Positions 1 through 64,000 of a stretch of DNA of 64,000 nucleotides are shown one piece after another. This DNA comes from a virus. Every line of letters starts with the position of its first letter. The first letter of the stretch is position 1. The DNA is taken from the IMG/VR virus record IMGVR_UViG_3300028827_000129, positions 1-64,000 of that record; one strand, given 5' to 3'. A program made the position numbers and the translations under genes. A model generated the notes under the pieces. The model worked only from the letters and a program-made list of their open reading frames with translations, did no database searches and had not been told where the DNA came from.

Positions 1-1794
1 GACACTGCGTATCGGTCGCTGAACAAGCAGTCTGTCTTCACGGACTACACGAACGATGATTATCGTCTTGCCGCATCTGATACGGATCTGGATGATGGCG
101 TTGATCTGTCTGCGATAGGTTCGCCGTCGCAGTTCTCCGACGACATCGAAGATAACACGCGCTCGACGTGGTATATCGGCGCGAGTGAGTATGCTTCAAG
201 CGGGTTACAAGTATATGAGTATATTGCTACTGGGGGCATTATAACAGGCGGAGATGCATCTTCTGTTTATACATCTACGTTTACTTTTACCAGTGGCGTA
301 ATAATTGGCGGCTTATCAAATAGTGCATATTCTTTATCATTTTACCCAACTAATGGCTGTTTAATTGGAGGAGATGCTATAGTTAGCAGTTCTTCACTGC
401 AAGATATAACGTTTAATATGTCTGGAGGCTCTTTATCTAGTGGTACAAGTTTATTTTCCTTTAATGTAAATTGGGTGCCTGTAAATGGGGCTATTCTTGG
501 TGGACAAGCAAACTGTTCTAAATCTGTTACTTTTAATATGTTAAGCGGGGTTTTAGTAGGAGGTTATGTAGATTACACTAAGCATGTAAATGTAATATCA
601 ACAGATGGAGCATTAATAAATGGCCAAACTACTATTAATTATACCGCTGATTTTGTAGCTGTAAACGGTCTAATTTCTGGAGGCAATGCCCTCTTTTCTC
701 AAGAGGTCAATTTCTTACCTTCCGCAGGCACATTAATAGGAGGAGCTTCTTTAATCACCACTGGAGAAATAACAACCTATGACTTTATAATGTCAGGAGG
801 TTGTATTGTAAGCAATAATATTCTACCATATTCTATTACTAATGCATTTTACATGAATGGCGGGTGTAGAATTGGTGGTTTTATAATTCCCGCCCATACA
901 ATGGTATTTAGAGGTGCTGCATTTTATGGCCCAGAATTAGTATTAAACGGTAAATTTATAAGAAATGATAATTCTGGTTGGCATGTAGACCCTCAGTCAG
1001 GTTCTAATATACAGAATGAACAACTTGTAATGGCTGGTCAGCCAAAAATGGTGTGGTATGACTTGAACGGCATAGTATTGGCAAACCATAGATATATATT
1101 TAAATTTTCTTTAACACATTATAACCCAGGCATTTATTCTTTAGGAATGACAGGCTGTTTTGATTTATACGAAACAGTTCCTGGGGATTACACTCATACT
1201 TTTACTGCACAAACAGATGCTGGTGCCTTTTTCATTCAACCCATTTCTCTAGGGGTTGATATTGCATTTGATAACTTTAGCTTAAAAGAGAAAAACCCAT
1301 ACAGAGGCGCATTAGCATCAGGAACAGCACAAGTAAATGCTTATCAGAACGTCTTAGGAGCTGCAGGAGCCATTGTCGGAGGCATACCTGGCATAAGTCT
1401 TACACATACATATGAAAGCCTCTCTGGGTGTCTCTGTGGAGGTCTGAGCATCTTTGAATCAGGAATGCTGCAACACCATATTTGTGATGGCGGTTGTATT
1501 GCTGGAGCAATTGCAGAAATATATAAAACACTGATAATTTCTGGAGAAAGCCATAGTAGAGCACTAAATTATTTGGGCGATATTCTAGCAAGACATGTAA
1601 AACATTATCAATGTCCTATACATAAATCTGTTTATGAATGCAAGAAATACAATTGTATGTTTCATAAACGATTTATCTCAGCATTGAAGAGTATACAGAG
1701 ACATGTCCATAAAAATGATAAAGTGGTTCTTAAGGATAGATATGGTAGATCCTTAAGAACCACTTCAGTAATTAACAAGAACAAAAAGTATTAA
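1..1794 (+). CDS. 3' part of a large structural/tail-associated protein with Gly-rich repeats (open from before position 1)
   Basis: Frame 1 has no stop from base 1 to 1794, so the listed 418 start is internal. Recurrent xGGxLxGG units; a carbohydrate-binding-like insert (GPELVLNGKF...FDNFSLKE). Confidence 0.6.
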   Translation, partial: DTAYRSLNKQSVFTDYTNDDYRLAASDTDLDDGVDLSAIGSPSQFSDDIEDNTRSTWYIGASEYASSGLQVYEYIATGGIITGGDASSVYTSTFTFTSGVIIGGLSNSAYSLSFYPTNGCLIGGDAIVSSSSLQDITFNMSGGSLSSGTSLFSFNVNWVPVNGAILGGQANCSKSVTFNMLSGVLVGGYVDYTKHVNVISTDGALINGQTTINYTADFVAVNGLISGGNALFSQEVNFLPSAGTLIGGASLITTGEITTYDFIMSGGCIVSNNILPYSITNAFYMNGGCRIGGFIIPAHTMVFRGAAFYGPELVLNGKFIRNDNSGWHVDPQSGSNIQNEQLVMAGQPKMVWYDLNGIVLANHRYIFKFSLTHYNPGIYSLGMTGCFDLYETVPGDYTHTFTAQTDAGAFFIQPISLGVDIAFDNFSLKEKNPYRGALASGTAQVNAYQNVLGAAGAIVGGIPGISLTHTYESLSGCLCGGLSIFESGMLQHHICDGGCIAGAIAEIYKTLIISGESHSRALNYLGDILARHVKHYQCPIHKSVYECKKYNCMFHKRFISALKSIQRHVHKNDKVVLKDRYGRSLRTTSVINKNKKY

Positions 1795-2181
1795 TTATTC
1801 ATCTGTATCTTCTTGTTCTTGTTTTGATGATACAATGCCGGACAATACTTTATTTGCTATTAACTTATTTTGTTTTTCTTCTATTGTTTCGGCTATATAT
1901 TTGCCCCATTCTTTCCAATATTCTTCATCTTTGTAAATATTTTTATCTCTTAATATTCTTTTTATTATTTTTATATTTGCTATATTTTCAGCCAGTAAGC
2001 TCTCCATCATCTCTACTTTCATAACAATAGGTTCTAAATAATCAACCATTTTTTGTAGTTCTGTTGTAACATGATTGATAAAATCTTCATAAGCCTTAAT
2101 AATAGCTTCTGGCTCTAAAGACATTTTAGTTTTTTTATCTGGATCTTTATCTGTTTTCTTCCAATCTATTTTTTTTGCCAT
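1795..2181 (-). CDS. hypothetical protein
   Basis: 128-aa ORF preceded by AGGAG; last gene of the minus-strand operon, abutting the convergent plus-strand gene. Confidence 0.7.
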   Translation of the reverse strand: MAKKIDWKKTDKDPDKKTKMSLEPEAIIKAYEDFINHVTTELQKMVDYLEPIVMKVEMMESLLAENIANIKIIKRILRDKNIYKDEEYWKEWGKYIAETIEEKQNKLIANKVLSGIVSSKQEQEDTDE

Positions 2182-2201
2182 TTGTTAACTCCTAGTATAT
2201 T

Positions 2202-4262
2202 TTATTTAAAGTCTATAACGTAAACATAAGTTGGAACTCTTTTATTGTTAACGCCAAATAGTATTTGTGCAGGCTCGTCATGTACGCCCATTCTTTCTGC
2301 TAAGTCATCAGCTCCAGGTAAGCTCCCATTTCGAAATACCGGAATACCATTATAATTATTAATACCCCAATGATGCCAATGTCCTATAATCATAAAATCA
2401 TATTTATATTTTTTGTACCATCCTCCATACTTAGCTCTTGCTGATGGTGTATCCGTTTGAATAGGAGCAATATGCCTTATTAGTCCTTTATGTCCTTTTA
2501 CTTCGAAAATATTATAGTCGCCATATTTCACTTCTATGCCTATATTCTTATCACTATAATTATTGATAAGCATTTCTAATTGCTGATAAACAACATTGTC
2601 CCAGTTAGAATCTTCATGACCAGATGAATTCCCAGAAACGAAAGGTGGGCTTACCTTATTAAATCTAGTAATAAAAAAGCCAGTTTTTGTTTTTATACAA
2701 AAGCTCTTACCATCTTTATCTGGATTATCTATCTTCTTTTTAGTGTATTTAACAGTTTTTAATTTATCAGATATTACTATCTTATAATTATTTCTTTTAG
2801 TATTACGTTTTATTGTACTTATATCTTTTCCTAACATTAGACATATTGTTGATACTACGTCAAAAGTTTGCTTTGATGAAAATAAAAACTGTTGCTTATT
2901 GTCCTCTGCTATAGAAACTTCATCTAAAATAATTTCCAATTGTTTCTTATTAAATCTTATAAAGTCCCATGGCATTGTTTTTACTTTATTTAATTCTCTA
3001 TAAATTTTTAAAGCATAATTTTCTCCATATACACAAATTTTATATACAGGATTAGTACTTAGAGTAGGCTCTTTTGTTTCTATATATGGAATTTTATTTT
3101 CTTCCAATAATTTTTTCAAATGTTCTATTTTATGAAGCTTAGATAAGCGCCACTGCAATCTCGTCTTTTTCCCTGAATATTTTACAATTTCGCCATCTAC
3201 AATTAAATTAACTAATAACCTTAAATAATTGTCGCTATATACTTCTATTTGATCTTCTCTACAAATTGTACCTGGAGTATAAAATAAATTTTCTTTTGTA
3301 AAAATATTTTCTGCTTCTTTTGCTGTTTTTATTGTTTTATCAGCTAATAATAATTTATGGTCGAAAGTACATTGTAATAAAGGTAAATCTTTTGTATTGG
3401 CCGTGAATTCATACAATGTTTCATCGTCATTGTATTTAAATATAGATTCTGCCGGCTCAAATACAATGTTATTTTTTTCTATATCAACTTGTGCAATTAA
3501 ATCATCTAACGTTACATCTTCAATTTTTTTATACCCAACATTAGTCAAAACTTCAAAATAACCAGGAAGGCATCTGCCATGATTACCTTTTACTGCTATT
3601 ATCCTTACATTATCAACTAATTTTCTACATTCCAATATAAATTCCCAAATTGTTTTTGTGGCCGATTTAACTTGTTCTACAACAAAAGAATCAATATGAT
3701 ATGATTGAGTTTCATAAATTGTTTCATTATCTACAATATCCCCTACTAGACAAATAACGATCTCATCAATTTTCACACCTTTTCTTGCATATGAAATGAC
3801 TTCAAAAATTTTCTCTCTTAATTTCTTAAATCTTTCTTTTGCTATTTCTGTGTTATAAACAACCTTTTCCCCGTCTTTTACTACTTTACCAAAGTGCGTA
3901 TCACTAATTGCCACAACAATACTTTCATTGCTGGAAACTTTTGGCTGAAGTATATGTTTTTTTGACTTTATTTTAAATTCTTTTTTTAGATTTACCAATT
4001 CTTTAAAACTATCATTTAAAAGTTGTCTAATTCTTGATGATGGAACTTTCTTAATAATAATATCTTCTTCTTCATCATCTGTAATTATCTCTATTTCTTC
4101 ACTATTGTCTATGCGTTTAATTTTTTTCCTAATTGCTTCTGGTGATCTATGATATCCATTTTCTTCTAACAAATGAGCTAATTCTACATAACTTAAGTTA
4201 TGTCTATTGTCATTTATAATCGACAATTCCTCTTCTGACCATGAGCTAATATTGATTCTCAT
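2202..4262 (-). CDS. calcineurin-like metallophosphoesterase with N-terminal HTH-like region, interrupted by an intein
   Basis: Motifs SDTHFG, GDIVD, GNHG, GHWH; intein inserted directly after GNHGR. Confidence 0.85.
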   Translation of the reverse strand: MRINISSWSEEELSIINDNRHNLSYVELAHLLEENGYHRSPEAIRKKIKRIDNSEEIEIITDDEEEDIIIKKVPSSRIRQLLNDSFKELVNLKKEFKIKSKKHILQPKVSSNESIVVAISDTHFGKVVKDGEKVVYNTEIAKERFKKLREKIFEVISYARKGVKIDEIVICLVGDIVDNETIYETQSYHIDSFVVEQVKSATKTIWEFILECRKLVDNVRIIAVKGNHGRCLPGYFEVLTNVGYKKIEDVTLDDLIAQVDIEKNNIVFEPAESIFKYNDDETLYEFTANTKDLPLLQCTFDHKLLLADKTIKTAKEAENIFTKENLFYTPGTICREDQIEVYSDNYLRLLVNLIVDGEIVKYSGKKTRLQWRLSKLHKIEHLKKLLEENKIPYIETKEPTLSTNPVYKICVYGENYALKIYRELNKVKTMPWDFIRFNKKQLEIILDEVSIAEDNKQQFLFSSKQTFDVVSTICLMLGKDISTIKRNTKRNNYKIVISDKLKTVKYTKKKIDNPDKDGKSFCIKTKTGFFITRFNKVSPPFVSGNSSGHEDSNWDNVVYQQLEMLINNYSDKNIGIEVKYGDYNIFEVKGHKGLIRHIAPIQTDTPSARAKYGGWYKKYKYDFMIIGHWHHWGINNYNGIPVFRNGSLPGADDLAERMGVHDEPAQILFGVNNKRVPTYVYVIDFK
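2628..3572 (-). mobile_element. intein (315 aa) with probable LAGLIDADG homing endonuclease domain
   Basis: Starts at C231 (CLPGYFEVLT); block B-like CTFDHKLL; LAGLIDADG-like LLVNLIVDG; block F/G FCIKTKTGFFITR...FVSGN followed by Ser+1. Confidence 0.85.
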
Positions 4263-4274
4263 ATTTACACCTCT

Positions 4275-5093
4275 TTAATTTTTTAACATATCTTTTGTAA
4301 CACTGAGATCAAAACAAGTCCATGCATCCCACATAAAGTCTTGAATATATCTATAATCTAAATATCCATATCCTTTATCTCCCCAATTTGCAGACCAAGA
4401 GTTTTTGAATTTCACTCTTCTAGTTTTATCGTCGTATCCAACAATGCATACCGCATGACCTCCTAAGCAATATTTTGAGTTACTTGGATATTGAACATAT
4501 CCATCGGGAGTTGGCTTAAACATCTCTTCATAACATCCAATTCCTATTACAACTGGCGATCTAGTTAGGGCAGCTTTTAGTTCTAATAAATTATTAATCC
4601 TAGTATATTCACCAATACGTGTCCATCTTGCAATTAATGTAGCCCAAGATTCAGGGCTTCCTTTGAATTCGTCATTATATTCCCATGCTCCTTCTGTTGG
4701 TGTGCCTAACTTTTGCAAAACTTTTAACCCATAACGAATACTTGTGCCTTCAATATTAGGCCATGGGTCTATTTCTTTGCATTTATAGTAAAGCCATTGT
4801 TCTGATAAATCATAGGGTTTACCGTGCCTATGGTCTTTCTTTCCTGCTGCTACTTCTGCTTTATGTTCTTTAGTTTCTTGCCATTCCTTTAATGCAGTTA
4901 AAGCAAAAGCTACGCAGCTACCTAATTTTCCTTGATTTTTCACTGGAGTCATTTCTTCAGTATAATCAATAAAAACCGGCAAACTTTTTATTAATTCATA
5001 CTGAGTTTTATAAGGCATTCTAGTTAATACTGCATGGTCTCTCATGTCATGCGGATCCTTCATTAAGTTAAACATTTGCATACTTACCTCCAT
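4275..5093 (-). CDS. papain-like cysteine protease (peptidase C1)
   Basis: VKNQGKLGSCVAF (Gln/Cys), GHAVCIVGYD (His), KNSWSANWGDKGYG (Asn). Confidence 0.92.
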   Translation of the reverse strand: MEVSMQMFNLMKDPHDMRDHAVLTRMPYKTQYELIKSLPVFIDYTEEMTPVKNQGKLGSCVAFALTALKEWQETKEHKAEVAAGKKDHRHGKPYDLSEQWLYYKCKEIDPWPNIEGTSIRYGLKVLQKLGTPTEGAWEYNDEFKGSPESWATLIARWTRIGEYTRINNLLELKAALTRSPVVIGIGCYEEMFKPTPDGYVQYPSNSKYCLGGHAVCIVGYDDKTRRVKFKNSWSANWGDKGYGYLDYRYIQDFMWDAWTCFDLSVTKDMLKN

Positions 5094-7528
5094 TAAATTA
5101 GCTTTCTGAAAATATATTCTTTATTATTTAAATTTATTATAATTTCTTTATTCGTATAAGTTCCCATAAAATCAAAATCAGGTCGTGAATTTATAAAATT
5201 GAAACCAGGCTGTAAATTTATACATTTAACTTTTTCTTTTTGTATTTTCTTAACATTTAATTTAGGTTCTAAAATAGCCTTTACATTTAATCTTGGTTCT
5301 GACTTTAACTTATTTAACGTACCTCGAAATATATAAATTTTGCCTTCTTCAAATTGATTTGGATTTATGTTATATGCCGATGCCTCTAAGAAGGAAGATT
5401 CACCTGATATAAAAAACTTCATTATAATCTTGCCGGACCTTGTCTTAATTGTTTCTACGTTTTCTAAACTTCCTATGATATCAACTTTTTGAAAATTTCT
5501 TAATTTATTTACATCTTCACATCTTAACCCTCCTGTATAAAATGAAACTGCATGTTTATATGGATAAAATCCATATGTTTGTCTTTCCATAAAAGTCAAT
5601 TCTATTTCATTATATCTAGTTTCAGGCTCAATCATATAATAATCTAACAATCTTTCTTGTTTTAATTTGTTAATTAAATCGTGTTTAAAAATTTCTTCCT
5701 CTTCCATTGAACCAAAACGTTGACTAGCAGCTTCTTTATTTACACGAGCCATAATTCTTATCATTTTGTCTCTATTTTTCTTTTTAATCGTATATAAATG
5801 ATCAACATTAGCAAATAGTTTTGATCTATCTGATTCTATTTCATCAAAAGCTCCAGCTAGTATTAATGATTTGGTTACAGATGTATCAACAATTGTTGTA
5901 TTAATCCTCTTAACAAAGTCTATTAAGTTCTTAAATGGTCGAGCTTTTATAATTTCTTTTGCAGATTTTTTACTCAATCCTTTAATTGAAGCCAATCCAA
6001 AACGTATTCCATCAGACTCTATTTTAAAGCTACTTGTAGAATGATTAATAGAAGGTGGGTATAACTTAAGCCCATTTTTTTGTGCGTCGCAACAATAAAT
6101 CATTAATTTAACAGAATCGTTAAAGACTGATGACATTAATGCTGTCATATATTCTTTAAGAAAATGTGTTTTAAGATATGCAGTTTGATAAGTAATAAAG
6201 CTATAAGCTACAGCATGTGATTTATTGAACCCATATTCAGCAAAAGCGGCCATTTGGTCAAAAATCTTATTTGCTATATTTTTATCAATATTATTTTTTA
6301 TGCAACCATCAACAAATTTAACACGCTCTGACTCTACTTTATTAACAAGTTTTTTACCTAGAATTTTTCTTAATCCATCAGCTTCAGCAAGTGAATATCC
6401 TGCAAGTTCTCTTGCAATAGCCATAACTTGTTCTTGAAAGATTAGAATGCCATGTGTACTAGCTAATATTTTTTCTAGTTTAGGATGTAGGAGATTGATT
6501 GTAGAGCCATTAAATTTATTTTTAACATAAAGGTCACACATTCCTAATTGGATTGGTCCTGGGCGAAATAAGGCGTTTATATCAGCTATATCACTAATGT
6601 TTTGTGGAACAACTTGCTTAACAAGTTCTGTAATTGCCGACCCTTCTAACTGAAATATTCCTACTGTGTTACCTAAAGCTAGTTGTTTATATGTCTCTTT
6701 ATCATCGAAGGGAATATTATCAATATCCAATTCGATATTTTGAGTTTCTTTTATAAGTTGTTTTGTTTTATTGATAACTGTTAAAGTTTTAAGCCCTAGA
6801 ATATCAAATTTAACAATTCCTAGATCTTCTAGAGCACGCATATCATACTGCGTAACTTTTTCTTTTTTAATAAGTCCTATAGGCGTATAGTCGTATAATG
6901 AAGTATCAGCTATAGCAACACCAGCGGCATGTTGTCCAACATGCCGCATAAGCCCTTCTAATTTTAGCGCATATTGAATAATTTTAGAATTCTTAATTTT
7001 ATTAAGCCTTGGTTCTAGCTTTAGAGCTTCCTCTAAGCTTAATTGCTGACCAGCTACACCGTCAGGAATTAGTTTGGCAATTTTATCTACTTCCTTTAGG
7101 TCTATTTTTAATACTCTACCAATATCTCTTATGGCAGTTTTGGCAAACATACTGCCATAAGTACCAATTCTAGCAACTTTATGTTCTCCATATTTTTCAA
7201 TAAGATATTGAAAAATTTCTTCTCTTCTTTCTTTACAAAAATCCATGTCAATATCTGGCAAAGAGCCAGTTTTGACATTAACTAATCCTTTAGGTTCTTC
7301 GTCAGTTACGCCAAGACAATAAGCAATAGAAGAGTTGCATTTATTAGGCTTGCCTTGAATATTTTTATCTAATAAGTCTTTAAAATAATCTATTATCCAT
7401 GGATTGGTTTTAATTAAGTTGATTTCAAAATTTAACCAATCTTTTGGAACAGTTCTTTTTAGTTCTAATGACTTTTCTTTAATTAGTGAAATAAATTTTT
7501 CTTTAGTCATATTATTTCTCAAAATCAT
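5093..7528 (-). CDS. dnaE: DNA polymerase III alpha subunit, C-terminal part (palm/fingers/HhH/OB)
   Basis: PDIDMDF, HAAGV, KFDILGLKTL, GIFQLE, FNKSHAVAY, IRFGLASIKG; probable start at the second Met (MTKEK). Confidence 0.92.
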   Translation of the reverse strand: MILRNNMTKEKFISLIKEKSLELKRTVPKDWLNFEINLIKTNPWIIDYFKDLLDKNIQGKPNKCNSSIAYCLGVTDEEPKGLVNVKTGSLPDIDMDFCKERREEIFQYLIEKYGEHKVARIGTYGSMFAKTAIRDIGRVLKIDLKEVDKIAKLIPDGVAGQQLSLEEALKLEPRLNKIKNSKIIQYALKLEGLMRHVGQHAAGVAIADTSLYDYTPIGLIKKEKVTQYDMRALEDLGIVKFDILGLKTLTVINKTKQLIKETQNIELDIDNIPFDDKETYKQLALGNTVGIFQLEGSAITELVKQVVPQNISDIADINALFRPGPIQLGMCDLYVKNKFNGSTINLLHPKLEKILASTHGILIFQEQVMAIARELAGYSLAEADGLRKILGKKLVNKVESERVKFVDGCIKNNIDKNIANKIFDQMAAFAEYGFNKSHAVAYSFITYQTAYLKTHFLKEYMTALMSSVFNDSVKLMIYCCDAQKNGLKLYPPSINHSTSSFKIESDGIRFGLASIKGLSKKSAKEIIKARPFKNLIDFVKRINTTIVDTSVTKSLILAGAFDEIESDRSKLFANVDHLYTIKKKNRDKMIRIMARVNKEAASQRFGSMEEEEIFKHDLINKLKQERLLDYYMIEPETRYNEIELTFMERQTYGFYPYKHAVSFYTGGLRCEDVNKLRNFQKVDIIGSLENVETIKTRSGKIIMKFFISGESSFLEASAYNINPNQFEEGKIYIFRGTLNKLKSEPRLNVKAILEPKLNVKKIQKEKVKCINLQPGFNFINSRPDFDFMGTYTNKEIIINLNNKEYIFRKLI

Positions 7529-8690
7529 AAAGTGGGACTGGCACTCTGCCTGGATTTAAAAACCTTTCAAAATATAATCCATATTCTAAAGGATCAACTT
7601 TAGTTATATCTAAACAATATGTTACAAGACTTCCTGCAGAACTACCTCTACCTGCTCCAGTTTCAATTCCTTTATTTTTAGCAGTTTGAATTATATCTTT
7701 AATAATTAAAAAGTAGCTCTCAAAATCCATAAGATCTATTTGTTTTAATTCATATTCTAACCTATCAATATACTTTTTTGATGGTTTAGGAAATTTCTTT
7801 TTGAAACCTGCATATACAGCTCTTTTAAATTCTTCTTTATCATTCTCAATTTTCGGGATTTTTGGAATGCCCAAAGTTAATGTTATATCAATTTGATTAG
7901 CAATTTTAATTGTATTTGTTAAGACTTCTGGCATATGTCCCCATCTTTCCCACATTGTTTCTGGTGATTTAACATAAGTCTCTTCTGTTGTGAATTGTAA
8001 GTTGCCTCCTGTGCCGATTGATAAGAGGATTCTATGAGCCTCTGAATCGTTGGCATCAAGATAATGGCAGTCTGAAGTGATGATAACAGGAATTTTAGCA
8101 TCTTTTGAAAGTTTTAATATCTCCTTATTGAGTTTAACCTGGTCTTCTAGATCAGGTAAATCTTGTATTTCAAGATAAAAATTATTATCAAAAATTTCTT
8201 GGTAATATAAAGCTAATTTTAAAGCTTTTTCATATAAGCCATTTGATATTAATTTTGCTATCTTTCCTTTAAAACATGCACTTGTAGCAATAAGATTATC
8301 TCCATATTTTTCTAATAATTCATGATCAACCCTTGGCACATAATAAAATCCTTCCTCATAAGCTAATGAGGAAAGTTTTACTAGATTTTTATATCCTTGG
8401 TTATTTTTAGCTAATAAAATCATATGATACGCATAATCATATCCTTCTATTTTTTCTTTTCTATACCTTTCAAAAGGTGATACATATACTTCACATCCAA
8501 TAATTGGCTTAACATTATGTTTTTTCATATCAACATAGAAATTATATGCCCTACGCATATTGCCATGATCAGTAATAGCACAAGCTTCCATATTGTATTT
8601 AGCACACTTTTCAGCCAAATTGGATGTTTTTATCATTCCGTCTAAATTACTGCCATCTGTATGAAGATGTAAATGAACGTATTGTTTCAT
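7512..8690 (-). CDS. dnaE: DNA polymerase III alpha subunit, N-terminal part (PHP domain)
   Basis: HLHLHT, AITDHG, GCEVY, SDCHY, GRGSSAGSLVTYCLDIT, FERFLNPGR. Confidence 0.92.
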   Translation of the reverse strand: MKQYVHLHLHTDGSNLDGMIKTSNLAEKCAKYNMEACAITDHGNMRRAYNFYVDMKKHNVKPIIGCEVYVSPFERYRKEKIEGYDYAYHMILLAKNNQGYKNLVKLSSLAYEEGFYYVPRVDHELLEKYGDNLIATSACFKGKIAKLISNGLYEKALKLALYYQEIFDNNFYLEIQDLPDLEDQVKLNKEILKLSKDAKIPVIITSDCHYLDANDSEAHRILLSIGTGGNLQFTTEETYVKSPETMWERWGHMPEVLTNTIKIANQIDITLTLGIPKIPKIENDKEEFKRAVYAGFKKKFPKPSKKYIDRLEYELKQIDLMDFESYFLIIKDIIQTAKNKGIETGAGRGSSAGSLVTYCLDITKVDPLEYGLYFERFLNPGRVPVPLYDFEK

Positions 8691-8692
8691 AA

Positions 8693-9061
8693 TTATTTAA
8701 TGTATTTATCAGCAAAGCCGTTTTTTAACATTTCAAGATTTACATTAATATCTCCCTTATATACAAAACCTAGTAATCTGCCGTATTTATCTGGCTTATC
8801 ACTTAATGTTTTTACTATCAAATCACCTTTGTTTTTGCTGATAATATCTATTAATGCTTGTTTTGATTTTAATCCTTTTGTTTTTTCTTTACCTCTTACT
8901 TCTGGTGCATTAATGCCTGCTAAACGAATTTTAATATTTCTTAACCATACATGACAACCTAAATCAAGATTAACTGTAATTGTATCGCCATCATATATAT
9001 CTACAAGTTCTATTTTATAAAAATACAAACTTTTTTTGTTAAAGTTGTCCATTAGAAGCAC
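8693..9061 (-). CDS. thermonuclease (SNase-like)
   Basis: DGDT, IRLAGINAPE, DKYGRLLG motifs. Confidence 0.9.
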   Translation of the reverse strand: MLLMDNFNKKSLYFYKIELVDIYDGDTITVNLDLGCHVWLRNIKIRLAGINAPEVRGKEKTKGLKSKQALIDIISKNKGDLIVKTLSDKPDKYGRLLGFVYKGDINVNLEMLKNGFADKYIK

Positions 9062-10119
9062 CTATAATTTTCTATAATTTTATTTTTTATTTCTTCATAT
9101 AATTCTTTATTTTCTTTTAAATATTCTTTAAATTTATGTTCTCCTTGTGCTCTAAAGTCTTTATATGAATACCAAGCTCCGTGTTGTTCTATTACGTTTG
9201 TTTTTATACCTAATTTAATAACGTCTAATAATTTGTCTGGTCCATATTGAAAGCGAACAGGAAACTCAATCTTAATACCTGGCGGGTTACCTATTTTATT
9301 CTTTTTAATAATTGCTGTTACATCATAATATTCAGGATATGTATTAGTTTCAGCTACTTTTTCTACTTTAGCACTAAGTTCAATTCTTATAGAAGAATAA
9401 AATTTAGGAGCATTACCGCCAGTTGTTGTATTAGGATTGCCGAATAAAACTATCTTATTTCTCATTTGAGAAATTATAATAAATGTAGTTTTTGTTTTTC
9501 CTATTGTGTTGTTTAAGGTTCTTAGTCCTTGAGAAAACATTCTAGCCTGTAGACCCATATGATTATCTGAAATACTACCAGTAAATTCTTGTTCAGGACT
9601 TAAAGCAGCGCTAGAATCTAGAACAACAATACCATAAGCTCCAGTTTTAACCAGCATATTTGCTGTATCTAAAGCTTCTTCTCCTCCATCAGGAGAAATA
9701 ACATCTAATTTTGATAAATCAATGCCTAATCGTTCGCTAGCATATACAGGATCAAAAACATATTCAGCATCTATGAGCAAAGCTCTTTTATTTGTTGCTT
9801 TTTGAGATTCTGCAATAGCCATATAAGCTAACGTAGTTTTATTGCTTGATTCTTGTCCAAAAAATTCTATTATTCTTCCTTGCGGCCACCCTCCAGTACC
9901 TAAAGCTAAATCTAATGACAGTATTCCTGACGATGTAGCAGGAACTTTACCTACTTCAATATTAGCATAATTAATTAAATAACCTTTGCCTTTCTTTTTT
10001 ACTATTTGTGCTCTAGCTAGTTCTAGAGCTTGTTCTTGATCTAAATTCAATTTCTTTTTTGCCATAATAACCCCTTTATTTTTTAATGTCGTTAAGATTT
10101 GTTTGATCATATAGGTCAA
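9052..10119 (-). CDS. recA: RecA recombinase
   Basis: SGILSLDLALGTGGWPQGRIIE, IDAEY, VLDSSAAL, MGLQARMFSQ, TTGGNAPKFYSSIR; probable start MAKKK. Confidence 0.95.
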   Translation of the reverse strand: MTYMIKQILTTLKNKGVIMAKKKLNLDQEQALELARAQIVKKKGKGYLINYANIEVGKVPATSSGILSLDLALGTGGWPQGRIIEFFGQESSNKTTLAYMAIAESQKATNKRALLIDAEYVFDPVYASERLGIDLSKLDVISPDGGEEALDTANMLVKTGAYGIVVLDSSAALSPEQEFTGSISDNHMGLQARMFSQGLRTLNNTIGKTKTTFIIISQMRNKIVLFGNPNTTTGGNAPKFYSSIRIELSAKVEKVAETNTYPEYYDVTAIIKKNKIGNPPGIKIEFPVRFQYGPDKLLDVIKLGIKTNVIEQHGAWYSYKDFRAQGEHKFKEYLKENKELYEEIKNKIIENYRCF

Positions 10120-10249
10120 ACAATATTTGTCTTTCTAGAAGATAATCATTATCATTAACGCTATTTGCCAAAATAAAACGATATAAATTTTTAATTTGCT
10201 TCATCAAATCTTGTGTTATTTTTTCTTCATTCATTATTTGCCTCTTTAT

Positions 10250-10278
10250 AGTATAACTTGGAAACAACGTTTTGTCAA
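10250..10278 (-). promoter_or_regulatory. sigma70-type promoter upstream of the recA/dnaE operon
   Basis: Minus strand TTGACA-N17-TATACT. Confidence 0.75.
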
Positions 10279-10872
10279 TTAAAAAGTAGCATTTTCAAAA
10301 CTTGCAAATTTTAATTCCCCATATAATAATAATACAGATTTCCAATATTGTCCTTTAATTCCAGATCCATGATATTTTCCTAAAGCTTTTTTTATATTTT
10401 TTGTCTTTTGTAAATAATAACCTAAGATTTCTGTTCCAGCTAATATGTTTTTTACTGGGTCAAATAAATCTTCGCGGGTTTTTATGCTATACCTTGTAAA
10501 TATATCAAGCTTATGGGGATTAGCATTAGCATTCCATACAGACCATGTTATTTGCATTAATCCATAAGCACCTTTATGAGATATACTATTTACTTTAAAG
10601 CTCGATTCTTGTTGTATCATTGCCAATATTAATAACGGGTCTATATAAACATGATAACGTTGATATACATTTTTTGTAGCTATAATAATTATCGTACTTA
10701 ACATTTTTTTACTCATTTGTATGTCGTTATATTTTTTGTTTAATATAAAATTCATTTCTTTTGCTGAAATCTTTTCTGAAGATGCTTCAGCATGAAATAT
10801 ATGAAAATTTAGTATGACAAAAATAATAGCTATATGTAAAAGTATATATTTCTTAAGCATTATATTCACCAA
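10279..10872 (-). CDS. lytic transglycosylase (SLT domain) with N-terminal signal/TM segment
   Basis: AMIQQESSF, GAYGLMQI, DPVKNILAG motifs. Confidence 0.9.
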   Translation of the reverse strand: MVNIMLKKYILLHIAIIFVILNFHIFHAEASSEKISAKEMNFILNKKYNDIQMSKKMLSTIIIIATKNVYQRYHVYIDPLLILAMIQQESSFKVNSISHKGAYGLMQITWSVWNANANPHKLDIFTRYSIKTREDLFDPVKNILAGTEILGYYLQKTKNIKKALGKYHGSGIKGQYWKSVLLLYGELKFASFENATF

Positions 10873-10876
10873 ACTT

Positions 10877-11779
10877 TCATAAAGAAAACATTAGCATATT
10901 TTGTTTTATCTTATTATAATTAAGATTTATTCCTGAAGCTCTTCTATGACCACCACCATTATATTGTTTTGCATATTGATTACAATTTGCTAAAGGATTA
11001 TTAGATCTTACTGAAATCGAATTAAAGCCTGGGTTTATCACTTCTAAAATGTCGATTTCGGGGTGACGTTCCAATATATATCGGCCAACAAATGTAGTGC
11101 ATCCATAATGTTTACATATTGTTCTCCCAATAGAAAAATTATTCCATTTGTAAGGTAATTTTACAAATGTTTCTTCAGCATAAAAGCATGAATTTTGTAA
11201 ATTTAATTTAAACACGTTATAAATTTCATCCAGCATTTTTGAGTTCAAGATATCTTCAAAATTTTCAAAATTTTGCCAATGTTTAAAAGCATTTTCTGGA
11301 TGCATCATAATTGTATAAGCATGTAATTTTGTAGATTCTTGATATTTATTTATTCCTAAGTCAAAGTCATTAACGTAATCTGCAAAAATTTCTATATCTT
11401 TAATAAATTTATTTTTGCGATCATAAATATACATTGCAGTAATTTTAGTGGCGCAATAATTTGTAGTACATATACTTGATTTAAACTTTGTCTTTGATTC
11501 TATAGAACTAATATGGTGGTCTAACCATATGTAATCATATGATTTTAAGAATTCAATAACTTCTTTTTCATTCTTAAGCGCTATATCTGTTATAAAAACT
11601 TTATCTCCTGGTTCATAGTCTTGTAAAAACCATTTTAAGGATTGCAACAGATTTTTATTATATTGATAAAAAAATGTCCTTATGTCTTTAATTTTTAAGT
11701 CGTCTTTAAGATATCTATTTAATACTAATGCACAACCTACTCCATCTAAGTCCTTATGTGTAAAACAAAATGCCTTCAT
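10877..11779 (-). CDS. DHH/DHHA1 family phosphoesterase
   Basis: THKDLDG, ITDI, LDHH, GGGHRRASG. Confidence 0.9.
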   Translation of the reverse strand: MKAFCFTHKDLDGVGCALVLNRYLKDDLKIKDIRTFFYQYNKNLLQSLKWFLQDYEPGDKVFITDIALKNEKEVIEFLKSYDYIWLDHHISSIESKTKFKSSICTTNYCATKITAMYIYDRKNKFIKDIEIFADYVNDFDLGINKYQESTKLHAYTIMMHPENAFKHWQNFENFEDILNSKMLDEIYNVFKLNLQNSCFYAEETFVKLPYKWNNFSIGRTICKHYGCTTFVGRYILERHPEIDILEVINPGFNSISVRSNNPLANCNQYAKQYNGGGHRRASGINLNYNKIKQNMLMFSL

Positions 11780-11795
11780 TTTAACTCCTTTCTAC

Positions 11796-11820
11796 AAAAA
11801 AAGCCGCATTTCTGCGGCTA
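11796..11820 (-). terminator. intrinsic terminator
   Basis: Minus strand AGCCGCA-gaaa-TGCGGCT-TTTTTT directly after the TAG at 11818. Confidence 0.8.
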
Positions 11821-12144
11821 AAAGATTGAGAAACATTTATCAGTTGTTACTTGCCATTTTAGTCCTACTTCATTAGAATAATTACTCTCTATAACTACCT
11901 CTTTATTACCGTCTACATATTTGTAAGCGGTAACGGTAAAAGTATAAGAATATCCTGGCTCAATACCGTGTAATGTTATTTCTGTTACATTACCTACATC
12001 AATAGGCGAATCTCCTTCTGTAAGCCCAGTCCCAACATACGGAGGTCCATTGTTTATTTGATCTAAAGGAAATTTATTATAATAAATTTTACATCCATCA
12101 ATTTCACCCGGGCTTATATTCCATATAAGTGTTGCTGTAGTGGG
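11818..12144 (-). CDS. second fibronectin type III domain, in frame after the UGA of the upstream gene (readthrough extension; no start codon of its own)
   Basis: Translates PTTATLIWNISPGEIDGCKIYY...GPPYVGTGLTEGDSPIDVGNVTEITLHGIEPGYSYTFTVTAY...ESNYSNEV...F*; not in the ORF track. Confidence 0.75.
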   Translation of the reverse strand, partial: PTTATLIWNISPGEIDGCKIYYNKFPLDQINNGPPYVGTGLTEGDSPIDVGNVTEITLHGIEPGYSYTFTVTAYKYVDGNKEVVIESNYSNEVGLKWQVTTDKCFSIF

Positions 12145-12483
12145 TCAAGGCTGTACTGAAATGCTACAGCCTCCTGAAGCTGGTGGAGCAGGTGGGGTTG
12201 TATCAATCACTTGATTTGCGCAAAGATCTAAATAAGCACTTTTATTACCAGCTCCATCAATAGCTGCTACCTTAAATGTATATGTACCATCTGCAACATC
12301 TGTAAATACATATGTTAACGCGTTGCCAACATTTACACAATTTGTGTCCATGCAAACCTCATATGCAACAACATCAGGAGATGGACTAGCAGTCCAACTT
12401 AGTTCAACATTTGTTACAGCATATGCTTCATTATAACTGAACAAAAACATTACAAAAGTCATTGCAGTAAGTAACTTTTTCAT
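12145..12483 (-). CDS. secreted/surface fibronectin type III domain protein
   Basis: Signal peptide; LSWTAS...YEV...VGNALTY...YTFKVAAIDGAGNKS; GGAGG RBS. Confidence 0.85.
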   Translation of the reverse strand: MKKLLTAMTFVMFLFSYNEAYAVTNVELSWTASPSPDVVAYEVCMDTNCVNVGNALTYVFTDVADGTYTFKVAAIDGAGNKSAYLDLCANQVIDTTPPAPPASGGCSISVQP

Positions 12484-12501
12484 ATTATACCTCCTTTAAT
12501 C

Positions 12502-12577
12502 TGGCTCCCGGGGAGGGACTCGAACCCCCGACGAAGTGGTTAACAGCCACCCGCTCTGCCGGCTGAGCTACCCGGGA
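12502..12577 (-). tRNA. tRNA-Asn(GTT)
   Basis: Cloverleaf, anticodon loop CTGTTAA, GTTCGAG T-loop, encoded CCA. Confidence 0.95.
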
Positions 12578-12581
12578 TTTT

Positions 12582-13064
12582 TTAATTTACACCTGTAGAA
12601 CCTATACCACCACCTCTATCTAATGTTTTATCAAGTTCTTTAACTACAACAAAGTCTGCTTGTTCTACTTTATTTAGTATACCTTGAGCAATACGATCAC
12701 CGTGGTGGATAACAAATGGTTTATTACTTAGATTTATTACTCCAATTCCTATTTCATTTCTATAACCTGCATCAATAGTTCCTACTCCATTAATAAGTGT
12801 TATCCCATGTTTTATAGATAAGCCACTTCTTGCACGAATTTGTAGTTCATATCCAAGTGGGATAGCCATAAAAATACCTGTTGGAATAAGTTCTATTTGC
12901 TTAGGTTGCAGAACAATTGCTACTTTATTTTCATGGGTTATTGTGCCTCCCCATCTTTCTCTATAGCTAATTATGTCAGCCCTAAAATCAAATCCTGCAT
13001 CGCCTTTATTAGCATATTGAGGAATTTCAATATCTGGTCTCGCTCTTCTTATTTGTACTTCCAC
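12582..13064 (-). CDS. dut: dUTPase (trimeric)
   Basis: AGFDF, RSGLS, GTIDAGYR, DRIAQ, RGGGIGSTG. Confidence 0.95.
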   Translation of the reverse strand: MEVQIRRARPDIEIPQYANKGDAGFDFRADIISYRERWGGTITHENKVAIVLQPKQIELIPTGIFMAIPLGYELQIRARSGLSIKHGITLINGVGTIDAGYRNEIGIGVINLSNKPFVIHHGDRIAQGILNKVEQADFVVVKELDKTLDRGGGIGSTGVN

Positions 13065-13301
13065 ATTAATCCTCCTTTTTTATTTTGTCTTTAATTACTT
13101 TCTTTATTTGTTTAAAAAGGGTATCAAACTCTTTTTCATTCAATTGTGCCTTTTTATTATTTAAACATTGAATTAGCTTATTTTTAGAAATAAAACCACA
13201 AATATAAAAACCAAATAATTCATAAATATTTAGTTTATGTAAATCAGCCCATCTATCTTGTTTTACAAATAAATATAAATCTTGTGTATGTTCTCCTATA
13301 G

Positions 13302-13709
13302 TCATTCTTTAGCCCATTTAAGAATATTTTCTGCTGTTGTCAAAGCAGTATTGATAGTAATGGGCTGATTCTTAGTTTTTAATATCTGTATAGCTAATTC
13401 AAGACCTTTAAGACGTAATAATTCTTCGTCATTTACAGTAAATAAAATATCTTGTTTTACGTTTTGCTTTTGTTCTTTTTCCCTTTTTTCTATTTGTTCA
13501 TCAAAAATATCTTTCGATTCTTCTTTTTTGTTTTCAATTAATGTAATTTTTTTAATAAAATATTCATCAACTTCTAATTCATATGTTTTACCTTCTTGCG
13601 GCCATTCATTTTTAGGTAATTCTTTTTTATTTAAAGCATACCATTGTTTATTAATTAATACACCCCCATTTGGGGTGCATCGTTCACATTTGCCTACTAT
13701 TTTACTCAT
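13302..13709 (-). CDS. hypothetical protein
   Basis: 135-aa ORF with GGAGG RBS; ATGA overlap with the next gene. Confidence 0.7.
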   Translation of the reverse strand: MSKIVGKCERCTPNGGVLINKQWYALNKKELPKNEWPQEGKTYELEVDEYFIKKITLIENKKEESKDIFDEQIEKREKEQKQNVKQDILFTVNDEELLRLKGLELAIQILKTKNQPITINTALTTAENILKWAKE

Positions 13710-13720
13710 ATATAACCTCC

Positions 13721-13748
13721 AAGCCCCGGGGTAAACTCCCCGGGGCTT
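13721..13748. terminator. GC-rich stem-loop between the HU gene and the next gene (terminator or stabiliser)
   Basis: AAGCCCCGGGG-taaact-CCCCGGGGCTT, 11-bp perfect stem. Confidence 0.6.
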
Positions 13749-13764
13749 TATAAATATTGTTCAT

Positions 13765-14073
13765 TTACTTAATAGCTGCACGAAGCTTACTTGAAGGCTT
13801 AAGCGTAACCCTTCTAATCTTCTTTGGGTACCACTTTATTTTATTATCATTAAAGTTATACCGATAATGTGGCTTGACCTTAAAGCCTCGAATTGTACCG
13901 ATTCCTGTGATTCTTACAGATCCATTCTTTTTGAACTCTTTGCGGAGCTCATAAAGAATTGAGTCGTAAATCTCTGAAGCAAACTTCTTAGAAATCAGAT
14001 TTCCATGTGCAATCTTTTCAATCATTTCTCTCTTTGTCATTTTTTTCCTCCAATAAAATATAAATTTATACAA
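13765..14073 (-). CDS. HU/IHF-like DNA-binding protein
   Basis: MTKREMIEKIA...VRITGIGT...LKPSSKLRAAIK; true start probably MTKRE. Confidence 0.8.
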   Translation of the reverse strand: MYKFIFYWRKKMTKREMIEKIAHGNLISKKFASEIYDSILYELRKEFKKNGSVRITGIGTIRGFKVKPHYRYNFNDNKIKWYPKKIRRVTLKPSSKLRAAIK

Positions 14074-14090
14074 TCCGGATTGCTTATTAA

Positions 14091-14588
14091 CTATGAAATA
14101 GATAGTCGTAAAGAAATAATAGCATTATCTATTTCATCAAAAATATCCTTAGCATTTAATTCCTTTAAGCTTTTTAAATTTTTCTTTAACCAAGATAAAA
14201 TAAAAAGTAACTCATTTGTATAAACAAAAGTCCTTCCAGAGTTTAAAAACTTATATATTTCAGTTAATAGTTCTCTAGAAAATAAAAGTTGATCAATCTT
14301 ATAAAATGATTCGTTAGTATACACTTCAGGCAACAGAAAGTAATTATAAGTTTCTACATTGCCGTCTAATAAACCAGCAAACCACTCTGATAATTCCAAT
14401 AAGTTCCATTTTCCTAAATTTCTATCATGCCCTTGATATGAAGCTGGGAAATTTGAATAAATAGACAAATAATCCCATGTACTAAGAATATAAATGCCAT
14501 AATATTTATTCCCTGATTTAGTTAATTTTAATGGCCATACATCATCTGGGAATATTTTTGCTATTAATTCAAATACCTTAGCTTCCAT
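14091..14588 (-). CDS. hypothetical protein, weakly like phage Pol-beta nucleotidyltransferases (no catalytic motif visible)
   Basis: GIYI...ELSEWFAGLLDGN pattern; no GS/DxD. Confidence 0.3.
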   Translation of the reverse strand: MEAKVFELIAKIFPDDVWPLKLTKSGNKYYGIYILSTWDYLSIYSNFPASYQGHDRNLGKWNLLELSEWFAGLLDGNVETYNYFLLPEVYTNESFYKIDQLLFSRELLTEIYKFLNSGRTFVYTNELLFILSWLKKNLKSLKELNAKDIFDEIDNAIISLRLSIS

Positions 14589-14590
14589 TA

Positions 14591-14854
14591 TTATTCAATA
14601 CCTAATTCATCTCTACACTTTTCTGCGACAAGCTTTTGGAATTCAAGATATGCAGCTTTAGATGTAAAGTTAACTGTATCTACCCACTTTCCTTGCTTGT
14701 TGCGATAAGCAGGCAAAAGGGTGAATACACCATGTTCATTTTTTCTGACATTAAAACGGATCTTTACCATATCATTAAGGACAAAACTTCCAAATGCTAC
14801 AGTATTTGCAAAATCACTTTTCTTTACTTCAATTTTAGTAATTCCCTTTAACAT
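14591..14854 (-). CDS. SpoVG-like nucleic-acid-binding protein
   Basis: ITKIEV...AFGSFVLND...GVFTLLPAYRNKQGKWVDTV. Confidence 0.7.
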   Translation of the reverse strand: MLKGITKIEVKKSDFANTVAFGSFVLNDMVKIRFNVRKNEHGVFTLLPAYRNKQGKWVDTVNFTSKAAYLEFQKLVAEKCRDELGIE

Positions 14855-15074
14855 TTTTACTCTCCTTTTTCTGTAATTTTAGCAATTGCAGAATCAATTG
14901 CTTTTTTACTAAAACCCTGGAAGGTTAACAATTCTTTAAACCCATTATTTTTATATTTTTTTCTACTATGTAGAAAATTAAGTGCATCATTTTTAACGAT
15001 GTTATTTTTACTTTTAGCATCTAAAAATGCTTGTCTACAAATAGCATAAGATAATTCTTTATATCCCATAAAAA

Positions 15075-17555
15075 TTACCCACATTTACTATAATTGCAGT
15101 TGTAGCATTTTAAACAACCTTCTTCTTTCATCATTGGCTCTTTACAAATAGGACATAAATCCTTGTAGGAAATTTGTTTTCCTGCATACATACTTAAAAC
15201 TCTTGATACTACAACTGCAAATTCTGTTAAATCCTTAGAAGCTTTTTTAAGTTGTTCAATAATAAATTCTCTAGGCACACCGTGTCTTAATGATGTACTT
15301 ATTAAACGAGTTAAGGCTCTTTGTTCACCATTCATGAGTAAGTTAGCAATGTTTTTAAATTCTATTTCTGCATTTCTTATTTTTGTTACAAGAGAATAAA
15401 TGCCTTTTGATTTTTTTATAATAGATCCATTTTTTACTGTTTTAGGTAAGTAAATATCATCTGATTCTCCTGCGAAAACTTCATAAGGTTCACTATTAAA
15501 TAAACCTATTAATACTAGCCATTTTTGTCCTTTAATCATACAATGATGAATATCGCATGGTAAAACTTCTGGACGTTTAGGAGCAGTTTTAGTAACAATA
15601 CCTTCTGTGTCGATTATTTCTCCATATTTCTTTTTGTGTGTCATCGGGTCATCAAAAATTAATATTCCTTCTCTGGAGCCATCTACATATACAGATACTG
15701 CTCTTACGCCCTTTTCGTAAGCTTTATAATATATCTCTTCAATATCTTTTACTGTTGCAGATGTTGGCAAATTAAACGTGCATGAGATAGAAGCATCTAT
15801 CCATTTATATATACTTGACATTAATTTAACTTTTTGTAATGGATCAATTTTATGTGCAGGCTTCAAAAAGTCTGCAGGTAAATATTTTTCAAATATTTTT
15901 ATATATTTCTTTCCTATAGTACCATCATCATCTAATACTGAACCATTAAAATTTTCTAATAAGGCTATATCTTGTTCGTCATACTTTTCTTGCTTACGTA
16001 TATAATTAATTAAGAATTTTTTTATTTCATCTGGAATTATAAAATAGTACGTATATTTTCCTTTATCAACTGCTCGTGTTCTTCGCCAATAATAATGGCT
16101 AATTAATGGTTCTATCCCAGATGATAAACATGGCGTAGGAAAAACAGATGAAATAGAACCACTTGGCGCAATTGACATATGAGCCATATTGCGCATATGA
16201 GTAACTTTGTTGATATCGCCTTCAAAAAACTTATTGACAATATTTCTGCAGTAAGTAGTATTCATTAAAGATTTTTTATCTTTTAACAATTCAAATGCAG
16301 GAGCATTGCCTTTTTCTTTTCCTAATTCTATAGAAGACTTGAATACAATATAAGCATAATAACTCATAAAGTCTTCTATAACTTTAATAGCTTCATCTGA
16401 ATCATAAGGCAGTTCTTGATTTAACAGCCATTTATGTACATTTGTTATTCCTAAACCTATTTCCCTAAGTAATGTTACAATTTCTTTTTGTTGTGGTATA
16501 GGGCTTAAGTTATACTTTAATTCATATTCAATAATATTATCAGCAAATCTAACGATATATGGAATTATGCTTTCTAATTCTTTTTGATAATCTTCTTTTT
16601 TTATAGAAAACATGCCCATATTAATTGAGCTTAAATTGCATACAGAATAAGGAGCCATAAATTTCTCGCTACATGCATTACTGCTATGTGGGAGAAACTT
16701 TTTATCTTTTGTTTCATCATAAATAGCTTTATACATCAAAGCATTTTGTAACAAATCTCTATACTGGATTCCTGGCTCCGCACTTTTAAATGCTTGTGTT
16801 GCTATTTTATTAAATAATTTTTTCGCAGAAACTTTTTTGCTAATTCTTTCTTTATTATTAATTGTAAAAGATAGTTCCCATTCTGTATCATTTTCTACTG
16901 CTTTCATGAATTCATTAGTAATTTGTACACTAATATTAGCATTATTGATTTGCTTTAGATTATTTTTACATTCAATAAATTCTTCTATATCTGGATGACT
17001 AATAATTAAACTCTCTAACAGAGCTGGTTTTCGACCTTTTTGCCCAACGTAATCTCCAATTCTATTAATTTTATCCATCCAAGGTATAACACCAGTGGAT
17101 TCTTCAGCAGCATTTGCGACTTTTGAACCCCTAGGTCTTAGATTAGAAAAATCTATGCCTATACCTTGCCTCCATGCTGCACATTTCATTGTTTCATATT
17201 CACATTGCCCTATAGCTTCTAGTGTATCTTCTGCAATAGGCAATGTTGTACAGTTCATTGTAGAGCATTTTTTATTAATACCTAATGAGGCTATAATACT
17301 TCCACCAGCTCTAAACCATCCATCCCATAACAGATCAAAGAAAATATTAGCATACTTTTGTTGCTTATTTTCTTTTTCCATTAAAGCTGCATTTTTTGCA
17401 ACCCTCCAGAATGTTTCTGCTGGAGTTTCTAATTTACCATTAACATTTTGAGCATATTTTGTATTAAATATATCTACTGCATATTTGTCATTATGAAAAT
17501 ACTCTTCTGCAGTAATAGTTTTATTTTTGATGTAATTTTCATAATCTTTTATCAT
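15075..17555 (-). CDS. nrdJ: ribonucleotide reductase, class II (B12-dependent)
   Basis: NCT, GIGIDFSNLRPRGS, ANISV, NACSE, VCNLSSIN, SIAPSGSIS; C-terminal Zn ribbon ending SKCG; no beta-subunit gene in the window. Confidence 0.88.
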   Translation of the reverse strand: MIKDYENYIKNKTITAEEYFHNDKYAVDIFNTKYAQNVNGKLETPAETFWRVAKNAALMEKENKQQKYANIFFDLLWDGWFRAGGSIIASLGINKKCSTMNCTTLPIAEDTLEAIGQCEYETMKCAAWRQGIGIDFSNLRPRGSKVANAAEESTGVIPWMDKINRIGDYVGQKGRKPALLESLIISHPDIEEFIECKNNLKQINNANISVQITNEFMKAVENDTEWELSFTINNKERISKKVSAKKLFNKIATQAFKSAEPGIQYRDLLQNALMYKAIYDETKDKKFLPHSSNACSEKFMAPYSVCNLSSINMGMFSIKKEDYQKELESIIPYIVRFADNIIEYELKYNLSPIPQQKEIVTLLREIGLGITNVHKWLLNQELPYDSDEAIKVIEDFMSYYAYIVFKSSIELGKEKGNAPAFELLKDKKSLMNTTYCRNIVNKFFEGDINKVTHMRNMAHMSIAPSGSISSVFPTPCLSSGIEPLISHYYWRRTRAVDKGKYTYYFIIPDEIKKFLINYIRKQEKYDEQDIALLENFNGSVLDDDGTIGKKYIKIFEKYLPADFLKPAHKIDPLQKVKLMSSIYKWIDASISCTFNLPTSATVKDIEEIYYKAYEKGVRAVSVYVDGSREGILIFDDPMTHKKKYGEIIDTEGIVTKTAPKRPEVLPCDIHHCMIKGQKWLVLIGLFNSEPYEVFAGESDDIYLPKTVKNGSIIKKSKGIYSLVTKIRNAEIEFKNIANLLMNGEQRALTRLISTSLRHGVPREFIIEQLKKASKDLTEFAVVVSRVLSMYAGKQISYKDLCPICKEPMMKEEGCLKCYNCNYSKCG

Positions 17556-17756
17556 ATTTTAATTCCTCATTTATGAATTTATTGGTTTTTTGTAAAGCTC
17601 TTTTTAATAGCTTCGTCATTTACAAGTGTAGCTACTTTTAATAAGCCACTTAGTGTGATAATATCACCAGATGAAGAAATATCACACGTATTATCTTCAA
17701 ATAATTTTAATGTCATAACTGCTTTTTCTTTCTTTTCTGTCATTTTATTTTCCTCC

Positions 17757-18266
17757 TTAACTTCCAATTTGTTTCATTTCTGCAGTTAATAGAATTATTA
17801 AATTCTTTGTAATTTCTATTTGCATTTTTAGGTCATCTTTAATTTCACTCCAAAATCGTTCTTCTATTTCAGCCCATGTTAATGCCATTGATAAATCTGC
17901 GACAGAACCTTCTTCAATAGTTTTTAACATTTCTTTATTTGCTCTTTTTAATTTTTCTTGTATGCTCTTATATTTGTCAGTAATCTCTTCAAATTTAGAG
18001 AGCCTGTGGTGCTCTTTAAGGCCATTAATATGTCTAAGTGATGCTGCAGCCCTTTTATGATGAAAAGAGGCTTCATTCCACTTATAAGATAGCTCTAAGA
18101 GAGTATTTTTTATGCCTCCTATATCTAAAGATGGATCTATTGCAACATTAAAATATGTTTTCCATTCTTTAAATGTCTTTCCATTTATTTCATAGTCTTC
18201 TAAAACTTCGTATAATCCATTAAAGAAGTAATAACACTTTTTTAATTCTGCTTTACTATCTGTCAT
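17757..18266 (-). CDS. coiled-coil protein (possibly UvsY-like)
   Basis: Helical heptad pattern and position in the replication block; family uncertain. Confidence 0.35.
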   Translation of the reverse strand: MTDSKAELKKCYYFFNGLYEVLEDYEINGKTFKEWKTYFNVAIDPSLDIGGIKNTLLELSYKWNEASFHHKRAAASLRHINGLKEHHRLSKFEEITDKYKSIQEKLKRANKEMLKTIEEGSVADLSMALTWAEIEERFWSEIKDDLKMQIEITKNLIILLTAEMKQIGS

Positions 18267-18835
18267 TTTTTGCCCTCGTCTTGTATATTTTTAAATCCTA
18301 CATGTTTTGCATTAAAAACATATGCAGCTTCAAGTAATGCAAAATATTCATTTGCGGTAATTTCAAAATTGTGTTTCCCGGGGCAATAAAGCGGGTAAAT
18401 ATAAATAGTATACTTACCCGCTTTTACAAACATTGGGTTTTCTTGAGTAAAGGTGCCTTTAATAAATAGTTGCTGATATCTTTCAAATATTTCTCTAGTT
18501 GATAAACCGTCTAAGAAAGAAAGAATATAGTTTTTATTATTTTTAGAGATATCTTTTATACTTTGTATTATATTGTTATAGTTTATTTTTTGAAAACTGA
18601 ATATTTCTATATCGTAATGTTTATTATTTAAGAACTGATCAATAGCTTTTATGCATTTTTCTCCTAAAACAATAATTTTAGGAGCCAGTCCTATTGATTG
18701 TTCTATATCAAATAGTTCAATATCTTTTATTGTGACGTATGTATATAATAAGGCTTCGATTAATTTTTTCTTTAATGTATTGACCTTTTTTTCACTTTCT
18801 TTTTTTGTATACAAAATTGGAATTTTATAAAACAT
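18263..18835 (-). CDS. hypothetical protein
   Basis: 190-aa ORF in a tight operon. Confidence 0.65.
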   Translation of the reverse strand: MFYKIPILYTKKESEKKVNTLKKKLIEALLYTYVTIKDIELFDIEQSIGLAPKIIVLGEKCIKAIDQFLNNKHYDIEIFSFQKINYNNIIQSIKDISKNNKNYILSFLDGLSTREIFERYQQLFIKGTFTQENPMFVKAGKYTIYIYPLYCPGKHNFEITANEYFALLEAAYVFNAKHVGFKNIQDEGKK

Positions 18836-19083
18836 TTCATTTTTCCTTAAAAATAAAATAATAAAAAGGATAATAAAGAACTAAAATAACACTCCAAATT
18901 TTATAATTAAAATATCCATAATGCAATTTAATTACTTCTAAACCTGAAGCTTGTGTTGCAATTCTATCTTCTTTTGTCTTTAATCCTTTAACAATACTTC
19001 TTAATGACTTAACTGAATTAGCCATTTTTCTACCCAACAAGGCATAATGTATAATAAAGAAAAAAATGTATAAGATAATTATT

Positions 19084-19431
19084 TTAATGAAAAGCTCCAA
19101 GGCCATCACCTCCTTGGAGTTGTTCTTTTAACCTATTGAGAAATTCTATAGTTCTTGCAAAATATAATTTAATTTTGTCAATAAATTGTTTAAAAAATGT
19201 TTTTTCAATTAGTGCATTTACAATAAGAGCAATTACAACTGCTATAGCACTAATTAGTAAAGACCATGTTATATCTTGAAAAACTGTAAACAATATATAT
19301 GTTAGGCTTATTTCTAAAACTATTGGATGTTTTACACACCATTTCCTCACTTCTTCGGTTGTATTTAATAATGCTAGAATGACAGATAAACTTGTTGTAA
19401 ATATAGATTTTAAAAACGCTATATTTTTCAT
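19084..19431 (-). CDS. membrane protein
   Basis: 2-3 hydrophobic segments. Confidence 0.6.
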   Translation of the reverse strand: MKNIAFLKSIFTTSLSVILALLNTTEEVRKWCVKHPIVLEISLTYILFTVFQDITWSLLISAIAVVIALIVNALIEKTFFKQFIDKIKLYFARTIEFLNRLKEQLQGGDGLGAFH

Positions 19432-19496
19432 TTATTTCTCCTACTTCATTTTATTTTCCTCCTTTCTAGACTTTGTTTATCAACTAAAATTAACAA

Positions 19497-20435
19497 TTAC
19501 CAGACTTGCGTTAACGATACTAATGTAAAGGGCCTTTTAGATAATTCATCTATATCTTCTTGATATTTTTTAGGTAATAATTTTTGAATATATTTTTTAT
19601 ATATATTTCTTGCCTCTTTTCTGTTATGTTCATTGATAATATCTTGAATAGTATTTTCTCCAATGTCGCTAATGAACTTTTGAGATTTCTTTTCATATGC
19701 TTTAATTACAGAAAACTTTGTAAGATAAAAAACAATTTTAGCTATTTTTTTATCGCTTAACCAATAATTATTTAATGCTCTATATTCAAAACCATACTCT
19801 TTTGGACGATGTGATCCTGCTTTGCCATAGAGTTGTTTTCTCTTTTTACTTGTAGGATCTTTATCTAAAAGAACATTGGTAACTCCAACAAACAGATCCA
19901 TGCTTTGTACTGCTTTAATTATATTTTCAATATTTTGCCCAATATCCTCTGAAGCAAAAAACGATTTTGCGATATCATCATTATAACCAACATGTATATG
20001 ACCTGCTGCAGTTCGTAACGTATTTTCTCCTGCAAGTGGATCAATGATATTCATTTCTCTTGTATATGCATTAAAATCAGGTTCACAGCCAAATATTTTT
20101 GCTTCTTCGTTATCTAATTCTTTTTTAGGAAAATTTGCAGCTGCTAATACAACTGCATCAAAATCTGTTTCTTCAATATATTTGGTTAACTTTTTCATCC
20201 TATTGATAAAATCTTTAAATGTACTAGCAGGAGTAAATCCTGCTTCTAGGTTAACATTATCAGCATGTATTGTCAAGCCTTTTTTGACCTCTTTTGGATC
20301 ATGTTTACTTCCTGGGATTTTCCCAATAGCAGAAATAAGTTTTGATGACAAATCTTTCACAGAATTAGTTTTAATTCCTTTTTCTATAAGCATAAATTCT
20401 GGATCTGCACCTATTACCAATGAAGAAAATTTCAT
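19497..20435 (-). CDS. phiEco32-like COOH-NH2 ligase type 2
   Basis: IGADPEF, DNVNLE, FGCEPDFNAY, AAGHIHVG, RKQLYGKAG, FEYRALNN. Confidence 0.9.
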   Translation of the reverse strand: MKFSSLVIGADPEFMLIEKGIKTNSVKDLSSKLISAIGKIPGSKHDPKEVKKGLTIHADNVNLEAGFTPASTFKDFINRMKKLTKYIEETDFDAVVLAAANFPKKELDNEEAKIFGCEPDFNAYTREMNIIDPLAGENTLRTAAGHIHVGYNDDIAKSFFASEDIGQNIENIIKAVQSMDLFVGVTNVLLDKDPTSKKRKQLYGKAGSHRPKEYGFEYRALNNYWLSDKKIAKIVFYLTKFSVIKAYEKKSQKFISDIGENTIQDIINEHNRKEARNIYKKYIQKLLPKKYQEDIDELSKRPFTLVSLTQVW

Positions 20436-20452
20436 AATTACTCCTTTTTTAT

Positions 20453-21355
20453 CTACTTAGTTGTCTTCTTTTTAACTGGCTTGAGCTTTAACTTTGGTTT
20501 TGCTTTTAACTTAAGCTTTTTTAATGTAACCTTTTTTGTTTTTGTAGGTTTAATAATCCGCTTTTTTAATGTTTCAGGGGTTACAATCCAATGCGGAAAG
20601 TTTTTAGAAATAGTTTCATTTTTACTGTCTATAGCTCTACCTAAACCAACAATACCTAAAGAGGCATGCATTGACATTGTGCTTATATTATCAGGATAAT
20701 TAGTAGCTAAAACATCGCCGAAAAATTGTTTTGGATGATAATTAAGAAAATTCTTAATAGCAGAATATGCATTATATAGATAAGATGCATCATTTGATCC
20801 ATAGAAAATGCTACTTTTGTTAAGTTTGATATCTTTTAGGAAATCGTTTAATGTCTTATTTTTATCATAAATTAAACAAGCTCTCAACAAAAGAGTATAC
20901 AAAGAAATCAAAGGAGGGCTTAAGGCCCAGTTTGACGGGCCTGTAAATACAACAGCAGGATGTTTACGACTAGGTGTCTCGAAAATTACTTCTTTTGCTT
21001 TTGTAAATTCCCATCCGAAACGTTTTTCAAATTGGTTAACAATATTTAGTGTGTTAGATGCCAAAGAAGAAATATCTTTTTTGGGATCAAATACTAATAT
21101 TCTTATTTTGTCAATATCCCAACTATCGTCTTTAGATGGATTAAATTTAAATCCATATATACTAATATGCTTATTATTAACCATACCATGGATTAAATCT
21201 TGAATAAAATCTTTGCAATACATGCTAACTGTTACAGCTTTATATTTTTGTTTTCCATTTTTACTATATGGATTCACAAGTACAAATTTGAGACCTGAAC
21301 TATAAATTTCAGCCAAAATATTATCAGCTTCTTCTTCTCTACATTTTACAATCAT
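20453..21355 (-). CDS. hypothetical protein of the ligase cluster (paralogue of 35379-36179)
   Basis: CKDFIQD, SLYTLLLR and SMHASLGI resemble CRGYIYD, SLFYVFFK and SLHNMGI. Confidence 0.6.
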   Translation of the reverse strand: MIVKCREEEADNILAEIYSSGLKFVLVNPYSKNGKQKYKAVTVSMYCKDFIQDLIHGMVNNKHISIYGFKFNPSKDDSWDIDKIRILVFDPKKDISSLASNTLNIVNQFEKRFGWEFTKAKEVIFETPSRKHPAVVFTGPSNWALSPPLISLYTLLLRACLIYDKNKTLNDFLKDIKLNKSSIFYGSNDASYLYNAYSAIKNFLNYHPKQFFGDVLATNYPDNISTMSMHASLGIVGLGRAIDSKNETISKNFPHWIVTPETLKKRIIKPTKTKKVTLKKLKLKAKPKLKLKPVKKKTTK

Positions 21356-22035
21356 ACCTTACTCCTTTCTAAAGTATTTTTAACTTTATTAAGGTTTAGT
21401 TTTAAATATTTTTCTAGACTATCTAAGAAGTAATTCCATCCTAAAGAATTTGGTTTCATCATTTCTGGATGATATTGTGTACCAAAAGCATTAATTTTTG
21501 GGAAATATGCTGCTTCATATTCTTTATCGACTTTTGGTACAGGATTTTTAAAGTCATCAAAAATATAAATATCTGATCTAGGCTTTTCAGCCCATGCTGT
21601 AATTACTGCTGAAGATGAAGGTTTTATCATTTGATGATGTGTACAATATGCATCAATAGTTTTACCTTCTATTGTTGTTAAATTATGTAGAATTCCTTCA
21701 TGATTATCAATATGTTGGTACATTTGCCCACCATTAATAACATTTAAAAATTGGAAACCTCTACAAATACCTGCAAGCTTAATGTTGTTTTTTATTGCTA
21801 ATTCAGCTACTTTAATATCGATATTATCTCTTTTGTCGCTATAATATGATGCAGCATTTTTACATCCATAAATAACAGGATTAATATCATGTCCACCAGT
21901 AAAAAGAATTAAATCTTTATCTTCAATTTGTTTTTCCATTGATTCTGTTGGGGAAAAATTTCTTACTTCTACATTGTAATCTCTGAATAAACAATTATAT
22001 GTTATAGAAGAAACAATAAGAATTTTCTTTTTCAT
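21352..22035 (-). CDS. class I glutamine amidotransferase-like / peptidase C26
   Basis: FTGGHDINP, GICRGFQ, HHQ, QYHPE. Confidence 0.9.
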   Translation of the reverse strand: MKKKILIVSSITYNCLFRDYNVEVRNFSPTESMEKQIEDKDLILFTGGHDINPVIYGCKNAASYYSDKRDNIDIKVAELAIKNNIKLAGICRGFQFLNVINGGQMYQHIDNHEGILHNLTTIEGKTIDAYCTHHQMIKPSSSAVITAWAEKPRSDIYIFDDFKNPVPKVDKEYEAAYFPKINAFGTQYHPEMMKPNSLGWNYFLDSLEKYLKLNLNKVKNTLERSKV

Positions 22036-22039
22036 ATTA

Positions 22040-22250
22040 CTCCTTTCTTCTTTTATATTCTCATTAAAAAAACCACATATAAGATTTATTTACTTATATG
22101 TGGTTTTTTATGAAGTCAATGCCGTAATGTTCATAAAATGTTAATTTTATGAACATGTAGGCATTGACTTGTATCTAACCTTCTTTTCTGTGGATATTAT
22201 TGTATGCCATGAAGCGATTCACTTCTGGCAATTGTCCATATAAAATAAAG
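22040..22250 (-). ncRNA. structured intergenic RNA, retron msr/msd-like candidate
   Basis: Three stacked hairpins (22191-22238, 22113-22170, 22066-22109) flanked by an 8-bp inverted repeat (22238-22245 / 22051-22058); shares two motifs with the RT leader. Confidence 0.55.
22066..22109 (-). terminator. possible bidirectional intrinsic terminator (or 3' hairpin of the ncRNA)
   Basis: AAAAAACCACATATAAG-N9-CTTATATGTGGTTTTTT perfect stem with U-tract. Confidence 0.6.
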
Positions 22251-22252
22251 TA

Positions 22253-23023
22253 TTAACTATTTGCTTTTACATATTCAGTAAGATGACGTACAAAGCGATC
22301 TGCTGTTGTCTCTTTATCAGGATTATCTATAAAATGACTCATACTTGGTGCAGTATTTACTTCTAATACGTAACATTGATCAGGGTCATCAACAGGAACT
22401 AAAATATCTACTGCACCAAATAGAAAACCAAGTTCTTCAATTACATCTTTTGCTAGTTGTCTTATTTTCTTCTTTTTAACAGTGCCGTCATTTTCGACGG
22501 CAAAAAATCTATATCCATTAGCATAATTCTTTATTGGGTTAATTGGGTTAGTTTCTTCTGTAGGCTTTTTTTCTGTAAATTTAATTGACTTTCCATTAAA
22601 AACAAAAACTCGAAATTCTCGATTGTCTTCAATAAACTTTGTAGAGTAGGCATAACCTTCATCGTATAGCTTTTCTAATTTTTGTTTAGTAAAGCAGATT
22701 TTAAAATTATTGCCTCCCTGATGAGCTCCTTTTCTAACAACTCTTGGGAAATCGTCAGGTTGCCAATCTCTTTCTTCGCCTTTTATATGTACATCAATCA
22801 TTTTATCTCTTATCTTCTTGATATCGTCAAGTTTTTCTCTTTTAATTCCCCAAGGGACTTCAAAGTAGTTTTCAACTTCAATAATCTTTTTTACAGTATC
22901 ATTTTTTAGTTCTTCTTCCTTTAGTGCAATTGCTTTAAATCCTTCAATATTATTGATTTTTTCTGCTAAAAGATTTGCAGTTACATTAGTTTTCTTAGTA
23001 CGCTTTAACAAAACCTTATACAT
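22253..23023 (-). CDS. ATP-grasp (RimK-like) ligase
   Basis: REFRVFVF, FGAVDIL, VLEVNTAPS. Confidence 0.88.
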   Translation of the reverse strand: MYKVLLKRTKKTNVTANLLAEKINNIEGFKAIALKEEELKNDTVKKIIEVENYFEVPWGIKREKLDDIKKIRDKMIDVHIKGEERDWQPDDFPRVVRKGAHQGGNNFKICFTKQKLEKLYDEGYAYSTKFIEDNREFRVFVFNGKSIKFTEKKPTEETNPINPIKNYANGYRFFAVENDGTVKKKKIRQLAKDVIEELGFLFGAVDILVPVDDPDQCYVLEVNTAPSMSHFIDNPDKETTADRFVRHLTEYVKANS

Positions 23024-24086
23024 TTAATTCTTCTCCTTTCAAACTATCTGGAATTTCTAGTTTAACTAAGCAATGACCACAAATAGCTTCTGATAACATT
23101 GCATATGTTAATGTTTCGTGGCATTGTGTACATTCAAAGTCACTTTCTTTAACATAACATGTTTGACATATATGGATATCTTCTATATCTACACATTGTG
23201 CATGACTTTTACAATGGTCACATTGGCTATGACGCCAAATTTTATTTGATGAAGAATGTGATGTACTATACGTCTTTTTACTATAGCTAGTTCCTCCGTA
23301 AGAATAAGTCTTATTACTACTGTAATAATTACTGTTGCTGTTATAATATGTTGTGTATGGGAAATGAGCTTCTTTTTCTAATCCATCTTTGCCTAAGATA
23401 ATTACTTTATCATTTGATACTTCTATAAAATGAAAATCATCATTATTAACAAACTTAAAACCTCTAAATTTTATTGAACAGATATGTTCTAAAAATGGCT
23501 TTTCTGAAGCAAAAAATACAATATCATTTTTCATATCCAGTAATAAATATAATGTTTTATTTCGCCTAAATAAATATAATTTATCAGGTTCTTTAACATT
23601 TAAGGCAGCAAAGGTTGCATCTCCTTTCATACTGCTAGCGTTATCTATAAATTTGTCAAATCCTAATTTATCTAATAGCATAGGTAAAATTATTGTATCA
23701 CTTTGAATATTATTTGGTACTTTTACATTATATTGTTTTTCTAATTCTTTAACATTATTGATTTTTCCGTTATGCACAACAGCCCAATTATTAAAAATCA
23801 TAGGATGGTTATTATCATTATTTTCAGCTTTTGCTCCAGTACTTGGATTTCTTGTATGTAAAATTGCTACAGAAGGCAAATTCTTTGTAAAATTTTCCCA
23901 GATTTCTGTTTTCATAAGTTCATCAGAACTTTTAGGTTCTTTGAAAAATAACATTTTATCTTCATGAATAAATGCAGTTCCTGAAGCTTCTTTTCCTCTT
24001 TGTCCAGATAAAGAAAACATTATTTCAAGATCTACAACTTTCGGCCTTTTATCACCAAAACATTTATAACCTAATATTCCACACAT
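23016..24086 (-). CDS. class II glutamine amidotransferase (Ntn) with C-terminal Zn finger
   Basis: MCGI, RGKEASG, HTR, NNHP, HNGKI, SDT, FASE. Confidence 0.9.
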   Translation of the reverse strand: MCGILGYKCFGDKRPKVVDLEIMFSLSGQRGKEASGTAFIHEDKMLFFKEPKSSDELMKTEIWENFTKNLPSVAILHTRNPSTGAKAENNDNNHPMIFNNWAVVHNGKINNVKELEKQYNVKVPNNIQSDTIILPMLLDKLGFDKFIDNASSMKGDATFAALNVKEPDKLYLFRRNKTLYLLLDMKNDIVFFASEKPFLEHICSIKFRGFKFVNNDDFHFIEVSNDKVIILGKDGLEKEAHFPYTTYYNSNSNYYSSNKTYSYGGTSYSKKTYSTSHSSSNKIWRHSQCDHCKSHAQCVDIEDIHICQTCYVKESDFECTQCHETLTYAMLSEAICGHCLVKLEIPDSLKGEELNV

Positions 24087-24102
24087 TTATCTCTTCCTTT
24101 CT

Positions 24103-25293
24103 TTATTTATATTCGTTATCTTTTTCAAAAGCTGTTTCATAAAGCTTATAAAGATCTGTATCGTATTGAGACGATACGGGTTTATAAGTAGCTGTAGTTG
24201 TTGTTGTCACTTTATTATTAAGAATATATGTGTATCCATGCTCATTAGATGCTTTTGTCTTTCCTCGTAAAAGTTTTTTAATTGGTTCTGATATATTTAT
24301 TGGATGCTTTGTATTATTAGGTTGTAACTTAGACTTTTGTTTTTCAGATGCCGATATATCTTCAGATGATAAATTAAGTAGATAATCAAATAAATATTTT
24401 AATCTGCTAAGCGATATTTGATCTTTAGTCATGTGTATTGCTTCTCGTATTGCATATGTGATACCTACACCAATATCAAATTTACGTAATGGTTGGTCAT
24501 ATAAATAAACATTAGGAAATAGCTTTAAGATAGAATCGACATCTTTCATCTGTTTTATTATCTTTTCTGAAGTTCTAATTACTATATGAGCATCTGAAGG
24601 GTATGTAGATGATTGTGTAGTAATACCAAATACCTTAATCCTATAAGTACTGCTAAAATCTACAAATGATGAAGATATAAGATTCATAACTTCATCTAAA
24701 AAATCATCATCAATATTCCATTCAACAGCATATTTATTTATTTTTTTATCTTTGGTTTGCGGAGTTATTGTTAATTTTGCTGGTTTTATTTTAACGAATT
24801 CTGGTGGTTTATCGGTATTAAATTTTGAAACAAAATTTAATATATCATCTTCAGATACATTAACTTCATTATTTTCTACAGATAAGGTTGCTTTACAATT
24901 AATACACACTATTGAATCTTTATAACCAGATTTTAATTGATCTAAGAAGAATAATCCATTACAAGTATCGCATCGTCGATAATATTGGCCAAAACATTTA
25001 TAACATATAATTTTGCCAAGATAATTATAGTATTGACCTTCCTTCCATGTTCTCCCACAATATGTGCATGCCTTGTATGTTAAACATTCTTTACAATGGA
25101 TATCATTGCTAGCATTAATAGCTTGTATATCATCTACTGTGTGCAGTGTTAAACATTTTTTACAATAAAACATGTCTGTATATCTTTTACAGTGTTTACA
25201 ACGGATTAACTTACCAGTTTCTTCTTCAATAGCTTTTATATTAAGTTCTATTTTGCCGTTACAAAAACAACAAATTGCAATTGTCTTTTCCAT
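24103..25293 (-). CDS. multi-Zn-finger protein
   Basis: About 8 CxxC pairs in the N-terminal 135 aa; C-terminal part resembles 27168-27647. Confidence 0.7.
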   Translation of the reverse strand: MEKTIAICCFCNGKIELNIKAIEEETGKLIRCKHCKRYTDMFYCKKCLTLHTVDDIQAINASNDIHCKECLTYKACTYCGRTWKEGQYYNYLGKIICYKCFGQYYRRCDTCNGLFFLDQLKSGYKDSIVCINCKATLSVENNEVNVSEDDILNFVSKFNTDKPPEFVKIKPAKLTITPQTKDKKINKYAVEWNIDDDFLDEVMNLISSSFVDFSSTYRIKVFGITTQSSTYPSDAHIVIRTSEKIIKQMKDVDSILKLFPNVYLYDQPLRKFDIGVGITYAIREAIHMTKDQISLSRLKYLFDYLLNLSSEDISASEKQKSKLQPNNTKHPINISEPIKKLLRGKTKASNEHGYTYILNNKVTTTTTATYKPVSSQYDTDLYKLYETAFEKDNEYK

Positions 25294-25295
25294 AT

Positions 25296-26129
25296 TTAAA
25301 TCCAGTACTCCTTGATATCATCATTCCATTTTAAAGGCAATGAATTAATAGTTTTTTCTAAAACTGTAAGAAATACTTTTTTATCTTGAAAAAAATTCTT
25401 TTCGCTTAATTGGATAATCAATCCTAACTTTTCTTCATTTGTTGTTGCATTTCTTAGAGTTGTACATATTTTATTTAAATTTTGTGGTGTAATAGTAACA
25501 TTTGCCTCAAATGGAGTATCAATAGTTTTAATTTCTCCTATTTCTGTTCCGATAACAATATTATATGCTAAAGCTATATACAGATAAGACACTTGTGGAC
25601 TTAAAAGCCAGCTTCCTGGGGTTCTATATTCAAAATGATTAGTACCTTTAGTTCTATAATCTCCTAAATTTCCATAAACATTACCTCCTCCATTATGATG
25701 AGGAGCACCATTATTTCTTCTTTTTCTTTTTTCTTCTTTAGGATCTATTAATTCACTTAATAATTCAATGTAAATATCTAAATTTTGAACTATTGTACGA
25801 ATTTTGCTGGAAGTAACACCAGCAAAATGAATATGACCCCCAAGAGGTTTGTTCTTCTTATAATGCCCAGCTAGCCAATTTAATTGTGTCAATGTGCCAT
25901 TTTTAAAATCTAATCCTTTTGTATATGCTTGTTCAAAAACATTCTTAATTCTGGCAATCATTTCAAATGGAGTAGAAGCTACTCCAGGCCTAAGTTCACA
26001 AATAGGTGGATGACCATCACACCCAAAAGCTACAGTTTTATTTTTAGTTAAAATTGTATGAGCTGGTATTAGTACATTATTTTTATCTGTAAAAACAATT
26101 TCTGGGTCGCAACCTACAAGCAGATCCAT
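25296..26129 (-). CDS. phiEco32-like COOH-NH2 ligase type 2 (second copy)
   Basis: VGCDPEI, FGCDG, ELRP, LGGHIHF, YGNLGDYR, FEYRTPGSWL. Confidence 0.9.
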   Translation of the reverse strand: MDLLVGCDPEIVFTDKNNVLIPAHTILTKNKTVAFGCDGHPPICELRPGVASTPFEMIARIKNVFEQAYTKGLDFKNGTLTQLNWLAGHYKKNKPLGGHIHFAGVTSSKIRTIVQNLDIYIELLSELIDPKEEKRKRRNNGAPHHNGGGNVYGNLGDYRTKGTNHFEYRTPGSWLLSPQVSYLYIALAYNIVIGTEIGEIKTIDTPFEANVTITPQNLNKICTTLRNATTNEEKLGLIIQLSEKNFFQDKKVFLTVLEKTINSLPLKWNDDIKEYWI

Positions 26130-26142
26130 CTTACCTCCACAT

Positions 26143-27168
26143 TTAATGAACTAAGTCTTTATTACAATTTTCACATTTTTTATTTTTATTTAAAGGATTA
26201 TAACAAATTTTACAGTAATCTATTTGGTGGAAAGCATCAAAGCATTCTTTGCAAACAATTTGATTTTGTAGAAAATATTTTTTTCCATAAAAAACATCTA
26301 GACAAGAGTCGCAAATATTACCTTTTCCATTTTTAATTCTTTTTTCATACCAACTTTCATAATTCTCATGATTATGCAAATAAGAACTATTACTGTATTT
26401 ACCCTTCTTGACATCAACATCATAAAAAGAAATTGTGTCTCTATATAGATAATCGAACGTCATTTGCTGTTGTAATCCATTTTCATTAATGATTAAACAA
26501 GTGTTTTCACTAACCTCTTGAATATCTTTTGATGGTATAACAAAATTTCTCCATAAAGATTTTCCATTTAGATGGTATAAATATTTCTTAAGCGAAGCAA
26601 AATAAAATATATCATTGATTCTATCATAAAGATAGAATAATGGCCTTTCTTTACGATGTATAATTAACGAATAAGGATTTTCTTTATGATACATTGCAAA
26701 TGTTACAGCACCATTTAGTTGCTTTAAATACGACATTCCTTTTTCAACACCATAATGATCAAATAACCAAGCTATAGAAGCACTATCAACTTTTAGTTGC
26801 AAATTCATCCCATGCCATTCTCTAACAGCTTCATTGTTCATGAGAGTACCATTATGAACTAAAATAGTTTTCTCTAGTTTGATCGGATGATTATTTGTAT
26901 TATCTGATGAACTTCCTACACTACTTTTTCTGGCATGAAGAATCATTGTTTTTGGCAACTCTTCAAGTTTTTTCCAACGTTTTGTTTTTACAAAATCTGA
27001 TGCTTTTAATGGAGCTTTATAAACTATAAAATCTTTTTTATGTTCTGAATAATAACCAAATCCAGAGGCATCTTCTCCTCGTTCTTGTAAATATATAAAT
27101 AACTTCGTCAATAGCTGTTTGTCTGGACGCTTTTCTCCAAAACAATAATAACCTGCAATTCCGCACAT
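26143..27168 (-). CDS. class II glutamine amidotransferase (second copy)
   Basis: MCGIAG, RGEDASG, HAR, NNHP, HNGTL, VDS, FAS. Confidence 0.9.
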   Translation of the reverse strand: MCGIAGYYCFGEKRPDKQLLTKLFIYLQERGEDASGFGYYSEHKKDFIVYKAPLKASDFVKTKRWKKLEELPKTMILHARKSSVGSSSDNTNNHPIKLEKTILVHNGTLMNNEAVREWHGMNLQLKVDSASIAWLFDHYGVEKGMSYLKQLNGAVTFAMYHKENPYSLIIHRKERPLFYLYDRINDIFYFASLKKYLYHLNGKSLWRNFVIPSKDIQEVSENTCLIINENGLQQQMTFDYLYRDTISFYDVDVKKGKYSNSSYLHNHENYESWYEKRIKNGKGNICDSCLDVFYGKKYFLQNQIVCKECFDAFHQIDYCKICYNPLNKNKKCENCNKDLVH

Positions 27169-27647
27169 TATTCACATACCGCCTTTACTAATTTTTCTAT
27201 TTTATCAAAATGTTTTTTACGTGTATCTAAATCAAACGCAATAGCATGATTACGTTTTACAACAATAATATTTATAGAATCGCCAAAAACGGAATATATT
27301 TTTTTCTTTATGTGTGTATTGTAGCCAATTGCTATAGTTCTATCTAATCTATTTTTTAATCCATAAACATGGATTCTCCCTTTAAAATTGTATTTTTTAA
27401 ATAGGTCTGCAATTTCTTTTGCTTTTTGGTGCTTTGCATTATATGTAACTCTAGTATTTATATCAACCATTGCCGACTTTAATTTTTTGTCAGGTTTTAT
27501 TGGCTTAGCTATATTAGTCAAACGTTTATATGCTTTTTCATAAGAGCTATCTGTAAGCATATCTTTTATATTATCAAAAATAATAGTTTTTCTTTTATTA
27601 AAGTTTGTTTCAAATTCATCTGGGTTTATAGAAAATTTTGTATTCAT
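27168..27647 (-). CDS. hypothetical protein directly downstream of the RT
   Basis: 159 aa; 1 nt from the RT stop and overlapping the GATase start. Confidence 0.7.
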   Translation of the reverse strand: MNTKFSINPDEFETNFNKRKTIIFDNIKDMLTDSSYEKAYKRLTNIAKPIKPDKKLKSAMVDINTRVTYNAKHQKAKEIADLFKKYNFKGRIHVYGLKNRLDRTIAIGYNTHIKKKIYSVFGDSINIIVVKRNHAIAFDLDTRKKHFDKIEKLVKAVCE

Positions 27648-27648
27648 T

Positions 27649-29184
27649 TTAACCCTCTTTATATTTTTCTAACATTTTTTCAACTAATTTACTTTGTTCA
27701 TTATTGATAAGTTTAACAAAAGACATAAAACCATCTACATTGTATGTATCAGGATTGGATTTAATAAATCCTCTCCAAGCATGCATTGTTTTTCTTGGTA
27801 TCCTTAATGTTCCATCTTCATGAACACTGATACCATTAACATTTACATATGGGTAAGTCATAATTTTAAATTTATGTTTATTAATTGGTATATCTAGATA
27901 ATTAACAAAGAAACTTGTTAATTGTTTTTTGAGTTGTAATTTTTCTTCTTTATTAAGTTTCTTAGATAATGATATTGTAATATCATCAACATATCTTGTA
28001 TATGCAACCATTTTTGCTTTTGTTGCTCTGTATATAAGTTTGCGTAAAAAATTTATATACTTTTGTTCTATTCTAGACATGACAATATTAAAAATATATG
28101 TTGACGTAGGACTGCCAATGGGTAAAATAAACCCATTATTATTTGGTAATATTGTGTAATCAATAATTTTAGACGATATTAAACTAGTAAATCTTGAATG
28201 GATTAAACGTTTATAAATACGATTTCTATTCCCCATTAAAATATTATGAAAAGCATTTTTTATATCAACTTTTACCCAAGTTATTGGAGCATTCTTTTTA
28301 CTGAAATGATATTTGATAGCATCAACCATATTTCTGTTTTTAACTCCTCCATAGCTATATTTGCCAGGAGAAATATTTTTATAAAGTATTTTTAAGATAT
28401 CACGTTGTAAATTTTTAATATTTTCATTTGGCTTATGAATAAATCTAATACCTCCATTGCTTTTTTTGATAAAATATGTTTTATAAAGTTTATTTATTGC
28501 AACTCCATCAACATTGTTATCTTTAAATGACTGTGATAAGATAATAGTATTATCCAAATCTTTTTTAAAATTATGTTTACCACTCTTAACATATGTATAT
28601 ACTGAAATAAATTGATCTAGTAATGCTTTTATGACATCCCAAGATTGATCTATCTTTTTATTTTTCTTAAGATATTTTAATTTCTGTTTATGAACATTAA
28701 AATCTATTTCTTTCCCATTAATATAAATAGTTATGGCTAAAAGAGACATGAATTGATATCCTAATGTATTAAAAAAATTCATATTTATTACTTCATTATC
28801 ATTTTTTTGTATAAATTGTATTATATTTTCGTAAGACTCTCCATTAGTTTTTTCAATAACATCTTTTAATTGCAAATCTTTATACTTATCAGGAATAGTT
28901 CCATTTTTTATATGTGTGGCAATTTCATAAAACAGATTTGCTTGTTTTATATCAGAATCATTAAACCAATCCATAAATGCTTTTTTATATATATTTAAAA
29001 CTTGTATTTCCATTTTAGACAAAGAAATTTCTGGTTGTTTTTTTTCTGTATCTGGCCATTTTAAGATATAGTAAAACAATGTAATTGGACTGCAAGTATA
29101 GAACCTTTTGTCATTATAAAGTTTTACTGCCATGTTTCTTAAATTTAAATAATTTATCATACTACTATATTTTTTCTTTTGCAT
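27649..29184 (-). CDS. reverse transcriptase, retron-like, with a ~230-aa N-terminal extension
   Basis: IKKSNGGIRFIHKP, SYGGVKNR, AIKYH (region X-like), KVDIKNAF, LPIGSPTS, YTRYVDDITIS, INKHK, VNG (VTG-like). GGAGG 5 nt upstream of the ATG at 29184 suggests this start rather than 29211. Confidence 0.88.
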   Translation of the reverse strand: MQKKKYSSMINYLNLRNMAVKLYNDKRFYTCSPITLFYYILKWPDTEKKQPEISLSKMEIQVLNIYKKAFMDWFNDSDIKQANLFYEIATHIKNGTIPDKYKDLQLKDVIEKTNGESYENIIQFIQKNDNEVINMNFFNTLGYQFMSLLAITIYINGKEIDFNVHKQKLKYLKKNKKIDQSWDVIKALLDQFISVYTYVKSGKHNFKKDLDNTIILSQSFKDNNVDGVAINKLYKTYFIKKSNGGIRFIHKPNENIKNLQRDILKILYKNISPGKYSYGGVKNRNMVDAIKYHFSKKNAPITWVKVDIKNAFHNILMGNRNRIYKRLIHSRFTSLISSKIIDYTILPNNNGFILPIGSPTSTYIFNIVMSRIEQKYINFLRKLIYRATKAKMVAYTRYVDDITISLSKKLNKEEKLQLKKQLTSFFVNYLDIPINKHKFKIMTYPYVNVNGISVHEDGTLRIPRKTMHAWRGFIKSNPDTYNVDGFMSFVKLINNEQSKLVEKMLEKYKEG

Positions 29185-29194
29185 TAATTCCTCC

Positions 29195-29318
29195 ATTTTC
29201 GAACCTTTCATATTTTGAATTTATGAAAGGTTCAAAATTTAAAGCGTACTCTTTATTTGAGTACTAAATAAAGAAGAAAGCACTTAAGCGAAAACACTTA
29301 GGCTTATAAAAACTTTTT
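29195..29318 (-). ncRNA. structured RT leader / candidate retron-type ncRNA
   Basis: Hairpins at 29278-29305, 29250-29274 (9 bp) and 29196-29237 (12-bp core) fill the intergenic region. Confidence 0.5.
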
Positions 29319-29513
29319 TTATTTACTATAGCCGTTTGAACTCCATCCTACTCCACCTGGTTTTAAAATAAATGAAGTATTGACAATTATTTTTGTTGCT
29401 ATATTATTGCATTTTGGACATTTTGCCCAATTTCTTTCATCATAAATAGAACGTTGTAGTTCAAATTGATGTTTACATTTTGGATTATCACATGCAAAAA
29501 CATAAATTGGCAT
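29319..29513 (-). CDS. FmdB-family zinc-ribbon protein
   Basis: MPIYVFACxxxxCxHxFE...CPKC...GVGW; start adjusted to MPIY. Confidence 0.85.
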   Translation of the reverse strand: MPIYVFACDNPKCKHQFELQRSIYDERNWAKCPKCNNIATKIIVNTSFILKPGGVGWSSNGYSK

Positions 29514-29851
29514 TTTAAATTCCTCCATTATGTTTTTCTTTTCGCTTTATAGGATATGTGTTTAAAATATCATTTAAAACTTGTAATAAAGTTTTCTTGT
29601 CCTTTTTTAACTCTTCTGGCCATACATAAAATGCAGTATTTCCTTTGTCTTTTATGCCTTTTACTTTAAATCGGATTCTTTTTGTTGAATATAAAGGAAT
29701 AATTTCTTCTATAACAACTTCTCTCTTTTTTGCAAATGCTACTTTTGGATCATAATAAAATGTTTTATATAATAATTTATTTTCTGCAAAAGCTACTTGT
29801 TCATAAAATAATTTATTATTTTCCATCTTAATTTTCTTTTTTTCTCTTATT

Positions 29852-30637
29852 TTATTTAATCTCTTTAATGAACGCCTGAATGATCTTGAGACAATCATCA
29901 TTAAACATTTCCTCTGGGTGCCATTGCACTCCAATAGCTAAAACGCCATCTTTTGTTGACTCAATTGCTTCAATCACATTATCAGATGGGCTTCTAGCTA
30001 TAATATTAATATCAAAATTACTTGGAGATTCTTTCCATACAATCTTATTATTTTTATTTCTGATTGGAACTGTGCAATCAATAGCCTGATGATGCATAGA
30101 ATTTACCCATGTTATATCTTTTTGTAATGCTTTGTAAAGAAAACTGTTTTGGGCAATTTTGATTTTATGCGTAGCTACTGAGCGAATTTGTGTCTGCATA
30201 TGTCTTGCAGGACTATCTACAAATTCTCTAATATCTTGCCATAATTGACATCCATGAGCCACCCCAATGATTTGATGTCCACGACAAATGCCTAAAATTG
30301 GCTTCTTTCTTTCAATACATCTTTTAGCTAGATAAATTTCAAATTCATCTCTTTTAGGTAATCCTTGTGTGCAATTTCTATCTTCTTCTCCATAGTAAAT
30401 TGGGACAATATCATGTCCACCAGAAAGCAAGATTGCATCCATAGAGTCAATAATTTGATCAACATATTTATCTTTTTCTTCTTTTGCCCAAGTTGTAACA
30501 TCAAAAAATTCAGATGGGATTAAAACTGATGCTGCACCAGCAGCTTGTACGTATTTAGCGTATGCTTTGTTTACAGAAATTTTAGGGATATCCTTAACGT
30601 CTCTCATTACAGGAGTTGTAATACCAATAGTAACCAT
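29852..30637 (-). CDS. gamma-glutamyl-gamma-aminobutyrate hydrolase-like peptidase C26
   Basis: LSGGHDI, GICRGHQ, VNSMHHQ, GVQWHPE. Confidence 0.92.
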   Translation of the reverse strand: MVTIGITTPVMRDVKDIPKISVNKAYAKYVQAAGAASVLIPSEFFDVTTWAKEEKDKYVDQIIDSMDAILLSGGHDIVPIYYGEEDRNCTQGLPKRDEFEIYLAKRCIERKKPILGICRGHQIIGVAHGCQLWQDIREFVDSPARHMQTQIRSVATHKIKIAQNSFLYKALQKDITWVNSMHHQAIDCTVPIRNKNNKIVWKESPSNFDINIIARSPSDNVIEAIESTKDGVLAIGVQWHPEEMFNDDCLKIIQAFIKEIK

Positions 30638-30649
30638 CTAAATCTCCTT

Positions 30650-31273
30650 TCATTCTTCAGATAATTCTTCTATATCATAAAACACTATTTCTTGATCTAT
30701 AGTCAATGTAGCAAGTGTTGCATGACAGCTGGTACATTCTATAAGAAATGTACCTTCAGGTACTCTGATAATATCAATCGTTTCTGTTTCTTCTATATTC
30801 TCTCCACAATTTGGACACTTTTTATATGTATATCTTGCTTTAAAACGTTTTATATTATTTCTTACAATACGAGCAAAAAATTCCTCAACATCAACAAACA
30901 TTTTAGTATTTAACAGACAAAATCTGTTTAAACTATTTTTGGATTTAAATAAGTTTTTGTTAACAGCCCAATTTTTTCTCTTTATTTTTCCATAAAATGA
31001 TATAATTATTTCTCCAATAACAGAATCGCATTCCATGCATGACAATGCTAAACTAGCATTTAAAAAATGACCTTTGTTATTTTGGGCAGGTATTGTTTCT
31101 TCAATTTCAATTAGAATAGCATTGAAATCTTCAAAGTCTTTTTTACAATGCTCACAAAATCTTGGGATAATAATACTATTATCTCCTAGTAATTCTATAA
31201 GAAAATCATACCATATATCATCCAATTCATCAAGTACAACTGATTCAATACTAAGGCAAGTCTCTATGCTCAT
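30650..31273 (-). CDS. double zinc-ribbon protein
   Basis: Four CxxC pairs. Confidence 0.65.
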   Translation of the reverse strand: MSIETCLSIESVVLDELDDIWYDFLIELLGDNSIIIPRFCEHCKKDFEDFNAILIEIEETIPAQNNKGHFLNASLALSCMECDSVIGEIIISFYGKIKRKNWAVNKNLFKSKNSLNRFCLLNTKMFVDVEEFFARIVRNNIKRFKARYTYKKCPNCGENIEETETIDIIRVPEGTFLIECTSCHATLATLTIDQEIVFYDIEELSEE

Positions 31274-31825
31274 TTAGTTTTCCTCTTTATATGTTTTTTA
31301 ACATCTAAAAGATTAAATTCGTCAAGGATACTTCTACATATGGTAAAAGGCTTTATACATCTTCTTTTTGTAACAAAGTTTCTTATTTTACCATATAAAA
31401 AATAAGTATCTCTTGAACTCATAACAATAGGTTGTTTAATAATTTCTTTATTAACGCCAGAGTTTTTTATCAATTCCAGAGCATACCAATAAGTGAATTG
31501 AGCAGCTTTATAATTTAAATCATCTTTATCATATTCCATTCTTTTAGCTAAACGTTTTCCTTTCTTTTTTGTATATACTTTATTTTCATATATATAACAA
31601 TTTATATTTGAATACTGAAAATTAAAAATAACTCCTTGTTTAACATAATAAAGCCTTAATAAATCTCTATTTTTTTCTTCACGTAAAAAACATAGCCCCC
31701 ATTGCTCTTTGTTTGGGTTTACTATTAATTTAAATTTTCTAGTCATATCATCATATTGTGTTAAATAAACATTCTTTGAATCTTTAAAATCTATATCAAG
31801 AGGTTGTATTTCAAGAACTGGTTTA

Positions 31826-32251
31826 TTATATTGGATAAGAGCCTGAGACATGTTCAATAAAATACTCCTTTTCTTTAATATTTTTTACATGTGCATAACG
31901 ACGAATACATATACTGGTAGCCAAGTATGTAAAGGCTTTTATTTCTGTGCCATCATCTTTTATTACAGTTATTTTTTCTCTTGTATAGCCTGATTCAAAT
32001 TTATCAAAAAATGGTAACATAGAAACATTTACATCCCATAATTCTCCTTTAATTTTAACAGGCTGATAATAATGATAAGCATTATACATAGATTGCTTTA
32101 ATAAAAAAGGAATATGGTTTTGTTTTGCAGAAATTAAAACCATAGTATTTTTTGTAATGGCAGGACAAATATATTTTGCTTTTAACATATTTTTTAAAAA
32201 ACTATTATTAAAACAACCATTTTTACACGAACCATAAATAAAAAATATCAT
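31826..32251 (-). CDS. gamma-glutamylcyclotransferase (GGCT/AIG2-like)
   Basis: FIYGS, IKGELW, DKFESGYTR, AFTY. Confidence 0.8.
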   Translation of the reverse strand: MIFFIYGSCKNGCFNNSFLKNMLKAKYICPAITKNTMVLISAKQNHIPFLLKQSMYNAYHYYQPVKIKGELWDVNVSMLPFFDKFESGYTREKITVIKDDGTEIKAFTYLATSICIRRYAHVKNIKEKEYFIEHVSGSYPI

Positions 32252-32260
32252 CTTTACTCC

Positions 32261-32614
32261 TTAAAGTTTTTCTATTACAATTTTTCCATCATTGGTTGAA
32301 TAAGCAATTTTTTTTATTCCTGCTTTTTTTATATGTTTAAAACATTTTTTACATGGCCTTGAAAGTTTAAGTTTATTTTCCTTATCAACTCGTATAACTA
32401 TCAAAATAATTTTATTACTAATTTTTTCTTTTTTTATCTTACGCAAGCATGCTACTTCTGCATGCATTGTAGGCCAAAAGGGTTTACTATTATTTCGCTT
32501 ATTGGTACTAATATAGGTGGGAGTATTGTTGATAATAAGAGCTGCAATATGTTTGGATTTTTTTACATCACTTAATTTTGCTTTCTTTTTTAAAACATTA
32601 ATAATTCCATCCAT
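32261..32614 (-). CDS. cytidine/deoxycytidylate deaminase-family protein
   Basis: HAE...SRPCKKC Zn motif. Confidence 0.85.
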   Translation of the reverse strand: MDGIINVLKKKAKLSDVKKSKHIAALIINNTPTYISTNKRNNSKPFWPTMHAEVACLRKIKKEKISNKIILIVIRVDKENKLKLSRPCKKCFKHIKKAGIKKIAYSTNDGKIVIEKL

Positions 32615-32824
32615 TAGTATTCAATATCTTCTTCCATATATTCATTTATATGTATTCTTTTTTCTTCACTTCTTGTTCTTTTATTTTTATGAATTTTAGT
32701 AATCATCTTATTTCTAAAAGGTAAGGAATGTTTTCTTTGATATTTTCTAAACAATTTATTTTTTTTATTTTTACTACAACTACAATGATCGCATTTATCT
32801 TCACAATCACACATATTAAACTCC

Positions 32825-33946
32825 TTAATTCATCAAAGGTGTAATATTTAATGGAGAAAAAATATCTGAAAAGCTTGTAGCAGTTTTATAAATTGATAAA
32901 TTAAAAGGCTTTGTCATGTTATAATTTTTAAATAGCATTTCATTATTGCATTTTGTAAATGCTAAGTTCAAAGAACGTTTTACAAAATTATTTTTTGGCG
33001 TGTTTTTATATTCATGTTTCTTTTCTTTTTCTGTATATACACCGAAATTAATTGGCATAGACAAGAGCATATGATCAGTAAATGAAGTTTTGATCATATA
33101 AGCTTCATTTCCATATTCGTATACAGATACCATATTATTCAGACCACTATAAGTTGTACCATTTCTATGTACGATTACCCTTTTCCCAAATAAATCTTCA
33201 ATTGTAATAGATTGATTATAATGAGAAAAACGGTCAATTCTATTAATATAATCTAACTTTCTCATTACAATATCTTCTACAATTCTTTGCAAAGTATTTC
33301 TCAAATAATCTGCTAATTGCTGTAAAAACATATATGTTTTCATAAGTTCTAAACCAAAGGAAGAATTTATGTCAATATATGATGTTATATCATTATTAAG
33401 CTTTTCTTTTATTAAATTATAAAAAACTTTCCCAATATTACCAACATCAGATTCTATAAGGCAACTTATATAACCTTCACTATTGACTATAAAAAACTCT
33501 ATTATGCTACCAGGAGGGAAAATATCTAATTGCTCTGGGAATTCTAAACTATTAAGAAGTTTAAGATTTCTTGCATAATAAACACAATCTAATTCATGAT
33601 AATTAATTTTATGCTTTGTAATTTCTTCATAAATTTCATAGTAAATAGATTCTATATCTTTAGATGGAATATGCTCTAAAAAAGTTGTGGTTTTGAAAAT
33701 AGAAACATTCCGTCCAAAACCAATCCTCGAAGACAACAATAAAGGCATTATCATATTTTCTATAGGAACAACGACGCCATTAAAGCATGATTCTTTGTCG
33801 TAACAAAAATTTTCAAAACCAACAACGTAAGGATAAATATCTACTTGTCTAATTATTTTATCGAAAGCTTTTACTAAATCTTTGTTGACATAAGGAGAGT
33901 AAAGATTAAAAACTGAATGAGTTAAAGGTAATTTATTAGGTTTCAT
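32825..33946 (-). CDS. degenerate RtcB-fold protein (probably catalytically inactive)
   Basis: Colinear with RtcB 39377-40534 (e.g. GKRVIVHRNGTT vs GRKVWIHRKGAT) but lacks the catalytic residues. Confidence 0.65.
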   Translation of the reverse strand: MKPNKLPLTHSVFNLYSPYVNKDLVKAFDKIIRQVDIYPYVVGFENFCYDKESCFNGVVVPIENMIMPLLLSSRIGFGRNVSIFKTTTFLEHIPSKDIESIYYEIYEEITKHKINYHELDCVYYARNLKLLNSLEFPEQLDIFPPGSIIEFFIVNSEGYISCLIESDVGNIGKVFYNLIKEKLNNDITSYIDINSSFGLELMKTYMFLQQLADYLRNTLQRIVEDIVMRKLDYINRIDRFSHYNQSITIEDLFGKRVIVHRNGTTYSGLNNMVSVYEYGNEAYMIKTSFTDHMLLSMPINFGVYTEKEKKHEYKNTPKNNFVKRSLNLAFTKCNNEMLFKNYNMTKPFNLSIYKTATSFSDIFSPLNITPLMN

Positions 33947-33955
33947 TTAGTACCT

Positions 33956-34318
33956 CTAAATCAAAACTGGGAATCTATCATGGACTTCTTTTTCTCTTTT
34001 ATGCATTGCCTCTCTAGTAACAACTTTTACAATACCATTTTTATATATTCCTTTTATATTTTTACCAAATGTTGAAAATTTTACTCCATTCTCAACAAAT
34101 TTTGAGACATTAATAATTTGACAGTCTTTCCAGTTTTGAGGATACCACACAGTTTGGAGAGATTCTTGTCTGGCGTGCCCGTCCCACTTTGCTTTTATAA
34201 TTGCATTGGGGAAAAATCCACTATTTTTTATAGAAATATTTACTTTATCTCCTATATGTACATTAATTTTACTTCCATCAAAAACATCTTTAGCGTCGTA
34301 TATCATACGACCACACAT
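33956..34318 (-). CDS. minimal SRAP/HMCES-like (SOS response-associated peptidase) protein
   Basis: MCGR start after GGAGG, HARQE, VHDRFPVLI. Confidence 0.75.
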   Translation of the reverse strand: MCGRMIYDAKDVFDGSKINVHIGDKVNISIKNSGFFPNAIIKAKWDGHARQESLQTVWYPQNWKDCQIINVSKFVENGVKFSTFGKNIKGIYKNGIVKVVTREAMHKREKEVHDRFPVLI

Positions 34319-34530
34319 AAATACCTCCTTAAACATTCTTTATTTATCTAAAGATGTTTTACCATCTTCAAAACCATCCCAATATCCATTTATATATATC
34401 GGATTAAAAATACGTTGACATTTTAAACATTGCCATTTAATTGAACCTGGTTTTGGATATAATTCTCCTCTACAATTTTTGTTTGGACATGGATGTTCGC
34501 ATTTTTTTGTCGCCATATCTTTTTAAAAAA

Positions 34531-34938
34531 TTAAGCTACTAATGTCTTTAAATTAATGTTTTCTTTATGTCTTACAATAATATAAGAGTTACACAATAAA
34601 CATAGAATATGAGCAAGATCCATAGCATAATCTAAATTTGCAGTAATAATTCTAGCTTGTATAACATCTTTTTCTCTGTCTCTCCCAGGTAAATAAAAAT
34701 ATGATGGTCTTCCTGGTTTTGCATTAATCTGAGGAAATGATGAAGAAGCAATAGAAAAATTAGTTTTATCTATACGTATAGTATAAAGTTGTCCTAAGCC
34801 ACGTAGACTCTCATCTATATAATTATATTGAATTTTCAGCTCATATCTAAGAGATGGGGTTAAAATACGGCTTATTTTCATTGTATATTTTACAAAAGAA
34901 AAGTCCATATCATATGATTTACCTAATTTTATTTCCAT
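34531..34938 (-). CDS. hypothetical protein (paralogue of 34948-35325)
   Basis: YIDESLRG/FPQIN vs YMDQHLRG/CPQLN. Confidence 0.6.
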   Translation of the reverse strand: MEIKLGKSYDMDFSFVKYTMKISRILTPSLRYELKIQYNYIDESLRGLGQLYTIRIDKTNFSIASSSFPQINAKPGRPSYFYLPGRDREKDVIQARIITANLDYAMDLAHILCLLCNSYIIVRHKENINLKTLVA

Positions 34939-34947
34939 ATGCTACCC

Positions 34948-35325
34948 TTATGATAATATTTTTTTAAAATTAATTTTTTTATTACTGAAAAAGATTGATG
35001 CGCAAGTAAATAATTTTATGATGTCAGCATAAGCTTGTTTAAAATCCTCTTCATTGTCAAATTGAGTTTTTACAAGTATATTATCCATTTCTGAAGCTGT
35101 TCCTCTGACAAATACATATGGTGGATTTAATTGTGGACATGTAAGACTAGTTAAAGAAGTAAAAATTTTATTAGAATCAAGAGAAAATGATAATTTTCCT
35201 CTTAAGTGTTGATCCATATATAAAACTTGCATGCCTAAATCATGACAAGAACCACCGACGTATTTTTCTAATATGAATCTTATTTTTATATAGCCAAAGT
35301 CATGGGCTTCCATATGTCTTTTCAT
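34948..35325 (-). CDS. hypothetical protein (paralogue of 34531-34938)
   Basis: Shared motifs as above. Confidence 0.6.
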   Translation of the reverse strand: MKRHMEAHDFGYIKIRFILEKYVGGSCHDLGMQVLYMDQHLRGKLSFSLDSNKIFTSLTSLTCPQLNPPYVFVRGTASEMDNILVKTQFDNEEDFKQAYADIIKLFTCASIFFSNKKINFKKILS

Positions 35326-35378
35326 TACAATATTTTACATACCTCAAAAATTGATTTTATTAGCTTTTGTAAATAATT

Positions 35379-36179
35379 TTAACTTAATGATGAAACATTA
35401 AACTTTTTTATATTTTTATGCACTTCAGACTTATACCAGTCAGCCTTATTTTTATAAGCGGGTTTAAGAAACCTCAAAGTATTTATTCCCATATTATGTA
35501 AAGATGTAATTGTAACCCTTGGCATATAGAAATGATCCCAAGTAATTTTTTCGTTAAAAATATTATGCCAATTGTCAATAAGTGCTTTAGAAAAATTCTT
35601 TTTACCAGAGGTTCTTTCTGCTAAATAATAACAACATTTTTTCCCACTATACTTATCAAGTTTTCCATATGCATGATTTTTAACAAACGTAGGTAAACCT
35701 GCAGAATTATTAATTGTTTTAAAAAAGACATAAAATAATGATGTCGCAAATAAATTTTTATATATTTCTATTGGGATTTGCATAACTAATCTTTTGTCAT
35801 TAGCAGCATACGTAATTTTTTTACCACATAAATAATGTACAATTTTACTTGAAATTACAGCAATAACATCAAGAATATTTTTGTTTGGATAAATTTCTTG
35901 AAGTTTATTCTTAGTAGCTATTGCAGTACTTGTTTGATGCGAAATATAAAAATAATCATCTACAATTTGTTTTAATTTACCGGAAGAAGATAACTTGAGT
36001 AAGTTATCATAAATATATCCTCTACACGAGGAATATGTATGAAGAACATTATATTTTACTTTTCCCGTTTTAGAATCATATGTTTTATATAAAATATCAT
36101 GAGAAAATGTATTACTAAGTGAATAGCAAGGGACTTCAGAAAGAAGCTTTTTGTTCTTTCTATAAGTTCTATCGCTCAT
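35379..36179 (-). CDS. hypothetical protein (paralogue of 20453-21355)
   Basis: 266-aa ORF with AGGAG RBS. Confidence 0.6.
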   Translation of the reverse strand: MSDRTYRKNKKLLSEVPCYSLSNTFSHDILYKTYDSKTGKVKYNVLHTYSSCRGYIYDNLLKLSSSGKLKQIVDDYFYISHQTSTAIATKNKLQEIYPNKNILDVIAVISSKIVHYLCGKKITYAANDKRLVMQIPIEIYKNLFATSLFYVFFKTINNSAGLPTFVKNHAYGKLDKYSGKKCCYYLAERTSGKKNFSKALIDNWHNIFNEKITWDHFYMPRVTITSLHNMGINTLRFLKPAYKNKADWYKSEVHKNIKKFNVSSLS

Positions 36180-36643
36180 TAATTTTCTCCTTTCAATATT
36201 TAATAGAACATGGTAAATATCTATTTATTATTTAATTGTGCTTCCTTTCATAGAAACAAGAATATCTACAAACTTTTCCCATTTTAAAATAATTATTCGA
36301 TTTTTTTCCATACTATATTGATAAATATTAAAGTAATTAGATAAAAGCATATGTGCATATTTTCTTGCTATATCTAATTGTTTTTTTGTTTTGCATGAAT
36401 TAATTACTGCTAATATTCTTCTATAAACAAAAGAAGCATTATAATTTTTATTGTGCAGCATTTATGGTCTTCCTTTCTTTTCCCTAACTCCTGTTTTATC
36501 TTTACGTCTAGAATTATTTGACTTACCAATAGAAGTTTTCTTAAATTTATGTTTAGACCTATCAAAAGCAGTTTTCATTGCCATTTGGATTTCCTCCTAT
36601 AATTAAGCTTTTTAAATATCCTTTAGTAAAACTTTTAAGAATT

Positions 36644-37981
36644 TTAAATTTCACAGTTATCCTCTAATTCGGCCATTGCTGTTTTACGGATTTCTTCAAA
36701 AGTATATTCAACGAAAAACTTTCCATTTTTCCATACGAGCGGTAAATTGAGATAATCAAATCTGCCAGCTTTACTTTTCTTCCATTGGCAGTCTTTAGGT
36801 TGTTTATATACACTTCTCCAACCTTCTCCAGGAATATGAATAGCAGATATCTTCATGGCATAACCATATGTGTCACGATTAACTTGTTGTAAAGAACCTC
36901 CACCCATTCCAAAGGCAATATTATCAGCTGACCATTTATTTTTTTCCATCACTGAAAGAATTTCTTCTATGTTATCTGGACTAGAAATACCATCACCTTG
37001 AATAAGTCTTATACAGTCTGGTAAAACCTTATATCCTTTTTTATTAATAGAACTACCAAAAGCTTCTTCAAGTTCATTTAACGAACGAAGAACAACTTCT
37101 GAAGGTTCACCAGAATCTGGCCTTACAACAAGTGTTCCGCCAGATTTGAATATCTGTGATTTGAGCTGTTTTCCCCAAATATTTCTAATAGCATTTGAAA
37201 GATCATAACTATCAGAAACACATGCCGCTATCTTACCTTCGCCAAGAAAATTATCAATAAAATTTTTGTATGCGTTGGCTTCATTGGCTCTGCCCCATGA
37301 AGTAATAGTTGAATGTTCGGCTGCATTAATGGAGAATCCCAGCATTGAATCAGTATTATAATATTTTTGTGCAGCGAAAATGCCTGCTATTGTATCTGTT
37401 CCCATAGAAGTAGTAAGCTCAGCCATACCACCAATAGCAGCTGATTCTTCAGAGCTGGTACCTCTATATCCAAATGAATGTAGTTTAAATGGTGCTAAAG
37501 AAGGATCGCCAGTATAATTCAGATATTTAAGAATAATCTTCTTACATTCAAATTGTCTTGTAGCAACAGTACATGGGTACCATATTTGAAGAAGGCGTGT
37601 TTCTATCCAGCCAGGAAGCCAACCAAAATCTGGATGCGTAGATTCGATAGTTACCTGTACTTCGCCAATATCGACCAAATGCCCTTCTTTAACTGCTCTA
37701 ATTTCTAAAGGATAATAACCTAAATCGGCTAATTGCATCCAGCCTTTTTTGTTAAAAGCTACTCCATGTGCTTCCCAAAACTTAGCTGCCTCTTCAACGT
37801 CAGACTTTGATGGTACATTACTTAAAATTTTTTTAATGATGGCTTGTAGACCGAAGAATAATATCTCATCTCCTCCGCGCCTAGCTTCAATGTAATAGTA
37901 AGTGCCTGTGTTTTGTGGGAATTGTAGAAAATGACTTGCTTTATAAGAGTCAGTAGATGTAATTAAAGTGTTATTCATCAT
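36644..37981 (-). CDS. nadV: nicotinamide phosphoribosyltransferase
   Basis: TDSYKASH, FGYRG, AAEHS, VSDSYD, VVRPDSG, IQGDGI, FGMGG. Confidence 0.93.
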   Translation of the reverse strand: MMNNTLITSTDSYKASHFLQFPQNTGTYYYIEARRGGDEILFFGLQAIIKKILSNVPSKSDVEEAAKFWEAHGVAFNKKGWMQLADLGYYPLEIRAVKEGHLVDIGEVQVTIESTHPDFGWLPGWIETRLLQIWYPCTVATRQFECKKIILKYLNYTGDPSLAPFKLHSFGYRGTSSEESAAIGGMAELTTSMGTDTIAGIFAAQKYYNTDSMLGFSINAAEHSTITSWGRANEANAYKNFIDNFLGEGKIAACVSDSYDLSNAIRNIWGKQLKSQIFKSGGTLVVRPDSGEPSEVVLRSLNELEEAFGSSINKKGYKVLPDCIRLIQGDGISSPDNIEEILSVMEKNKWSADNIAFGMGGGSLQQVNRDTYGYAMKISAIHIPGEGWRSVYKQPKDCQWKKSKAGRFDYLNLPLVWKNGKFFVEYTFEEIRKTAMAELEDNCEI

Positions 37982-38019
37982 TTACCTCCTTTGCATCTAT
38001 GCATCTGAGTTTTTATTAG

Positions 38020-38925
38020 TTATTTTTTTGGTTCGATTTTATTAAGTAGTATACTAAAAAGTTTTTGATGAATATCAATAATCTCATCTTTCAACTTTTC
38101 AATATACTCGAACCACCGTACTTCATATATGTCATCACCCGGGTCTGGAAACCCGGAAATGTCATTTGTACTAAAAAATATTGTAGTAATTTTATCTACT
38201 TCTGATCTATAGCGCCAATCGTCTACAACGATACTACTAATATATTTTAAATTTTCTACATTTAATCCAGCTTCTTCTTTTACTTCTCTTTTACCTGCAT
38301 CTTCAAATGTTTCACCTGGTTTGATAAATCCTCCTATAAATCTATATTTATCTTCATGTTTTTTCTTGCCAAGAAGAAGTTGTGTATATTCTTTATTAAA
38401 GATAGCAACATCAACAGTAGGAATACATTTTGGCCATTGATTCATTGTAGCCCAAATAACACCATGTCTAAAATCTGCTGAAGCTTTTACTTTATTAGAT
38501 AAAACTTTTCTTCTTGCTGTAGCAGATATAAAAGTTTTTTGTGTCAGTTCTTTTGTTTCAAATTTCCCATAATAATGATCGATAAAAGAATCTCTTCCTC
38601 CATATAAAACTACACTTTGTCGAGGTCCGATAATATCATCGATCATATCATCTAATGTTTGGCTCCAAAGTTTATCTGAATGCATATCCTTTATGTAAAG
38701 GATAATTACATCAGGAAATGTTTTTAATATCATCTGCTTTCTGGCTTCAAAGTCCAATGGATTTTTTACTGTACATTTACATGGACTTAACCCAAGAAAT
38801 ATTAAAACTCGTTCATGTCTATCAATTACATATTTTATTAATTCTTTATGTGCTTCAGTAAGCTCGTCTGTCTGAAACCTGCCTACTATAACACCAACAT
38901 CATAATTTTTTTGTATTTCTTTCAT
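38020..38925 (-). CDS. bifunctional NMN adenylyltransferase / Nudix hydrolase (NadM-Nudix)
   Basis: VGRFQ...H, NPL, ISAT; Nudix box GG..KPGETFEDAGKREVKEEAG. Confidence 0.92.
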   Translation of the reverse strand: MKEIQKNYDVGVIVGRFQTDELTEAHKELIKYVIDRHERVLIFLGLSPCKCTVKNPLDFEARKQMILKTFPDVIILYIKDMHSDKLWSQTLDDMIDDIIGPRQSVVLYGGRDSFIDHYYGKFETKELTQKTFISATARRKVLSNKVKASADFRHGVIWATMNQWPKCIPTVDVAIFNKEYTQLLLGKKKHEDKYRFIGGFIKPGETFEDAGKREVKEEAGLNVENLKYISSIVVDDWRYRSEVDKITTIFFSTNDISGFPDPGDDIYEVRWFEYIEKLKDEIIDIHQKLFSILLNKIEPKK

Positions 38926-39376
38926 ATTTTTAAACTATTTCCTTTCTACTAAAATAAACACAATTATTTCTTATTTTTAAGTTATATAATGTGGGCAGAA
39001 ATTATACCATCCACATATTGGACAATAGAAATCATTTTCGATTTCTGTAATGATCTTGGCACCATAAAGAGTTTTAGAATGTTCGGACCAAAAAGTACTA
39101 ACTGCTTCGCGTACTCCCTCGTCATTTTCTAGCAGAATACTTGTATCAGGGCTATCAGCATTATACCATGGAAATTTCTTGCAATCTTCTTTATTCTGAA
39201 TGTAGTGCTTATTATGCTCTCCTATTTCTTTCAGGGCTTTTTTGGCTTTTTCTTTATTGGTCTATAAAAACTCTATTTTACTCTTTTCTTCATTTGTACC
39301 AAATGAATCGCTTATTTGATAACATACTTCTATAGCATACATTACTTCATTCATAGTAATCTATACAAGTTATAAT

Positions 39377-40534
39377 TTATCCTTTTACATTAATAATGGG
39401 CTTAAGATATGCAATTATTTCAACCAAATCTTTTTGCATTTCTATAACCTCAAAAATATTTTTATATGCCATAGGGCTTTCATCTATAGTAGAAGAAGCT
39501 ACTTTAGCTTTTATATCTTTCATTGCAGTTCGAAAATCTTCCATATCTATAGATTCTTTTGCCTTTTTTCTACTCATAACTCTTCCAGCTCCATGAGAGC
39601 TGGAAAATAAAGACTCTTCATTCCCAAGGCCACGAACAACAAAGGAGCCATCTCTCATATTACCGGGAATAATACCATACATGTTATACTCTGCTTGTGT
39701 AGCCCCTTTACGATGTATCCAAACCTTACGACCATTTATCTGTTTAGATTCACAATGATTGTGATTTCTGTTTATTACTATGCTGGTATCAAATTTAGGA
39801 ACATAATTTGATAGTATAGCTAATATTTCGTTAGCTATTACTTCCCTATTTTTTAAAGCAAACCGCAAACATACTTCCATATCCATCAAATAATTTTTTC
39901 CTTCTTTAGAATCTACAGAGAGCCCATAATGCTTTTCTCTTACTTTATTATCTGGAGAAGCTAAACGCATATAATGTGTAGCCATGCTATGGCCGACATT
40001 TCTGCTACCTGAATGTATCACTATCCAAACATATGAATCTTCATCATAGGCAATTTCTGCCATATGATTGCCACCACCAAGAGTGCCAAGTTGATATAAG
40101 CCACCTTTTTCTTCAAACATCTGTTCGAATTCTGGAGTTTTAGCTATTTTTTTATATTCATTCCAAGAAATAGGATATTCTCGATGTTTATGTCCTACTG
40201 GAATTCTATCATAAATGTTAGAGAAAATCTTATCTATATATGGTTGGATTTCTTCACGAACAATAGAAGTTTTAATTCCATATACTCCACAGCCTTGATC
40301 GTAACCCACCCAACTTGGGACAACTATATGTTCTGTGGCAACTACTGCTCCAATAGGCAACGAATACCCGGCATGAGCATCTGGCATTAAAGTTCCACGT
40401 ACTACAAAAGGTTGTTCCATAGCAGAAATAAATTGTTCTGCAGCTTCTCTTTCTAGTTGTTTTATAAAAAGAGCAACCTTCTTATCTTTTGGCAATCTAA
40501 ATAAAACTTCTTCTTTTGTGATCATAGCGCACAT
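39377..40534 (-). CDS. rtcB: RNA-splicing ligase RtcB
   Basis: MPDAHAG, GYDQGCG, GTLGGGNH, HSGSR, HNH, HRKGAT, SHGAGR, DESPMAYK. Confidence 0.95.
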   Translation of the reverse strand: MCAMITKEEVLFRLPKDKKVALFIKQLEREAAEQFISAMEQPFVVRGTLMPDAHAGYSLPIGAVVATEHIVVPSWVGYDQGCGVYGIKTSIVREEIQPYIDKIFSNIYDRIPVGHKHREYPISWNEYKKIAKTPEFEQMFEEKGGLYQLGTLGGGNHMAEIAYDEDSYVWIVIHSGSRNVGHSMATHYMRLASPDNKVREKHYGLSVDSKEGKNYLMDMEVCLRFALKNREVIANEILAILSNYVPKFDTSIVINRNHNHCESKQINGRKVWIHRKGATQAEYNMYGIIPGNMRDGSFVVRGLGNEESLFSSSHGAGRVMSRKKAKESIDMEDFRTAMKDIKAKVASSTIDESPMAYKNIFEVIEMQKDLVEIIAYLKPIINVKG

Positions 40535-41693
40535 AGCTATATCCTCCTAAACTTAATATACGTTTGCAATGGAGGGTCCATCTATGGGATGAAACCATAC
40601 TTTCTCTAAACTTATGGTGAAATTTATGATAATAATCGTTGTTTAATATATATTACGATCTTGTTCTTTAGTGCATATTGATCTAGGTTTTATGCTCGTC
40701 TTCAGTTTTTCCCCAGCATAAACAATACCTATCTCCAAATACAGCTTCACAAGTCAATACTTCTCCATTGATAGTGAAAAGTTCCTCAAGTTTTTTGACT
40801 TCCATTTCTGTAAGACCGTTAACGCCTATATCAACACCTAGGTTTTTTCTATTTCTACAGTTTATGGCCTCACAAATTTTATCTATTGCAGCTATCATTC
40901 TTTTATTCATAAGATTTCTCCTATCTAAGTATTGGTAATTTAGGTACTTTTCTACAAACTTTGTAAATTAGTGACAGAATGTAGGTTAGTCTTATTTATA
41001 AAGCTATGGTGAATGTAGTGCTATATCAAGTTATTCGTTTGAAGTTATAGCTATCCATGGTAGCTTTTACAGGATTCCTTTTTATTTCTTTCAAGGCTTG
41101 GATAGCTGAGTCTTTATTTGGGAATAAAGCAACATAAGAGCAGTCATCATTGCCAGCCATGTAAAATTTCACTGGTAGTTCTATAGATGGTTCATAGTAG
41201 TTAGTTTGTATTTCAGCAAGACTGCGTAGATGATTCTTCCCAGTAAAGTCTAATATTTTTACAAAAACTCCTATATCCTTCCACGGCCCTCCCCACATAC
41301 AAGCTTCATCTTTATCCCATAGAATAAAGCCACAACAAATTATTTCTTTTGGAGGGCGGTATTTATTCACTTTTGATTTACTATAAGCGTAGGAGCATAG
41401 TTTTTTATCTTCTGAAAGGAACTTATGTATAGGTATTACCAGTCCATTATTTTGGACAGGCATCTCTTCCTTTGTGAAGTAGTGTTGGCATTGAGCAACA
41501 TAATCTTGACATTTATAGCAATAATATTTAAGCATAATCATATTTAATCTCTATATAAATAAAAGCCTTTTTAAACGCTCTTAGAGCATCATAGAGCAAA
41601 TAAGATACATTTTTAAGAAAAGACATTAGCTTTTTACAAAAAAGAGCTCTATGAGCTTCTTAGGGCCTGTAATACTTTAAACTCAACATATGA

Positions 41694-41909
41694 CTATTGT
41701 TTCAATATATTTATTATTTTTTTATAGTTTTCAGGATCATGAGGAAAAGTACAATAAGTACATTCTTTTATCCCATTTATAAAGGTGGGGTTTCCTGGGC
41801 AATCTAAATGATACAAAGGGCAGAAACAAAATAGACAATTGAATGTATTTTTAAAATAATTATTGTGGCATGGGAAATACTCGCATTCTTTATATTCAAA
41901 AAACTTCAT
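41694..41909 (-). CDS. cysteine-rich small domain protein
   Basis: CEYFPCH...FNCLFCFCPLY...CTYCTFPH. Confidence 0.8.
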   Translation of the reverse strand: MKFFEYKECEYFPCHNNYFKNTFNCLFCFCPLYHLDCPGNPTFINGIKECTYCTFPHDPENYKKIINILKQ

Positions 41910-42532
41910 TTCATATCTTTTAATTTATTAGGTATGATTTCTTTATAGAACCAGTGTTCATCTGTTTGGACATGGTTAGGTCTTACATATTTCGCTATGC
42001 TATTTTCAAAATCTTCATACCTAAAATGATTCTTTAACCTAACCACATAACCTTCATGTTTTTCTTGGTCCATTTCACTCCAAATATATTCTATCAAGAG
42101 TTTATGGTATCTACCAATATACCAAACAGGAACAGGCTCAATACCTATAATATTAAACCAATCTATTGTATCTGGCCAATCAAGACATGTATTGTTTTCA
42201 TCCCATATACTAAATCCATAGAAATATGACCTTAATTGATCATAATGAATGCTATGTGTTGCATATAAGTTTTCTCCACATATTCTCCAGCCTTCTGGGA
42301 TATTATATCTTATTGTATTCCAAAAAGCTTTTACCCAGTTTCTAGATTCATGTTTGGAGTACGTTAAAGAGCGGGCATGTATGGCGTCTCTATACATAGT
42401 AGTATTTTCGCCATCCATCTTTTCTGTTACAACAATAAATTTACCGTAGAAATTTTTGTCTGTTAAAAGTTTTCTGTCGTCTTTGCCTGCATGACTCCAT
42501 GGTAAATGTGGAGTTCTAGGATACTTTATCAT
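41906..42532 (-). CDS. ATP-dependent RNA ligase (Rnl2-like family)
   Basis: KYPRTPHLPWS, TEKMDGEN, GENLYATHSIHY, EGYVVR. Confidence 0.88.
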   Translation of the reverse strand: MIKYPRTPHLPWSHAGKDDRKLLTDKNFYGKFIVVTEKMDGENTTMYRDAIHARSLTYSKHESRNWVKAFWNTIRYNIPEGWRICGENLYATHSIHYDQLRSYFYGFSIWDENNTCLDWPDTIDWFNIIGIEPVPVWYIGRYHKLLIEYIWSEMDQEKHEGYVVRLKNHFRYEDFENSIAKYVRPNHVQTDEHWFYKEIIPNKLKDMK

Positions 42533-43203
42533 GACATATTTGATGATTGCTTTAAAAGATGTACGATTTTTAATGTAGCAGCATATTCAGGATTAAGATA
42601 TTTATTTAAATAAATATCAAATCTTGAAGTAGTTGTTATAAAAAATACGAATGTAAGAAATATTGTAAGCATAAAAGTTAACTGTAAAATTGTAGGATTC
42701 CTATTATCACCAAAAAGACGTCGTCTTTTGATAAATAAATATATCCAAGTAAATGCTAATATAGCAAAAGAAATTCCCCATAAAGTAAAAAATGTTATAG
42801 CTTCGATGCGCGAAGCATGAACAAACCAAGGAAAAACTTTATCTACTGCAATTCCTAGTTCATGTGCTAAAGTTTCTACGCCTTTTCCTAAATCTATGGT
42901 AGGCGTCTCCATTATAACCTCCATTTATTATTCTAGTTTTATTTTATGAATTTCAGCTGCAGTAGGATTGCCTCCAAATAAAGCAGCAGCTGCTGCCTCT
43001 AAAGAACATAGTTCTTCGTCCATTAATGTTGTTTGTATTTTCTGTGCTTTCTCAAAACTTTTTGTAGCTTTAATTATTCCTAATTGCTCTGAAATAATAA
43101 CATAAACATATTCCATAAGTTATTTTTATCTTACATAAAAATATACAGAATACTTCCTAAAAATAATTTAGTATTAAGATATATCGATCTTTTTGTTTTA
43201 TAT

Positions 43204-43863
43204 TTAAGCATTATCGTTGATAATTTTTGAGAGCTTATCTATAAATTCATAAATATCTTGCATATTTGTTAACGGTGCAACAAAATTAGGCAATGAACGG
43301 TATTCTAAACGATTGCCTTTAATAGCATATTCTCCAGGCTGTCTACGAGCTTCTTTAATTTCTTTTTCAAATGCTTTATCCAAAGCTCGAATTATATTAG
43401 CAAAATCAAAAAGGCCATATTGATCTGAAAGTTCTAATTCAGAACCATCATGTAAAACATAAGAAGATCTGGAAGCAACAATATTACTAATATTAATCTG
43501 AAACGAAGCAATGGTTTTATTGCCGAGCAGCCGTGGGGCTTTACCATAAATGTTTCTAATTTTAACTGCTTCTTTAACATGATACTTTGTTCTGATTACT
43601 GCTTTATCTTCTTTAGAAAACGTATGTGTATGACAAGAAAAATCCACATTTTTGATACTGTCTCTATAGCATGCAATCATATTCATATAGGCTTCGAAAA
43701 TATTTGTTGAAGGTTTTGCGGTCCTGATTTCTACAAGACCAGGAAATCCATCAGTAGAATAATCTGTAGGTGGAACAGTGATGTTTTTGTACTTTCTACC
43801 ATGTTCATCTTCTTTCACTTCGAAATAGAAACCTTCAAGTTCAAATCCAAATTTAAGCAACAT
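43204..43863 (-). CDS. COOH-NH2 ligase/amidoligase-like protein (third, divergent, outside the cluster)
   Basis: FGFELE, DG...VEIRT, RRQPG, LEYRSLPN. Confidence 0.6.
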   Translation of the reverse strand: MLLKFGFELEGFYFEVKEDEHGRKYKNITVPPTDYSTDGFPGLVEIRTAKPSTNIFEAYMNMIACYRDSIKNVDFSCHTHTFSKEDKAVIRTKYHVKEAVKIRNIYGKAPRLLGNKTIASFQINISNIVASRSSYVLHDGSELELSDQYGLFDFANIIRALDKAFEKEIKEARRQPGEYAIKGNRLEYRSLPNFVAPLTNMQDIYEFIDKLSKIINDNA

Positions 43864-45126
43864 AGTTATTTTTCTCCTTAATTATTCAAGTATTTAATTC
43901 TAATAACATAGTTATGTATTAGCTTACATCCGAAGCTTAACTATTTTTGCGATCTCACAATGAGGACCACTACCAACACGTTTCAGAGTAAGACCAATCT
44001 TCTCTAGAGCTTTTTTCAGGTTGTGCATGTTACCTTTTGCGCTACCGTCAGTAAAGGTTACTTCTGGTTGTTCATTGTCTTTTCTAGCCAGTTCAGCAAG
44101 ACATTTTTTACATGTTATTGGCGCGGATGTGAGTTCCCATGGGTAATAGTTTTTATGGCAAGTATCTGTAACGTGTCCACATGTAGGCCTAACAAAACTG
44201 ACTCTATTTTTGGCTGTAATCCTGTAGGCATATTGGACCGCCTCAAGCCTGACTGTCAGGTAATGATAGTCATCTACAGCGTGCACTACTCCTGTAGAGC
44301 TTCTTGCGTTCATTACTTCCTCCATCCATATGTTTAAGATCCATGAGTTTTCTCTCGGTCTCTGAAAATGTTGTCAAATTTATCCGCGAGTTTTGGATAA
44401 ACTTTTTTAAGTTCAGAGAGGTATTCATTACTTATGCTTTCCATATTGCCATTAATAATCTTATTGAAATCTTTTAACCACTTTTCTGGAACATTAAAAA
44501 CCCACATAGCGTATGTGGAGTCATATTCATCGTCGTAAGTGGAAACAAATCCATTCATATTACAAATGGTTTTATTTTCTTCTGCATATGTATTACGGTT
44601 ATTGCCGCCTGTTCTTGTATAAATTAATATTTTATTATCCTTAACGAAACAATCTCTAAAACGTGGGTATTCGTCTGGATGTTTTCCTAACATTGGCAAT
44701 ATAAAAAATGTTGCAGGATTAACACCTTTTAACATATGATACAAACTCACATTTATCTCCTCATTTCAAAATTGGTTTAACTTTGTAGCCTTCTTTTTCT
44801 AAAATAGCTAACGTGGACTTAAATTCTTCTATGTGAATTTTACCTGGATGGTATTTTTCATACCTTATAGGCTCTCTTTCACAAAAAATGTCATCATTAG
44901 CATAAATCGGCTCTTCCATTTCTGCAGATACTGATAATACCCAATTAAAATAGACTTGTACCGGATTTTCAGCATTATATATGTCAAAAGTAACATCTGT
45001 AGGAGTCTGCCAAGTTTCTATTTCTTCTATTTGTTTGTCATATTTGTTAATGCTTGGTACAAATACTTCTCTTTCAGCAATAAATTGTATATTCATACTC
45101 ATGGTTTTTCACCTAGACAAAAATAA

Positions 45127-45217
45127 TGGTACCCCCGACAGGATTCGAACCTGTATTTGCCGCTTATCTAGCGTTACGGGGTATAAGCCCGCTGTTTTAC
45201 CATTAAACTACGGGGGC
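45127..45217 (-). tRNA. tRNA-Ile(TAT) with long variable arm
   Basis: GCCCCCG/CGGGGGT acceptor, loop CTTATAC, V-arm stem CGCT/AGCG, GTTCGAA, ACCA. Confidence 0.85.
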
Positions 45218-45225
45218 ACAAATCA

Positions 45226-46095
45226 TCAGAAAATCAAACTACCCTTATCATCCCATTTCGAGTATAACTTGCAATCCGGACGTAATATAACATATTTATA
45301 AACGCGCTTAGGTATTGTACTCATACAATCATCGTCTATAACAACACCCATATCAAATATTGAGTATTTTGTATGACCATATTCTAATACTTCTAGTGCT
45401 CTTCCGTTATTACTTACATATGAAGATATATCCTTTACAAGTTTATCAGATGCTCTATTTTGCTTTATCCACTTATCTTTTACTGTATGTCCATTGCTAT
45501 ATAGAATTCTAAAAGTAACTTGGTTAGCGCCAATTTGCTTTGATCTTTTAAGAATTGTTTCAGGACTGTAATGATTAAAAGCTTTTGTTAGATTTAATGA
45601 TAACCGTAAATTGAATCGATATTTTTTAATCCTACTACATAAATAAGGAATATCAACCATAAGCTTATCTGGTGTACCATTAAAAATTTTATTTAGTTTA
45701 TTATCGAAGCTAGAAATAGACAAGCTTATAGTTGATACACCGACATGGTGTCTTAAAAAATATAAATATGCATCATTTAACATTACCCCTGTAGTTTGCA
45801 TTTCAATGATTTTGAAAGGATTTGACATTCCTTCTGAAACCATAGTTCCTAACATTCTTAAGAATTCTTTATTTTGTTGAGGCTCAGAATTTCCAGTAAT
45901 CATAACGGTATTACAACCGTTATCTCTGGCAAATTCTAGTCTTTTGATATAATCTTTTCTGTACAAATTCCAATATAAATTGTCTTTGTGTAACATGTCT
46001 TCATACTGCTCTTCGACCATTTGTGATACACAAAATTTACAGTTATTGACACATTTATTGTTAGGAACTACAATACTCAAACTTTGAATACGCAT
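45226..46095 (-). CDS. radical SAM protein
   Basis: CVNNCKFC (CxxxCxxC), ITGNSEP. Confidence 0.85.
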   Translation of the reverse strand: MRIQSLSIVVPNNKCVNNCKFCVSQMVEEQYEDMLHKDNLYWNLYRKDYIKRLEFARDNGCNTVMITGNSEPQQNKEFLRMLGTMVSEGMSNPFKIIEMQTTGVMLNDAYLYFLRHHVGVSTISLSISSFDNKLNKIFNGTPDKLMVDIPYLCSRIKKYRFNLRLSLNLTKAFNHYSPETILKRSKQIGANQVTFRILYSNGHTVKDKWIKQNRASDKLVKDISSYVSNNGRALEVLEYGHTKYSIFDMGVVIDDDCMSTIPKRVYKYVILRPDCKLYSKWDDKGSLIF

Positions 46096-46113
46096 TTTAC
46101 TCTCCTAATTATT

Positions 46114-46467
46114 TTATTTATGAACATATCCTAAAGCATGCCAAATTTCATGCCCTAATACTTTTTGGGCATAACCGTTATCCCAATATCGTAAAGGAGG
46201 AGTAATAATTACATTAGATTCTCGCCAATAACACCCAGCTGCGTTTCCATTACATAAAAACGCTCTTTTTTCTGCCTTGTTTACAATCCAGATGTCTGCA
46301 TTTAAATGCTTAACTTTAATACCATCATCTATATTGTTATATGTTTGTAAAGTAGAACAAGAAGATGACAAAATAATTAAAAGCATATAGAAAAACAGAA
46401 TAATATGCTTCATATATTTATACAATCTCCTTTTTCTTAAATAAATATTTATAGATTTTATCTCCAT
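46114..46467 (-). CDS. small lipoprotein-like protein with HExxH motif
   Basis: Hydrophobic segment plus Cys; GHEIWHALG. Confidence 0.55.
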   Translation of the reverse strand: MEIKSINIYLRKRRLYKYMKHIILFFYMLLIILSSSCSTLQTYNNIDDGIKVKHLNADIWIVNKAEKRAFLCNGNAAGCYWRESNVIITPPLRYWDNGYAQKVLGHEIWHALGYVHK

Positions 46468-47569
46468 TAGCTAAAAATTGTTTTCTTAATTCTGCAATAC
46501 CTTTATCTTTGTCTCTAATGTTTTTATTGTAAATATCAAAAAGTATAAATGTAAACAGTGTTTTGCGCTTCTTAGTAATATAAAGTGCAAACTCCTTTCT
46601 ATCTGTAAATCTTACGGCATTAAGCCAAGTATATTCAAGTTCAGCTAAGTGATAATTAACTTCCTTTTCAATTTTTTCATACAGATTTTTAACTTCTGGA
46701 AAATATGTTAATAATTCTTCTTTTTCGCCTTTTAATACAAATTGAAGAATATGTTTAACAGAAAATTGGTTATTTGGACCCTTTAAGGCTGCTAAAGCTA
46801 TATATTGTTTATTTTTTATTTTTATTCGTAATCCATTACAATCTTGTAGGACGAGACCTTCAAAGGTTACATCTTTTTTTGATACTTCATTGATAAATTC
46901 TATTACAGTTTTATAATTCGGAAAATTATAAACAGATGGTAATTTTGCACCTATCTTCTTAGCGATAAAATGGAAAACATTAAGAGGATACTCTTGTAAT
47001 GTATTGTTATCAATAACATTTAATAAATATGAAGTTGGTTTTCTATATTCTCGTACAACTTTATTTGCTAAAGAACAAAATTCAAAACAATAAGTGAGGT
47101 TAGGATTAAAAAACTTTTGACAATGATCAGCTAAAGAATCCCAAAATAATTCAGAGAATGTTTTTGGACTTTCAAAGCATTTATGATCACCAAAAGTTTG
47201 GCGTGTATTAGCAAACCATTGATTAAAAGCGTGATAAACAATTATTAACGTGCCGTCTTCTTTCGAGATAGATGTAAACGGTTTATTCCATACAAAAGCA
47301 TCAGTAATTGCTTTTGCCTCGCCAAAATTAAAAAATCTTGTAAAAGGTTTAGCTGCAACTGAAAAATTGTGTCCTTCTTTCTTTAATACAAGTCCTCTAC
47401 ACTCCATTACAATGGGATGTGTTTTAGGACTATTTAACTGATCATAATTAAGAATAAAAAGAGGATATGCTGGATGAGGAATTACTTTGATGGCAAATTG
47501 ATTAGTAAGATCTTCAAGAGAATGTTCTTCTAAATATTTTAGAACATTCAATTGATAGCTGGAATTCAT
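46418..47569 (-). CDS. T4 Rnl1-like RNA ligase
   Basis: ECRGLVL, RFFNFGE, KEDGT, FEF, EGLVL, RIKIK. Confidence 0.9.
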   Translation of the reverse strand: MNSSYQLNVLKYLEEHSLEDLTNQFAIKVIPHPAYPLFILNYDQLNSPKTHPIVMECRGLVLKKEGHNFSVAAKPFTRFFNFGEAKAITDAFVWNKPFTSISKEDGTLIIVYHAFNQWFANTRQTFGDHKCFESPKTFSELFWDSLADHCQKFFNPNLTYCFEFCSLANKVVREYRKPTSYLLNVIDNNTLQEYPLNVFHFIAKKIGAKLPSVYNFPNYKTVIEFINEVSKKDVTFEGLVLQDCNGLRIKIKNKQYIALAALKGPNNQFSVKHILQFVLKGEKEELLTYFPEVKNLYEKIEKEVNYHLAELEYTWLNAVRFTDRKEFALYITKKRKTLFTFILFDIYNKNIRDKDKGIAELRKQFLANGDKIYKYLFKKKEIV

Positions 47570-47590
47570 AAAGTATATCTCCTAAAAAAA

Positions 47591-47666
47591 TGGTGAGCCG
47601 CCTGGGGATCGAACCCAGGACCACCGCATTAAAAGTGCGATGCTCTACCATCTGAGCTAGCGGCTC
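47591..47666 (-). tRNA. tRNA-Lys(TTT)
   Basis: Cloverleaf, loop CTTTTAA, encoded CCA. Confidence 0.95.
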
Positions 47667-47747
47667 AAAATCCCGGAGATATACCAGCTCGGGGTAAAAC
47701 TGAAAGGTTATGACATAGTAAACCTATAAAACCTACTACCGAGATTT

Positions 47748-47840
47748 TATATATCTTTTATCTATGTTCTTTGAAGAGTTAATCTTTATTGCTTTCATCT
47801 TTAATCGTTAGACTTTGCTCTTTAATTTTTGAACGTTAAG
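47748..47840 (-). repeat. about 13 degenerate 7-8 nt repeats, consensus NNNAA(A/C)G
   Basis: cttaacg ttcaaaa attaaag agcaaag tctaacg attaaag atgaaag caataaag attaact cttcaaag aacatag ataaaag atatata. Confidence 0.75.
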
Positions 47841-47855
47841 ACAGTAGTGGGCAGA

Positions 47856-47928
47856 TGATCGTATAGGAATTGAACCTATGTCTGCGCAATAATAATTGCG
47901 CTGCTCTATCCAGCTGAGCTAACGATCA
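47856..47928 (-). ncRNA. tRNA-like element (Arg-type D arm, non-decoding anticodon arm, no CCA)
   Basis: TGATCGT/ACGATCA acceptor; D arm identical to the tRNA-Arg here; arm GCGCA-attattat-TGCGC; T arm ATAGG-TTCAATT-CCTAT. Confidence 0.75.
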
Positions 47929-48022
47929 TGCTAGCTTTATAAGCTAGTCTAACCAATGCTGATAACCCACAGCATTACGGGGCTATGTCATTTATCAGTT
48001 TACGGTATATCCCCGGGGATAT

Positions 48023-48652
48023 TTACACCGTGATTTCAGTCCTTGCGTTTGATTCAGACAAAACGAAGTCTACTTCCCGCTCAAAGTTTTCGATTTCTTC
48101 TTCAATCTTGGCAATCACAGTTTGAATGTTAATAGGATCAACAATGTTAACTTTGTTGTTCTTCAGAAAAGGCTTTGCAATAGCTTCATAATCAGCTGAA
48201 TTCGTTTTAATATCTTTGCCGAGATTTGTTTCGACAAGCTTATCAAGACGTTCTTGGACTCTATTATTTTCCTTTTCTGTAAGCATATTTACAGCGCCAA
48301 ATTGTTCTTTCAGGTGAGCAAGAAGATACTTTTGAAAGTTGATCGAATTTTTCTTTTCAATCGCTTCAGCCACAGTCATTTCGACATTATTGATCTTAAC
48401 TTTCGTAACTGCGTTCGAGTTAATAATTGCTTTCTTAATTCTTCTGTAATTATCGATAAGGCTGTTGATGGATCCGAATTTAGCTTTAGCATTCTCAACG
48501 AAGTTTTTGACATTAGTGCCAAGCGGTGATTTGAACAGTTCCCCATTTCTTTCTGCTGCAATGAAAATAGAAGTTGCAATCTTTTTATTGATTCGTTTCT
48601 CAAGAGTCTTGAGCTCAACAAGAGCTCTTGTAATAGACATAACTTTCCTCAT
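48023..48652 (-). CDS. long coiled-coil protein (resembles DIP1984-like family)
   Basis: SITRALVELKTLEKRI...MTVAEAIEKK...EVDFVLSESNARTEI; GGAGG RBS; family call from memory only. Confidence 0.7.
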   Translation of the reverse strand: MRKVMSITRALVELKTLEKRINKKIATSIFIAAERNGELFKSPLGTNVKNFVENAKAKFGSINSLIDNYRRIKKAIINSNAVTKVKINNVEMTVAEAIEKKNSINFQKYLLAHLKEQFGAVNMLTEKENNRVQERLDKLVETNLGKDIKTNSADYEAIAKPFLKNNKVNIVDPINIQTVIAKIEEEIENFEREVDFVLSESNARTEITV

Positions 48653-49378
48653 TTACTTCCTCCTTTTTCTTTCTTTTGGGCCATGCTGTTTAAATGACAA
48701 TTTATCCATACCATGTGTTTGTAGCTTCAGTTTGTCAGATAAGACAAAATTTTCTTCTTTATTTTCTGATAAAGTACTATTTAAATATTGTTCTATTGTT
48801 TGATATAATTCAAAAGGAGATTTGATGAGAGGGTATTGAGATAAAGCTATATTTTTAGTAAGATACAATCCATAAATGAAATTTTTACCTTTTTTTTGTA
48901 ATAGAAAGACTGGTGTTTTAAGTGCAACATGTATGTCATCTAATTTCTTTCTATCAATTGTTTTATGCCATATTTGAAGAATATTTCTTTTGCTTTTAGA
49001 TGTTTCTTGTTTTTTAGCTAACGGAATAAAAGATACCTTACAACAGTTGTCATTAATGATTTCTTCTTCGTTCTTTTTGTCATAAAATAAATATAGTCTT
49101 CCACATAAGCTGATAATATCAGCTTTTTTTGGATACGAATATGAAACAAATCTGTAATAAGCAGAAAACTTTTTACGAACTTTTCTTGAATAAAATACAG
49201 TGGGTGCAGTATCATACGTCTCTGTAAGAAAAGCTATCTGTTCTTTTGAAAGATATTTATTATATTTGTAAATGTCAATAAAAATTTCTTCTTGATATCT
49301 GGCATATACTGGAGTTTTTGTCTTATAAGAATGTGCTATACTGTCATAAACATCATGAAAGTTACTTACAAGATGCAT
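48653..49378 (-). CDS. conserved phage-type hypothetical protein
   Basis: 241-aa ORF in operon. Confidence 0.65.
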   Translation of the reverse strand: MHLVSNFHDVYDSIAHSYKTKTPVYARYQEEIFIDIYKYNKYLSKEQIAFLTETYDTAPTVFYSRKVRKKFSAYYRFVSYSYPKKADIISLCGRLYLFYDKKNEEEIINDNCCKVSFIPLAKKQETSKSKRNILQIWHKTIDRKKLDDIHVALKTPVFLLQKKGKNFIYGLYLTKNIALSQYPLIKSPFELYQTIEQYLNSTLSENKEENFVLSDKLKLQTHGMDKLSFKQHGPKERKRRK

Positions 49379-49748
49379 TGCAGTTCACTGTGGCATCAGA
49401 GAATTCTTCAGAAAGCTTAACAGGCAAAATAACATTAGGGAAGATAGCCTTTGCATCCTTAAAGTACTTAGCACATCTTCCAGCAAAGGCATGGAAATGA
49501 TTTGCAACAGCAAACGGAAGGTCATTAAAGTTCTTTTGTACCTTCTTCTTTGCTCTCCCAATAGCGCATTTTTTACCAAAGGAGACAGAAAGAGGTTTAC
49601 TTTCTTTAGACTTATTGTACTGAGAATAACCGAAATATACAGCTCCATCGTCTCCTTTGTAAGCTACGACAAAACCACGAAGTCGCCGTCGCTTATTACC
49701 TTTGTCGGTATCATTAAAAACCCGTTCAATCAACAAAGTAGTAGGCAT
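49362..49748 (-). CDS. hypothetical protein
   Basis: 128 aa with GGAGG RBS. Confidence 0.65.
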   Translation of the reverse strand: MPTTLLIERVFNDTDKGNKRRRLRGFVVAYKGDDGAVYFGYSQYNKSKESKPLSVSFGKKCAIGRAKKKVQKNFNDLPFAVANHFHAFAGRCAKYFKDAKAIFPNVILPVKLSEEFSDATVNCNASCK

Positions 49749-50178
49749 CTTTTACCTCCACATAAGATTTTTTAATTACTACTTGTAAGAAATTTACTAG
49801 ATCAATATAGATTTAGAATTTGAAGATATTTTTGCATTATTTGCGCTTTAATTATTTCTTTGTCTTCTCTGAACAATTGGAAATGGCAATAGACCCGCTA
49901 AAGTCCTTTAAGGAATGTTTTTGCCATTCATTTATTTCTCCGACATAAGTGTCGTCTAGTCCTTTCTTTAATGTGATGCATTTTATCCTAAAATTTTCTT
50001 TTTTGTATTCAAGGGCTAAAAGAATAGAATTTCCTTCAGTTTTCATCAATTTAGGAAATGCAACCTTTTTCTCATTTTCTTTAACATCTATTCTAATCAT
50101 TTCTTACCTCCAATTATAAATAAGTATACTTAATTAGCATATGTTTTTGTTTTACAACAACTGTACTATTTTTGATGT

Positions 50179-50553
50179 TTACTTTACAGTATCTACATCT
50201 GGAGCAATCACACTTGGACGAAAAATGACTTTATAGCGATAAACATCAACTCCGGCATTGCCCAATTGCTCCACAAAATAAGAAACGTTATCGGATAATC
50301 CTAAAAAATGTTTCTTATAAACATCCGGCCCGGTTTTACAAGTGACCTCAAGCTGCCTTTTTTGGTCTTCAATCGAGCAACGACCTTCGATTGACAACAG
50401 ATAAGTGTCAGTTATGCCGTTGAAAAAAACCACTCGCCGGTTAATCTGGAACATTTCGGCAGCTTTTGAAAGGTTGTGCGAAGCAATCTGTGCATCTGTG
50501 CTACATCCAACAACGAAAAGTGCGGTAAGGCAAGCAATAAAACGAAAAAACAT
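50179..50553 (-). CDS. phage lipoprotein
   Basis: Lipobox VVGC; NRRVVFFNGITD...YKKHFLGLSDNV. Confidence 0.75.
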   Translation of the reverse strand: MFFRFIACLTALFVVGCSTDAQIASHNLSKAAEMFQINRRVVFFNGITDTYLLSIEGRCSIEDQKRQLEVTCKTGPDVYKKHFLGLSDNVSYFVEQLGNAGVDVYRYKVIFRPSVIAPDVDTVK

Positions 50554-51990
50554 AATATCCTCCTTTTATTTCTTTATTTTTTTCTCTTTAATAAATTAAA
50601 ACGATTTATAAACATTTAAAATTTCTTGTTTTGCTTTCACTTCTGTTTGTAAATGATTTATTGCGTTTTGGGCTTGTATAAACAGGATAAGAAAACAAAT
50701 GACCAAAACTGTGATTACTAAAGAAACAATTTTCTTATTCCACATCCTAATCTTTACCTCCAATAACAATATATGCATCCATGTACACATCTTTTTCTAG
50801 CTGCATCACCTTTTTCGGTGATTCCGATTTTCATTATTTATCTCTTATTTATATTCATGCTCTTTTTTTATTTCATTGCATATTGTTGCTTTTGCTTGCG
50901 CAAAGCAATATGATGAAAAATAACTGGTTTCTAAGCAAATATCCACTTCTTCTCTTACCAGTTTTAACTGTTCTTCTGTACAACTATACTGGCTTGGGTT
51001 TACGCTGTAATCAAATTTTTCATTCTCACAACAGCCTGACAATCCAATCAGAATAACGAGAATAATTATAGAATAACGCATTTTTACACCTCATTTATTT
51101 AAAGAATTTCTTTGGCAAATTTTTCCCATAGTTTATGTACAGTTCTTCTTGCTGGTGAATACTCAGTTTCGCCTATTTGTACAGTAAAACTTGCATATGG
51201 GTGATTTGCTATCCACAAATTGATATTATCAAGTTTTACAGTATATTTATTTTCTTTAACGAAAGGATAAAACTGCATCTTTCGTAACAACATTTTATCT
51301 ATTTGTGAATTATAAGGATAAAGTCGAATCCAATATTTTGGATTAAATAATACCCATATATAGTCAATAATGCGTTTTTGCAAACGCATACATCCAGCCA
51401 ATATAGCAAGACGAACTTTTAAAAACAAAAATGCTATAATGGCTTTGACTCTCATTATAATTTCCTTAGCCCTATTCTAATTCCCATTTTTTAGGTAGGT
51501 TCTGTTTTTGCATCAATTCTTTCATTTCTTTTTGTAATCTTTCTACTGTATAATTCTCCCAAGGGAAATTACATAGCGGAGGTATTACTTCATAAGATAA
51601 AGGATTTACTTTTCTTCTAACAACCCTCGATCGTTTGAAATATGCACAACTTACTGTGCATACACCATTATTAGCAGGGATAAAACAAAATTTTCTTATG
51701 AACCTCTTTTCCAATTTCAACATTTTTGTCACTGCTGAAAACTTATCCATTTTCAACCAAAAATTTACTTAAATAATATTCGCCTTACGCCAGAAAGTAT
51801 TAGCGTCTTCAGGTCCATACGCAAAAAGAACACTAAGATATGTTATAATAATACCAAAATAGATTGTTGGTGTAAAAATAGCACGCCATATGATTTGATA
51901 CCATGGAGCAAGTATATTGTTTGAAGTGCTAGGCCAGGATAACCATCTGAAAACACGATTAACCCAAGTGCCCATACTATTCCTCTTTTT

Positions 51991-52389
51991 CTAAGACGCC
52001 TCAACATCAACATATTCAGTCTTCGGCATATATGGGAAAGTAATAAACACCCGAGAGTTACTGTTTGTATAACATACGCCATTCGGTTTTCTGAATACTC
52101 GACCATTGACGTCATAAGCGCGACCATTGACTTCTTTGAACACTCGTGAACAGCGTTTGTTTTGCCATACGCCTTCAGAGACTTGCTCCCATTCATTATC
52201 TTCTCCGGTCAATGGCCGTACAGGTAGCCGGCGGAACAGGCGATTGAGAATATTAGCCGCATACGAAGCAGAGACCCCGCTGTGCCTTTCATTACTAAAC
52301 TCTTGGCACATGTGGACAAGGTGCTTATACATTGCTTCGTTTATATCATCTCCATCCTTTAAGAACTCTAGTTTTTTTTGCCCATTCAA
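51991..52389 (-). CDS. hypothetical protein
   Basis: 132 aa; GGAGG upstream. Confidence 0.6.
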   Translation of the reverse strand: MNGQKKLEFLKDGDDINEAMYKHLVHMCQEFSNERHSGVSASYAANILNRLFRRLPVRPLTGEDNEWEQVSEGVWQNKRCSRVFKEVNGRAYDVNGRVFRKPNGVCYTNSNSRVFITFPYMPKTEYVDVEAS

Positions 52390-53149
52390 TAAACGTATTC
52401 ATATCCTTACCTCCAACTATTAAGTTTTTCTTATGAGTTACTCGGTATTCTTCGCCGTTTCCCGCTCATCGGTGAACTCTTCAAAGAATAAAGTCCGCCG
52501 ACACAAGCTAAGCTGCATCACAGACGGCGTACTTATCTGGACATTAGGAGTCAATTCCCCGAACATTGGGCACCAGTCGCCGCAAGAACAAGGCGGCTCT
52601 GACAGATGAAAGACGACATAAGGACAGAATTGCACCTGCCATCTCCCTGCACGCAGAATGTGTAAACTTCCTTGTTTATCAATCCTTCCTTTCACGTCTT
52701 TTATCTCCTTAGATCATAGTTCCACAAATTTCGCAGATTTCTTCTCGTTCTGTAGTTCATATGGGCGTAAATTGTGAGATTTCATAGATCTTTCCAGAAA
52801 AAATAAAATGTTAGCATAAACCAGGCATTGCCGATGATAAAAGCGGCATCAATTGATATGTCCTTACCAGTTTCAATTGATCCTATGCAAGTGCCAACAT
52901 TCCAGATGATGCCCATGAAGAGGGATCCTAACTTAGGCCAGTTCATTCAGGTACCTCCTTACTGCCCCGTACCAGTGGGTTTGTCTACCTTCGGTTCACG
53001 ATAGCCACAGAAAGGACACTGCCATCGATAAATTTGTTTGTTATAAGTTTTACCGCAGACTTGACAGCGAACAGCTGCATCATTTGGCATAATTAAGCCT
53101 CCTATTTGTTATAGTAGCGGCAATATGCCATAGAGATATTAGCAAATTA

Positions 53150-53237
53150 TGGTGCCCGGGGCGGGAGTCGAACCCGCACGGCTACTAGAGCCAGGGGATT
53201 TTAAGTCCCCTACGTCTACCAGTTCCATCACCCGGGC
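53150..53237 (-). tRNA. tRNA-Leu(TAA)
   Basis: Class II cloverleaf, loop CTTAAAA, CCA. Confidence 0.95.
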
Positions 53238-53268
53238 ATTATTATTTAAAGTCCTACCAGAAGCTCTC

Positions 53269-53345
53269 TGGCGCGCCTGCAGGGATTCGAACCCCGGACC
53301 CGCTGCTTAGAAGGCAGCTGCTCTATCCAGCTGAGCTACAGGCGC
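53269..53345 (-). tRNA. tRNA-Arg(TCT)
   Basis: Cloverleaf, loop CTTCTAA, CCA. Confidence 0.95.
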
Positions 53346-53371
53346 GTAAAGTGCTTTATGTCGCTATATCG

Positions 53372-54388
53372 TTAAAAGAGTTTTTTCTTAATTTTATCTG
53401 TCACATCATTATAGTTGGATAGAAAATCTCCAGTAGAATAGATTGTTTTTTTGATGATGTCAATTTCTTCCGGTGCGAATGTTAAGACTTTATCTTTTAT
53501 TAAAAGACTTATGCTTTTAATAAATTCTTGATCTTCTTCTGGAATAGCAACTATTTCATATTTATTGAGGATAATACTTTTTTGATTCTTAGAATTAATA
53601 ACTAACACCTCATGATTACTTAAATTATGAACTTCTGATCCTGGTCCTGCTATAACGATAGTATTCCTTCCGACTTTAATCTTTGATTTTTTACCGCATA
53701 TAATTACAGAACCTTGAATATCTCCTATTATTTTTGATTTATCTCCACAGTTAATAAACATTTTATATATATTTATTCCAGGATTGGTAGCAATTTCCAA
53801 TGAAGAATCACAGATGATAGAAATATCTTTAAGAAAATATTTGAATTGACCATATGATTTTGCATCTACAAAGACTTTACCAGAGCCTTTAATAACGATA
53901 TTTGTACTGCCATTAATCTTAATGTTAGCATTATCAGCAACATTAGCTGTTGAATTTTCTCCAAGTTTAATATAACAATCTTTTTTGCATTTTACATTAC
54001 TATTTTCTGCTACATCAATACGACATCTATTGCCGGCAATTACTGTTGAGAATCTGCTCGCATGAATAAAACAATCATTTTCTACTGAAAAAATGCAATT
54101 TGAAGGAAATGAGTAAAAAGCACAGTTATGCCTTGCTTTTATATTTAGATTTGAATCTTGTAAATTATCTTTATATTTCCATTCAATAAAAATTGGGGTA
54201 TTAATAATGTAGTCTATTATTAATGTCATTGGAGAGTCATGAAATTTTACATGTTTTTTTAGCATATAGCCGGCATCAAGCAGATTTTTGAATAATTCTT
54301 GATCTGTAAATTCTTGATTAAAATTGATATTTTCTTTATTATATGTGTAAACTTTAAAAAAGTTTCTGGGCTTACCCAGATTAAACAT
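53372..54388 (-). CDS. beta-helix-like repeat protein
   Basis: 8-residue periodic units (STVIAGNR CRIDVAEN SNVKCKKD CYIKLGEN STANVADN). Confidence 0.55.
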   Translation of the reverse strand: MFNLGKPRNFFKVYTYNKENINFNQEFTDQELFKNLLDAGYMLKKHVKFHDSPMTLIIDYIINTPIFIEWKYKDNLQDSNLNIKARHNCAFYSFPSNCIFSVENDCFIHASRFSTVIAGNRCRIDVAENSNVKCKKDCYIKLGENSTANVADNANIKINGSTNIVIKGSGKVFVDAKSYGQFKYFLKDISIICDSSLEIATNPGINIYKMFINCGDKSKIIGDIQGSVIICGKKSKIKVGRNTIVIAGPGSEVHNLSNHEVLVINSKNQKSIILNKYEIVAIPEEDQEFIKSISLLIKDKVLTFAPEEIDIIKKTIYSTGDFLSNYNDVTDKIKKKLF

Positions 54389-54402
54389 AGTACCTCCAAT
54401 TT

Positions 54403-54489
54403 TGGTGCCGGAGGAGGGAGTTGAACCCTCACGGAGTTACCTCCACCGGATTTTGAGTCCGGCGCGTCTGCCTATTCCACCACTCCGGC
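54403..54489 (-). tRNA. tRNA-Leu(CAA)
   Basis: Class II cloverleaf, loop CTCAAAA, CCA. Confidence 0.95.
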
Positions 54490-54520
54490 TAAATTTGCAA
54501 GTAGAAGATTTGTCTATTTT

Positions 54521-54961
54521 TTATTTCAAAGTAACACATGTGATAAATGGAAAATTCAGAGAGTCTATTATTTGCTCTATAATTTTCCAGTTACCACCTG
54601 CGAGACCAGCTCCTATCCTAGGAATCCCAATTTTTAAATTGCCAAAGCATTCCTTAACTAAAAACATTGAAAATTTAATTGCTTGATAATCTACTTGTTT
54701 GGTTCTACGACCATAAAAATATTGAGTGTACGCATTAATTATGAACTTATCGTTTGCTAATTTTGCAACACTTATTGTTCCAAGTTTTGTACGGTCGCCA
54801 TATGAAGTTTTCAAATCAACTTCATAAGCTTGAGGATACCGCTTTTTAATTTGTAAAGCGATACCAGCGCCCATTTTATGAAAACAATTGCATCCATGAA
54901 CAATAACATTAAAATAACCACTGTCAAAAAGATCAAGCAAATTGCCTTTAAGATAATTCAT
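54521..54961 (-). CDS. macrodomain protein (ADP-ribose-binding/hydrolase, T4 Tk.4-like)
   Basis: GNLLD, VHGCNCFHKMGAGIA, NAYTQ, PRIGAGLAGGNW. Start moved to 54961 because the longer ORF runs through tRNA-Gln. Confidence 0.88.
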   Translation of the reverse strand: MNYLKGNLLDLFDSGYFNVIVHGCNCFHKMGAGIALQIKKRYPQAYEVDLKTSYGDRTKLGTISVAKLANDKFIINAYTQYFYGRRTKQVDYQAIKFSMFLVKECFGNLKIGIPRIGAGLAGGNWKIIEQIIDSLNFPFITCVTLK

Positions 54962-54997
54962 AATATGACTCTCATGGTTACATAGTGAAAACACGAG

Positions 54998-55071
54998 TGG
55001 CTGGCCCGCAGGGATTCGAACCCCGATCCCGAGAGTCAAAGTCTCGTGTCCTGCCATTGAACGACGGGCCA
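54998..55071 (-). tRNA. tRNA-Gln(TTG)
   Basis: Cloverleaf, loop CTTTGAC, CCA. Confidence 0.95.
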
Positions 55072-55180
55072 AAAAATGAAAAGCAAAAGAAGAATAAATT
55101 CATACCAGACAGAGGCCAGATGTCTGGTATATTTTCTAATTACGACTCTGGCTGAAGGCCGACTTTCTTTAAAACACATA

Positions 55181-55585
55181 AAAAAAGATTATGGTTTAAA
55201 AGGAAGTCCCAAGGTAGGCTGAACTAAAAACCTATTTATCCCTCCTTGGCAAGGATAAAAGGTTAAGTGTCCTGCAACATATCCAGGATATGGGGTCTGC
55301 ACCTTTCGGTAACCCTTTCGCCAAGGTTTTTTTAGAGCTGATTCCACAACTACCTTTCGGTGGCTGTTTCATAATCAACCCTTAACCATGCTCTAATTTG
55401 CATTAGAGGTTAGGTCCTTGACTCCACCCACAGCCTACCTCAACATAGGTGAGTTTCGCAATCTGTGGGAATCAGCAAGCAGTAATAGAAAAATAAATAC
55501 TTGGGTACAGCTTACGGGGAAGCTCGGATGGATAACATAAAGAAGTCATTTACCTCCATCTATTTATTTTCATATAATCTTTTTT
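55181..55585 (-). ncRNA. large structured ncRNA of unknown class
   Basis: 12-bp end pairing, nested long-range helices, GAAA tetraloops, raised GC, no ORF of 60 aa or more. Confidence 0.65.
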
Positions 55586-56059
55586 ATTTCAAAAATGATT
55601 TATTGAGAGATTATATTATTTATTTTGCAGTAAATTTCTGATTATTTTTTTCTAGCTACGTCGGTTACCGCAAACAGTACACACCCATACTTCTGTTCCT
55701 GACTTCGACTTACCCTTATTATGGAGTCTCTTATATTTACCATAAACTTTGTCCTGATAAGAATGTTCGCAAGAACAGATAATAATTTTAGTAAGATTCT
55801 TAGACATAATTTCCTCCAAAGCTTTAAGTTAGTTTTTTAAATAATGTTCTTTATTTTATATTGTTATCTTCAATCTTAGCCCAATGTATTGTTATAAAAT
55901 CCATTAAAACATCATAGTCTGACATAAATTCATAATCAGCATGACGTTTTCTCATCATATTAACAATTTCATCAGCCAGCAATTTACGTGTAACACATTT
56001 ACCATTAGGTAATGGTTCTATAAATGTAACCACAGCATGTGGATTATAGTTATATTTAT

Positions 56060-56905
56060 TCATATACATTTACTCACTTTACGACAAATTTCAACCCAGC
56101 GGTAGTAGTTCTCCTTCGTCATTGGGAGGATAGGAAAGAACTCTTTGAACACAACTGTGCGCTCGCCAATATTATTGACGCGCTTTAGGGTTGAAGTGTT
56201 CCAGAAGTTCAGTGCTTCTTCCACAGATCTGTCCTCGATAAAGTGGGTTATTGGCAGCTGGCGTTTTGCAATAATATACTGCTGTGAGGTAAGGCAAAGG
56301 AATGCTAGTGGTGGGGAATTGTGAGGTGAAACAATAACCTGCGGAGAGTAACCGAAGTAATAGGTACCATTCACAGCCCTATTTGGGGCATAGATGTTGT
56401 AGTGCGGCTGGAGTTTTGCGCCACAAGCAGTTGTTGGCTTGAAAAATTCTTCCAGGCTGCTATAGAGGACAAACTTAACCGTCAGGCGGTGTTGGTAACG
56501 CCTTGCCAACTCAGTCAGGGCCATGTCACGAATGGCCAGAGCAGCCTCCTTTGACCGAGTGGCACACCACTTTAAGTATGGACTTTCATTGCGGCAGCAT
56601 TTCATTAGACTTGGTGACCTCTTTGGCGATTTCCAAATGGGAATGAGACAATACATACATTTTGTGTTTGAACAAGACTGCTCCCCGTGGAGCGCTACCT
56701 GTTTGAGACCATACTCGCATATTGCACAGTTCGCAGCAACATTGTGCCAATAGTTGAAACCAGGCCAGCGTAGCTTAGCTTTCCAAAGAGAACTGTCATG
56801 GCTCGGGTTATCTGCGAGCCAGTCCCACTGTGCGGCTGTAACAGCGAGGGCCACCTCCGGTTGACCTAAATGCATCTTAGGTTTACAACATTTAGGTCTT
56901 TGCAT
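56060..56905 (-). CDS. Cys/Trp-rich protein, paralogue A
   Basis: WDWLA...RWPGFNYW...CAICEY...CMYC...ALAIRDMALTEL. Confidence 0.7.
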   Translation of the reverse strand: MQRPKCCKPKMHLGQPEVALAVTAAQWDWLADNPSHDSSLWKAKLRWPGFNYWHNVAANCAICEYGLKQVALHGEQSCSNTKCMYCLIPIWKSPKRSPSLMKCCRNESPYLKWCATRSKEAALAIRDMALTELARRYQHRLTVKFVLYSSLEEFFKPTTACGAKLQPHYNIYAPNRAVNGTYYFGYSPQVIVSPHNSPPLAFLCLTSQQYIIAKRQLPITHFIEDRSVEEALNFWNTSTLKRVNNIGERTVVFKEFFPILPMTKENYYRWVEICRKVSKCI

Positions 56906-57803
56906 ATAGCGTCTCCTTGACTTTATTAATAAGCTTAATCAGCGCTGTGCAGTTGTTGTTTGTCAACGGCATGATTGGCAGAAATTCCTTGAAGATGAGC
57001 TCTTGCTCGTTAGCTTTGCGCTTGCGCCACTCGGCAGACTCCCAGAAGCTGAGCGCAGACGCGACATGCGAGTTAATTAAGAAGTGCGTGCAAGACAGCA
57101 CGCTACGTGCGATAGTATACTGCTGCGAGGTAAGGCACAGCCACGTAGAGGGATCGTGTAGCCGCCAACCGTAGATTGCTTGAACGCCATACCCGAAGTA
57201 GTAGGTACCATCGACTGCTCGATTGGGTGCATAGATCTCATAACTAGACTGGAGCATACGCCCCGCGTTTGTTATAGGCCTGTAAAGGCCTTCCTTAGCG
57301 GTGTAGCAAAACGACTTCAAAGCGAGGCGCTTCCAATGGTGCCGTACTAGCTCAGTGAGAGCCATGTCACGGATAGCTAGCGCAGCCTCTTTAGAGCGTG
57401 TAGTACACCACCGCTTATAGATGCTCTGCCCAACGAGGCACTTGTGGGTAGGCCATGCGCGCCAAGCTGGAATTAAACAATAGTAGCATTTTTGTCGACC
57501 TCCTTGGAGCTTGCCGTATTCGCAAAGTATGCAGGCTGAACGTATACCATAGCCCCAATAATTGAAGCCGGGCCAGCGTAACTTGACTTCTCTAGGTTCG
57601 GCGTTGTTTGAGTTGCTTGCGAGCCAGTTCCAGTGAGCAGCCATAGCAGCAAGAGCTACTTCTGGTTGGCTTAAATTCATTTTTGGTTTGCGACATTTAG
57701 GTTTTTTCATGCGGTACCTCCGTGTAGTAGCTAAGTTAGTGGAACCGCTAGGGCTTAATTTCCTTATATCCAATAAGTCACTTAACAATTCGCTGCATAT
57801 CAA
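56892..57803 (-). CDS. Cys/Trp-rich protein, paralogue B
   Basis: Same motifs as A; true start probably MKKPK after GGAGG. Confidence 0.7.
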   Translation of the reverse strand: MICSELLSDLLDIRKLSPSGSTNLATTRRYRMKKPKCRKPKMNLSQPEVALAAMAAHWNWLASNSNNAEPREVKLRWPGFNYWGYGIRSACILCEYGKLQGGRQKCYYCLIPAWRAWPTHKCLVGQSIYKRWCTTRSKEAALAIRDMALTELVRHHWKRLALKSFCYTAKEGLYRPITNAGRMLQSSYEIYAPNRAVDGTYYFGYGVQAIYGWRLHDPSTWLCLTSQQYTIARSVLSCTHFLINSHVASALSFWESAEWRKRKANEQELIFKEFLPIMPLTNNNCTALIKLINKVKETLYAKT

Positions 57804-58081
57804 CTTTCATTTCACTACAGTTTTTAATAGCGTTCTTTTCCTTTATCTTCTTTATTAATCTTGGCTATCTTTCCACCGCCGTCTTGCGCCCAGTAAGCCG
57901 CACACAAGCGATCAACTTGCCAAGTAACAGATGGGTCTACCTTAAGAACAATAACTGCTGTACGTGGTTCTCTGGCTTTCTCATGGGAAATCCCAAGAGA
58001 TACGCCAAAGAGAGCAATCAAACCGCCGACAATACCAGTAAAAATGATTATAAATAATTGTTGCATAGTTTTAATTGGTAG

Positions 58082-58792
58082 TTATTCAAATGCACACGTA
58101 GATGAAGAAATCCTAATCCAATCTATTGCTTGTTTGTTGGGCATCTTGTCAGCGAGTTTGAATCCGGTTTCGGCCATGCGCTCAATACTGATCTGTCCAC
58201 GGCAGATGCCTTGCACAAGTAAGCCGAAGTCGCGGTCATAGTTAGGTAACATATAGTCGGATGGCTTGTAGGTAGCTCGGCTCCTGTCGATGCAGATAGC
58301 GTTTTGTCCGCTCCGGTATTTGATTGTAAGACCAATGCTGTAGTCGATAGCGGCTACATAAGCCTTCTTGGTATCAGTAAACGGAATTTCCAATTTGACG
58401 TTACGGCCATGTAAACTGCTGTACATTTCGTGTAGAACTTGATAAGCCAATCTAGAGATACTGGCTGCTGCCTCCGTGTCGTAAGAATCAAGCCATCTTC
58501 CGTAAGGTGAGTCTGGGTCTGTACATAAGGAGGTTTTACTATTAGCCCAGCGACCTAAAAGTGGGCACTTTAGGCACGTGTCGCCGTGGTGAACATCGTA
58601 CCAGCAACAGGCGCAATCCAATGGTATCTTGAGGTACTGCAGCATCGGCCACTTAGATTTGTCGGCAGCATGGTTCGTAGCGACCCACTCCCAGTGCTCA
58701 GCACAAACAAGTAAGGCAAGGCGCTTTGTAGGCTGCTTCGGCCAGGGTGCTCCAAGGAACTTCTTTGCGTCAAGCATCTTGGTCCTCCACAT
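58082..58792 (-). CDS. Cys/Trp-rich protein, paralogue C (shares the N-terminal domain only)
   Basis: HWEWVA...KWP...CACCWY...CLKCPL...SPYGRW. Confidence 0.65.
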   Translation of the reverse strand: MWRTKMLDAKKFLGAPWPKQPTKRLALLVCAEHWEWVATNHAADKSKWPMLQYLKIPLDCACCWYDVHHGDTCLKCPLLGRWANSKTSLCTDPDSPYGRWLDSYDTEAAASISRLAYQVLHEMYSSLHGRNVKLEIPFTDTKKAYVAAIDYSIGLTIKYRSGQNAICIDRSRATYKPSDYMLPNYDRDFGLLVQGICRGQISIERMAETGFKLADKMPNKQAIDWIRISSSTCAFE

Positions 58793-59266
58793 AGCGATTA
58801 TAAAACAAAGTTAACGCTTTTTGGTAATCAGTTTCATAATAAATTTCAGGATCTTTTTTTATGCGGTAACAATTCATTCATGAGGAATTGTCCCATACGA
58901 ACTTTATTTCTTATTTTGTTATCATAAAACCATTTCCGCATAACCGCATAATAGATATTAGCGTTTACCTTGTAAGACATATTTTTCTCCTTGTTAAGTT
59001 CACCATATATCTTCACAAGGTATGTTATCGTCAAAATCATCTACGTAACGAATAAAAAACAACATTGCTGCAATATCATCATCAGTTTCGTCATATATTT
59101 CTGAGTCTGTTTTACTTTGTAACAGTTGATCTATAAGATATTGTCCTAAACGAAACTGTTTACGAAGATTCGAACTATCGTACCAAATACGTGCTGTTTC
59201 GTAAAAGTTATGATGTTTTACTTTTTCAGCCATTACAAACTCCTTTCGTAAAGTAGGTTAACCTTA

Positions 59267-59959
59267 TTATGGGCACCACATCCACCAACGACTACGATGC
59301 CCAGGATAATCGAGGCAAAACCATTTTGTATTTTCGAACTTACCGTATTCATAATTGTGCCAGTGACCAAAAAACCAAAGAGACGGTTTATATTTTTCTA
59401 ACACATAGCTTAAAGCTATTCTATTACCATCGTTTAGTTTTTCGGTAGAACCTGTGCCATATACCTCGAATTGCGTTGGGCAAGTATGAGACACAACAAC
59501 ATCGACTCGTTTATGAGAAAGCATTAATTCAAATTCTTTATTGGTTATGTTTTCTTCAAAAAACCAATCATGACCTGGCGTTCGTAGATCTTTGTCTACC
59601 GAACTTGCACCACCAGCAAATAAAACTATTCTGCCGTCTGGTAGTCTTAACGTAGAGCCACGAGAACCATGAAAGACCTGATTATACATTTCATGTATAT
59701 TGCCGTCTTGTATTAAGTGTGGCAATTCTTCATGATTCCCGTCGCACCAGTAAATTTTGCTATTGCCTGGTTTGATACCCTTCAAACGCCATTTACTTGT
59801 ATGCCCATACAAAACAGGAGCTTTTATCTCCATTTTGGGCCACCAGCCAAAATCTCCACACTGCAAAACAATATCAGGTTGTTTTTTGGAGATAAGCTGA
59901 TTTAATTTTCCCCATTCGCCGTGCAAGTCACCAACAACAAGAATGCTGGCTTTAGACAT
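59267..59959 (-). CDS. metallophosphoesterase
   Basis: GDLHG, GDFG, GNHE, SHTCP, GHWH. Confidence 0.9.
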   Translation of the reverse strand: MSKASILVVGDLHGEWGKLNQLISKKQPDIVLQCGDFGWWPKMEIKAPVLYGHTSKWRLKGIKPGNSKIYWCDGNHEELPHLIQDGNIHEMYNQVFHGSRGSTLRLPDGRIVLFAGGASSVDKDLRTPGHDWFFEENITNKEFELMLSHKRVDVVVSHTCPTQFEVYGTGSTEKLNDGNRIALSYVLEKYKPSLWFFGHWHNYEYGKFENTKWFCLDYPGHRSRWWMWCP

Positions 59960-60595
59960 TGTTTAACTCCTTTTAGTTTATGGTAGGATTCTCGGGGTTA
60001 AAGCTTTCAAGAAGAGTATTGATATTATCAGAAATATTGAAAGCTTGTTTGATAGCTTCATAGATGGTTGCGTACACTAAGAATGTGTACGTATCGGCAT
60101 AGGCTTGATATGCTGATTCGTCTGGAAGGTTAGACTCTTGGTTATCTTTTATAGCCAAGAGAAGCGTACCCTTAGCCAACATAGTAGTTTCTTTACAGCC
60201 TTTATCAGCAAGGCGTTTTGTCTGCTCTACAGCTTCGTTATAAAATTCTTGTTCTGAGATATGATTAACACCTCGTTTGAGCAATTCGACACTAGCAGCT
60301 CGAAGACTTCGCTTTGCATATGCACGAGCTGTAGCTAGCATAGTCATATGAACCTTATGCTTGTCATTTCCAGACAATATCATAATTAACTCCTACTTAA
60401 TTAGTTTTTAAATATGCAGTAGAATCTGCTTTGGGAGTAGCTTTTTTACAGCAAATCGGGCAGGGTCTAACTCGCACTTTGAAGTCGGACAAACCGCCGT
60501 CTACAGCTAGCGTAGTGAAGAGTTCGCTCCCACATTTGTAACAAATAGCTTCAATTTCGATGCTAATCATGGATGCCTCCTAGTGAAAGCTGAGT

Positions 60596-60717
60596 TGGTG
60601 GAGCCGGCAGGACTTGAACCTGCATGAAGAGCCTCTGCCATAGAGGCATGGCTCTTCTGCCGAATTGAACGGCCAAGATCGCCAACCAATAGCGTTTGCC
60701 AGTTCCGCCACGGCTCC
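60596..60717 (-). ncRNA. 122-nt tRNA-like RNA with Leu-type body and CCA end
   Basis: GGAGCCG/CGGCTCC-ACCA; D arm GGCGGAACTGGCAAACGC; T arm GCAGG-TTCAAGT-CCTGC; anticodon and variable regions expanded. Confidence 0.75.
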
Positions 60718-61702
60718 ATATTAAACATATCAGATAAAACTCTTTTATATGATTTCAATGGGCGTTATAGCTTTAGCAAGACGAATATTGTCTGCTAATG
60801 GCACAGTCTTCACATAAACACCAGTTAACTGAGGGCCTATTGTTTGATATTCCATTGGCACATCTATCCAGTTACGTGCCCAGAAATCTTTAATAATACT
60901 TTGTGCTTCGGTATAGAATACTGGAATCCGCCGTGGAGTTTGTCTCCTAGGAAGAAGACCCTCTACTTTACAAGCTAATAACGCAGTGCCGTACAATGGT
61001 GAATATTTTAAGGGCGAGTCGTATAAGAAGATATATGAGTCACCAGGGGCTTCAGTACGTTCATTAAGTGCATAATAAAGTTGACAACCTTGAGATGTAA
61101 ATATCGAATGATAACCGATAGAATTCCGACAAACATATTTGTAGTAAAGTCTTTCACTCATTATTAGCCCCGTAACTTCAAACGTGTATCAATAGAAAAC
61201 TCTTGACCTTTTCCAATACCAATGCCAATGCCGCACAATGCATAACAATCCGGGCACATAATAGCCCATAAATCATGATATGTTTTGGCATTATAAAATT
61301 TTGTAAAATCTTCTAATGATCGTTCACATAGTTCACAATTTCCAAGAGGTCCAAGCCACTTACTAGAAGATTTATGTACTTTCATTATTGTTTTTCCTTT
61401 ATTTCTTCAACTGCAAACCACACAGCAAACCAGATATTTTCTATTATGAAACTTATATCTTTTCCTGATTCATTTCCTGTAAACATGCAATAAATATAGT
61501 AAATGGCCCAATAAAGGGCCATTATTCGTATCCAGAGCATATCTCTATTCAGATTCAGACGAAGAAGGGAAGCATTTCAAACATTCTTCTTTCCTTGCGC
61601 CAACGGAAAAAATCGCGCAAGTAAAAAACCCAATAATGTAACCAATGCAAACACCAAAAAAGAAAAATTTCATCATCTTAAATAACCTCTTTTCCTCCAA
61701 CA

Positions 61703-62029
61703 TTAAATCTCATTTACTTTAATACCTAAGTTATTGAATATCCATTCTGCAACTAAATGTCTATGACAAAACTTATCAGATCTTTCCCAACATAGAAGAA
61801 CTCTACCTTTCAAATCATTATAGACTTTTTCTGGATCCAACATATCCAGAACTTCTTTATAGTAACGTTCGGTATATATTTGAACATTACCAATTTTTTT
61901 ATATTGGGAAAGAATGCTCCATGTAGGAGCTAATATTTTATAAGATTTTCCTCTAAATCCATATGGTGCTTTCAAAGCAATACTTACACCGTTAGATCCT
62001 TTATATTTTGCAAAGTATGATGTATTCAT
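61703..62029 (-). CDS. DUF488-like protein
   Basis: TSYFA, LAPTW, LLCWE...FCHRHLVAEW. Confidence 0.75.
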   Translation of the reverse strand: MNTSYFAKYKGSNGVSIALKAPYGFRGKSYKILAPTWSILSQYKKIGNVQIYTERYYKEVLDMLDPEKVYNDLKGRVLLCWERSDKFCHRHLVAEWIFNNLGIKVNEI

Positions 62030-62034
62030 TTTAT

Positions 62035-62589
62035 TTACCTTTCTGTCAAGAATTCCATAATCCAGTTAAAATGTTGTTTAATGCCAAGATTCCATACATC
62101 AATCCCAAGATATTTTGCTACCTTTATTGCAAATCCAGTTCCTCCGGTTTCATGCCCCCATGGAGTCCAGCATATTACCATACTACTTTTTTTGTTTAAA
62201 TCCTTCCCAAGCAATTGGTTTATGTTTCTACTCATAAGGGCATGATACTTTGGATTTGAAAAAATCGCGGGGGGATTAGGATGAAACCGTGAAATCATTT
62301 CATCTGCAAACTCACTTGGAAACTCTGGTACTATATATCCTTTATATACATTAGCTATTCTTTCATTATAACCATTCCATGGCAGATATATTTCTTTTTT
62401 ATTCTCCCCATCTATACATCCTTTTTCAAATGCTGTATCTGCCCCTATAGCTCCTCCTGATCTTAACATTAAACCTTTTTTTGACAATTTGTATCCCAAT
62501 TGATACATCATTTTTAATATTTCCTTTGGAGTTTGTCTTGAACCTATACCAGTATAAGCATTAACACGATCCACAACATTTACCTCCAT
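62035..62589 (-). CDS. SLOG-family (DprA/YspA-like) nucleotide-binding protein
   Basis: YTGIGSR, LRSGGAIGAD, RN, GGTG. Confidence 0.8.
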   Translation of the reverse strand: MEVNVVDRVNAYTGIGSRQTPKEILKMMYQLGYKLSKKGLMLRSGGAIGADTAFEKGCIDGENKKEIYLPWNGYNERIANVYKGYIVPEFPSEFADEMISRFHPNPPAIFSNPKYHALMSRNINQLLGKDLNKKSSMVICWTPWGHETGGTGFAIKVAKYLGIDVWNLGIKQHFNWIMEFLTER

Positions 62590-62900
62590 TTAATTTTCTT
62601 ACTGCAACAGCTTCCTCTTTTGTGGGAGGCTTTCCAAGATCTACAAGTTCTTCAGCGTTTCTCTTTGCTTCTTCCATATCATTAGCATATACAGTGTATG
62701 TATGATCTTCGATAGCGATTGTATCAGCATCGAGAAAAACTTGTTTTCTTATAACAATGTCAAATGCAGGCATAATTTCTCCTTTTATAGAGAAATGTTG
62801 CTATTATAAAAAATCGGGGGGAAAAATATTGAAAAATCAACGATTTTTGAAAAATCGCGGGAAAAGAAATATTTTAGAAGATTTAAAGAGAAATTTTATT

Positions 62901-63992
62901 TCAAAAACCAAAATCTATAACTTTATCATTATTATTTTCTTTTTCACAATAAAATCTTTTTAATTCTTTTGCATCATTAAAAGCTTTCCATGCAATAAAA
63001 TGCAATCTTTTATTAAAACCTTTAAGATATTTATACATATCTTTTGGCATCAATATTTTCTTTTTATCAATCAATCTTCTGAAAACATTATAAATATCTT
63101 TTGTTTTATCAATTGCTTCAGGCTGAAAATATGCAAACTCATCTTCAAAGTAAAACGGTTCTTCAAGTTTTGCTTTACTTCTCACAATTTCGTTATGATA
63201 ATATATAGCAAAACTCGCAATATTCAGCAGAGAGAAAATCGCCATATCAATATTAGCGTTAAAATCGCGCAGAAAATTAAATCTCTCTTCTGTATTCATT
63301 TCTTCAAGCCTTAACATTTCTTCTTGACTTATTCTTTTAATATTTTTTGGCCAAATAAGAAATAAACTTTTATCTTTATTCTCAACAATCAAATTCAAGA
63401 TAAATTTTCTTTCTCTTTCTGTAACAGTCTTAAGTTTCTTAATGAAAATCTCTTTATAATATTCTTTTCTTTCTTCGCAATATATAATATAGTTTTCTAT
63501 TTCTTCTTTGACGTCTCTTGAATACATATAAAGATTCGGATTTGAAAATCGGAAAGTTGGATCTTCATCTTCGCCATAAACATAATGTCTTTCAACAAAT
63601 TCCGCGCAACACATTTCTGTTTTATTCTTATATTTTCTGATATTGTTTATAACAATGTCTTCATCAACATCATTCGGATCATAAAACTCATCAAATATCG
63701 TTTTTGCCATTTCTTCTTCATTGAAGAAATGATTTATAGCCTTTAAAGAATTCTCTTCACATTCGCCTCTGATGCTCTTCTCTTTGACAAATCCCTCATT
63801 TTCAAGTTCTTCAATAGCTTTTCCGTAAATGACAATTTCGCGGGGCGAAAGAGAAATGTTATTCAAAAAGAAAGAGACAAAACCATTTTTATCTCTTCTT
63901 ATAACACATCCCAATTTTTCAGCATAATCCAAAAGTCTTTTACACTCTTCTTCCGTAAACTCTTCATCTTTATATTGTAGTTCATTCACCAT
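62901..63992 (-). CDS. acidic hypothetical protein
   Basis: 363-aa ORF; no recognisable motif. Confidence 0.6.
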   Translation of the reverse strand: MVNELQYKDEEFTEEECKRLLDYAEKLGCVIRRDKNGFVSFFLNNISLSPREIVIYGKAIEELENEGFVKEKSIRGECEENSLKAINHFFNEEEMAKTIFDEFYDPNDVDEDIVINNIRKYKNKTEMCCAEFVERHYVYGEDEDPTFRFSNPNLYMYSRDVKEEIENYIIYCEERKEYYKEIFIKKLKTVTERERKFILNLIVENKDKSLFLIWPKNIKRISQEEMLRLEEMNTEERFNFLRDFNANIDMAIFSLLNIASFAIYYHNEIVRSKAKLEEPFYFEDEFAYFQPEAIDKTKDIYNVFRRLIDKKKILMPKDMYKYLKGFNKRLHFIAWKAFNDAKELKRFYCEKENNNDKVIDFGF

Positions 63993-64000
63993 TCTTATAT

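What the first reader, a model, noticed from the sequence alone, without database searches (positions are those of the whole stretch)
22040..29318. Phage retron-like RT with two related structured non-coding elements, inside a peptide-ligase operon
SEEN: a YVDD RT (27649-29184) with retron-like X/Y-region variants (AIKYH, VNG) and a ~230-aa unexplained N-terminal extension. It is tightly coupled to a 159-aa gene and to GATase/COOH-NH2 ligase/ATP-grasp genes. The only two sizeable gaps in this block (29195-29318 and 22040-22250, ~7 kb apart) are both packed with hairpins. They share two motifs in the same order on the minus strand: (1) GCC-t-AAGTG-tttt-CGCTT-aa-GTGC vs GCC-ag-AAGTG-aat-CGCTT-cat-GGC; (2) a long hairpin capped by TTCATAAATT..TATGAA vs TTCATAAAATT..TTATGAA. 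I found no third exact copy of motif 1 by eye. KNOWN: retron RTs recognise an msr stem-loop, copy an msd hairpin, and pair with an effector; they are mostly bacterial defence systems. INFERENCE: a phage RT system with two cognate RNAs (or one ncRNA plus an autoregulatory leader mimic), possibly controlling the peptide-modification enzymes or making decoy DNA.
Basis: partly seen in the sequence, partly recalled or inferred. Interest (0 to 1): 0.92.

Follow-up and report, generated by a model that had tools for sequence, protein, structure and literature searches.

The report
Phage retron-like RT with twin hairpins
A large, apparently virulent phage carries a very divergent retron-type reverse transcriptase at the head of a seven-gene amidoligase operon, and the small RNA hairpin found at both ends of that operon also occurs beside three of the enzyme's seven examined relatives, so it is probably the RNA the enzyme recognises.

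Summary
Window 27649-29184 (-) encodes an intact retron-clade RT. Its catalytic residues are kept, and so are the signature H of region X and G of region Y. It also has an orphan 230-aa N-terminal domain. It heads a tightly packed operon: RT, a 159-aa ORFan, GATase, COOH-NH2 ligase, a 396-aa ORFan, GATase and ATP-grasp. This lies in a 170-kb phage with no integrase.

The only two gaps, A (29185-29318) and B (22036-22252), are strongly structured (z = -5.5 and -10). Plain alignment finds no similarity between them. Both nevertheless carry an 11-bp bulged hairpin with the same apical AAGUG/CGCUU stem, including a U.G pair. Exactly 63 nt downstream, both carry UUCAUAAA in the 5' arm of a long hairpin.

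The new evidence is comparative. The RT falls in a small, unclassified retron-like clade, and the same hairpin lies on the RT sense strand in 3 of 7 relatives' loci (0.12 expected, P = 2.6e-4). A sixth base pair covaries.

The hairpin is therefore most likely this RT lineage's cognate RNA stem-loop. B has a retron-like layout plus a terminator. A looks like a leader that hides the RT's ribosome-binding site. cDNA synthesis, the template and any link to the amidoligases remain untested.

The parts
27649..29184 (-). Reverse transcriptase gene (511 aa from the ATG at 29184; the ORF is open to 29211). The RT domain is encoded by 27649-28494 and the orphan N-terminal domain by 28495-29184.
   Evidence: Pfam RVT_1 at 2.4e-18. 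Best PADLOC model is retron RT II-A at 96.8 bits. NCBIfam retron St85 scores 99.5 bits against a cut-off of 235. hhalign of the C-terminal 281 aa against a retron RT profile gives 100% probability, E = 2.5e-43; the N-terminal 230 aa give 0.2%. D307, Y398-V-D-D401, G357, S361, H293 and G451 are conserved.
29185..29318 (-). Element A, the structured leader directly upstream of the RT. It holds hp1, alternative hairpins, hp3 and an anti-SD tract.
   Evidence: MFE -37.9 kcal/mol, z = -5.46. Inverted repeats are listed.
29278..29305 (-). A-hp1: an 11-bp bulged hairpin with apical stem AAGUG/CGCUU (U.G wobble) and a UUUU loop, followed by a U-rich tract.
   Evidence: z = -3.18 on its own. Scores 19.7 bits on covariance model R1.
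29246..29274 (-). Two mutually exclusive small hairpins in A: GUACUC/GAGUAC (29246-29264) and UCUUUAUUU/AAAUAAAGA (29250-29274).
29197..29237 (-). A-hp3: a 16-bp hairpin with one U.G pair. UUCAUAAA (29220-29227) sits in its 5' arm and loop. It ends 2 nt before the SD.
   Evidence: I2, 94% complementary.
29173..29194 (-). SD GGAGG (29190-29194), the start codon (29182-29184) and the first Lys codons. This stretch can pair with the pyrimidine tract 29259-29279 that follows hp1, an anti-SD pairing.
   Evidence: The MFE pairs UCUUCU with GGAGGA. One search lists I3 (21 nt, 71%) and I20 (10 nt, 90%).
27168..27647 (-). 159-aa ORFan. Its start lies 1 nt after the RT stop codon, and its last base overlaps the next gene's start by 1 nt.
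   Evidence: Coordinates. No family hit. No homologue. Only a weak DHHA1-like resemblance in the Atlas (TM 0.45, model pLDDT 0.56).
22253..27168 (-). The rest of the operon: GATase_6 (26143-27168), COOH-NH2 ligase (25296-26129), 396-aa ORFan (24103-25293), GATase_6 (23016-24086) and ATP-grasp (22253-23023).
   Evidence: The two GATase_6 paralogues are 29% identical.
22036..22252 (-). Element B, the structured gap at the 3' end of the operon. It also sits directly upstream of the next gene, a Peptidase_C26 GATase at 21352-22035.
   Evidence: MFE -69 kcal/mol, z = -10.06.
22238..22248 (-). B 5' closing repeat (a1-like, UUAUUUUAUAU), followed by G22237 and G22236.
   Evidence: I8: 10 of 11 complementary to 22048-22058. 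Only 2.75% of random 227-nt segments and 2 of 30 gaps reach this. The helix is present in the centroid fold.
22205..22230 (-). B-hp1: an 11-bp hairpin with a bulged A, apical stem AAGUG/CGCUU and an AAU loop.
   Evidence: z = -4.22. Scores 20.8 bits on R1.
22113..22170 (-). B-hp2: a 58-nt hairpin (11 bp, a 3x3 internal loop, 13 bp, a UAAC loop). UUCAUAAA (22146-22153) sits in its 5' arm, 63 nt after CGCUU exactly as in A.
   Evidence: (I1).
22066..22109 (-). B-hp3: a perfect 17-bp hairpin with a 9-nt loop, followed by a U run. It has the form of an intrinsic terminator.
   Evidence: (I2, 100% complementary).
22048..22058 (-). B 3' closing repeat (a2-like, AUAUAAAAGAA). It lies after the U run and just before the SD of the next gene.

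Best explanation
This is a phage-borne member of a small, unclassified, deeply branching retron-like RT lineage. The bulged hairpin with the AAGUG/CGCUU stem (hp1) is that lineage's cognate RNA stem-loop, most likely the site the RT recognises on its RNA.

The phage has two copies on the operon's sense strand.
- Copy B closes the operon. It sits in a domain laid out like a retron msr-msd RNA: an 11-nt closing repeat, G, hp1, a long stable hairpin, a second hairpin and the complementary repeat. B is the better candidate for the RNA that is bound and copied.
- Copy A sits in the RT's own leader. A pyrimidine tract just after hp1 can pair with the SD and start codon. RT binding there would plausibly set the RT's own translation, that is, autoregulation.

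Shown here: RT clade membership, the structures, the A-B relation and the association of the hairpin with the RT lineage. Inferred: RT binding, reverse transcription of B, autoregulation through A, and any functional tie to the amidoligase genes.
For: 1. The RT is intact and retron-type. All 9 PDB hits are retron RTs. Retron models are the best hits in PADLOC and NCBIfam. hhalign against a retron RT profile gives E = 2.5e-43. The catalytic residues and the signature H293 and G451 are kept.
2. It is the only RT in the genome. A and B are the only non-coding stretches in its operon.
3. hp1 occurs only at A and B in 170 kb. Both copies are on the sense strand. Both keep a U.G pair that would be an A.C mismatch on the other strand, and both have a bulged A on the 3' side.
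4. Motifs 1 and 2 are in exact 63-nt register in A and B. Only about 1% of gap pairs show any such register.
5. In a tree of the 84 nearest representatives, the RT sits in a clade of 9 with support 0.90, and its sister is P0063. The motif pattern had been fixed, before any relative was examined. It is found on the RT sense strand in 3 of the 7 relatives: L020, L023 and L027. None lies on the antisense strand. Expected 0.12, Poisson P = 2.6e-4, and 0 of 3000 shuffles reach 3.
6. The next base pair, which was not used to pick the hits, pairs in 5 of 6 copies as C-G, G-C or U-A. An A follows the stem at +2 in 4 of 6.
7. The sister locus L020 also has two copies. One is in the roughly 200-nt structured region directly upstream of its RT (z = -5.9).
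8. The relatives' neighbours are unrelated to amidoligases. The hairpin therefore travels with the RT.
9. B's closing repeat is unusual for this genome (P about 0.03). B's order of parts matches the msr-msd description in PMC7736814.
Against: - There are no expression, cDNA or binding data, and no RNA run holds the locus.
- hp1's position in relatives is inconsistent: upstream of the RT, inside the RT ORF twice at non-homologous codons, and after a strong terminator downstream of the RT. In wider folds of L023 and L027, hp1 is not part of the MFE structure.
- Only 7 relatives could be examined. Three of them have short flanks, and inner tree supports are moderate (0.84 and 0.70).
- B lies 5.4 kb from the RT, whereas known retron ncRNAs are contiguous with the RT cassette (PMC7736814).
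- B's a2-like repeat lies after a canonical terminator, and the repeat is made only of A-U pairs.
- A is contiguous with the RT but has no convincing a1/a2 closure around hp1.
- Region X reads A-I-K-Y-H rather than N-A-x-x-H, and region Y reads VNG rather than VTG.
- No recognisable retron effector is present.
- No Rfam family matched, msr included.
Confidence: 0.5

Rival explanations
1. A and B are paralogous cis-regulatory leaders of two successive operons in the amidoligase cluster: the RT operon and the Peptidase_C26 operon. A trans factor other than the RT reads them, either a protein such as the upstream FmdB-type zinc-ribbon gene product or a metabolite. It would control translation at A through SD sequestration and termination at B through hp3. 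This would resemble the repeated PyrR-binding attenuators of the Bacillus pyr operon.
For: Each element lies directly upstream of a gene start. A has mutually exclusive hairpins and an anti-SD pairing. B carries a canonical terminator with no room for a promoter before the next gene, so read-through must be regulated or leaky. The 63-nt register suggests one duplicated module.
Against: The hairpin recurs beside related RTs in loci that have no amidoligase genes and no zinc-ribbon neighbour in common. This model does not predict that. No riboswitch or leader family matched. B shows no clear antiterminator that disrupts the G+C core of hp3.
Confidence: 0.2
2. The two gaps hold ordinary, unrelated features. 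A would be a 5' UTR with stabilising hairpins. B would be an RNase III-type processing hairpin plus the operon's terminator. The shared motifs, and the hits in relatives, would be coincidence.
For: No alignable similarity: rank 389 of 946 and no blastn-short hit. The spacer is 31% identical, which is background. Short shared words are common in this A+T-rich genome: 52% of gap pairs share a gapped 5+5 word and 44% share an 8-mer. With loops of up to 40 nt and both strands allowed, the relatives' hits (4 against about 2 expected) would not be significant.
Against: A G+C-rich identical hairpin top is shared by only 3 of 946 pairs. Two words in register occur in only 9 of 946 pairs. The pre-defined pattern on the sense strand gives P = 2.6e-4 in relatives. 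The sixth pair covaries and an A recurs at +2.
Confidence: 0.13
3. hp1 and the downstream hairpin mark the ends of a 7-kb cassette that moved into the amidoligase cluster. A and B would be direct-repeat junctions left by recombination, comparable to the promoter/stem-loop cassettes that shuffle genes among T4-type phages. They would not be working RNA elements.
For: A and B are direct repeats in the same order, flanking a block whose proteins have no relatives (the RT N-terminal domain, the 159-aa and 396-aa ORFans, and a divergent ligase). Paralogous Peptidase_C26 genes lie on both outer sides. The RT segment has slightly lower G+C, 23-24% against 28-30%.
Against: The repeats share only about 18 nt and are not otherwise alike. 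The genome has no recombinase and no other copies. The strand-specific U.G pairs and the RT-lineage association point to RNA function.
Confidence: 0.07

Closest known systems
Bacterial retrons (RT + msr-msd ncRNA + effector; for example Ec83, Ec78, Ec86 and the St85 family)
   Same: The RT domain is of the retron clade, with the conserved H of region X and G of region Y (definitions from PMC7736814). A small stem-loop is specific to the RT lineage, as expected for the msr stem-loop that retron RTs recognise. Element B has closing inverted repeats, a G after the 5' repeat, one short hairpin and then a long stable hairpin.
   Different: The RT scores far below every retron family cut-off (99.5 against 235 bits; about 97 bits where ordinary retron RTs score 150-390). 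It has a 230-aa N-terminal domain with no relatives. It lacks a known effector. The retron-like RNA candidate lies 5.4 kb downstream, at the end of a metabolic operon, instead of next to the RT. A second hairpin copy sits in the RT leader. The host is a 170-kb phage without an integrase.
Retrons carried by temperate phages and satellites (my recollection: Ec73 on retronphage phiR73 and Ec67 on a P2-like prophage; a preprint reports retrons as frequent in myovirus genomes, 10.1101/2024.10.26.620412)
   Same: A retron-type RT encoded on a phage genome.
   Different: Those are complete, classifiable retrons on temperate elements and act as host defence. This one is unclassifiable, lies inside an early-region amidoligase operon of an apparently virulent phage, and has no match in 50,697 deposited phage records.
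Phage phiEco32-type amidoligase clusters (COOH-NH2 ligase, class-II GATase, ATP-grasp, GGACT, gamma-glutamyl hydrolase; my recollection: described by Iyer, Aravind and colleagues, 2009)
   Same: The surrounding genes at 19.5-32.3 kb are exactly this set. The outer ligase has 318 phage homologues.
   Different: No RT has been reported with such clusters: a full-text search for the combination found no paper. The inner ligase and the 396-aa protein have no phage homologues.
Repeated protein-binding attenuator leaders (for example the PyrR sites of the Bacillus pyr operon; my recollection)
   Same: The same small hairpin is repeated in a leader and in an intercistronic gap of one gene cluster. 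One copy precedes a terminator and the other precedes a sequestered SD.
   Different: Here the hairpin tracks an RT lineage across unrelated gene contexts, and no regulator of that kind is evident.

Membership tests
Retron | RT belongs to the retron/retron-like RT clade by sequence | tested here: met
   All PDB hits are retron RTs, with Ec83 best at 2.4e-12. The top 18 PADLOC models are retron RT types. hhalign against a retron RT profile gives E = 2.5e-43.
Retron | Region X NAxxH (H most conserved) and region Y VTG (G most conserved), as defined in PMC7736814 | tested here: met
   H293 matches a column that is H in 82 of 83 sequences. G451 matches a column that is G in 79 of 83. The less conserved positions differ: A-I-K-Y-H instead of N-A-x-x-H, and V-N-G instead of V-T-G.
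Retron | Contiguous msr-msd ncRNA: terminal inverted repeats, branching G, 1-3 short msr hairpins and a long msd stem-loop | tested here: inconclusive
   A is contiguous with the RT but has no closure around hp1. B has the full layout but lies 5.4 kb from the RT. Its a2-like repeat follows a terminator, and the repeats are A-U only.
Retron | Production of msDNA (RT-DNA primed from the 2'-OH of the branching G) | not testable with these tools
   No RNA run was listed, and only low-depth DNA contigs from one sample were available.
Retron | Assignable to one of the 13 retron types by RT and effector | tested here: not met
   The best model scores about 97 bits, whereas relatives score 150-390. 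NCBIfam gives 99.5 bits against a cut-off of 235. The inner-clade RTs are also mostly below 1e-55 on every type model. The coupled 159-aa protein matches no effector family.
hp1 hairpin family (defined here) | Sense-strand hairpin AAGUG-loop(3-6)-CGCUU with a U.G pair, a sixth covarying pair, and location beside an RT of the 9-member clade | tested here: met
   Copies: A, B, L020 1806-1818, L023 1840-1854 and L027 2317-2332. P = 2.6e-4. The sixth pair is formed in 5 of 6 copies with 3 pair types. Covariance model R1 finds no other copy in 219 kb and none in the outer-clade loci L029-L032.
Phage amidoligase (phiEco32-type) cluster | COOH-NH2 ligase together with class-II GATase, ATP-grasp, GGACT and gamma-glutamyl hydrolase genes | tested here: met
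   Pfam PF14395 twice, PF13522 twice, PF02655, PF06094 and PF07722 twice.
Intrinsic terminator (B-hp3) | Stable hairpin immediately followed by a U run on the transcribed strand | tested here: met
   A 17-bp perfect stem followed by a U run. Function was not tested.

The most novel reading that the evidence does not exclude
The two related elements could be the functional ends of an RNA that the RT copies as a whole or in part. The RT would load on hp1 at the 3' element B of the 7-kb operon transcript. The 5' copy A, with the same hairpin and the same 63-nt register, would serve as the stop or transfer site. The unit would then be a retron-derived retroelement that makes cDNA of a metabolic operon, or uses terminal repeats as retroviral R regions are used, rather than a short msDNA. 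A milder version is a virulent phage using a retron-type RT and its RNA as an offensive or regulatory device tied to peptide-ligase chemistry.
Probability: 0.07. Interest if true: 0.92.

Novelty: new variant of a known kind. Interest (0 to 1): 0.68.

Why it matters
Retrons are known as bacterial and prophage defence systems, with the template RNA next to the RT and a toxic effector. Here a retron-type RT from a previously unclassified lineage sits in an apparently virulent 170-kb phage. It is fused to a new domain and co-transcribed with amidoligase genes of unknown role.

Its lineage-specific hairpin is present twice, at the two ends of the operon. If the hairpin is the RT's recognition site, three things follow:
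- It gives a handle, a 6-bp stem with a U.G pair and a bulged A, for finding the templates of a whole orphan RT lineage.
- It provides a first example of a retron-like RT whose RNA partner is separated from it by kilobases.
- It provides a possible case of RT autoregulation through a leader copy of its own target.

It would also give the long-unexplained phage amidoligase clusters an experimentally tractable partner.

Tried and rejected
- Close relatives. There is no nucleotide or protein match for the block, the RT, the 396-aa protein or the inner ligase among deposited phages. IMG/VR holds no relatives of the RT, the 396-aa protein, the C26 GATase or P0063. Metagenome and GTDB scans for P0077, P0103 and P0018 returned only P0103 itself.
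- Exhaustive HMMER. The only near hit is a 140-aa fragment of the same gene on an 855-bp contig that is identical across element A. No covariation could be taken from close kin.
- Rfam. No family matched at gathering or E-value thresholds except tRNAs elsewhere and noise.
- Combined motif scan. A pattern scan of IMG/VR for both motifs in register gave 8 hits. All look like chance, mostly in coding sequence, and none has an RT nearby.
- Structure. A single-sequence AlphaFold model of the RT was unusable (pLDDT 38.9). The Atlas gave nothing for the N-terminal domain and only a weak DHHA1-like hint for the 159-aa protein.
- Sequencing runs. No RNA holder was listed. The four DNA runs, all from one sample, gave short identical contig pieces with no variants or joints.
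- Degenerate second RT domain. The idea that the N-terminal extension is a degenerate second RT domain, as in the tandem-RT protein P0007, was rejected (hhalign probability 0.2%).
- Promoter readings of CGCTT. I compared the motif by eye with sigma-70, Bacteroidota and MotA-box consensus sequences recalled from memory. None fitted, and a promoter motif would not occur only twice in 170 kb.
- Precursor peptide in B. A 20-aa sense ORF exists at 22094-22156 but has no SD and lies inside hp2.
- GAGUG/CGCUC variant. The copy upstream of the P0103 RT (L025/L026) came from a relaxed search whose chance expectation is about 1, so it is not counted as support.

Full report
Setting. The window is the first 64 kb of a 170,083-bp IMG/VR virus record with terminal repeats, estimated 100% complete. 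It carries tRNA genes, and PHROGs finds a DNA polymerase encoded by two adjacent genes, ribonucleotide reductase and NAMPT. No tyrosine or serine recombinase was found, so it is probably virulent. The region of interest lies in a minus-strand block at about 28% G+C. That block belongs to a larger amidoligase cluster at roughly 19.5-32.3 kb. The cluster holds two COOH-NH2 ligases, two class-II GATases, an ATP-grasp, a GGACT, two Peptidase_C26 genes, a deaminase and zinc-ribbon proteins.

The observation. The RT ORF is 27649-29211. GGAGG followed 5 nt later by the ATG at 29184 marks the likely start. Gene spacing from the RT to the ATP-grasp gene ranges from an 8-nt overlap to a 16-nt gap. The only non-coding stretches are A (29185-29318) and B (22036-22252). 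Both fold far better than shuffled controls, with z = -5.46 and -10.06. Within the 64-kb window, perfect hairpins of 9 bp or more in non-coding DNA occur at only six places, and four of them are in A and B.
- A contains a weak A/U hairpin, hp1 and two mutually exclusive small hairpins. It also has a 16-bp hairpin (hp3) that ends 2 nt before the SD, and a pyrimidine tract just after hp1 that can pair with the SD, the AUG and the first codons.
- B contains hp1, a 58-nt hairpin (hp2) and a perfect 17-bp hairpin followed by a U run (hp3), which has the form of an intrinsic terminator. An 11-nt inverted repeat (10 of 11, all A-U) closes the whole domain.

The RT. Residues 231-511 form a complete retron-type RT domain. 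hhalign against a profile of the nearest RTs gives 100% probability and E = 2.5e-43. All nine PDB sequence hits are retron RTs, and the best PADLOC and NCBIfam models are retron RTs. In an alignment with 83 relatives, D307, Y398-V-D-D401, G357 and S361 are conserved. So are H293 of region X and G451 of region Y, the residues that Mestre et al. call the most conserved retron signatures (PMC7736814). The enzyme is nonetheless an outlier. It scores about 97 bits where ordinary retron RTs score 150-390, and 99.5 bits against an NCBIfam cut-off of 235. An exhaustive HMMER search of 1.84 billion representatives found nothing closer than E = 3e-20, apart from a fragment of the same gene. The N-terminal 230 aa match nothing and are not a degenerate RT domain. 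The coupled 159-aa protein and the 396-aa protein are also ORFans. This is the only RT in the genome.

Are A and B related? By ordinary measures they are not. The pair ranks 389 of 946 intergenic pairs by local alignment, blastn-short finds nothing, and short shared words are common in this A+T-rich genome. Three more specific tests say otherwise.
- The apical 5 bp of hp1 (AAGUG/CGCUU, with a U.G pair) are identical. Only 30 of 946 gap pairs share any identical 5-bp hairpin top, and only 3 share a G+C-rich one.
- The motif occurs nowhere else in 340 kb of sequence, counting both strands, including relaxed and covariance-model searches.
- The distance from CGCUU to UUCAUAAA is exactly 63 nt in both, and in both the octamer lies in the 5' arm of a long hairpin. 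Only 9 of 946 pairs have any two shared words in register at least 30 nt apart, and one of those is a tRNA pair.
The 58-nt spacer is only 31% identical, which is background. If A and B are paralogues, only the structured parts have been kept. The U.G pairs in hp1 (both copies) and in A-hp3 make the structures specific to the sense strand.

Comparative evidence. Close relatives do not exist, so I placed the RT domain in a tree with its 83 nearest representatives. It falls in a clade of nine with support 0.90, and its sister is P0063 (0.84). Most of the tested members, like the phage RT, score poorly on all retron type models. I fetched the contigs of seven clade members and searched them with the pattern that had been fixed earlier. 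AAGTG-N(2-6)-CGCTT is present on the RT sense strand in three of the seven:
- L020 1806-1818
- L023 1840-1854
- L027 2317-2332
None lies on the antisense strand. Under a first-order Markov model, 0.12 hits are expected in the 26,684 nt searched. That gives Poisson P = 2.6e-4, and 0 of 3000 shuffles reach three hits. The copies fold locally as hairpins. The next base pair outward, which was not part of the search pattern, is formed in 5 of 6 copies as C-G, G-C or U-A. An A follows at +2 in 4 of 6, matching the bulged A in A and B. The flanks are also alike: GCC or CC lies within a few nucleotides 5' of AAGUG in A, B, L023, L027 and L020. The sister locus holds a further copy in which an 18-nt hairpin replaces the loop. 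That copy lies in the roughly 200-nt structured region directly upstream of its RT (z = -5.9). Two RT loci from the next clade out, and a more distant tandem-RT locus, have no copy. The neighbours of the relatives' RTs have nothing to do with amidoligases. The hairpin therefore tracks the RT lineage, not the operon's metabolic genes.

Interpretation. The simplest reading is that hp1 is this lineage's cognate RNA stem-loop, the counterpart of the msr stem-loop that retron RTs recognise. B then has the canonical order of a retron ncRNA as described in PMC7736814: closing repeat, G, short hairpin, long stable hairpin(s), closing repeat. Its closing repeat is unusual for this genome, since only 2.75% of random segments and 2 of 30 gaps match it. 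A lacks such closure. Instead it couples hp1 to a fold that hides the RT's SD and start codon, which suggests autoregulation.

I put 0.5 on the core claim that hp1 is the RT's RNA partner and that A and B are RT-linked RNAs. I put about 0.3 each on the sub-claims that B is the copied template and that A is an operator.

Weaknesses.
- hp1's position in relatives varies: upstream of the RT, twice inside the RT ORF at non-homologous codons, and once behind a strong terminator downstream of the RT.
- In wider folds hp1 is not always in the MFE structure.
- The sample is seven loci.
- B is 5.4 kb from the RT, and its 3' repeat lies beyond a terminator. The next gene has no room for its own promoter, so some read-through must occur.
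- There are no RNA, cDNA or binding data.

Rivals. I considered three: a leader or attenuator pair read by another factor (0.2), coincidence on top of ordinary UTR hairpins (0.13), and junction repeats of a transferred cassette (0.07).

Novelty. Retron-type RTs on phage genomes are known (and my own recollection of the retronphages). A full-text search found no paper linking an RT with COOH-NH2 ligase clusters. No deposited phage has a similar RT. I therefore file this as a new variant of a known kind: an unclassified retron-like lineage with a defined hairpin. In this phage it has a new N-terminal domain, no known effector, and two hairpin copies bracketing a 7-kb metabolic operon.

Noticed in passing
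whole genome (G000:C1); L005 for 64-84 kb: G+C is uneven: 28-32% over 1-50 kb, 35-39% over most of 50-170 kb, and 49.7% at 70-80 kb, with many G+C-rich hairpins at 72-76 kb. This could reflect a mosaic genome or a chimeric assembly.
   Followed up: no
L005:17734-17883 (genome 81734-81883): Three tandem perfect hairpins with 23-, 15- and 16-bp stems lie in a non-coding stretch. The last two are related in sequence.
   Followed up: no
window about 28802-28808; L004: An independent 855-bp contig (ENA ERZ932974) is identical to the window across element A and the RT 5' part. The exceptions are one C-to-G change and an A run that is one base shorter, which would truncate the RT after about 136 aa. 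This is either an assembly error or a homopolymer on/off switch.
   Followed up: partly
window 22094-22156 (-): A 20-aa sense-strand ORF lies inside B-hp2. It has no SD, so it is an unlikely but possible substrate peptide for the neighbouring ligases.
   Followed up: partly
L003:6550-8709: The best-scoring hit apart from a fragment of the same gene (P0007, 719 aa, on a bacterial contig) carries two tandem retron-type RT domains and is followed by a protein kinase gene.
   Followed up: no
window 29266-29305 (-): A-hp1 is followed directly by a U-rich tract (CUUUCUUCUUUAUUU). It could also act as a weak terminator for the upstream zinc-ribbon gene at 29319-29528.
   Followed up: no
window 29852-30637 and 21352-22035: Paralogous Peptidase_C26 / class-I GATase genes lie on either side of the RT operon; the downstream one follows gap B directly, the upstream one is separated from gap A by two small ORFs (37% identity over 78 aa). 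This fits internal duplication of the amidoligase cluster.
   Followed up: partly

Follow-up and report, generated by a model that had tools for sequence, protein, structure and literature searches.

Several kinds of structured RNA are encoded among or near the tRNA genes of bacteriophages. The tRNA cluster of phage T4 encodes two small stable RNAs, species 1 and species 2, of ~120–140 nt, and we know of no tetraloop–receptor module in either of them. Much larger are GOLLD (RF02032) and ROOL, the large ornate RNAs of phages and prophages (cryo-EM, PMC12286853). Tetraloop–receptor interactions are represented by the 11-nt receptor of the GAAA tetraloop, an internal loop formed by CCUAAG and UAUGG (bioRxiv 10.1101/2024.03.11.584472). 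A similar receptor hairpin opens the LOOT RNA motif (Rfam RF03000; Weinberg et al. 2017, PMC5737381), the hairpins of which follow one another in the order receptor, long variable hairpin (40–50 nt), GAAA hairpin, and GNRA hairpin. Four genuine LOOTs fetched from viral contigs (L053, 90.9 bits; L054, 75.2 bits; L060, 68.8 bits; L062, 47.1 bits) consist of four side-by-side hairpins within 118–130 nt and are followed by a long ORF 45–72 nt downstream.

The locus compared here with these systems is a gap beside the tRNA-Gln gene of a phage, and it probably encodes an orphan phage structured RNA that carries a LOOT-like module. In common with species 1 and 2 of T4, the candidate would be a non-tRNA RNA whose gene lies among those of phage tRNAs and which is probably transcribed with them and set free by tRNA-processing enzymes. 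As with GOLLD and ROOL, it is a phage-borne, ORF-free, GC-raised candidate structured RNA adjoining tRNA genes, whereas its length is 150–400 nt against the ~580 and ~800 nt of those RNAs, and it is known here from a single sequence.

Genomic setting and coding content

The window, which is the whole stretch of DNA that was analyzed, comprises the initial 64 kb of an IMG/VR virus record that is 170,083 bp long and has direct terminal repeats. The overall GC content of this phage is 0.357, and judging from its proteins it appears to have no close relative; the best identity of its DnaE-type polymerase among 50,697 phage records is 39% or less. Between 2 kb and 64 kb, every long ORF and each of the eight or nine tRNA genes lies on the minus strand, and the candidate RNA therefore lies just 5' of tRNA-Gln on the minus strand, which agrees with the position beside tRNA-Gln given in an initial annotation of the DNA. 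The tRNAs near the locus are those for Ile, Lys, Leu, Arg, Leu, and Gln, and many genes of the surrounding region are RNA-related. The phage also has odd tRNA mimics and several odd RNAs. The features of the setting are as follows.

27649–29211, retron-like reverse transcriptase (RT; RVT_1 67.8 bits, best models are retron RTs)
39377–40534, RtcB, in the minus-strand gene region
46418–47569, Rnl1-like RNA ligase
54521–54970, Macro-domain protein
54998–55071, minus strand, tRNA-Gln(UUG), 110 nt downstream of the flagged stretch and on the same strand
55102–55130, minus strand, perfect 10-bp hairpin and then a U-rich tract, between the candidate RNA and tRNA-Gln; not called by the terminator scan of this strand
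55181–55585, minus strand, flagged stretch of 405 nt, which sets the maximal extent of the candidate RNA; GC 0.40, no ORF longer than 52 aa
55655–55807, minus strand, 51-aa basic four-Cys (zinc-ribbon-like) ORF, the upstream neighbour, with its end 67 nt before the flagged stretch

The raised GC content noted in the initial annotation was borne out, as the value of 0.40 (0.43 in the middle) compares with 0.22–0.32 in most other gaps of the genome, and several of the other high-GC gaps inside the window contain tRNAs or tRNA-like RNAs. GC-rich orphan genes are located 0.5 kb upstream of the flagged stretch, and foreign DNA is therefore present nearby. This proximity is one of the points in favour of a fortuitous structure, according to which the stretch would be a non-functional spacer or what is left, after decay, of foreign GC-richer DNA, an intron, or a tRNA-linked element, with complementary words and one receptor-like hairpin in it by coincidence. 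In contrast, the rise in GC is limited to the ORF-free part, which ~470 nt of A/T-rich sequence separates from the GC-rich genes. The other points that bear on this reading are given below with the fold and the family searches.

The absence of a long ORF also stood, in that the longest ORF has 52 aa and the minus strand of the stretch contains no ATG-started ORF of at least 30 aa. A small protein could nevertheless be encoded, either by the 52-aa GTG ORF at 55192–55347, where GAAAGG is placed 6 nt before the GTG, or by a 25-aa ORF, where GGAGG at ~55553 is placed 3 nt before an ATG. Against this, the 52-aa ORF has no homologue among 5.8 billion proteins, its own sequence is not on record as a called gene, and the putative ribosome-binding sites fall inside predicted stems; together with the lack of ATG-started minus-strand ORFs, these results make a coding function most improbable.

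Three further origins were considered and rejected. A blastx comparison of the stretch with the rest of the genome gave no protein similarity that would indicate a pseudogene of another gene of this phage, ARAGORN (introns allowed) called no split tRNA or tmRNA, and the 7-nt direct repeat ATAATCT that flanks the element as a possible target-site duplication is accompanied by no terminal inverted repeats and is likely a chance occurrence in A/T-rich DNA. Scans of the minus strand around the candidate RNA called neither a sigma-70 promoter nor an intrinsic terminator. A lone TATAAT occurs at 55610–55615 without a −35 element. The hairpin at 55102–55130 is a possible 3' end or protective hairpin of the candidate RNA. 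The public runs listed for the locus include no RNA run; the four DNA runs, all from one sample, gave contigs identical to the window, so that they provide no population variants.

Predicted fold and its excess over chance

The complementarities that the initial annotation had read by eye are all present in the DNA. They comprise the 12-nt perfect inverted repeat at the ends (55181–55192/55574–55585), the 9-nt long-range pairing GCTGATTCC/GGAATCAGC (55337–55345/55468–55476), and the 10-nt pairing AGGTAGGCTG/CAGCCTACCT (55212–55221/55431–55440), which has 3 nt in common with the 7-nt pairing CCCACAG/CTGTGGG (55427–55433/55463–55469). The GAAA loops closed by C-G pairs at 55347–55366 and 55293–55315 are likewise found, and they read correctly on the minus strand only. 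In the predicted minus-strand RNA, these elements are arranged from 5' to 3' as follows.

55574–55585, minus strand, 5' arm of the outer 12-bp A/U helix, partner 55181–55192; may be chance
55483–55573, minus strand, tentative 5' A/U-rich hairpin domain, an 11-bp A/U stem around two small hairpins (z −2.16)
55331–55482, minus strand, core domain of three consecutive hairpins; 152 nt, −54.4 kcal/mol, z −3.70, MFE frequency 0.168
55468–55476, minus strand, 5' arm of helix A, GCUGAUUCC; 9 bp with 55337–55345
55427–55469, minus strand, hairpin B, 7-bp stem CCCACAG/CUGUGGG with a 29-nt weakly paired loop containing AGGUAGG
55431–55440, minus strand, 5' arm of helix C, AGGUAGGCUG, located in hairpin B (loop and 3' stem)
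55384–55416, minus strand, receptor hairpin H1, 4-bp base GACC/GGUU, internal loop CCUAAC/CAUGG, 7-bp stem, GCAA loop
55334–55382, minus strand, extended hairpin H3, 10-bp lower stem AGGGUUGAUU/AAUCAGCUCU, internal loop, GAAA-capped upper stem
55337–55345, minus strand, 3' arm of helix A, GGAAUCAGC; competes with the H3 lower stem
55293–55315, minus strand, second GAAA-capped hairpin, GGGUUACC-GAAA-GGU...ACCC, with a GGC-GAAA-GGG element before it; within the weak 3' region
55212–55221, minus strand, 3' arm of helix C, CAGCCUACCU, ~210 nt downstream of the hairpin B loop

The core at 55331–55482 is the only sub-domain clearly more stable than its shuffles, and its MFE structure accounts for 17% of the ensemble, which corresponds to one dominant fold. 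It includes the H1 hairpin, the internal loop of which resembles the 11-nt receptor; CCUAA and AUGG face each other on opposite strands at the hairpin base, and C-G-closed GAAA loops are nearby. The sole difference from the 11-nt receptor is its closing G.U, which is replaced by C/C in the candidate, and GAAA binding is putative. A receptor hairpin of the H1 type occurs once in the 170-kb genome (both strands, 340 kb of sequence). The upper stem of H3 (55347–55366) has 8 bp with one C.A mismatch and is capped by GAAA. A kink-turn in the H3 internal loop was rejected, as the G.A pairs are in the wrong register.

Helices A and C are long-range pairings that would compete with this fold or add to it. 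Forcing helices A and B together gave −113.2 kcal/mol against an MFE of −122.3 kcal/mol, a cost of ~9 kcal/mol. The long-range 10-bp helix C has a pair probability of 0.87, and the fold with helix C (−122.3 kcal/mol) is nearly isoenergetic with the fold with hairpin B (−120.0 kcal/mol); moreover, a 7-bp version of helix C (AGGUAGG/CCUACCU) is compatible with hairpin B as an H-type pseudoknot. The earlier wording "a possible pseudoknot or switch" is therefore fair insofar as both forms are topologically possible and rest on near-isoenergetic alternatives.

The excess of this structure over chance was assessed with shuffled sequences. The stretch contains four perfect helices of at least 9 bp, whereas dinucleotide shuffles contain 0.55 on average and only two of 300 shuffles reach four (p ~0.01). 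For the whole stretch, z is −3.8 when the minus strand is folded and −2.8 for the plus strand. Its 3' third alone (144 nt) is no more stable than shuffles (z −0.96). Fold z-scores as low as these are not exceptional for this genome; with mononucleotide shuffles, ~5% of windows of 150 nt within the first 19.5 kb, coding windows among them, gave values of −3.5 or lower. The many mutually exclusive helices could reflect low-complexity complementarity rather than design. Taken over the stretch, the modelled fold appears to exceed chance only in part, and the signal resides in the 152-nt core. The size of ~400 nt first given to the RNA is accordingly an upper bound, as no more than ~150 nt surpass shuffles in fold stability and an end-pairing helix of this kind is nothing unusual in this A/T-rich genome. 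Perfect 12-mer inverted repeats at a spacing of 100–500 nt occur at ~20 loci in the genome, and the outer A/U helix is unremarkable for this reason.

These values weigh on both sides of the fortuitous reading introduced above. The frequency of low z-scores, the commonness of 12-mer inverted repeats, and the chance-level stability of the 3' part favour it, together with the lack of a homologue in any collection searched; the helix enrichment and the core with its single dominant fold speak against it, and the LOOT match described below (E 9e-5 locally, ~0.02 when scaled to the genome) would be hard to obtain by chance. A fortuitous or vestigial origin is regarded as an unlikely explanation, yet it is the leading rival of a functional RNA.

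The paired ends also allow the stretch to be read as the template or primer RNA (msr-msd-like) of the retron-type RT of this phage, with the perfect 12-bp A/U duplex of the ends corresponding to a1/a2. Retron ncRNAs directly adjoin their RT gene, whereas the RT at 27649–29211, which is the only one, lies 26 kb away. Furthermore, this RT scores far under the curated retron cut-offs, A/U inverted repeats of 12 nt are, as noted, frequent in this genome, the first G is found 3 nt past the 5' arm with none directly after it, and the body is not one long msd-type hairpin. A retron-like role is thus barely credible.

Comparison with known RNA families and search for relatives

At Rfam gathering scores, the whole window contains tRNAs only. 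The initial annotation could match no group I or group II intron, RNase P, or tmRNA core, and neither the Rfam models nor ARAGORN detected one; the candidate is not GOLLD or ROOL, which that annotation had named as giant RNAs beside phage tRNAs, since neither model matches the window at the gathering score. In the interval 54900–55900, the models for 6S, ribozymes, RNase P, tmRNA, GOLLD, ROOL, and group I and II introns gave no match at E≤10. The proposed cmscan against Rfam thus returned no family over threshold, but it did reveal a significant sub-threshold likeness to LOOT that the first reading had missed. This match (RF03000, 55333–55416, minus strand) is the sole significant non-tRNA match at permissive thresholds, with a score of 35.1 bits against the gathering cut-off of 46.4 and the same score in a whole-genome search. 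Its E-value is 9.2e-5 in the 1-kb search with 4227 families and 3.7e-6 in the genome search with LOOT alone, and scaling of the former to the whole genome gives ~0.02.

The alignment is full-length (model positions 1–121) and keeps all invariant CCUAA / C...G / CAUGG and GAAA positions. The first LOOT hairpin, with its CCUAA-n-C ... G-CAUGG internal loop, is found at 55384–55416, and the third, with a stem of ~8 bp and an invariant GAAA, at 55347–55366, where one C.A mismatch occurs. Hairpin 2 is absent, as 49 model positions are skipped and 14 nt are present. The 6–7-bp GNRA hairpin 4 is aligned to GUGGAAUCAGCUCUA with non-canonical pairs, and the bases concerned pair elsewhere in the MFE fold. 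No ORF begins within 260 nt, and the gene that comes next encodes a tRNA; a position upstream of a gene start is a trait of the four viral LOOTs and not a curated criterion of the family.

The candidate and LOOT share the receptor hairpin, with a 4-bp base, a CCUAAn/CAUGG loop, a stem of ~7 bp, and a tetraloop, followed by an 8-bp GAAA hairpin; their sizes are comparable if the 150-nt core alone is counted, and both occur on mobile or viral DNA. In contrast to LOOT, the candidate has neither the long second hairpin nor the fourth GNRA hairpin, carries an extra long hairpin before the module, has its GAAA hairpin on a 10-bp extension, embeds the module between other helices, and has C/C in the receptor where LOOT has A/C. 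The group I introns L059, L061, L195, and L201, which contain the same receptor and GAAA words, gave no LOOT match at E≤10, and therefore a LOOT match requires the hairpin geometry and not the words alone. All four were recognized as group I introns, two of them below the Rfam cut-off.

The candidate could be a divergent LOOT member that has lost hairpins 2 and 4 and that would probably act in cis as a leader before a gene. The retention of every invariant nucleotide of H1 and H3 in the RF03000 alignment supports this, as does the same C/C receptor variant, CCUAAC/CAUGG, in L032, a truncated LOOT-like RNA. However, the score lies 11 bits under the gathering cut-off, the hairpin 2 positions are skipped, hairpin 4 is aligned with non-canonical pairs, the module is embedded between other helices, and more than 260 nt downstream are free of any gene start, whereas the four genuine LOOTs precede their ORF by 45–72 nt. 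LOOT membership is therefore considered improbable. Because the likeness covers only half of the defining architecture of LOOT, the candidate is not filed in that family, and from its sequence it is better described as a non-member carrying a LOOT-like two-hairpin module.

The receptor and GAAA hairpins are also typical of group I introns, and the pattern scans with these words mostly returned such introns, so that the stretch might itself be such an intron or might derive from one as a free-standing element, for example a P4-P6-like domain. A P-element-like sequence, AUUGCGAAAC, was recognized by eye, and a blastn search with 290 nt at E≤10 gave one 26-nt match (E 0.08) in Staphylococcus phage PT1-1, which has two group I introns in tandem. 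The match falls on the P9 hairpin of one of them and is read as chance. On the other hand, RF00028 gave no match at E≤10 in 1 kb, whereas five control introns score 33–88 bits; the helix order does not fit P3-P4-P6-P7-P3'-P8-P7', the candidate P3 and P7 partners being on the wrong side; and the flanks contain neither a split ORF nor a split tRNA (ARAGORN). Likewise, the order of elements differs from that of Tetrahymena P4-P6 (P5b-P6a), and the candidate is not recognized as an intron and has no exons. An origin as a group I intron is very unlikely.

The homologue search proposed in the initial annotation found no relative by BLAST, pattern scans, or neighbouring genes. A blastn search with 551 nt against 50,697 phage records gave nothing at E≤1e-5. 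IUPAC pattern scans of IMG/VR viral contigs returned chance matches, the four genuine LOOTs, L032, and group I introns, R/Y-coded patterns tolerating stem transitions gave zero matches in JGI metagenome contigs, and of the 43 loci returned from 185,579 species genomes, each was either a group I intron or a match by chance. A covariance-model search of these collections would be far more sensitive than pattern scans, and the fact that the latter found no relative is therefore weak evidence. The neighbouring genes were used in the same way. Relatives of the Macro-domain protein are at most 59% identical, and neither their loci nor their whole records contain a LOOT-like RNA; the 281-aa upstream protein is an orphan, and the contexts of its weak N-terminal relatives contain no similar RNA; the zinc-ribbon ORF has one homologue, which is followed on its contig by ORFs and not by a gap; and the DnaE and T5.085-like proteins as queries retrieved no related viral contigs from IMG/VR.

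Possible origin and role of the candidate RNA

The proposal that the stretch specifies a non-coding structured RNA on the minus strand, 5' of tRNA-Gln in a phage, is most likely correct. A real structured RNA is the most economical explanation because the GC elevation is ORF-free, the structure is on the right strand, and the dominant fold has three hairpins, and also because a module of a covariation-supported family is matched significantly and long helices are enriched. That the RNA is functional in some way is accordingly considered likely. The best explanation in detail, which is put forward with even confidence, is a stable, compact RNA derived from a transcript that also yields tRNA-Gln.

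In this proposed pathway, the candidate RNA would be co-transcribed with the neighbouring genes and tRNA-Gln, as no convincing promoter or terminator intervenes. One GAAA loop may dock into the CCUAAC/CAUGG receptor variant to compact the RNA, and the loop of hairpin B could pair over 7–10 bp with CCUACCU ~210 nt downstream, which would tie the 3' region to the core and act as a pseudoknot or as an alternative state. The 3' end may then be set by RNase P, which would cut where tRNA-Gln begins, or by the hairpin at 55102–55130, and the product would be a nuclease-resistant stable RNA. Its closest analogues are the small stable RNAs encoded in phage tRNA clusters. As a conjecture, the RNA might serve as a protein-binding scaffold or decoy tied to the tRNA and RNA-repair gene cluster of the phage.

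A more far-reaching and rather doubtful possibility is that the candidate is the first member to be sampled from an undescribed class of phage RNA, a pseudoknotted molecule of ~300–400 nt with a tetraloop–receptor module that would be released from the tRNA transcript and would either self-assemble into a particle in the manner of ROOL and GOLLD or act as a decoy or scaffold in a contest over tRNAs. Such a class would fit the presence of RtcB, the Rnl1-like ligase, the Macro-domain protein, the odd tRNA mimics, and the retron-type RT in this phage.

A structured phage RNA with a LOOT-like module is so far supported by one sequence, and the case represents a moderate lead rather than a discovery. 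If real, this orphan RNA would join the small set of non-tRNA RNAs in phage tRNA clusters. The module of receptor hairpin and GAAA hairpin that defines LOOT would then also occur outside the LOOT architecture, which would bear on whether near-threshold LOOT matches indicate homology or a reusable folding module. With its DnaE-type polymerase, RNA-repair enzymes, retron-like RT, and odd RNAs, this phage is unusual and may be a useful source for RNA biology.

Genes flanking the candidate structured RNA

The candidate structured RNA is directly preceded on its upstream side by a small basic ORF, beyond which lie three Cys-rich ORFs, each a paralogue of the other two.

55655-55807, minus strand: zinc-ribbon-like basic ORF, 51 aa, with four Cys (C-x-C ... 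C-x-x-C)
56060-56905, minus strand: Cys-rich ORF, 281 aa
56892-57803, minus strand: Cys-rich ORF, 303 aa
58082-58792, minus strand: Cys-rich ORF, 236 aa

The 51-aa ORF has one homologue, with 60% identity, on a Logan contig, and it could conceivably be an RNA-binding partner. The motifs common to the Cys-rich paralogues include LRWPGFNYW, TRSKEAALAIRDMALTEL, and APNRAV-GTYYFGY, and their GC content is approximately 0.5 versus 0.36 for the genome. No match to any of the three was found in Pfam, PHROG, or PADLOC, and they are essentially without relatives among the 1.84 billion representatives searched; small phage proteins match them weakly, only over the N-terminal ~120 aa. On a Logan contig (SRR34517539; locus L215), a gap of approximately 1 kb upstream of a weak relative of this N-terminal domain contains two or more T-arm/acceptor sequences of tRNA-like type (GGTTCAAATCC..., L215 ~1240-1600), and therefore the phage of that contig likewise has the gene beside tRNAs.

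LOOT RNAs and group I introns in comparison loci

Two LOOT RNAs are present on a single 40.7-kb viral contig, IMGVR_UViG_3300025323_000435, each followed within approximately 60 nt by a long ORF. Tandem group I introns were found in the Staphylococcus phage PT1-1 locus (L214; PP212900.1 ~26211-26820), the source of a 26-nt match to the candidate RNA that is probably due to chance.

L054 2421-2538: LOOT RNA, 75.2 bits
L060 7852-7981: LOOT RNA, 68.8 bits
L214 1409-1634: group I intron, 41.5 bits
L214 1684-2018: group I intron, 51.4 bits

The annotated start of the tape-measure gene of PT1-1 lies just downstream of both introns, and the only features annotated at the intron site are short hypothetical ORFs, which suggests that this gene is split by unannotated group I introns.

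Reverse transcriptase and replicative polymerase

27649-29211, minus strand: reverse transcriptase (RT) ORF, 520 aa, by profile matches
29212-29514: A/T-rich gap of 300 nt upstream of the RT gene
5093-7528 and 7512-8690, minus strand: DnaE-type polymerase ORFs, by PHROG profile

In the 520-aa protein, which matches RVT_1 with 67.8 bits, the RT domain (residues ~240-518) follows an N-terminal portion of 235 aa to which no domain is assigned. The top-scoring models are those of retron RTs (retron_St85_RT, 99 bits; PADLOC RT_II-A, RT-Protease_XI, and RT_III-A), with every score below the curated retron cut-offs. For replication the phage has a DnaE-type (Pol III alpha) polymerase, encoded by two overlapping neighboring ORFs (392 and 811 aa) matching successive parts of a single PHROG profile; the gene is either split or frameshifted.

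Possible RNA-repair and NAD module among the tRNAs

36644-37981: nicotinamide phosphoribosyltransferase
39377-40534: RtcB
46418-47569: Rnl1-like RNA ligase
54521-54970: Macro-domain protein (PHROG "phosphatase")

These four genes are interspersed with the tRNA genes of the phage, and together they look like an RNA-repair and NAD module.
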